From assembly GCF_900187275.1 (NCBI RefSeq), contig NZ_LT906458.1, positions 2,130,001-2,162,000 on the forward strand: a stretch of 32,000 nucleotides of DNA, given 5' to 3'. Below the pieces are notes generated by a model. The model did not search any database and was not told where the DNA came from. It saw only the letters and a program-made list of their open reading frames with translations. Within the stretch, counting starts at the first letter, position 1. Each line of letters starts with the position of its first letter. The translations under genes and the position numbers were made by a program. Below are positions 1 through 32,000 of the stretch, piece after piece. This DNA is from Pasteurella multocida (GTDB lineage Bacteria > Pseudomonadota > Gammaproteobacteria > Enterobacterales > Pasteurellaceae).

Positions 1-87
1 TTGATTATTGAGTGGGAAGGCGTAGGTAAACCATTATTTATGACAGGTGATGCGACACACGTGTATGATGGAGTGATTCGGTTATAG
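1..87 (+). CDS. dapF: Diaminopimelate epimerase, C-terminal fragment (gene starts upstream of the window)
   Basis: Frame 1 reads LIIEWEGVGKPLFMTGDATHVYDGVIRL then TAG at 85-87, a DapF-like C-terminus. It is followed by yigA-xerC-yigB as in the E. coli dapF operon. It is absent from the ORF track because it has no start codon in the window. Confidence 0.8.
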   Translation: MIIEWEGVGKPLFMTGDATHVYDGVIRL

Positions 88-93
88 GTTGTT

Positions 94-549
94 GTGACTT
101 TTCTTTGTTTCGCCAAAGAAAAGTAACCAAAAGCCACCTACTTTCTTTTGCTTGTACAAAAGAAAGTAGGCAAAGAAAATACACCCCGACTAAGCAACTT
201 TTCCTCATTTCGTGCTTATTTTTTCACGAAAAGTTAGCAGACTACGCACTGCGTGCTTCGCTGGCGTAACTTTTCTAAAAATAAGTCCTCCATTCGGGTT
301 GCTTACACGGGGCGATGGTTTGAGCATTATTCTCGCTGTCATAGCAATGATTTTTGTTTAGTCATAGTGACTTTTTTCCGTGAATGTTGCCCGAAGGGAA
401 AAGAAAACTTTAGCCAAGTTACGCTAGCGAAGCACGCAGTGCGTAGTCTGCTAACTTGGCGTTAAAAAATTTTACTTTACCAGAGGAAAGCGCAACACTG
501 GCGGGTCGCTTTTCTTTTGGTTTTCTGTGGCGAAGCAAAGAAAAGTGAC
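94..549. repeat. Compound nested-dyad intergenic repeat element (MITE-like, non-coding)
   Basis: A 40-nt module at 94-133 (gtgacttttctttgtttcgccaaagaaaagtaaccaaaag) recurs inverted at 514-549, with 33 of 36 aligned positions identical plus a 4-nt indel. A diverged direct copy lies at about 367-408. Internal hairpins are at 97-124 (11 bp stem), 137-170 (13-14 bp stem) and 208-231, and a 42 bp inverted repeat spans 231-272 / 416-457. Confidence 0.75.
231..457. repeat. 42-bp near-perfect inverted repeat pair (231-272 and 416-457) around a 143-nt spacer
   Basis: aagttagcagactacgcactgcgtgcttcgctggcgtaactt versus its reverse complement at 416-457. The only non-Watson-Crick position is g263 against t425, which is a G-U pair if the + strand is transcribed. 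Confidence 0.85.
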
Positions 550-614
550 AGAGAAGAGTAGATCGCTCATCGGAGCGAAAGCACGATTAATTCCTAACGA
601 AAAAATAACATACT

Positions 615-1313
615 ATGCAAAAACAATCCCTCACCCCAACTGACATCATCGACTACCTGACACAACACAAGGATTTTTTCCTTCATCACCCAGAAATACT
701 GGATGAGCTTAATCTCCATCACACACAGAACAATACCCTGTCTTTAGTGGAAATGCAGCTTGACCGTCAGCGTCATCGTATTCAAGAGTTAGAAGCGGAG
801 CTGGAGAAATTCACGCAACTTGCTATTCAACATAGTGATATTTTTCTGGGGTTATTGCCGTTACAACAACAGCTTTCTCAAGCACATAATCTCACAGAAG
901 GGATTCAGAAACTTGATCAGTGGGTGAAAAAATTCGAATTGCAACAAGCCAAAATCCTCTTATTTACTGATGCGTGGCAGAAAGGTGAAAGTTTAACGGA
1001 TGAAGTGTGGCTTGATCGTAAAGCGTTTGAGATAGTACGCTTAGAGCGTTTTGGTTTACGCCGTTTTTATTTGGGGCAAATGACACATAAAGAAAAAACC
1101 ATGCTATTTTTACCGGAAGAATTTCCGATTGGTTCGGTCGCCTGTTGTTTGTTAGGTGGAAAAACCTCGCAAAAACCGACCGCACTTTTGTTATTTTCTG
1201 CCAGAGATGAGCGTCATTTTCATAATGGGCAAGATACTGAATTTTTGAAACATTTAGTGGATATTGTCACCTTACATTTGGGACGATGGGTGGACAGTTT
1301 TAAAAAAGCCTGA
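615..1313 (+). CDS. yigA: DUF484 family protein (YigA-like)
   Basis: 232 aa ORF. It sits between dapF and xerC as E. coli yigA does, with an N-terminal coiled-coil-like segment and a C-terminal GAF-like region typical of DUF484. Confidence 0.75.
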
Positions 1314-1354
1314 GTTGGCTTGTGTTAAAAATAAGTGGGATAACGGGGAGTGGA

Positions 1355-2242
1355 ATGCAAGAACAGTTAGACAAATATTGGAATTATCTGCGCATTGAAA
1401 GACAAGTAAGCCCGCATACGTTGACGAATTACCAGCGTCAGCTTTATCGCATTGTGGACATTCTGGCGGAAAATGGGATCACAAGCTGGCAAGCCGTAAC
1501 CCCCAGTGTTGTACGTTTTATTTTGGCGCAAAGTAATAAAGATGGTTTAAAAGAACGCAGTTTAGCATTACGTTTGTCGGTATTACGCCGTTTTTTTACC
1601 TATTTAGTCCAACAACAAGATATTAACGTCAATCCCGCTACTGGCGTGTCTGCCCCAAAACAAAATCGACACTTACCGAAGAATATTGACGCTGAACAAG
1701 TACAGCAATTACTGAACAACGATAGCAAGGAACCAATTGATATTCGGGATCGAGCGATTTTAGAGTTGTTATACAGTTCCGGTCTACGTTTATCCGAATT
1801 ACAAAGTTTGAATTTAAACAGCATTAATACTCGAGTACGAGAAGTGCGGGTGATGGGTAAAGGTAATAAAGAACGTATTGTGCCTTTCGGGCGTTATGCC
1901 TCTCATGTAATTCAACAGTGGTTGAAAGTGCGTATCTTGTTTAACCCAAAAGATGAAGCGCTGTTTGTCAGCCAATTAGGCAATCGCCTTACTCACAGAG
2001 CTATTCAACAACGGCTCGAAGTTTGGGGAATTAAACAAGGACTAAGCAGTCATTTAAATCCACATAAACTGCGTCATTCCTTTGCCACACATATGCTCGA
2101 GGCGAGCTCTGATTTACGCGCGGTACAAGAATTATTAGGTCACAGTAATTTATCCACTACTCAAATTTATACCCATTTAAATTTTCAACATCTTGCGGAG
2201 GTGTATGATTCAGCACATCCGCGTGCGAAACGCAAAAAATAG
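1355..2242 (+). CDS. xerC: Tyrosine recombinase XerC
   Basis: Carries the [12 protein letters not shown]...GHxxxxTTQIYTH tyrosine-recombinase catalytic motifs. I moved the start to ATG 1355 (MQEQLDKYW), which is preceded by GGGGAG; the track start at 1322 is a GTG. Confidence 0.93.
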
Positions 2243-2251
2243 GAAAATTGT

Positions 2252-2962
2252 ATGAAATTCTACCGCACTTTACGTCCTTTTAAGTTAATCAGCTTTGATT
2301 TGGATGATACGCTGTATGATAACAGTGACGTGATTCGCCTCGCGGAAGAAAATTTTATTGAAAAAGTTAAACTTGAAAGTCAACTGGATATCTCACCGGA
2401 AGAATGGCGAGCGTGGAAGCAACGTATCGAACAGCAGCATCCTATGTTGTGTGAAGATGTGGTTGCTTGGCGTATTGAAACCTTGCACCAACTCTTAGCA
2501 AATTACCAGAAAAGTGCGGCAGAGATTGAGCGAGTTTGTCAACACGCTATGGCGTTATTTGTGGAATGGCGTCATAAAATTGATGTGCCGGCGCAAAGCC
2601 AACACGTGTTGAATTTACTAAAACAAAAATATCCACTGGTGGCAATTACTAACGGTAATGTCGAGCCACAACGTATTGGTTTATCGCAATTTGATCTCGT
2701 ACTACGGGGCGGTGAACAGGGCAGAGCGAAACCCCATCAAGATTTATTCCATCAAACCGCACAACACTTTGCTGTTCAGCCGCACGAGATTTTACATGTC
2801 GGTGATAATTTAATGACAGACGTACAAGGCGCGATTCAGGCTGATTGTCAGGCGGTTTGGATTAATCTTTCAGGCAAAGTGCTACGGGATTTCCCAGAAG
2901 CAAGATTAATGCCAACCTTAGAAATTACCGAGTTGAAACAGTTGTTAATGTTGATGGCGTAA
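2252..2962 (+). CDS. yigB: HAD-superfamily phosphatase YigB-like (5-amino-6-(5-phospho-D-ribitylamino)uracil / FMN phosphatase family)
   Basis: FDLDDTLYDN HAD motif I, VAITNG, and HVGDxLxTDVxGA motifs. It appears collinear with my recollection of E. coli YigB and occupies the position after xerC. Confidence 0.85.
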   Translation: MKFYRTLRPFKLISFDLDDTLYDNSDVIRLAEENFIEKVKLESQLDISPEEWRAWKQRIEQQHPMLCEDVVAWRIETLHQLLANYQKSAAEIERVCQHAMALFVEWRHKIDVPAQSQHVLNLLKQKYPLVAITNGNVEPQRIGLSQFDLVLRGGEQGRAKPHQDLFHQTAQHFAVQPHEILHVGDNLMTDVQGAIQADCQAVWINLSGKVLRDFPEARLMPTLEITELKQLLMLMA

Positions 2963-2984
2963 ACATCGTAGTGAGGGAGGAAAT

Positions 2985-3407
2985 ATGCAACAACAACGAG
3001 AAGCCACGATAGCCTTATGGTTTGAGATGTGGCTGCAACAACAAGATTTAGGTATTGATCGGATCTTTACGGAAAATGTGATTTATATTGAAAGCTGGGG
3101 ACCGAAATATACTGATCGCGCAACGCTCAAGCATTGGTTTAGCGAGTGGAACCAGCGTGGTAAAGTACAGGTTTGGGCAATCAAGCAGTATTTTCATAAA
3201 GGCAATCAAACGATTGTAGAGTGGACCTTCCATGATCAAATGCAAGATGGCAGGAAAGAGGCATTTGATGGTATGTCGCTAATTAAATGGTCTGGGCACA
3301 ATCAAATTTGCTATTTACAAGAATTTGGTTGTCATCGTGAACATTATAATCCTTATGAACAGGGCGACATTCCCCAATTTCGAGAAGACAAAAAGCACTG
3401 GTTTTAA
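2985..3407 (+). CDS. Small cytoplasmic protein, probably NTF2-like/SnoaL-like fold; function unknown
   Basis: 140 aa ORF with a strong SD (GAGGGAGG) 22 nt after the yigB stop. It is W/F-rich with a size and pattern typical of NTF2-like proteins. The family call is from memory of such sequences, not from a search. Confidence 0.5.
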   Translation: MQQQREATIALWFEMWLQQQDLGIDRIFTENVIYIESWGPKYTDRATLKHWFSEWNQRGKVQVWAIKQYFHKGNQTIVEWTFHDQMQDGRKEAFDGMSLIKWSGHNQICYLQEFGCHREHYNPYEQGDIPQFREDKKHWF

Positions 3408-3428
3408 CGATTAAGTAGAAATGCTTCT

Positions 3429-4334
3429 CTAAGACGAGCACGATTTTCGGTTACAAAGTAATAGCCCAGCAATGATTAAACCCGCACTGATCATGTGGTA
3501 GAACGCAAGAGTTTCATTTAACACTAATACCCCTAATAACGCTGCGAATAACGGTGTGGCATTTGTAAAGGCAGCGCCTTTATCCGCACCCACTAGCGAA
3601 ATCCCATAGTTCCAAAAGCCATAAGATAGGATCGATGGACCGATGATTAAATAAGTAATAATGCTATATTGTGTTGGTGTTAACGTAGAGAAAAATGCAG
3701 GTGGCAATTGTTGATATTGCCAAATGAAGAGCGGGGTAAAAAGTAACATTGCCATACAAACTAACGTAGTTAACAGCACCGTATTGGGTAAGTGTGCTGG
3801 TTTAAGACGAATCAGACAACAATAAATAGACCAACTCAGTGCAGAGCCGAGTGCCCATAAATCCCCTTGATTCACTTCTAATTGAGTTAGACGTTGTATA
3901 TCGCCTTGGCTAAGTAGCCAAAGAACTCCAACAAAACTAAACAATGCACCAGTCAATCCCGTAAAATCAATAGGATCACCAAAGACAAGGCGGTTGAGAA
4001 ATAAGACAAAAATAGGGACTACCGCGAGGTAAATACTGGCATTGAGCGACGTTGTGGTTTGTAAACCCTGATATAAAAATACTGGGAAAATCACAATACC
4101 CAGCAGAGAAAGTGCGATCAAAATTCGCCAATGTTGACGGATCACGGGCGTAAATTGGCAGCTACGTTTACTAAATAATAGCAATAAGATTAAGGCAGCC
4201 GGAAACCAACGAGCATAATTTAACACAATGGGTGGAATGTCCGTGCTGAGTATTTTGCCAAATAGGTAGTTACTGCCCCAAAAGAGGGTGGCTAACAGTA
4301 AGCAAAAATAGCCATAACCTTGTTTGTTCGTCAT
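3429..4334 (-). CDS. DMT-superfamily (EamA-like) 10-TM transporter
   Basis: 301 aa of almost entirely hydrophobic helices in two EamA-like halves. Its ATG overlaps the folB stop (ATGA at 4331-4334). Confidence 0.8.
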   Translation of the reverse strand: MTNKQGYGYFCLLLATLFWGSNYLFGKILSTDIPPIVLNYARWFPAALILLLLFSKRSCQFTPVIRQHWRILIALSLLGIVIFPVFLYQGLQTTTSLNASIYLAVVPIFVLFLNRLVFGDPIDFTGLTGALFSFVGVLWLLSQGDIQRLTQLEVNQGDLWALGSALSWSIYCCLIRLKPAHLPNTVLLTTLVCMAMLLFTPLFIWQYQQLPPAFFSTLTPTQYSIITYLIIGPSILSYGFWNYGISLVGADKGAAFTNATPLFAALLGVLVLNETLAFYHMISAGLIIAGLLLCNRKSCSS

Positions 4335-4687
4335 CGTATTCCGCGCTCAATAATGATGCCGACATTACGTGCTTGTGCCACGGCTTTCGGTTTACTCAAT
4401 TTTAAACGTAACCAGCGGATGCCAAAGCGTTGTTGTAATTGCTCCGCCATTTCATATGCCACGCGTTCAATCAATAAGAAGGGTTTTGATTGCACATAAT
4501 CAAGAATAAACGCACTCACTTCAGCATAATTTAAACAATATTGCACATCGTCAGTTTCTGCCGCTTGACGGCAATCCCATGCCATTTCCAGATCAAACAC
4601 TAATTTTTGTTTAATTTGCTGTTCCCAGTCATATACCCCAATTTGAGCGAAAACGGTCAGTTCCTCAATGAAAATGTGATCAATCAT
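4331..4687 (-). CDS. folB: Dihydroneopterin aldolase
   Basis: 118 aa starting MIDHIFIEELTVFAQIGVYDWEQ..., with the FolB signature (GVxxxE, LNYA). It is divergent from plsY, as in E. coli (folB/ygiH). Confidence 0.85.
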   Translation of the reverse strand: MIDHIFIEELTVFAQIGVYDWEQQIKQKLVFDLEMAWDCRQAAETDDVQYCLNYAEVSAFILDYVQSKPFLLIERVAYEMAEQLQQRFGIRWLRLKLSKPKAVAQARNVGIIIERGIR

Positions 4688-4792
4688 TCATTTATTCCTT
4701 CCAATATGAAATTTCATTAGGCTTATGCTATCAACTTTATGTACAATAGACGAATAAAATTTTTCCATGCCGACCACTCTAAAGGACAAAAA

Positions 4793-5398
4793 ATGAGCCT
4801 ATTTGCGATTTTCTATCTGTTCCTGGCGTATTTATTAGGATCTGTTTCTAGTGCAATTTTATTGTGTCGTTTAGCGGGGTTGCCTGATCCAAGAGAAAGT
4901 GGTTCTCATAATCCCGGTGCAACCAATGTCTTGCGTATTGGTGGGCGTTGGGTGGCATTGAGTGTACTCCTGTTTGATATGCTCAAAGGTATGTTACCTG
5001 TTTGGTTAGGCTATTATCTTGGTTTGACTCATTTTGAATTAGGGATGGTGGCATTAGGTGCTTGTTTAGGGCACATTTTCCCAATCTTCTTTAAATTTAA
5101 AGGCGGAAAAGGGGTGGCAACGGCATTTGGTGCTATTGCGCCGATCTCATGGGGTGTCGCTGGCAGTATGCTGGGCACTTGGTTATTGATTTTCTTCGTG
5201 AGTGGTTATTCTTCGCTCAGTGCAGTGATGACCGCGCTTCTGGTACCTTTCTATGTGTGGTGGTTTAAGCCCGAGTTTACTTTCCCTGTCGCTTTAGTGT
5301 GTTGCTTGTTGATTTATCGCCATCATGACAATATTCAGCGTTTGTGGCGTGGGCAAGAAGACAAAGTGTGGAATAAACTGAAAAACAAAAAAGATTAA
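4793..5398 (+). CDS. plsY: Glycerol-3-phosphate acyltransferase PlsY
   Basis: Contains [13 protein letters not shown] and GGKGVAT motifs. I moved the start to ATG 4793 (MSLFAIF), preceded by AAAGGA; the upstream extension in the track is unlikely. Confidence 0.9.
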
Positions 5399-5412
5399 GT
5401 TAGCTAAGTAAC

Positions 5413-5438
5413 AAAAAAGGACCAGACGGTCCTTTTTT
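5413..5438. terminator. Bidirectional rho-independent terminator between convergent plsY and zipA
   Basis: aaaaaaggacc-agac-ggtcctttttt: a GC-containing stem flanked by an A6 run and a T6 run. Confidence 0.7.
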
Positions 5439-5453
5439 ATTGCGCGTTTTAGG

Positions 5454-6425
5454 TTATCTGACTTTATCAAGATAGGCTTTTTCCGCTTGGTCATCAAAAA
5501 TGGCTTGTTGATCAGTTAAGACAAAGCCGCCAAGATCTTCCGCAATACTTTTCGCTGCACGGATCATCATGCGTAAATTCATCAGATCATTGCCTTCTGA
5601 TGGCAACTGCATAAAGAGGGCGATCCCAACGGTACTAAAGTCATGCATATTGTAATCAAATGTCCCAGGTTGTTCGATGTTGGCAACACTAAATAAGACT
5701 GGGCTGTTGACACTTAAATCAGAATGGCGGTGATAAATATTATGTTCACCAAATAAGAAACCTAATTCATCTAAAATTTTAGCCAGTCTTGCGCCTTGGA
5801 ATTGATAATTTTCAGGTGCAACGACGTACATCATAATAAAAGTGGCATCCGTGTCTTGGCTTACATTTTCGCTTGCTTGTTGCTGAGCTTGACTTTCCAT
5901 TAAGGCTTGTTCTTCCTGTAATGCAGCTAATGTCACGGAAGGTGATTGTTGTGCGAGATCAGCCAATTGTTGGCGTAATTGTTCGGAGTGAGTATCGATC
6001 CCTTCTTCTTGATTTGCATAATTCTCAACCTCTGCAATGGTGGTTAACGCGGGAGAGGTTGGTGGGGTATCGGGTTCAATTTTAGCTTGATAAGGTTGCT
6101 CTTCTTTAGGCAAAGTAATTTTGATATTTTCAATCGCTTGTTCAACGGCTTGTTGTTCATGGGCGAATTGTTTTTCTGCTTCAAAAGCAAAGGTACGTTG
6201 TGCCGGAGAAACCTCGGCGGTAGGTGTACTGGTGTTCGCATCCTTTTTTTCTTCTGATGCTGATTGGATATGCGCCGGAGGTTCTCTTAGACGAGAATCT
6301 CGCGTAAAGGTATTCGCACTTTTAAAGTATTGTGACTTTTCGCGGCGATTGGCCCATAAGCCATGAACCACCAAAATAATTAATGCGATAATGCCTAAAA
6401 TAATTAAAATTGTATTCAAATCCAT
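5454..6425 (-). CDS. zipA: Cell division protein ZipA
   Basis: Has an N-terminal TM (MDLNTILIILGIIALIILVV), a charged/PQ-rich linker and a conserved C-terminal FtsZ-binding domain. I moved the start to ATG 6425, preceded by GAGGAA. Confidence 0.85.
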   Translation of the reverse strand: MDLNTILIILGIIALIILVVHGLWANRREKSQYFKSANTFTRDSRLREPPAHIQSASEEKKDANTSTPTAEVSPAQRTFAFEAEKQFAHEQQAVEQAIENIKITLPKEEQPYQAKIEPDTPPTSPALTTIAEVENYANQEEGIDTHSEQLRQQLADLAQQSPSVTLAALQEEQALMESQAQQQASENVSQDTDATFIMMYVVAPENYQFQGARLAKILDELGFLFGEHNIYHRHSDLSVNSPVLFSVANIEQPGTFDYNMHDFSTVGIALFMQLPSEGNDLMNLRMMIRAAKSIAEDLGGFVLTDQQAIFDDQAEKAYLDKVR

Positions 6426-6596
6426 TATCCATTCCTCATCATTATTAAAAGGATAAAACTCGCATAAGCTTATCATATTTTCTAGGGCTTGTTGATCATT
6501 TGTTATGACAATCCAAGGATGAAAAAAACAGCAAAAAATTGCTTTTTGAGTGCTCGCTTTGTATGCTAGCGCTTTGTTAATTTATCGGGAGAACTT

Positions 6597-7400
6597 ATGT
6601 TATCGCATGCTGAACTGAAGCAAGGCTTTCATTATTTTATGATGGGGTGGCATTTAATTACTCAGAAAGGGCTACGCCGTTTTGTGATTATGCCAATCCT
6701 ACTAAACATCGTGTTACTAAGCGGATTATTTTGGCTTTTTATTACACAAATTGAAAAAATGATTGGAATGCTCATGCTCTCGATTCCAGATTGGTTAAGT
6801 TGGTTGAGTAGCATTTTGCTGATATTTGCTATTTTGATGATTTTAGTCCTGTTTTATTTTGTCTTCACGACCTTGTCAGGCTTTATTGCTGCACCTTTTA
6901 ATGGTTTGTTAGCGGAGAAAGTCGAAAAAATGCTGACAGGTGAAAATCTGGTGGAGGGCAGTGTATGGGATTTTATGAAAGATATTCCACGGATGCTTGG
7001 GCAAGAATGGCAAAAGTTAGTGTATAGTTTACCAAAACTGATTATTTTATTTTTATTAGGTTTTGTGCCGGTTTTAGGGCAAAGCGTTATTCCGATTATT
7101 GTGACATTATTTACGGCATGGATGATGGCAATTCAATATTGTGATTATCCTTTTGATAACCATAAAGTGCCTTTTTTTGTGATGAAAGCAGAATTAGCAG
7201 AAAAGAGAGCACTTAGCTTAAGTTTCGGTGGTTTGGTAATGCTGTGTACTTTTATTCCTTTAGTGAATTTGGTGGTGATTCCTGTTGCTGTTTGTGGTGC
7301 GACGGCGATGTGGGTGACACATTTTCGCGAGCATTTAGCCATGAAACCGGTTAATCAGGAAGGCGTAAGTCGAGCGAGTACAGTCAGCATTGTAAAATAG
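6597..7400 (+). CDS. cysZ: Sulfate transporter CysZ
   Basis: Appears collinear with my recollection of E. coli CysZ ([38 protein letters not shown]). Confidence 0.9.
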
Positions 7401-7509
7401 TATTTTGTTATAAAATATAGCAAATGGCTATTTTTGTGGGGATTGGAATTATGGTAGAACTAAGCTATGGCTTAATTACTCAATGGATTGAACACAGAAG
7501 GAATACAAG

Positions 7510-8457
7510 ATGACCATTTACTCAGATAATTCTTATTCAATTGGTAATACACCACTTGTGCGCTTGAAACACTTTGGTCAAGGCAATATTGTGGTCAAAG
7601 TGGAAGGGCGTAATCCCAGTTTTAGTGTGAAGTGCCGTATTGGGGCGAATATGGTATGGCAAGCAGAAAAAGACGGCATTTTGACGAAAGAAAAAGAAAT
7701 TGTCGATGCTACCAGTGGGAATACTGGGATCGCCTTAGCCTATGTGGCAGCTGCACGCGGTTATAAAATCACTTTAACGATGCCAGAAACCATGAGTGCA
7801 GAACGTAAACGTTTATTACGTGGATTGGGCGTCAATTTAGTTTTAACGGAAGGTGCATTGGGCATGAAAGGGGCAATTGCCAAAGCAGAAGAAATTGTCG
7901 CGTCTGATCCACAACGCTATGTGATGTTAAAGCAGTTTGAAAATCCGGCTAATCCAGCCATTCACCAACAAACAACTGGACCGGAAATTTGGCGTGATAC
8001 GGATGGTCAAATTGATGTGCTGGTTGCCGGTGTTGGCACCGGCGGGACGATTACAGGGATTAGCCGTTATATTAAACAAGATAAAGGTAAAGCGATTCTC
8101 TCTGTGGCAGTTGAACCTGCGGAATCACCGGTGATTAGTCAAACTTTAGCCGGTGAAGAGATCAAGCCTGCCCCACATAAAATTCAAGGCATTGGCGCGG
8201 GCTTTATCCCTAAAAATTTAGACCTTGCATTAGTGGATCGTGTTGAAACCGTGAGTAGTGAGGAAGCCATGCAAACTGCACGTCGATTAATGGCAGAAGA
8301 AGGCATTTTAGGGGGGATTTCATCAGGAGCGGCGGTGGCTGCCGCAGATCGTTTGGCAAAATTACCTGAATTTGCCGAGAAATTAATCGTAGTTATTTTA
8401 CCGTCTGCGTCAGAACGCTATTTAAGTACGGCATTATTTGAAGGCATTGAGGCTTAA
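7510..8457 (+). CDS. cysK: Cysteine synthase A (O-acetylserine sulfhydrylase)
   Basis: Contains the [14 protein letters not shown]-lysine motif, SGNTGIALA and [10 protein letters not shown]. Confidence 0.93.
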
Positions 8458-8478
8458 TTCCTTCCCTTTATTACAAGC

Positions 8479-8517
8479 AAAGTGCGGTCAAAACGTATGA
8501 AATTTTGACCGCACTTT
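8479..8517. terminator. Inverted pair of uptake signal sequences forming a terminator hairpin (cysK / hemB convergent ends)
   Basis: aaagtgcggtcaaaa-(9 nt)-ttttgaccgcacttt followed by ttta. USS cores are at 8480-8488 (+) and 8508-8516 (-). Confidence 0.8.
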
Positions 8518-8532
8518 TTATTGCAAGAGACA

Positions 8533-10366
<1,834 letters not shown>

Positions 10367-10367
<1 letters not shown>

Positions 10368-10942
10368 TAGGCTTTCTTATCTTGTATTTCTTCTGTTTGA
10401 GGTTTTACTTTTGAGGCAAATACCGGCTCATCATCGTCATCGGGATAATATTGCTGGATATAAGCCATTTCATCGTTTTCTTCGGCAAGTTCTGCTTGTT
10501 CTGCAGGAGACAGGACATCATCGGTTGTTGCCTCCGTCACTTGTTCAGACGGGGTGAGTTGCTCCGTCAGTGTTTGTGATGTGCTCTCTGTTGCATTTTT
10601 TATCTCTTTGATCTGTTCTTCCAGTGTTGTATTGGTCGCTGCGGCTTTTTGTTCTAGCGCGGTACGCATTTTTTCAGCCGAGGCTTTCAATTCTTCAACC
10701 GTTTTACTGAGTTCAGGCGAGAGTTGTTGGAAATTGAGTTCTTCTGCTTTTTTTATGCTTTCTTGCAGCTCTTGTAATTTCAGTTCTTGTTTTAGTTCAT
10801 TTTGCACATTGGAGGCTAAACCACGAATTGTTGCAACCCAGCCCATGACGGTGCGAATTGCCACAGGCAAACGTTTCGGTCCGAGCACAAGCAGACCGAT
10901 GACTAAAATAAGAAATAACTCAGAAAACCCAATATCAAACAT
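10367..10942 (-). CDS. tatB: Twin-arginine translocase subunit TatB
   Basis: Begins [26 protein letters not shown] and has a long acidic/amphipathic tail. TAATG overlaps occur on both sides. Confidence 0.87.
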
Positions 10943-11172
10943 TATGCTTGTTCTTTGTCTTTTGCTTTTTCAGTTTTTGCTGTAGTTTCGCTGTCATCGT
11001 TTAATGACTTGAATTCGGCATCTTTTTCTTTGTTATCATCTGCCATGGCTTTTTTGAAACCTTTTACGGATTCGCCCAAGTCAGACCCTAATGTTCTCAA
11101 TTTTTTTGTACCAAATAATAAAACAACGATTGCTACAATAATAAGTAGTTGCGTAATACTAATGCCACCCAT
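10942..11172 (-). CDS. tatA: Twin-arginine translocase subunit TatA
   Basis: 76 aa beginning [33 protein letters not shown]. Confidence 0.88.
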
Positions 11173-11213
11173 ATTTTATCCTTCTTTAGTATGTTGAAAA
11201 ATGAATGTTGGTG

Positions 11214-11242
11214 AATATAGCTTTTTTACTGCGTTTGAACAA
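11214..11242 (-). promoter_or_regulatory. Candidate sigma70 promoter for tatABC (TTGTTC-17-TATATT)
   Basis: Minus-strand hexamers at 11242-11237 and 11219-11214 with a 17-nt spacer, about 40 nt upstream of the tatA ATG. This is pattern match only. Confidence 0.3.
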
Positions 11243-11280
11243 TAGCCAATTCACATTATTTTCTCTTCTTTTGCGTTTGA

Positions 11281-12864
11281 TCAGCTTAGTAAGTAAATTA
11301 AAAGCCAGATCACTAAGCCAGTGCATAACCCCAGAATAAAGGAGGTGAAGTGAGGAATGTTACGTTTTTTGGCTAAGGTGCGATTTAAATGGATTAACTC
11401 ATCAGCGATAATTTTTTGTTGCGCGAGGGCATCCATCACATTTTCTGGTAAATCAACCAAATGTTCACGCCAATATGGCAGTTTTTGTTTAACAGATTTA
11501 GTAAAGGCTTTTATGCCCATTTGCTCATCGAGCCATTTTTGTAAGAAGGGCTTCGCGGTATCCCATAAATCTAGTTGTGGATAAAGCTGTCTGCCTAACC
11601 CTTCAATGTAAAGTAACGTTTTTTGTAGTAACACCAATTGTGGCTGGACTTCCATATTGTATTCGCGTGCCACATTAAACAGGTTTAAGAGCACATGTCC
11701 AAAGGAAATCTCGGATAAGGGTTTAGCAAAAATTGGCTCACACACCTCACGAAAAGCTTGCTCAAAATCATCAATATTCGTGTCTTTGGGCGTCCAACCC
11801 GATGCAACATGCATTTCCGCAACACGGCGATAGTCGCGATTAAAAAACGCCACAAAACTTTCCGCTAAATAACGTTTATCATGATCATTGAGGCGTCCCA
11901 CAATACCACAATCGATCCCAATATATTGGGGATCGTCAGGATGTGCTCGATTGACAAAAATATTACCCGGGTGCATGTCGGCATGGAAAAAGCTATCACG
12001 AAAAACCTGAGTAAAAAATACCTGTACACCACGCTCCGCCAGTAATTTCATATTGGTGCCATTAGCATGGAGTTCTTCAATATTGGAAACCGGTATCCCA
12101 TAAATACGTTCCATGACGATGACGGTTTGATGACAAAATTGTTTATACATTTCGGGAATGTATAACATTGGGCTGTTTTCAAAATTGGCACGTAATTGAA
12201 TCGCATTCGCCATTTCACGGCGTAAGTCTAATTCATCGCGTAGGGTTTTTTCATATTCGCGCACGACTTCCACAGGGCGTAGTCTGCGTCCTTCTGCTTT
12301 TATGCGCGGGATCCAACTTGCTACTTTGTACATTAAACTTAAGTCAGCATTAATCATTTGTTGGATGTTAGGGCGTAAAACCTTTAATACCACTTCTTTT
12401 CCTGCCAAACGGCTTTCTAAGTGCGGTGCGTTTTGCTTAAATTTTGCCGTATGGACTTGTGCAATCGAAGCTGAAGCTAAGGCTGTTTCGTTAAATTCAT
12501 CAAACCATGTTTCGAGTGGCGCGCCTAGCGCTTTTTCAATTTGTGCTCTGGCGATCTTGCCATCAAAGGGATCGACTTGATCTTGTAACAACGCTAATTC
12601 ATCAGCAATGTCAGGGGGGAATAAATCACGACGCGTGGAAAGCATTTGTCCTAATTTGATCCAAACTGGTCCCAACTCTTGTAGCGCAAGGCGTAAACGC
12701 AAACCAAATGTTTTGTCCTTATGTTGATTTCGTAGCCAAAATAGGGTTTTTCGCCAGCAGCGGATTGCACGTGTATAGCGGTGCTGGGGTAGGGCCTCAT
12801 CAATCCCGTAAAGTAAGAAAGTTTTAATGATGTTATATAAGTGGGAAATATCTTTAATTTGCAT
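11281..12864 (-). CDS. ubiB: Ubiquinone biosynthesis regulatory protein kinase UbiB (ABC1/ADCK family)
   Basis: 527 aa with ASIAQVH, the [11 protein letters not shown] kinase-like motifs and a C-terminal TM pair. Confidence 0.92.
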
Positions 12865-12881
12865 GGGTTGTCCCTATTGGG

Positions 12882-13514
12882 CTATTTCTTTTTGAAAAGC
12901 ATTTCAATTTTTTGTTCTAAATGCGCGGTTTGGTGTTCTAAGTGTTTAACTTGATCACAAAAATCCGCGATAGCCAAACTTGGTGAAATAACTTGCCATT
13001 CTTCCGTTAAGCGCTCACCCCAAAATTGTTGGCTTTGGTTAAGTTTGTATTTTATCGAACGGGTTAATTTCGTCAGAAAATCTACTGCCGTTTGTGCAGG
13101 GACATCGCCAAGATAAGGAGAAAGCAATTCTGCGGGATCTTTCTCTAAAAATTCAATCAGGGCGACAAAATCTTGTAACACCTGTAAATCGCCTTGCAGG
13201 TAAATGGACTTATCATTAATAAATTGGCTTAACTGCGATTTCTTCGGCAAATGAAACAGTAAGCTTGGCGCAATATCCACAGCACAGTCAGTTTCACCTT
13301 CATATCGGCTGAGTAACTCAATCCGTTGTGAAGAAAAGAAAAAATAGATTGGTAAGTCTATTTTTTGTAATTTGACTGCTAAAACCTTGTTATTGAGCTT
13401 GCGTAAATAGGGCGCGCAATAAGCGGTCTGTTGAATCAATTTATTAAGCAGTGTTTCTACACCTGCGCATAGATATTGTGGCAACATCAGTTGCTGAAAA
13501 AAGGTGAATTGCAT
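12882..13514 (-). CDS. ubiJ: Ubiquinone biosynthesis accessory factor UbiJ (SCP2 domain, YigP-like)
   Basis: 210 aa. It lies between ubiE and ubiB as in the E. coli ubiE-ubiJ-ubiB unit, with an SCP2-like N-terminal region and a C-terminal coiled coil. Confidence 0.7.
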   Translation of the reverse strand: MQFTFFQQLMLPQYLCAGVETLLNKLIQQTAYCAPYLRKLNNKVLAVKLQKIDLPIYFFFSSQRIELLSRYEGETDCAVDIAPSLLFHLPKKSQLSQFINDKSIYLQGDLQVLQDFVALIEFLEKDPAELLSPYLGDVPAQTAVDFLTKLTRSIKYKLNQSQQFWGERLTEEWQVISPSLAIADFCDQVKHLEHQTAHLEQKIEMLFKKK

Positions 13515-13674
13515 AGATACTCTTTAGCTCACTAAGGCACTCTGGGTGATTTTTTTGTTGCTGTTTGCTTCTTTGGGTTGATATTTATTCTGAATTTGTT
13601 GTACCTGGATGACAATTAAGAAAATAGCAAGGCAAGGGGAATTGCTAATATACTGTCAAACATCGTGATTGTCG

Positions 13675-13830
13675 CTAAATCATGTTAGCGATGTTTTTAT
13701 TTACGAATAAGAGCGCATCAGTTGCTTGCATAATTTCACGGCTTAGCCCTATTTGTACCACATAAATCAGAATATCGAGTCCTAGTAATATCAAGACCTG
13801 TTTTGAATGATTTTTAGCTCGATATTTCAT
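13675..13830 (-). CDS. Hypothetical 51-aa protein with one predicted TM segment (below the ORF-track cutoff)
   Basis: ATG at 13830 is preceded by GAGGGGAG at 6-nt spacing. My hand translation gives MKYRAKNHSKQVLILLGLDILIYVVQIGLSREIMQATDALLFVNKNIANMI, stop TAG. There is no homology evidence. Confidence 0.3.
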   Translation of the reverse strand: MKYRAKNHSKQVLILLGLDILIYVVQIGLSREIMQATDALLFVNKNIANMI

Positions 13831-13848
13831 GTGGGTCTCCCCTCAATG

Positions 13849-14655
13849 TTAGAACTTATAACCTCGGTGTAATGCTACAATGCCTGCACTTAAATTATAG
13901 TAATTAACTTGTTCAAAGCCAGCGTCAATCATCATTTGTTTTAAAACATCTTGTGCGGGGTGCATACGGATAGATTCAGCAAGATAGCGATAACTTTCAC
14001 TATCATTGACCACCACTTCGCCAATTTTAGGCAAAATATTGAAAGAGTAGAAATTATAAATTTTACTGAGTGGATCTAAAATCGGTTTGGAAAACTCCAA
14101 CACCAATAAGCGACCACCGGGTTTTAACACGCGAAACATAGAACGTAGTGCTTTGTCTTTGTCTGTGACGTTACGTAAACCAAAGCTGATGATCACACAA
14201 TCAAAAGTGTTGTCAGGAAAAGGCAGTGCTTCAGCATTAGCTTGTACATAATTAACATTGCCGACAACGCCGAGGTTACGCAGTTTTTCCCGACCGACCC
14301 GTAACATCGAATCATTAATATCAGCAAGGATCACTTCACCGCTAGGTCCTACAAGGCGCGAGAATTTTGCCGTAAAATCTCCCGTTCCACCCGCCAGATC
14401 TAACACCTTATGTCCTTTACGTACCCCACTGCAGTCAATGGTAAAGCGTTTCCAAACGCGATGAATACCAAATGAAAGTAAATCATTCATTAAATCGTAT
14501 TTGCCCGCGACGGAATGGAAGACATTGGCAACCATTTTTTGTTTTTCCGATTTTGCCACAGTTTTAAAGCCAAAATGCGTGGTTTCTTCTGTGGTAGGAG
14601 ATAAAGTCGGGTCGAGTTGCACTTGTTCGGTCGCAAAAGCGTGTTGATCTGTCAT
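13849..14655 (-). CDS. ubiE: Demethylmenaquinone / 2-methoxy-6-polyprenyl-1,4-benzoquinol methyltransferase UbiE
   Basis: Contains the [13 protein letters not shown] motif, FGLRNVTDK and YRYLAESI. Confidence 0.93.
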
Positions 14656-14694
14656 AGCAAATATCCATAGAGCTTAAATTAGACTAAGGATAAC

Positions 14695-14723
14695 AAAAAA
14701 TAGCGGAGAATTCCGCTATTTTT
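14695..14723. terminator. Bidirectional-type terminator after the pirin gene
   Basis: aaaaaatagcgga-gaat-tccgctattttt. Confidence 0.7.
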
Positions 14724-14729
14724 CTTGTG

Positions 14730-15431
14730 TTATACTAAATCGAACAATAAAAATTCGCTGTTTTGAATCAGTTCAATCTGTAAGGCATTTTCGTGTGTAA
14801 TTGCTAGACCGTCACTGGTGTTGAGTAGGACGTCATTCACACGGAGTTGTCCTTTTACCAGTTGTAGCCAATAGCGCCGCGTTGGCAAAAGTGGAATCGT
14901 TTTGACCGCACTTTGTTCTAAACTAAGTTGCCAACGCCATAAAGACATGTCTTGATGAATATAAAAGGCGCCGTCTTTTGCCTCAGGGGATAAAATTAAG
15001 GTTGCCCCTTCTGTGTCAGCAAAGCGACCTTGCTCATAACGCGGTGCAATGCCTTTTGACTTCGGTAAGATCCAGATTTGGTATAAATGGACATCATGCT
15101 CACTACTTGGATTGATTTCAGCGTGATGCACGCCTGATCCTGCCGACATGATTTGAAATTCGCCAGCATGTAATTGGGTGTGATTACCCATACTATCTTG
15201 ATGTTCAATTGTGCCAGACAAGATATAGGTTAAAATTTCCATATCTTGATGCGGATGCATACCGAAACCGTGTTGTGGGGCAATAATATCTTCGTTAATC
15301 ACACGTAAATGTGAGAAGTGTATATGTTGGGGAGAATAATAATCAGCAAAGGAAAAACTATGATATCCCCTTAGCCAGTGGATTGCGGGATGACTTTTTC
15401 CTCTTTCATGTGCATAGCGTACGCGTAACAT
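14730..15431 (-). CDS. Pirin family (cupin) protein, YhhW-like quercetin 2,3-dioxygenase family
   Basis: Contains the GFGMHPHQDMEILTYILSGTIEHQDS metal-binding His/His...His/Glu pattern. 233 aa, bicupin size. Confidence 0.85.
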   Translation of the reverse strand: MLRVRYAHERGKSHPAIHWLRGYHSFSFADYYSPQHIHFSHLRVINEDIIAPQHGFGMHPHQDMEILTYILSGTIEHQDSMGNHTQLHAGEFQIMSAGSGVHHAEINPSSEHDVHLYQIWILPKSKGIAPRYEQGRFADTEGATLILSPEAKDGAFYIHQDMSLWRWQLSLEQSAVKTIPLLPTRRYWLQLVKGQLRVNDVLLNTSDGLAITHENALQIELIQNSEFLLFDLV

Positions 15432-15514
15432 AATCTATTCCTGTGTTTGTGAAGCACTGGAGGCTTGTCTGATTGGCAGCATGCCTGTCGTCAATGCTCT
15501 TTTTTCTAATGGAT

Positions 15515-15553
15515 AAAAAAACACCACTCTTATATTTGTTGGTGGTGTTTTTT
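15515..15553 (-). terminator. Rho-independent terminator after nhaA
   Basis: On the minus strand: aaaaaacaccac-(loop)-gtggtgttttttt. Confidence 0.65.
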
Positions 15554-15560
15554 ATTTGAT

Positions 15561-16742
15561 TTATTGTGCCTCAATGGGGTCTTTTGTGGACATTTTCAAC
15601 AGTAAATAACCTAACACTGCGGAGAAACCAGAACCAATCAGAATACCTAAACGGGCGAGTGCAGTGACATTTTCGCTATCACTTTCTCCACCAAAGGCGA
15701 GACCAGCAAGGAACATGGACATGGTAAATCCAATTCCACAGAGTACAGACACAGCAAAAATTTGTTTGAAATTAATGCCTTCAGACAGCTTAGCAATGCC
15801 TAATTTTACTGCCACAAAACAGAATGAGAAAATCCCCAGAGGTTTACCTAAGAGTAAGCCAAGGGCAATCCCCATTGGTAACGTAGAGGTTAAGTTATCC
15901 ATTCCCATACCAATTAATGAAACCCCAGCATTACAGAAAGCAAACAGTGGGAGAATCGCAAAGGCACTCCAAGGTGATAAAGTATGTTCAAAGTCATCTA
16001 GTGGGCGCTCGCCTTTCTTACCGTTTAATGGGATACAAAAACCGATAATCACTCCCGCCAAAGTGGCGTGTACACCTGATTTGAGTACGGATGCCCAAAG
16101 AATAATACCGACAATGCCGTAAGCCGAGAGTGCAGTAATTTTTAAACGGTTCATTGTGATCAAAATTGCCACAGCAACCCCCGCGAAGATAAAGGCTTGT
16201 GGACTTAAATCATGAGAGAAAAATAGCGCAATAACAACAATCGCCCCTAAGTCATCAATAATCGCCAGTGCCAACAAGAAAATTTTCAGCGCGAGTGGAA
16301 CACGTTTACCTAATAAGGCGATGACGCCAAGGGCAAAAGCGATATCCGTTGCCATCGGAATCGCCCATCCCTCTTGAAATTCAGGATGTGTTGCGTTAAA
16401 CACAAGAAAGACAATTGCAGGAACAACCATACCGCCTGTTGCCGCAATGGCGGGAAAAACAGCACGTTGATAACTGGATAACGAGCCTTCTAGTAATTCA
16501 CGTTTAACTTCCATTCCGACGAGCATGAAAAACACGGCCATAAGACCATCGTTGACCCACATTAAAAGCGGTTTATTGATGATGAATGCACCAATTTGGA
16601 CACTCACTGGTGTTTGCAAAAAATCAAAGTATAAATAACTTAATGGGGTATTGGCTAAAATAATGGCTAAGGTTGCAAAAATGAACAGCAGAATACCACC
16701 TGCCGCTTCTTGTTTCAGAAAGTTTTGAATTGGTGTTAACAT
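15561..16742 (-). CDS. nhaA: Na+/H+ antiporter NhaA
   Basis: Contains the [10 protein letters not shown] (DD motif) region and 12 TM helices. I moved the start to ATG 16742 (MLTPIQNF), preceded by GAGGGGA; the track start is a TTG. Confidence 0.93.
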
Positions 16743-16804
16743 TTTTCCCCTCAATATCTTTTTTTTATGATGATTATATTTATATCACTTTTTGTGCTGA
16801 AAAA

Positions 16805-16849
16805 TGAAATAAAATGATCGATTACGCCGTAATTTTTCATTTTATTTCA
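16805..16849 (-). terminator. AT-rich long hairpin followed by T5 on the minus strand; possible terminator of the LTA-synthase-family gene and/or an nhaA upstream operator
   Basis: 13-bp arms tgaaataaaatga / tcattttatttca enclose an inner 5-bp stem attac-gcc-gtaat. On the minus strand it is followed by tttttcag. Confidence 0.4.
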
Positions 16850-16921
16850 ATTAATAAGCCTTTCTAAAAGATAAAATTCAGTATGTAGGACGATTTTTGT
16901 CCTATTATTGCTTAGTGTTGT

Positions 16922-18871
16922 TTATTTTTTATCCTCTGATTTATATAACCTATTTTTATATAAATAACTACCCAAGAGTGAATGTGCCAGTGCTTCTTTT
17001 TTTAGCGCTTCTGATAAATTCGCCTCTGTAAAACGATTGGTTTGTTTATCATAGAGATAACCTTTGGCTTCAACTTTGGGGGCAAGGATGACAACCTCGT
17101 TACCTTTCATCATGGCGAGAGTTTGATCATATTGCATAAAAGCACGATTTGGATTGTCTTCTTTGGTTAAGTCATAACCAATCATCGGATAATCGCCACT
17201 GATGCCAGCTAAAGACAGCAACGTTGTAGGCATATCAATTTGGCTGACGAGACGGGCATCACGTTTTATTTCTACATGATCGCCTAACAATAAAGCAGGG
17301 ATATGAAAGTGCTTAATCGGTACTAACGCAGCACCGCCGACACGAGAATCATGGTCAGCAATGACTAAAAACAGCGTATCTTTCCAGTAATCTGCTTGTT
17401 TAGCTAATTTAAAGAAATGACCAATCGCATAGTCTGCATATTTCGCCGCATTATTGCGGGTTTGTTTTGGTTGTTCATAAAGTTCAATTTTACCGTCAGG
17501 GAACTCAAACGGATCATGGTTACTTGAGCTAAACACTAAACTAAAGAACGGTTTACCTTCTTTATGTAAGGCGGTAAAAGTTTCATGGGCTTTATCAAAT
17601 AAGTCTTCATCACTCACTCCCCATGTCGCTTTGAATTTAGGATTGACGTAATCCAATTCATCAATAATGTATTGGAAGCCATTGCCATAGAAGAAGCTTG
17701 CCATATTATCGAAATGCTTTTCACCACCGTAAATAAACGAGGTATGGTAGCCTTGTTTAGCTAATAATTCGGCAATGGTAAAGAAACCATGTTGGCTGTT
17801 ACTGAGTTTGACGACGGCTCGTGCCGGTGTTGGAGTAAAGCCCGCGGTAACGGCTTCAATCCCACGTACAGAACGGGTTCCTGTCGCATACAGGTTCTCA
17901 AATAACCAGCCTTCTTGTGCTAATTTATCGAATTCTGGAGAAAGGGGTAATCCGCCTAAACTGCCAATAAATTGTGCGCCAAGACTTTCTTCTAAAATAA
18001 TCACAATATTTTTAGGTTTGCCTTGGTAAGTGGCTTGGTTTCTGGTTAAGGTTGGATATTGACTAGAAATATAGTCACTTTCTGGACGACCACGCGTTTG
18101 TTTTACAATACGTAGCATTTCATCATCTGCCATTTTGCCGTATAAAGAGGCAGCATTGTCTTCATCTTTAAATTGTTGTGCAGCATAAATAACAGAATAG
18201 CCTGAGTTGAGGACTAATGAATTGACTAAACCGTCGGAAGAGAAGGCAACCATCGCCGGATTAATACCGCGATGCGCAAAAGTTGATCGGGCACCGATAA
18301 AGGCAATAGCGATCACTAACAGAGCAACAACTGGACGGAATTTCCAACTCGGTGAAGATAAGTTTTTCACTGCCCATCCCGCTAATTTCCAATAACAGAG
18401 TGTTGCAGTGGCAGTGACAACTAAGCTAATTACCATGGAGAGCAAATGCCCCTCAAATAGCATAGTAAACACTTCTTTTGGATAAATGAGGTATTCAATG
18501 AAAAGGCGGTTTGGTCGGAAATCATAGGTCTCAATAAATGCAGGTGTGGCAATTTCCATGAACAAGATAAAGACACTGCCAAAGGTTAACCAAACACGTA
18601 ATATTTTTTGCCAAACGCGACCGAGCGCATTATGGTGATAAAGTAATACTGTGAATAAGGCAGGGACGCCAAATAAATAACACAGTGACACAATATCAAT
18701 GCGTAGCCCTTGCACAAATAGCTCGACCCAGCCATTGACTGCGCTCACACGCTCTGCTTGCCAGAGTGACAGCCCTAAACGCGAAAGCGTGAAAACGATG
18801 AGATTAACGAAGACAAAAAAGAAAATGGGGAACAGCAAAGTGCGGTGATTTTTTTCAGAATTTGAATACAT
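16922..18871 (-). CDS. LTA synthase family protein (multi-TM N-terminus plus extracytoplasmic alkaline-phosphatase/sulfatase-fold domain; phosphoglycerol/phospho-headgroup transferase-like)
   Basis: 649 aa with five N-terminal TM helices, then NIVIILEESLG...YATGTRSVRG...VIADHDS. It has a Thr nucleophile context and no C/S-x-P-x-R formylglycine motif. Confidence 0.8.
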   Translation of the reverse strand: MYSNSEKNHRTLLFPIFFFVFVNLIVFTLSRLGLSLWQAERVSAVNGWVELFVQGLRIDIVSLCYLFGVPALFTVLLYHHNALGRVWQKILRVWLTFGSVFILFMEIATPAFIETYDFRPNRLFIEYLIYPKEVFTMLFEGHLLSMVISLVVTATATLCYWKLAGWAVKNLSSPSWKFRPVVALLVIAIAFIGARSTFAHRGINPAMVAFSSDGLVNSLVLNSGYSVIYAAQQFKDEDNAASLYGKMADDEMLRIVKQTRGRPESDYISSQYPTLTRNQATYQGKPKNIVIILEESLGAQFIGSLGGLPLSPEFDKLAQEGWLFENLYATGTRSVRGIEAVTAGFTPTPARAVVKLSNSQHGFFTIAELLAKQGYHTSFIYGGEKHFDNMASFFYGNGFQYIIDELDYVNPKFKATWGVSDEDLFDKAHETFTALHKEGKPFFSLVFSSSNHDPFEFPDGKIELYEQPKQTRNNAAKYADYAIGHFFKLAKQADYWKDTLFLVIADHDSRVGGAALVPIKHFHIPALLLGDHVEIKRDARLVSQIDMPTTLLSLAGISGDYPMIGYDLTKEDNPNRAFMQYDQTLAMMKGNEVVILAPKVEAKGYLYDKQTNRFTEANLSEALKKEALAHSLLGSYLYKNRLYKSEDKK

Positions 18872-19054
18872 AACAGAACCTAACGAATTGGGATAAAAAC
18901 AAAGGAACAGATTGGATCTGCGCTTTGTAGGTATTCATGTATTATTAAACTTTTTTTTATGTTCTGCAATTTTATTCCATGTGCTTTCAGTGTGGTTTGC
19001 TGTAGATAAGCGCAAAATGGATAGACATCCGAGGAGATGAAATGTCGAAAAGAC

Positions 19055-19091
19055 AAGAAGATCAGGCTTTTTGGATCAGCATGATCTTCTT
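19055..19091 (-). terminator. Hairpin terminator after the sulfatase gene
   Basis: 10-bp stem aagaagatca / tgatcttctt with a 17-nt loop. It is followed on the minus strand by gtcttttcg. Confidence 0.5.
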
Positions 19092-19102
19092 TTATTATCG
19101 TG

Positions 19103-20464
19103 CTACGCGGCAGGAAGAATCGTTGGACGTTCTTCTTTTGCTTTTAGCATATGCTCACAGAGTTTTTCACGTAATTCAACACGTACTTGTTCGTAGGCAG
19201 GATCACGCACGAGGTTATTAAGCTCATAAGGGTCTTTCTCTAAATCATAGAGGAAGTCTTCTTGATATACATCACTGCCCGCGTGTACACCACCATGTTT
19301 ATTCGGTGCGAAAACACTATATAAGTATTTTTCTGTGCGGATACAGCGACCTACTCGGCTTTCGCTGATTTGTGCGAACACTTCATTTACTCGGTTTGGA
19401 ATGTTATTTTCTACCACGTCTTGTAGGTTTTCACCAATCATCGCATCACCCACATCAATGCCCGCCATGGCAAGGAAGGTTTTTGGCAAACTTGCGGTAC
19501 TGACTAAGTCTTTGACGCGTTTTCCGCCTTTAAATGCGCCGCCAGCAATGACCAGCGGGACATGCAACGCAGAAGAATGGCAAGAGCGTTTATAGTCATC
19601 ATAACCATTGAGGTTTTCATCAGTGTTGCGAGTCATAAAGTGCGAACCATGATCAGAGGCGAAGACAATAATGGTATTGTCATAGAGTCCTTTCTCTTTT
19701 AATTTCTCAATTAAACGCGCTAAGTTGTCATCTAAGCTACGGCAGCAGCCAAGGTAATCCGGATACATTTCTGCCGCATTACCTTTTAATTCTGCTAAAT
19801 CTTTTGGTAACTCAAAATCTTTGAAACGGATTTTTGAGCCATCCGGTCCTTCATAGCAATGACGATCGTTTTGGTGATGAGGTTCAATATGTGAGATGGT
19901 CATGAAAAACGGTTTATCGCCTTGATATTGATCGAGATATTCCAGCGCAAAGTCGGTAATACAATCAACGCGATAGCCTTTGAATTCACACTTGTTCATA
20001 TTCTCGTCAAAAACATAACCGTCATAGCCGTGAGAGGTGAATTCTAAGACATCTGAGGCTCGCCAAAAGCCTTTATATCCGCCACGACGTTCTGGTGGAA
20101 TCGCACTGGTGGTGTAATCAATCGTTGGCTCTTCTTCAAGTTCGCCATCACTAGCTAAATGCCATTTGCCAATATAGGCAGTGTCATAATCATTTTCATT
20201 AAAATAATCCGCGATGGTTTTAACCCCTTCTGGAAGAGCAATATTATTACGGAAACAGCCCGTTTCGGTTGGGTATAATCCCGTTTGGAAAATTGAACGA
20301 CAAGGACCACAAACCGGTTGTGAAGAGTAGGCTTCTTCAAACACCACACCATCCTCGGCTAATTTATCTAATGTTGGTGTAATATCAAGTGGTTGCCCAT
20401 AAGCACCCACGGTATCCCAACGCTGTTGGTCAGTGAAATAAAAAATAATATTAGGTCTAGTCAT
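19103..20464 (-). CDS. Cys-type (formylglycine-dependent) S1-family sulfatase with no signal peptide, predicted cytoplasmic
   Basis: Begins MTRPNIIFYFTDQQRWD and contains SSQPVCGPCRSIFQTGLYP (C-x-P-x-R...TG), GKWH and FASDHG. I moved the start to ATG 20464, preceded by GAGGAAG and 13 nt after the tctA stop; the track's N-terminal extension overlaps tctA. Confidence 0.88.
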   Translation of the reverse strand: MTRPNIIFYFTDQQRWDTVGAYGQPLDITPTLDKLAEDGVVFEEAYSSQPVCGPCRSIFQTGLYPTETGCFRNNIALPEGVKTIADYFNENDYDTAYIGKWHLASDGELEEEPTIDYTTSAIPPERRGGYKGFWRASDVLEFTSHGYDGYVFDENMNKCEFKGYRVDCITDFALEYLDQYQGDKPFFMTISHIEPHHQNDRHCYEGPDGSKIRFKDFELPKDLAELKGNAAEMYPDYLGCCRSLDDNLARLIEKLKEKGLYDNTIIVFASDHGSHFMTRNTDENLNGYDDYKRSCHSSALHVPLVIAGGAFKGGKRVKDLVSTASLPKTFLAMAGIDVGDAMIGENLQDVVENNIPNRVNEVFAQISESRVGRCIRTEKYLYSVFAPNKHGGVHAGSDVYQEDFLYDLEKDPYELNNLVRDPAYEQVRVELREKLCEHMLKAKEERPTILPAA

Positions 20465-20477
20465 AATGCTTCCTCGT

Positions 20478-21974
20478 TTAATAGCCCTTTTTCGCTTTTT
20501 TGTAATTATTGAACACAATGCTCATGATGGTTACTAAGATTAAGAGACAGAACGCCAGTGAGAACGGTCTTTCTAAAAAGAGGGTCCAGTCTCCGTCAGA
20601 AATGAGTAACGCACGCCGGAGATTTTTTTCAGTCAATGCGCCTAATACCAGACCAAGTAAGGTTGGTACTGCGGAGAACCCAAGCTTATCCATCAGATAA
20701 GCAATAATGCCAAAGACCAATGCAGCACCGACATCAAACATGGATTCTTTGAGAGAATAAGCGCCAGCAAAGCAGAAGACCGCAATGATAGGAATTAAAA
20801 TTTGTTGCGGGATTTTCACCACTTTGGCAAAGAATTTCAGTAAATATTTGCCTTGGATAAGCATGAAAATATTAACGAAAATCAGTCCAATCATAATCGC
20901 ATAGACCGCCGTGCCATGATTCTGGAATAAGTTTGGACCAGGTGTTAAGCCGTTAATCATGAGAGCGCCTAACATTAAAGCAACTGCGGCATCGCCCGGG
21001 ATACCTAAGGTTAATAAGGGAACAAGTGCGGTACCTGTGATCGCATTATTAGCGCATTCAGCGGCAGCAATTCCTTCGACAGAGCCTTTGCCAAACTCTT
21101 CGGGCTTTTTAGACACTTTTCTGGAAAAGTCATAGCTGAGGAAAGACGCGATAGAGGCGCCAGTTCCGGGAATGATACCGACTAAAATACCCGATAATGA
21201 ACCAATGGCAAGGGGTTTCGGTAAACGCAACCATTCACTTTTCGACACGGTGCCTTTATCGAGTTTAGGCGGTTCGACTTGCTTATTTCCATGGCTTTTT
21301 AGATCACGCCCTTTATTGATAATTTCGATTAAGGCAAATAACCCAATTAAGACCACAACCAGATCAAAACCACCATATAAATTAATGTTATCAAAGGCAA
21401 AACGCATTGTACTGCCGCTGATCAGATCCATACCAATGAAGGACAGGAATAAACCCAAACAGCCCGAGATAATCCCTTTTAATAAACTTTCTCCACTGAC
21501 ACCGGCAATAATGGTTAAGCCAAAGGCACAAATCAGAAAGTATTCCGGTGAACCCATTTTGAGGGCGACTTTGGCGACTTCTGGTGCCAAGAAGAGCAAT
21601 ACCAGCGCACTGACAATTCCTCCAACAAATGATGCGTACAGGGCAACGTTTAAGGCTTTTTGTGCCATACCTCGGTTCGCTAATGGATTACCATCTAACA
21701 TGGTGGCGGCAGCGTGTGGGGTGCCGGGGGTTTTGATGAGAATCGCAGAAATGGATCCCCCGTAGCTTCCCGCACAATAAATGCCCAATAAAAACATAAA
21801 AGAATGAATCGCATTTAAAGAATACGTAATGGGGAGAAAGAGGACTAAACAAAGCATGACAGTCAGTCCCGGAATCGAACCAAAGACGATACCTAAAAAT
21901 AGGCCTAGATTAATATAAAGAAAGCTTCCCCAAGTAAAGAACTCGTTAAACCCCGCAATGATTTGGTCAAACAT
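20478..21974 (-). CDS. tctA: Tripartite tricarboxylate transporter (TTT) large permease TctA
   Basis: About 498 aa polytopic membrane protein with typical TctA motifs (GxxPGxG repeats: GSIPGLT, GIIPGTG, GIPGD). I moved the start to ATG 21974, preceded by AGGAG. Confidence 0.88.
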   Translation of the reverse strand: MFDQIIAGFNEFFTWGSFLYINLGLFLGIVFGSIPGLTVMLCLVLFLPITYSLNAIHSFMFLLGIYCAGSYGGSISAILIKTPGTPHAAATMLDGNPLANRGMAQKALNVALYASFVGGIVSALVLLFLAPEVAKVALKMGSPEYFLICAFGLTIIAGVSGESLLKGIISGCLGLFLSFIGMDLISGSTMRFAFDNINLYGGFDLVVVLIGLFALIEIINKGRDLKSHGNKQVEPPKLDKGTVSKSEWLRLPKPLAIGSLSGILVGIIPGTGASIASFLSYDFSRKVSKKPEEFGKGSVEGIAAAECANNAITGTALVPLLTLGIPGDAAVALMLGALMINGLTPGPNLFQNHGTAVYAIMIGLIFVNIFMLIQGKYLLKFFAKVVKIPQQILIPIIAVFCFAGAYSLKESMFDVGAALVFGIIAYLMDKLGFSAVPTLLGLVLGALTEKNLRRALLISDGDWTLFLERPFSLAFCLLILVTIMSIVFNNYKKAKKGY

Positions 21975-21982
21975 AAACACTC

Positions 21983-22435
21983 CTACGGTAACGAAATATT
22001 AAGTAAATACTCGAAAATAAAAGAAACAGCCGTAATCACCGTGGCAACAATGGCGTAGTATTGCCAATTCCGGCAACGGAAGAACAGTAACATTAAGAAG
22101 GCAAAGATAATGGAGGAAACCATAAAAGGTAACCAATACAACATAAACCAATACAATACCAATAATAGAATAACAATCGAGGCGTTTAACTCCTCGCTTA
22201 AGGTTAAGGTCACCATCTTGCTTGGTTGTTTGCGAATAATTTTGATGATTTCTTTGACAAGCAAAATACAGCTACAAAGTGCCATCAGACCAATAATCAG
22301 GCGAGGAAAGGTTTGTGCAGTAATACCATCATCTTCATCAATGACAATTTGTAAAGGGACTAACAACCATAATGTGATGGATAAAATAAGGAAAACGGCA
22401 GCACCGACTAAATCTTGGCGAAAAGTTATTTTCAT
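21983..22435 (-). CDS. tctB: TTT small membrane subunit TctB
   Basis: 150 aa with four TM helices, positioned between tctC and tctA. ATG 22435 is preceded by GGAGA. Confidence 0.7.
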   Translation of the reverse strand: MKITFRQDLVGAAVFLILSITLWLLVPLQIVIDEDDGITAQTFPRLIIGLMALCSCILLVKEIIKIIRKQPSKMVTLTLSEELNASIVILLLVLYWFMLYWLPFMVSSIIFAFLMLLFFRCRNWQYYAIVATVITAVSFIFEYLLNISLP

Positions 22436-22499
22436 CACAATATCTCCAAAAAAATAACCAACATAGTGGGAGAGTCAACACTATGCTGGCTATTGTGGG

Positions 22500-23459
22500 T
22501 TATTTAACGAGTTTAGAATATTTAGCCGCTTTATCCATGGTGGAGTCAATATAGGCTTTGACTGCTGCGCCATCTTTGATATCTAAACGGATACCAATAT
22601 TTTTCGCGGTTTGTTGTAGTTTTGGATTTTCTAAGATGTTTTTAAGAGCTTGATAGTTTTTATCAATGATCGCTTGGTCTGTGCCGGCACGAATAAAGAC
22701 AGCACAAGTGTTGATCATCCAAGTATCATAGCCGTGATCGACAACACTGTCTAAGTTATACACGTCATCAACCAATTTTTTCTCATCAAAGGCCACGACC
22801 GCTTTTGCATTTCCTGCTTTGACGAATTCTTTTGCTAAAGAGGCGTGTGTTGTTGCAAAATCAACTTCCCCTGAAATGACAGCGGTTAAGGCTTCATTCG
22901 CACCGTCATAAGGAATGATTTGGTATTTTGCCCCCATTTCATTGAATAAAGCGGCAGATTGTAATGCTTCAGAGGAGTTTGTACCGTTGGTCGCAATTTT
23001 GATTTTTTTCCCTTTTGCAATGTACTCTTTTAAGCTTGGGATACTGTCTACTTTTGTTCTTGGATTGGTGACTAACACAAAAGTGGAAGAGTAAATGTTA
23101 ATGACTGGTACGAAATCTTCAAATTTGTATGCCACTTTCATTGTTAAAGGTGCAATAGCAAAGCTCCCTTCACCCCCTAAAATTAATTTGTGTGTGTTTG
23201 GTTTTTCTTTTGTATATTCTGTTAATGCGACTGCACCACCTGAGCCCAGAATATTATCTGCCAGTAATGGTTGACCATATTGCTCTTTTCCATATTCCGA
23301 CATCGCACGGTTAATTTGGTCTGCAAGTCCGCCTACCGCCCAAGGCGTAATAATTGTGACGGGGGCTGTTGGCCAATTTGTTTGCGCCATAGAATTGATT
23401 GAAACGAGACCTAATAAACCAATTAAGCTCGCTTTAATTGCGGATTTCCACGTTTTCAT
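22500..23459 (-). CDS. tctC: TTT periplasmic substrate-binding protein TctC (Bug family)
   Basis: I moved the start to ATG 23459 (MKTWKSAIKASLIGLLGLVSINSMAQ, a signal peptide), preceded by AAGGAG. The mature N-terminus reads PVTIITPWAVGGLAD, typical of Bug/TctC. Confidence 0.85.
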   Translation of the reverse strand: MKTWKSAIKASLIGLLGLVSINSMAQTNWPTAPVTIITPWAVGGLADQINRAMSEYGKEQYGQPLLADNILGSGGAVALTEYTKEKPNTHKLILGGEGSFAIAPLTMKVAYKFEDFVPVINIYSSTFVLVTNPRTKVDSIPSLKEYIAKGKKIKIATNGTNSSEALQSAALFNEMGAKYQIIPYDGANEALTAVISGEVDFATTHASLAKEFVKAGNAKAVVAFDEKKLVDDVYNLDSVVDHGYDTWMINTCAVFIRAGTDQAIIDKNYQALKNILENPKLQQTAKNIGIRLDIKDGAAVKAYIDSTMDKAAKYSKLVK

Positions 23460-23588
23460 TTCACTTCTCCTTATATTATGAGCGGTTAAATAAGAGGGTA
23501 TTTTTGAAAAGTTGTAAATAGCATATAAAAGAAACACCAAAATGAGTATGATTATTGTCATATCTGTAGGGTGAACTGGATCACAAAA

Positions 23589-24680
23589 TCATAACAATCT
23601 TTGTTTTTTTGTTAAAAAAATGGCTAATTTCTTCAAGTAAGGCGACATATGGCTTAATGCACTGTAGTAAGACTCACATAAAATATTATGTGCTTCACCG
23701 AAACCTTGTACTGTGCGATGCTTAGGACAGCCTCCATGACAAGCAAAGTAGAATTGACATTGCTGACATTTATGGGACACCTTTTGTTTATCTGCGCCGA
23801 ATTTTTGTTGTTGTGCGGAATAAACAATTTGTTTGAGTGGGGTTTCAATTAAATTACCGATTTTATAGTGAGGATACACATAGTGATCGCAACTAAAAAT
23901 ATCGCCGTTTTGTTCGACGATCATTTGATCACCACAGGTTTTACGGAAAATACATAAACTCGGTTGCATGCCTAAAAACGCCATGAGCCACTGCTCAATA
24001 AACTGCACCCCAATCTTACCAATATCATGCGCATACCATTCGTCAAAAATCTCAATCATAAATTGACCGTATTCTTTCGCCCCCGCTTGCTGTTCCCATT
24101 CACCCATTAAAGGGATGAACTGCATATACGTCGAGCCAATTTGTTTTAGAAATTGGTAAACTGCTTTACCATGTAACACATTTTGTTTATGGACAACAGT
24201 GAGGGTATTGAAAGACACGTTGAAGGCAATCAGATTTTCCAGTGCATGCATGACCTGATGAAAGGTGCCTTTTTGACTTTTAGTTACGCGGTACACATCA
24301 TGCAAATGTTCGGGACCATCAATAGATAAGCCCACTAAAAACTGGTTTTGTTGCAGAAATTGACACCATTGTTTATCTAAGAGGACACCATTAGTTTGTA
24401 GGGCATTATAGATTGTTTTACCGTTAGCATATTTTTGTTGGAATTCAACGGCTTTTTGGTAAAACGCAATGCCCGCAAGTGTTGGCTCACCACCTTGCCA
24501 GAGAAAAGTGACCTCTTTTTGTGGGGCAAGTTGTAAATATTTTTTGACATACGCTTCAAGCATGTCATCACTCATCGCGCGTTGCTGTAGATGTGGTTTT
24601 TCGAGATAGAAACAATATTTACAATCTAAATTACACAATGAGCCTGTTGGCTTTGCCATTAATTGAAAAGGAGTTTGCAT
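23589..24680 (-). CDS. Anaerobic sulfatase-maturating enzyme (radical SAM / SPASM, AslB/AtsB/ChuR family)
   Basis: Contains the CNLDCKYCFY radical-SAM cluster, GGEPTL and the C-terminal SPASM motif CQQCQFYFACHGGC (Cx2Cx5Cx3C). I moved the start to ATG 24680 (MQTPFQLMAKP), preceded by GAGGTGG. Confidence 0.88.
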   Translation of the reverse strand: MQTPFQLMAKPTGSLCNLDCKYCFYLEKPHLQQRAMSDDMLEAYVKKYLQLAPQKEVTFLWQGGEPTLAGIAFYQKAVEFQQKYANGKTIYNALQTNGVLLDKQWCQFLQQNQFLVGLSIDGPEHLHDVYRVTKSQKGTFHQVMHALENLIAFNVSFNTLTVVHKQNVLHGKAVYQFLKQIGSTYMQFIPLMGEWEQQAGAKEYGQFMIEIFDEWYAHDIGKIGVQFIEQWLMAFLGMQPSLCIFRKTCGDQMIVEQNGDIFSCDHYVYPHYKIGNLIETPLKQIVYSAQQQKFGADKQKVSHKCQQCQFYFACHGGCPKHRTVQGFGEAHNILCESYYSALSHMSPYLKKLAIFLTKKQRLL

Positions 24681-24708
24681 TACCACCTCAATCCGAGAAA
24701 ATGAATTT

Positions 24709-24751
24709 ATCATACAAAGAGAACGGACATTTTAATATGATAGTGATCATA
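24709..24751 (-). promoter_or_regulatory. Candidate class-II activator-dependent promoter: FNR/CRP-family dyad TATGATcactATCATA centred at -41.5 plus a TATGAT -10
   Basis: The dyad is at 24736-24751. Exactly 21 nt separate it from the minus-strand hexamer TATGAT at 24714-24709. The predicted TSS is near 24702, 22 nt before the anSME ATG. No good -35 is present, as expected for class-II promoters. Confidence 0.45.
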
Positions 24752-24916
24752 ACAACATGAAAAAACTGTCGTACTATCAAATGACGCTGTTTATGCTTTG
24801 TAGGGATTTTTTCTTTTCAAGTGAGAAATAGTCTCAAGGGATTGATCTCAGGAAATGGGGAGGAAAGGCATTTGGTGGTGGGATTTTTCGCTAACCTACG
24901 CCTTTCGCCCTGAGTA

Positions 24917-24972
24917 CTGCAACAAAACACTTAGATCGGATAAGAATTATGATCTATTTGTTTCTGTTGCAG
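24917..24972. other. 56-nt long imperfect hairpin just downstream of the ytfL-like gene, with no U-tract
   Basis: ctgcaacaaaacacttagatcg ... gatctatttgtttctgttgcag: about 20 paired positions with one bulge. Confidence 0.5.
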
Positions 24973-24987
24973 TGGGAATGTGAGCAT

Positions 24988-26292
24988 TTAAGCGGTAGGG
25001 TCAATGTCCTTTCTGAGAGAAACTAACAGTTGGTCAATTTTCACATTTTCGGTATCAATAATTTCAAATTTGTATTTATCATACAATACAAAATCGGTTT
25101 TTTTCGGAATCTTACGCAGCATATACATCATAAAGCCACCGATTGTTTCGTAATTTTCTTCGCCCGGAAAATGACTTAAATTGAGGGCGCGCATGACATC
25201 TTCCAAGGGCGTTGCACCATCAATCAACCAAGAGTCTTCATCACGGCGCACGATTTGTTCTTCTTCATTCGACACTAATTCACCCATAACAATGCTCATC
25301 ACATCATTTAAAGTAATAATCCCGACCACCAGTGCGTACTCATTAACAATCACAGCAAAATCTTCCCCTGTCGATTTGAATAATTCAAGCACTTCAAATA
25401 ACGAGAGCGTATCTGGAATAAATAGGGCTTTACGTAAAAGACGACTGTCTGTTAATGAGACCCCTTTTTCAACTTGGAGATACATTGTCAGTAATGTGTG
25501 CGATTCTACATAACCGAGAATGCGATCTAAGCCGTTATCACAAATTAATAATTTAGAATGCGAATTGTGCGTGAGGGTATCTAGCACGGCTTGGCGATCA
25601 AAAGAGCGGTCTAAAAACACAATATTTTCACGCGTTGTCATCGTTGAAGTGACTGTACGTTGTTGCATCTCAAAAATATTTTCGATCAAATAATGCTCTT
25701 GAGCATTAACAACCCCAGCCTCTGCTCCTGCCCCGACAATCGCGACGATATCTTCTGGAGTCATATTTTCTTCACGTATGGTCGAAATTCTAAAGAGCTT
25801 AAAAAAGCCATTGGCAATAGAATCAAAAATCATCACCAAGGGTTTGAGTAAGAAAATACAGACAGACATAATACGTACAGTACGCAGTGCCACTTTTTCA
25901 GGATTAATCATCGCTAAACGTTTAGGCACGAGATCCGCAAGCAGCACAAATAAGGTTGTGACTAAAGCGAATGCCAACCAAGAGGCGGCGCTATCTAGCC
26001 ATTCGACACTGACGTGTTGGGTTAAGACGAGGGCTAAGTAGGGGCGAATCGCACTTTCGCCAATAATTCCACCTAAAATGGCGACCATATTTAAGCCGAT
26101 TTGGACAACGGTAATAAAGCGTCCCGGTTGGCTTTGTAGCTCAAGTACTAATTGCGCGCGAGCATCACCGTCGTTGACTAAACTTTGTAGTTTGATTTTT
26201 CGCGCACCGGCGAGTGACATTTCAGCGGCTGAAATCACCGCACTGATAATGATCAGTATGCCTAAACTTAGAATTGCTTCAAATAAACTCAT
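24988..26292 (-). CDS. CNNM/DUF21-CBS-CorC_HlyC family membrane protein (YtfL/TlyC-like, putative divalent cation or polyamine efflux)
   Basis: Begins MSLFEAILSLGILIIISAVISAAEMSLAGARKIKLQ, like E. coli YtfL, followed by a CBS pair and a CorC C-terminal domain. I moved the start to ATG 26292; the track start is a TTG. Confidence 0.85.
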   Translation of the reverse strand: MSLFEAILSLGILIIISAVISAAEMSLAGARKIKLQSLVNDGDARAQLVLELQSQPGRFITVVQIGLNMVAILGGIIGESAIRPYLALVLTQHVSVEWLDSAASWLAFALVTTLFVLLADLVPKRLAMINPEKVALRTVRIMSVCIFLLKPLVMIFDSIANGFFKLFRISTIREENMTPEDIVAIVGAGAEAGVVNAQEHYLIENIFEMQQRTVTSTMTTRENIVFLDRSFDRQAVLDTLTHNSHSKLLICDNGLDRILGYVESHTLLTMYLQVEKGVSLTDSRLLRKALFIPDTLSLFEVLELFKSTGEDFAVIVNEYALVVGIITLNDVMSIVMGELVSNEEEQIVRRDEDSWLIDGATPLEDVMRALNLSHFPGEENYETIGGFMMYMLRKIPKKTDFVLYDKYKFEIIDTENVKIDQLLVSLRKDIDPTA

Positions 26293-26338
26293 AAAATATC
26301 TCTGTTTTGAACGGTAAGGGAGGCTAGGAAGAAACAAA

Positions 26339-26367
26339 ACGTGGCTTAATGTGAGATTAAACCACGT
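26339..26367 (-). terminator. Hairpin plus T-run after the DUF1523-like gene
   Basis: On the minus strand: acgtggtttaat-ctcac-attaagccacgt (12 bp including one G-U) followed by tttgtttctt. Confidence 0.5.
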
Positions 26368-26382
26368 GAGAGAAAAGAGGCG

Positions 26383-26907
26383 CTAGTTTTCGCTATCAAA
26401 CCAGCCACGAATGAATTGGACTGAAAAGAAAAGCGTAATGAGTAATATAAAATACAAAATGTAGGCGAAAATTGGATGTGATGGTGAGGCATGTTCATCC
26501 ATTGCTTTAATATTGAGCGCATTACGGAATTCATCAAACATCACTAAACGCCATCCATAGTATTTAATTTGTACTTTCTGTCCTTCTTTAATTAATGCTT
26601 CTGCCTCAGCATGTAAATTGGCTGAGCCAAATTTGAAATAGAATGGGAAACCCCAACGCGTGTCCTCATTGCGGTAAACCATAATCTTGCCATCTTGGTT
26701 TTGTGTATTAATAAAATAGACGTCACGGGTTGGACCATCGGCTGGATTGGCTTTCGTGATCGGACCATCTTTATCGACCCGTTTCACCTCGACCCCCGTC
26801 ACTTTAGTCACTTCATAACTTGGTGTGACGAAATTCACGGTTGCGAATAAGACGAGGTGAAAAACAAAAATCACCGTCAGAAAAAAGTATTTAAAAAATT
26901 TTCGCAT
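26383..26907 (-). CDS. Membrane-anchored hypothetical protein (N- and C-terminal TM helices; resembles DUF1523 family)
   Basis: 174 aa preceded by the SD AAGGGA. The family assignment is from memory of similar Pasteurellaceae/Vibrio proteins and is not verified. Confidence 0.55.
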   Translation of the reverse strand: MRKFFKYFFLTVIFVFHLVLFATVNFVTPSYEVTKVTGVEVKRVDKDGPITKANPADGPTRDVYFINTQNQDGKIMVYRNEDTRWGFPFYFKFGSANLHAEAEALIKEGQKVQIKYYGWRLVMFDEFRNALNIKAMDEHASPSHPIFAYILYFILLITLFFSVQFIRGWFDSEN

Positions 26908-26951
26908 CGTATTTCCCTTAATAAGTATTATCCACCCAGTATATAGTTGAT

Positions 26952-27734
26952 TTATTGTACATTAATTTTGAACAAACGTTCAAAGTTTTGTGTAGTGAGT
27001 TGGGCAAACTCTTCAAAAGACACGCCTTTTAATGTCGCCACATACTCACAGACTTCGCGTACATAAGCAGGTTGATTTTGTTTGCCACGATAAGGGACTG
27101 GCGCTAAATAAGGGGAATCTGTTTCGATTAATAAACGGTCAAGAGGTACACGGCGTGCCACATCACGAATTTCTTCTGCATTTTTAAACGTGATGATACC
27201 CGACAGCGAAATATACAGTCCTAAATCTAAGCCTTTTTTCGCCATGTCCCAATTTTCAGTAAAACAATGTAATACGCCACCGCACTTATCCGCATGGTTT
27301 TCAGCCAGCAAACGAATGGTATCTTCTCGGGCACTGCGAGTATGCACAATTACCGGTTTATTCAATTGGTTAGCAATTTGAATTTGGTTGGCAAAAATCG
27401 CCTGTTGGGTTGTTTTATTTTCTGCGCTGTAATAGTAATCTAATCCGGTTTCACCAATCGCGACAACTTTGGGATCATCAGCTAATTTCAACAGACGATC
27501 GGCATCAAATGGCTCATCATCCAGATCGAGGGGGTGTACACCACATGCTAAAGAAACATTCTTAAATTTAGCCAATGTGGCATAAATTTGCTCAAAACGA
27601 GTTAAGGTAACCCCTACAGCAAGTAAATGTTTCACTTCTCTTTCCATGGCTTTGTTAACCACGTCATCAACACTGCTGTGTAAGTTTTCATAATCCAGTG
27701 CATCAAGATGACAGTGGGAATCGACAATAAACAT
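26952..27734 (-). CDS. ycfH: TatD-family metal-dependent hydrolase (YcfH-like)
   Basis: Begins [11 protein letters not shown] and contains [12 protein letters not shown] and ETDSPYL motifs. It follows holB as in E. coli. Confidence 0.88.
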
Positions 27735-27737
27735 ATT

Positions 27738-28721
27738 TTATCCTTCAAATACATCGGTAATTAATTGAGTGAGACCGTCTAATAAGATGAGTTCTTGGTT
27801 GACGGCATTAATTTGCGTTAAATCGGTACGTACTTTCTGTATGATGTGTGTGGCATGAAGTAATGCCTGTGCGCTTTGTTGTTGACTTAATTGCAGTACG
27901 CCAGCAGCGAGATCCTGACATAACCAATCGCTTTTAATCTGTAATTTTGCTTTGAGAGCATCACTTAAAAAAGCGAGTAACCAGTCAAGTTGGTGGAGGA
28001 GAATGGCTTTATCAAAAAAAGGTAACAGTTCTAACGGAGAACGTTTCCGATAAAATAGCCAGAATTGACGCAAAAACTCACGACGTTTTTCCAATAAATC
28101 TTGTTGTAGTACCGTTAAGGCATGCAATGGTCGCCCATAGCTAATACGAAGTGCGGTCTGGATTGCTGCAATTTCTTGTGTCGTTTGTTGCTGTAACCAA
28201 ACGATCGCACTGGTTTCAGCTGGGAGCGCCAATTTTTGCGTTTGGCAGCGACTATAAATCGTCGGCATCACTGAGTCGGATGCTTCTGCGTATAGCAGAA
28301 AATAAGTATTTGGACGTGGTTCTTCAAGGGTTTTTAACATCGCATTGGCAGCGGCTTCGGTTAAACGCGAAACACCCAGCACATAGATGATCTTATTGCC
28401 TCCTTGTTGGGCATGTTGATTAATTTTCTCATTCACTTCACGCACTTGATCCACACCAATATCTTTATTTTCAATCGGGGTCAAGGTATAGATATCAGGA
28501 TGAGTTTGGGCTTGAAACAAATGACAATGATGACATTGTTGGCAAGGTTGTTGGTTTTGCGGTTGCTGGCAAATGAGCCAATGACCTAAGGCAAATAATA
28601 GCTGTTCAGTGCCTAAGCCTTGCTCGGCTTGAAACAAGAGCGCATGATGCCCATGTCCTTGTTGGAAGGCATCAATACGTTGTTGATAGTAAGGCAACAG
28701 CCAAGGATACAATGTCATCAT
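27738..28721 (-). CDS. holB: DNA polymerase III subunit delta prime
   Basis: Contains YPWLLPYY, GHHALLF, the zinc-module CQQCHHCHLF, AANAMLKTLEEP and SRC. Confidence 0.9.
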   Translation of the reverse strand: MMTLYPWLLPYYQQRIDAFQQGHGHHALLFQAEQGLGTEQLLFALGHWLICQQPQNQQPCQQCHHCHLFQAQTHPDIYTLTPIENKDIGVDQVREVNEKINQHAQQGGNKIIYVLGVSRLTEAAANAMLKTLEEPRPNTYFLLYAEASDSVMPTIYSRCQTQKLALPAETSAIVWLQQQTTQEIAAIQTALRISYGRPLHALTVLQQDLLEKRREFLRQFWLFYRKRSPLELLPFFDKAILLHQLDWLLAFLSDALKAKLQIKSDWLCQDLAAGVLQLSQQQSAQALLHATHIIQKVRTDLTQINAVNQELILLDGLTQLITDVFEG

Positions 28722-28725
28722 CTGT

Positions 28726-29355
28726 TTAATGTGTAGTCAACCAAGTCTCTATCGCACTTTCCACATCTTCTGCCACTTTGCTCATCGTCTGGGAGGCATC
28801 AATGGTCACGGCTTTCGGGTTATGGCGCACCAACTCTTGGTAGCGTTGGCGAGTGCGGTGGAAAAAATCCAAATTTTGTTGTTCGATACGATCTAAAGCC
28901 CCACGCCCTTTTGCGCGGCTTAAGCCGAGGACGGGATCGATATCTAAATAAAGGGTTAAGTCGGGTTCAAACTCACCTAAAATAGTTTGCTTGAGGGTAT
29001 GGAGCAAATGTTGATCGAGTTGGCGTCCTCCGCCTTGATAGGCTTGTGATGACATATCATGACGATCACCAATTACCCACTTTCCTTGTGCTAAAGCAGG
29101 TTTGATCACATTCTCGACCAATTGAATACGTGCGGCATACAACATGAGGAGCTCTGCTTTGTCGGTCACGGGTTCTTCTGTTTCATGTTTAATCAGCTGG
29201 CGTAATTTCTCTGCTAAGGGGGTTCCACCAGGTTCTCGCGTAAATACAATGTCATGGATACCATGAGCATGCAATGCACGCACTATGCTATCACGTGCCG
29301 TTGTTTTACCTGCACCCTCAATGCCTTCAAGTACAATAAATTTTCCTGTTGTCAT
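28726..29355 (-). CDS. tmk: Thymidylate kinase
   Basis: Begins [19 protein letters not shown] (P-loop). I moved the start to ATG 29355, one nt after the mltG stop; the track's 59-aa extension overlaps mltG. Confidence 0.92.
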
Positions 29356-29356
29356 A

Positions 29357-30403
29357 TTAATTTCCATTTTTTTGACTACGATACCAGCGTAAATACTGTT
29401 GTACGGCACGATTGTGTTCAGCCAGCGTTTTGCTGAATTTATGTCCGCCAGAACCATCGGCAACAAAGTATAAATAATCAGTTTTTTCTGGTTTTGCCAC
29501 CGCGAATAAAGCACTTTCACTCGGCATCGCAATGGGGGTTGGCGGTAAGCCGCTAATGATGTAAGTATTATACGCAGTTGGGGTTTCTAAATCTTTTTTA
29601 CGGATATTGCCATCATATTTTTCGCCCATACCATAAATCACAGTGGGATCTGTTTGTAAGCGCATATTTTGTCTTAAACGATTGATAAACACGGAGGCAA
29701 CTTTCCCGCGTTCCGCTTCAATCGCAGTTTCTTTTTCCACAATAGAGGCAAGAATGAGCATCTCATAGGCATTCGCAAGGGGTAAATCAGCATCTCGTTT
29801 TTCCCATGCCTGTGCCAGAACCTTTTTCATCCGCTCTGACGCACGTTTAAGTAATGCAAGATCCGTAGAATTGGGCGTGTAGTGGTAAGTGTCTGGATAA
29901 AGCCAGCCTTCCACTTTTTTCCACTCTTGAATTTGTTTTACGTCGTGAGGTAACTCTAATAACGCAAAAATGTCGGCTTCCGTTTTGCCTTTTAAGCTTT
30001 GTACTAAGTGCGGTGCTTTTTCCAAATTTTTTCGCCAATTCGCAAAGTTATCACCTTCAATAAATTGAATGCTGAATTGGGCTTCTTTACCTTGATTGAG
30101 TACATGAATCAAATCTGCGACGGTATTGACCCCTTGCATTGAATACGTTCCCGCTTTGATTTTATTGAGTTGGGGATTTAATTTAAGCAAGTAAGGGAGC
30201 AAATTGGCGTTATCGAGGATCTTCTCTTGTTCTAAAAGCGTAGCAAGTTTATTGCCTGTGGTGCCGCGTTCGACGGTTAAAAGCTGATCCGCTTTGACGT
30301 TGACCGGCGTGTCCATAAATTGCTGAATATGTTGGTAAGCAACAAACAAAATCCCTAACCCCACGAGAATGAGCAGGAAAAACGAAGTAAGCCATTTTTT
30401 CAT
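29357..30403 (-). CDS. mltG: Endolytic murein transglycosylase MltG (YceG)
   Basis: Has an N-terminal TM and the YceG domain with LASIVEKET and TVIYG motifs. Confidence 0.9.
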
Positions 30404-30480
30404 CGATACGAATTATCCGTCCACAGTAAAGTCACAGTTTGGCGATTATAGCATAAAGCTGGGCAGAAATTGATAAGCCC

Positions 30481-30511
30481 TAAAAGACAAAATGCGATCT
30501 GAATGATCGCA
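30481..30511 (-). terminator. Rho-independent terminator after serA (degenerate USS-like hairpin)
   Basis: On the minus strand: tgcgatc-attca-gatcgca followed by ttttgtctttta. Confidence 0.65.
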
Positions 30512-30535
30512 CTTTGCATGAGATGAAGTCTATCA

Positions 30536-31768
30536 CTAGTACAAGACGCGTGCGCGAATCGTGCCTTCAATCTCTTTTAATTGCGTTAATAAGCTGTGTG
30601 TGTCTTCTGTCTCAACATCGATTACGACATAACCGATCGCTGGGTCTGTTTGTAAATATTGTGCGGCGATATTCACGTTAGCATCCACAAACACTTGGTT
30701 AATCTTATTGAGTACCCCTTGTTTATTGTGGTGAATATGTAATAAGCGTTTAGTACCAACATGTTCAGGGAGTGACACTTCAGGGAAGTTGACCGCAGAA
30801 AGGGTAGAACCATTATCTGAATATTTGACAAATTTACCGGATACTTCTGCACCAATGTTTTCTTGTGCTTCTGACGTGGAGCCACCGATGTGCGGCGTAA
30901 GAATCACATTATCAAAAGCACGCAACGGTGAAACAAATTCCTCTTGAATGGAGGCGGGTTCTTCTGGGAAGACATCTAAGGCTGCGCCACGGATTTTGCC
31001 AGCCTCTAAGGCTTGTGCTAAGGCATCAATATCTACTACTGTTCCTCTTGCCGCATTAATTAAGATGGCGCCTTCTTTTAATTGTGCGATGCGTTCTGCA
31101 CTGATGAGGTTTTTGGTTGAGGCATTTTCAGGCACATGTAATGACACTACATCACAGCTAGACAGAAGTTCTTCTAATGTACGTAATTGCTGCGCATTGC
31201 CTAATGGCAATTTATTCTCGATATCATAGAAGAATACGCGCATCCCGAGTGACTCCGCAATAATACTTAACTGTGAACCGATATGCCCGTAACCAATGAT
31301 ACCCAGTTTTTTACCACGTACTTCATGTGATCCATTGGCTGATTTATTCCAAATCCCACGGTGTACTTCGGCATTGGCTTGGGGAACGTTACGCATTAAC
31401 AGGAGAATTTCCCCTAACACTAACTCTGCTACAGAACGGGTATTTGAAAACGGCGCATTAAACACTGGAATACCACGTAATTTTGCTGCTTGTAAATTGA
31501 CTTGGTTAGTACCGATACAGAAACAACCAATCGCAATTAATTTTTGTGCATGGGCAAGTACTTCTTCCGTTAAGAACGTGCGTGAGCGGATACCCACAAA
31601 GTGCGCATCTTTAATGGCTTCTTTTAATTCATCATCATCTAAGGCTTTTTTATGGTATTCAATGTTGGTATAGCCAGCATTTTGTAGCACTTCCAATGCC
31701 GTTTGATGGACACCTTCTAATAAGAGAAATTTAATTTTAGATTTATCTAAAGACACTTTGGTCGTCAT
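30536..31768 (-). CDS. serA: D-3-phosphoglycerate dehydrogenase (with C-terminal ACT domain)
   Basis: 410 aa with the GIIGYGHIGSQ NAD motif, LHVP and the ARG...D...HIGGST catalytic pattern. Confidence 0.93.
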   Translation of the reverse strand: MTTKVSLDKSKIKFLLLEGVHQTALEVLQNAGYTNIEYHKKALDDDELKEAIKDAHFVGIRSRTFLTEEVLAHAQKLIAIGCFCIGTNQVNLQAAKLRGIPVFNAPFSNTRSVAELVLGEILLLMRNVPQANAEVHRGIWNKSANGSHEVRGKKLGIIGYGHIGSQLSIIAESLGMRVFFYDIENKLPLGNAQQLRTLEELLSSCDVVSLHVPENASTKNLISAERIAQLKEGAILINAARGTVVDIDALAQALEAGKIRGAALDVFPEEPASIQEEFVSPLRAFDNVILTPHIGGSTSEAQENIGAEVSGKFVKYSDNGSTLSAVNFPEVSLPEHVGTKRLLHIHHNKQGVLNKINQVFVDANVNIAAQYLQTDPAIGYVVIDVETEDTHSLLTQLKEIEGTIRARVLY

Positions 31769-31785
31769 GTTTGCTTTCCTTTTTG

Positions 31786-32000
31786 TTATTCAATGACTTT
31801 GGCACCTTCAGGCGTGCCGACAATAATAATATCTGCTGCGCGTAGAGCAAAAATGCCATTGGTGACCACGCCCGGCACATTATTTAATTCTTTTTCCATT
31901 TCAACAGGATTCATAATAGCAAAATGATAGACATCTAAAATCACGTTACCATTATCTGTAACAACACCTTCGCGGTATTCTGGTGAGCCACCTAAGGCGA
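31786..32000 (-). CDS. rpiA: Ribose-5-phosphate isomerase A, C-terminal fragment (gene starts beyond the window)
   Basis: The minus-strand translation ends ...[58 protein letters not shown], stop TAA at 31786-31788. It is absent from the track because it has no start in the window. Confidence 0.85.

Follow-up and report, generated by a model that had tools for sequence, protein, structure and literature searches.

The five-gene locus of Pasteurella multocida described here is a compact cassette, shared horizontally, that most likely imports a sulfated sugar through a TTT-type transporter and desulfates it inside the cell. All five minus-strand open reading frames of the initial annotation were found in the window (the whole 32-kb stretch of DNA analyzed), with the same boundaries or very near them (Table 1). 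The maturase, which matched the Pfam families Radical_SAM and SPASM and contains the motif CNLDCKYC, begins as proposed at the ATG at 24680, with the ribosome-binding site GAGGTGG ahead of it. For tctC, the start was placed at 23459 instead of at the start of the open reading frame (23561), based on an AAGGAG site, the signal peptide, and the length of its orthologs (319–325 aa); because of this correction, the gap between anSME and tctC is 129 nt. The reported spacing of 13 nt from the end of tctA to the start codon of the sulfatase was confirmed, and this gap holds a GAGGAAG ribosome-binding site. Neither a regulator gene nor a TauE gene of its own was found in the P. multocida locus.

Table 1. 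Genes and cis-elements of the cassette, in window positions
Feature	Position	Strand	Evidence
Palindromic operator TATGATCACTATCATA, upstream of anSME, over likely promoter core	24736..24751	-	Exact pattern match
anSME (radical SAM/SPASM maturase), 363 aa	23589..24680	-	TIGR03942 equivalog, 467.7 bits (cutoff 349.45)
CRP-type site TGTGATCCAGTTCACC, anSME-tctC gap	23570..23585	-	Predicted, GTGA-N6-TCAC
Second operator copy TATGACAATAATCATA, between CRP site and tctC	23547..23562	-	Exact pattern match
tctC, periplasmic solute-binding protein, 319 aa	22500..23459	-	PF03401, 6.3e-27; signal peptide MKTWKSAIKASLIGLLGLVSINSMA/Q
Terminator-like hairpin and T-run, tctC-tctB gap	22447..22494	-	-22.7 kcal/mol, z = -5.2, then UUAUUUUUUU
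tctB, small membrane subunit	21983..22438	-	PF07331, 5.9e-18
tctA, large membrane subunit	20478..21980	-	PF01970, 1.6e-150
Cys-type S1 sulfatase, leaderless, 453 aa	19103..20464	-	PF00884, 1.5e-49
Hairpin terminator 3' of sulfatase	19047..19091	-	-19.2 kcal/mol, z = -3.4; 0/200 shuffles as stable; then GUCUUUUCG

The sulfatase carries the expected C-x-P-x-R motif (C52-G-P-C-R56) and, also in agreement with the initial annotation, lacks a signal peptide. Its N terminus, MTRPNIIFYFTDQQ, leads straight into the first core beta-strand (E5-11 of the AF2 model; pLDDT 84.9), leaving no space for a leader. The catalytic and metal-binding residues are invariant among 25 orthologs.

The proposed functional coupling of a TTT importer to a leaderless Cys-type sulfatase and its anSME was supported by gene neighborhoods. 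Orthologs were collected as 73 loci, one per species, from the Pasteurellaceae and gut Clostridia; in 62 of them tctA immediately precedes the sulfatase gene in the same orientation, and anSME is also present in 44 of these 62. The association of tctA with the sulfatase is thus far beyond chance and crosses phyla. Seen from the binding protein, a leaderless sulfatase adjoins in six of the seven TctC-clade lineages sampled, with three different sulfatase lineages represented. Such adjacent leaderless CxPxR enzymes occur in the Pasteurellaceae, Vallitalea, Fusobacterium, Cetobacterium, Psychromonas, and a metagenome locus (L094). Because these partner sulfatases are only 20%–40% identical to each other, the transporter clade is the constant part of the arrangement; the P. 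multocida TctA is 57%–70% identical to the sulfatase-adjoining TctA of Clostridia, Fusobacterium, and Psychromonas. The literature that could be searched described no TTT-sulfatase system, in agreement with the initial annotation. The new element is the tie between the TTT family and import followed by cytoplasmic desulfation, a strategy that is itself already known from Bifidobacterium.

Transcription of the locus looks more complex than that of one operon. The tight packing of the five genes was confirmed, as was the hairpin terminator proposed downstream; the single promoter and the one simple transcript were not, since tctC has a CRP-type site of its own and is followed by a hairpin. Instead, there are two promoter regions, at anSME and tctC, each with the same palindromic operator, whose pattern (TATGAYNNNNRTCATA) has only two exact matches in the window. 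All Pasteurellaceae loci examined have the operator upstream of tctC, and its core, ATGAY-N4-RTCAT, lies upstream of anSME in six of the eight other Pasteurellaceae loci that carry this gene; L011 has a near-match. A GTGA-N6-TCAC site (ending in TCAT in three loci) is kept at a fixed offset of 23 bp from the operator in another 14 loci of the family. A hairpin and T-run follow tctC in eight of the 11 Pasteurellaceae loci examined (the window included), with unrelated stem sequences, and this element is probably a partial terminator or an mRNA stabilizer.

Several lines of comparative evidence point to a sulfated sugar as the ligand class. A regulator fusing a GntR domain to a sugar-binding domain is encoded in 42 loci, LacI-type regulators in five, ROK proteins in Fusobacterium and Cetobacterium, and an AraC protein in Psychromonas. 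One locus (L035) keeps the sulfatase-GntR-anSME cassette, but there TctCBA is replaced by a sugar ABC transporter of the CUT1 type, and in four others the sulfatase is accompanied by an ABC transporter, AraC, and a GH112 lacto-N-biose phosphorylase (PF09508, 1e-207); the sulfatase swapped into these CUT1 and GH112 loci is the same one, at about 70% identity. The structural neighbors of the P. multocida sulfatase are carbohydrate sulfatases (20%–26% identity), and the closest solved ones act mainly on hexose 6-O and 4-O positions, including GlcNAc-6S, L-Gal-6S, Gal-6S, and chondroitin-4S enzymes. With only 20%–29% identity between it and any characterized enzyme, these matches do not fix the sulfate position or the sugar. 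The unrelated partner sulfatase of Fusobacterium has the GlcNAc-6-sulfatase 5g2v as its best match. As a point against the sugar reading, a second, distinct locus of P. multocida, yidK-sulfatase-anSME-yeaD (PMC10986470), may already cover hexose-6-sulfates.

These observations bear directly on the initial annotation, which inferred that an ester bearing a carboxylate is imported and then desulfated in the cytoplasm. Import and desulfation remain the preferred interpretation; a carboxylate as a necessary part of the ligand was not supported, given the sugar-type regulators, the CUT1 and GH112 swaps, the hexose 6-O and 4-O sulfatases as nearest solved structures, and the residue signature of TctC described below. 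Sulfated acids, whether a uronic acid (2- or 3-sulfate of GlcA or IdoA), a sugar acid, or a sialic acid, held by their carboxylate in the TTT clamp before cytoplasmic desulfation, are accordingly unlikely ligands in our estimate, although some points favor them. Characterized TTT systems all take carboxylates (PMC5812351), among them galactarate and glucarate, which are sugar diacids. With pocket positions taken from the same source, P. multocida TctC (AF2 model pLDDT 91.6) was seen to keep the proximal anion clamp (P39, G43/G44, D47, and G159, within the motif P-W-A-V-G-G-L-A-D for the first part). In favor of a sugar, the clade to which it belongs has a signature of its own, in which the docking Phe is replaced by W40 and N88, E97, N121, Y123, E164, E189, H205, E211, D225, and N250 are conserved. 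This signature is common to two TctC types only about 30% identical and was not seen in BugD, MatC, or TphC by residue comparison. One TctC with the identical signature (L095) has no sulfatase nearby and belongs to an operon with a lactonase, an enolase-superfamily dehydratase, an SDR, an AraD1-family protein, and an aldehyde dehydrogenase, which together indicate a sugar-acid or uronate-type oxidative pathway. A ManD mannonate dehydratase and an oxidoreductase adjoin in L094, and DgoK and a KDPG-type aldolase in Vallitalea. By this context, a sugar ligand that also bears a carboxylate is possible. Against the sulfated acids, the Firmicute-type TctC has a remodeled clamp (D47 to A; G72/G74/G75 lost) while retaining the sugar-like signature, and the GH112 and CUT1 loci into which the orthologous sulfatase was swapped handle neutral Gal-HexNAc disaccharides. 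By sequence, the uronate 2-O-sulfatase 5g2t matches far less well than do the hexose 6-O sulfatases, and it does not appear among the top 50 structural neighbors. Nor were genes of uronate or sialate catabolism (GH88, KduI/D, UxaC, NanA) found among the clustered neighbors of more than 80 sulfatase-linked loci, and we know of no release of free sulfated uronate monosaccharides by bacterial GAG degradation.

Sulfur scavenging is the role of the ats (arylsulfatase) systems in Pseudomonas and enterobacteria, and the cassette could likewise take up any small sulfate ester available, as a source of sulfate for making cysteine when sulfate is limiting, without use of the carbon. The presence of cysZ and cysK 12 kb away in the same window and the lack of a catabolic enzyme for the carbon skeleton in the P. 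multocida locus would agree with this. We consider it very unlikely, however, given the CRP-type site that 15 Pasteurellaceae loci conserve at the tctC promoter, regulators of sugar type and not of CysB/Cbl type, the linkage with GH112 and sugar ABC systems, and the sulfur-replete habitat of the cassette-bearing gut Clostridia. In addition, TauE/DUF81 permeases, encoded in 16 Firmicute and three Pasteurellaceae loci, suggest that sulfur oxyanions are exported rather than retained; together with the CRP-type site, these frequent exporters favor carbon use. Even less weight is given to a non-carbohydrate sulfate ester from host or diet. Such conjugates do occur in gut and oral habitats, S1 sulfatases with carbohydrate-like folds can hydrolyze aryl sulfates, and the carboxylate on some of these compounds would suit a TTT system, as the initial annotation argued. 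Yet no support was found for the tyrosine-O-sulfate, ascorbate-2-sulfate, bile-acid, and phenolic or indoxyl sulfates in question: no context gene for aromatic, amino-acid, or steroid metabolism was seen, and regulators, alternative CUT1 transporters, GH112, and structural neighbors all indicate carbohydrates.

We therefore hold it reasonably probable that the locus is a sulfated-sugar scavenging cassette. In this model, TctC would capture in the periplasm a free sulfated monosaccharide that enzymes from outside the cassette, or other organisms, had set free from host mucin, keratan sulfate, or glycosaminoglycan. First among the candidates would be 6-O-sulfated GlcNAc, GalNAc, or Gal, followed by other galactose sulfates. 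TctBA would carry the sugar over the inner membrane, and the leaderless sulfatase would cleave off the sulfate in the cytoplasm, once the radical-SAM maturase encoded with it, which needs no oxygen, had turned its Cys52 into formylglycine. The freed sugar would enter central sugar catabolism, with sulfate as a by-product that many relatives apparently export through a TauE/DUF81 permease. In the Pasteurellaceae, expression would be under catabolite control through the candidate CRP site at the tctC promoter, and a putative regulator, presumably a repressor, would act on both promoters, that of anSME and that of tctC, by binding their TATGAY-N4-RTCATA palindrome. The hairpin that follows tctC probably shifts the balance toward binding protein over the membrane subunits.

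The precedent for this strategy, overlooked in the initial annotation, is the characterized ats2 cluster (atsR2-atsT-atsA2-atsB2 plus a DUF81 gene) of Bifidobacterium breve UCC2003, which allows growth on GlcNAc-6-sulfate with an intracellular sulfatase (Egan et al. 2016, via PMC7326374 and PMC5144078). Both systems combine a dedicated importer, an intracellular sulfatase, and a co-encoded anSME, both are without extracellular degradative enzymes, and ats2 shares a sugar-type regulator and a DUF81/TauE permease with many relatives of the P. multocida locus. B. breve gains its free sulfated monosaccharide by cross-feeding, GlcNAc-6S being liberated from mucin by a B. bifidum sulfoglycosidase. 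The ats2 importer, in contrast, is a single-component permease annotated as a 'glucose/fructose transport protein', whereas a TTT system has three parts, one of them a periplasmic binding protein. The P. multocida locus also has no counterpart of the ats2 regulator, of its DUF81 gene, or of the nagA, nagB, and ROK-kinase genes adjacent to it. In Escherichia coli, the uncharacterized yidL-yidK-yidJ locus (AraC regulator, SSS symporter, and leaderless sulfatase) likewise has a secondary transporter translationally coupled to a leaderless CxPxR sulfatase, and DUF202 genes lie nearby (yidG, yidH), as they do near the Psychromonas-type TTT-sulfatase loci. Its transporter, however, belongs to another family, and its sulfatase is only 29% identical. 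The Bacteroides S1_11 carbohydrate 6-O-sulfatases (BT4656, BT3177, and BuS1_11) rank with the best matches by both sequence and structure. They have the S1 fold, the Cys-type formylglycine motif, and the dependence on anSME in common with the P. multocida sulfatase, but they are exported to the periplasm and belong to polysaccharide utilization loci, and at only 21%–22% identity neither subfamily membership nor regiospecificity can be transferred to the P. multocida enzyme. Finally, the characterized TTT systems (TctCBA for citrate, BugD/E, AdpC, MatC, TphC, SlcHFG for sulfolactate, and the Halomonas galactarate/glucarate system), none of which is linked to a sulfatase or a sulfate ester, share with the cassette the three-component architecture, the binding-protein fold (TM 0.81–0.88 to TphC/TBP), the first pincer motif, and G159. 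The TctC clade differs from them by Trp for the docking Phe, Glu for the conserved Ser of the second pincer, and a conserved Asn/Glu/Asp/His/Tyr set not seen in the solved carboxylate binders.

The five genes of the cluster are tightly packed on the minus strand, and the analysis of open reading frames, domains and junctions bore out the initial annotation as to the genes, the 13 nt that separate the tctA stop from the sulfatase ATG and the lack of a leader on a sulfatase carrying the formylglycine motif C-x-P-x-R (C52-G-P-C-R56). A GAGGAAG ribosome-binding site lies within the 13-nt interval. The N-terminus of the sulfatase, MTRPNIIFYFTDQQ, enters the first core strand at once, and its metal-binding and catalytic residues (D12, Q13, K100, H102, H196, D271, H272, and K292) are invariant among 25 orthologs. 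The protein is 100% identical to a P. multocida entry at NCBI. Its AF2 model superimposes on S1 sulfatases with TM scores of 0.75–0.80; by domain, motif, and fold match, the enzyme is therefore an S1 formylglycine-dependent sulfatase of the Cys type. The anSME contains the CX3CX2C radical-SAM motif, in the form CNLDCKYC, within Radical_SAM (2.7e-16) and SPASM (7.9e-10) domains. The start of tctC was placed at 23459 on the basis of an AAGGAG site, a signal peptide, and orthologs of 319 aa, which leaves a 129-nt gap between anSME and tctC. The TctC model (pLDDT 91.6) has an N-terminal helix (H2-23) and a fold close to that of TphC (TM 0.81–0.88), which also matches Bug27 and BugD. With Pfam matches to TctA, TctB, and TctC and a secreted TctC, the TTT transporter is complete.

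Features of the cluster and its surroundings (window coordinates unless a locus is named)
Feature	Coordinates	Strand	Location	Evidence or remark
anSME	23589-24680	minus		TIGR03942 equivalog, 467.7 bits (cutoff 349.45); Radical_SAM and SPASM
tctC	22500-23459	minus		PF03401, 6.3e-27
tctB	21983-22438	minus		PF07331, 5.9e-18
tctA	20478-21980	minus		PF01970, 1.6e-150
Sulfatase	19103-20464	minus		PF00884, 1.5e-49, residues 4-336
CRP-type site TGTGATCCAGTTCACC	23570-23585		anSME-tctC gap	Pasteurellaceae footprinting
Palindrome TATGACAATAATCATA	23547-23562		anSME-tctC gap	23 bp downstream of the CRP-type site, centre to centre
Palindrome TATGATCACTATCATA	24736-24751		upstream of anSME	same palindrome as in the anSME-tctC gap
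Hairpin with T-run	22447-22494		after tctC	-22.7 kcal/mol, z = -5.2
LtaS/OpgB-type membrane protein	16922-18871	minus		649 aa, Pfam Sulfatase domain
cysZ and cysK	6597-8457	plus	12 kb from the cluster	sulfate transporter family; cysteine synthase-type PLP enzyme
Short CRP/FNR-family regulator	L009 11713-12264; L012 8258-8809; L022 11430-11999		Pasteurellaceae ortholog loci	cNMP-binding domain and weak Crp-type HTH

The remaining genes of the window are of the housekeeping type, and none of them encodes a regulator. The membrane protein with a Sulfatase domain listed in the table was rejected as a member of the system, as it is a phosphoglycerol transferase of the LtaS/OpgB type and not a sulfatase; its synteny with the cassette is confined to P. 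multocida, Bisgaard Taxon 45, and P. canis (Pasteurella sensu stricto). The window also contains cysZ and cysK, for which no evidence of a functional tie to the sulfatase cluster was found.

Orthologs of the sulfatase were scanned using one genome per species, which yielded 80 loci with a sulfatase at least 69% identical to that of the window, distributed among the Pasteurellaceae and gut Clostridia (including Oscillospiraceae, Lachnospiraceae, Hungatella, and Clostridium). Linkage was counted by tblastn with the window proteins, and greedy ORF calls in the GC-rich Firmicute loci (clusters 6 and 7) were dropped as antisense artefacts. Upstream sequence was sufficient in 73 loci, and in 62 of these tctA immediately precedes the sulfatase on the same strand; tctC and tctB are also visible in 57 of the 62, and anSME is present in 44. 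In answer to the gene-neighbourhood check that the initial annotation had proposed for TctC, sulfatase, and anSME, the linkage of tctA to the sulfatase is thus far beyond chance. Between Pasteurellaceae and Firmicutes, the sulfatases are 72–77% identical, the TctAs up to 70%, and the TctCs up to 66% (Vallitalea, L023), which indicates that the whole block was transferred between phyla; its chromosomal site also differs between Pasteurellaceae genera. A search based on TctC recovered proteins about 50% identical, from Fusobacterium, Cetobacterium, Psychromonas, and a metagenome contig, whose genes adjoin those of leaderless CxPxR sulfatases. These partner sulfatases are of other lineages, sharing 20% and 40% identity with the window sulfatase, so the constant partner is the transporter clade and not any single sulfatase.

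Other arrangements were also observed around these genes. In Hungatella and Clostridium spp. (loci L019 and L027–L029), TctCBA is preceded by a second sulfatase (493 aa, choline-sulfatase/S1_30-like) and followed by LacI and then the orthologous sulfatase, and the TctC of these loci is of a different lineage, without the residues conserved in the clade of the window TctC. Small DUF202 membrane proteins adjoin leaderless sulfatases or this TTT clade in three loci (L089 6552-7234, L094 4516-5209, and L095 10007-10372), and the DUF202 genes yidG and yidH are found near yidJ in the E. coli yid locus (L092 3609-4308). In Spirabiliibacterium (L016–L018, about 5580-6840), the gene just before the cassette encodes a cytosine-deaminase-like amidohydrolase, and such a gene also adjoins the sulfatase in one Clostridium, with a creatininase alongside (L020 8446-9714); it was not retained as a member of the system, being probably a coincidental codBA-type neighbour.

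Genes for extracellular degradative enzymes, or for a pathway that handles an unusual carbon skeleton, are absent from all of the loci, so removal of the sulfate probably yields a common sugar. The associated regulators are of the sugar-sensing type. In 42 loci, a GntR-HTH is joined to a periplasmic-binding-protein domain for sugars; five loci have LacI, and elsewhere a NagC-like ROK protein (Fusobacterium and Cetobacterium), an AraC (Psychromonas), or a DeoR ([Haemophilus] felis) is found. The TTT genes are absent from 11 ortholog loci. In L035, a sulfatase-GntR-anSME cassette is downstream of a CUT1 sugar ABC transporter, which stands in the place of the TTT, and in four loci without TTT the sulfatase is accompanied by an ABC transporter, an AraC, and a GH112 lacto-N-biose/galacto-N-biose phosphorylase (PF09508, 1e-207). 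Taken together, L035 and the four GH112 loci represent a transporter swap around one enzyme, which ties the sulfatase to Gal-HexNAc chemistry. The closest solved sulfatases, at an identity of only 20–29% from which neither regiospecificity nor S1 subfamily is transferable, are carbohydrate enzymes, among them GlcNAc-6- (5g2v, 7p24), L-Gal-6-/Gal-6- (7lha, 7snj), and chondroitin 4-O-sulfatases, and a uronate 2-O-sulfatase ranks far below the hexose 6-O enzymes. The unrelated partner sulfatase of Fusobacterium also has 5g2v as its best match. Furthermore, a TauE/DUF81 permease is found with the cassette in 16 Firmicute loci and three Pasteurellaceae genera, which fits export of the released sulfur oxyanion.

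Six lines of evidence (the regulators, the transporter swap, the nearest sulfatases, the residues conserved in TctC, the TauE permeases, and the precedent of Bifidobacterium breve) point to a carbohydrate substrate. Sugars such as 6-O-sulfated GlcNAc, GalNAc, or Gal would rank first among the candidates, followed by other galactose sulfates and then by sulfated uronates. No support was found for tyrosine sulfate, ascorbate sulfate, or bile and phenolic sulfates, which the initial annotation had listed along with sulfated uronates and sulfated sialic acid.

That annotation had also held that the ligand must carry a carboxylate, and two observations speak for this: all characterised TTT ligands are carboxylates (PMC5812351), and the window TctC retains the proximal anion clamp (P39, G43/G44, D47, and G159; pocket positions of TTT binding proteins from PMC5812351). 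The genomic context nevertheless argues for a sulfated sugar, perhaps one that bears a carboxylate, and leaves the requirement unsupported. The first pincer motif is kept as P-W-A-V-G-G-L-A-D against P-F-x-A-G-G-x-x-D in the family, so that the substrate-docking Phe is replaced by Trp40, and the second loop, N-G-T-N-S-S-E, has a conserved Glu164 in place of Ser (the family beta-turn being of the G-x-G-[AS]-x-S-H type). The conserved set further comprises N88, E97, N121, Y123, S125, F127, E164, E189, H205, S207, E211, F224, D225, and N250. This signature is common to the Pasteurellaceae/Fusobacterium/Psychromonas clade and to the Oscillospiraceae/Lachnospiraceae type, whose mutual identity is only about 30%, and is absent from BugD, MatC, and TphC. 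Such a combination of Trp and the residues Asn, Asp, Glu, and His is characteristic of sugar sites, from which we infer a putative sugar-type pocket.

Members of the TctC clade are also found next to sugar-acid genes. In L095 (4967-13197), a TctC with the identical signature and no sulfatase nearby belongs to an operon with an enolase-superfamily dehydratase, an SDR, a DUF202 protein, an AraD1/GguC-family protein, and an aldehyde dehydrogenase, with a lactonase upstream, which looks like an oxidative sugar or uronate pathway. A ManD mannonate dehydratase adjoins another locus of the clade (L094). Vallitalea longa (L091 4876-14427) has two tandem TTT systems; a KDPG-type aldolase and a DgoK-family kinase come after the first, and the orthologous sulfatase and an arabinofuranosidase-like protein of 965 aa after the second. 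From these neighbourhoods, the clade may descend from proteins that bound sugar acids or uronates; uronates and hexose-6-sulfates alike can be described as pyranoses with an exocyclic anion at C5. We tentatively propose, with somewhat less than even confidence, that this is the first lineage of TTT binding proteins specialised for sugar sulfate esters free of carboxylate, with the sulfate held in the anion clamp, and that the TctCBA-sulfatase(-anSME) block moves between phyla as a cassette by which sulfated monosaccharides are scavenged. Mucosal Pasteurellaceae, Fusobacteria, and gut Clostridia would then feed on sulfated sugars freed by other microbes from mucin, keratan sulfate, or algal galactans. 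If so, the substrate range of the TTT family would extend beyond carboxylates, and a new route of host-glycan cross-feeding would be defined.

The cis-elements of the cluster were found by folding and by phylogenetic footprinting across the Pasteurellaceae, whereas a consensus scan for promoters and terminators gave no more sites than shuffled sequence and missed both real hairpins because their loops are longer than 8 nt. The anSME-tctC gap contains a CRP-type site followed by a palindrome, after which there is a conserved -10-like TATnCT. Exact matches to this palindrome (16 bp, TATGAY-N4-RTCATA) occur only twice in the 32 kb, one in each promoter region of the cluster. The element is kept across Pasteurellaceae genera (loci L005, L007–L018, and L022), and 1 Mb of Firmicute loci is essentially free of it. 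Its geometry, TGA-N6-TCA, is like that of sites for the CRP/FNR family, but the bases on either side fit neither the CRP nor the FNR consensus. An FNR box (TTGAT-N4-ATCAA) was rejected, since the outer positions are A...T in all of the more than 20 instances, and a Fur box was rejected on spacing. In Lonepinella, Mannheimia indoligenes, and isolate 22721, the sulfatase gene is followed directly by one for a CRP/FNR-family protein of 183 aa, and this protein is a candidate for binding the operator. A TauE permease is divergent from anSME in L009, L012, and L022; neither it nor the 183-aa protein is encoded in the P. multocida window. Both the CRP-type site and the exporters speak for use of the substrate as a carbon source rather than for the scavenging of sulfur.

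A hairpin with a T-run follows tctC, and equivalents were seen in 8 of the 11 Pasteurellaceae loci examined, the window included (also L007–L009, L011–L013, and L022), while they are missing in Gallibacterium and Spirabiliibacterium. Because the stem sequences are unrelated, this recurrence suggests selection for a partial terminator or an mRNA stabiliser, by which the level of TctC would exceed that of the membrane subunits. In the same spacer of Canicola haemoglobinophilus (L010, about 7790-8030), an insertion of about 250 nt forms a long near-perfect hairpin (-90 kcal/mol) and may be a MITE- or REP-like element. A further hairpin, of the terminator type, is 3' of the sulfatase. The predicted layout was retained for the genes and the downstream hairpin, while a five-gene operon with one promoter found no support, given two promoter regions, each with a palindrome, and the extra hairpin between tctC and tctB.

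The model that best accounts for the cluster, and one we consider reasonably probable, couples transport to anSME-dependent removal of the sulfate in the cytoplasm. If confirmed, this would provide the large and poorly characterised TTT family with its first sulfate-ester substrate, possibly also its first carboxylate-free sugar substrate, and P. multocida with a concrete nutrient-acquisition trait at mucosal surfaces. The cassette would then be widespread and horizontally exchanged among oral and respiratory Pasteurellaceae, Fusobacteria, and dozens of gut Oscillospiraceae and Lachnospiraceae, and the import of sulfated sugars followed by cytoplasmic desulfation would not be limited to bifidobacteria. 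As the system has only five genes, its components should express easily.

In agreement with the initial annotation, which knew of no characterised TTT-sulfatase system, no paper on this link was found in the searchable literature, where only incidental co-mentions or primer-sequence matches were retrieved, and a 2026 review of glycoside transporters nowhere mentions TTT. P. multocida has a second transporter-sulfatase locus outside the window, with a yidK symporter, a sulfatase, an anSME-like chuR, and the hexose-6-phosphate mutarotase gene yeaD, which is present in about 87% of subsp. multocida and gallicida strains and absent from subsp. septica (PMC10986470); the two systems probably take different esters. 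The E. coli YidJ aligns with the window sulfatase over its full length at 29% identity (E = 2e-44), which places it in the same superfamily and a different subfamily. The strategy of import followed by cytoplasmic desulfation is already known from B. breve UCC2003, which grows on GlcNAc-6-sulfate with the intracellular sulfatase AtsA2 and its maturase AtsB2, together with a transporter, a DUF81 protein, and a regulator of the NagC type, and which relies on other microbes to free this sugar (PMC7326374, PMC5144078). Free GlcNAc-6S is released from mucin by the sulfoglycosidase of B. bifidum (PMC11186840). Like the P. multocida cluster, the ats2 cluster of B. breve unites an importer, an intracellular sulfatase, and an anSME in one locus (PMC5144078), whereas its transporter, Bbr_0851, is annotated as a glucose/fructose transport protein (PMC5144078) and is not of a type homologous to the TTT of P. 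multocida.
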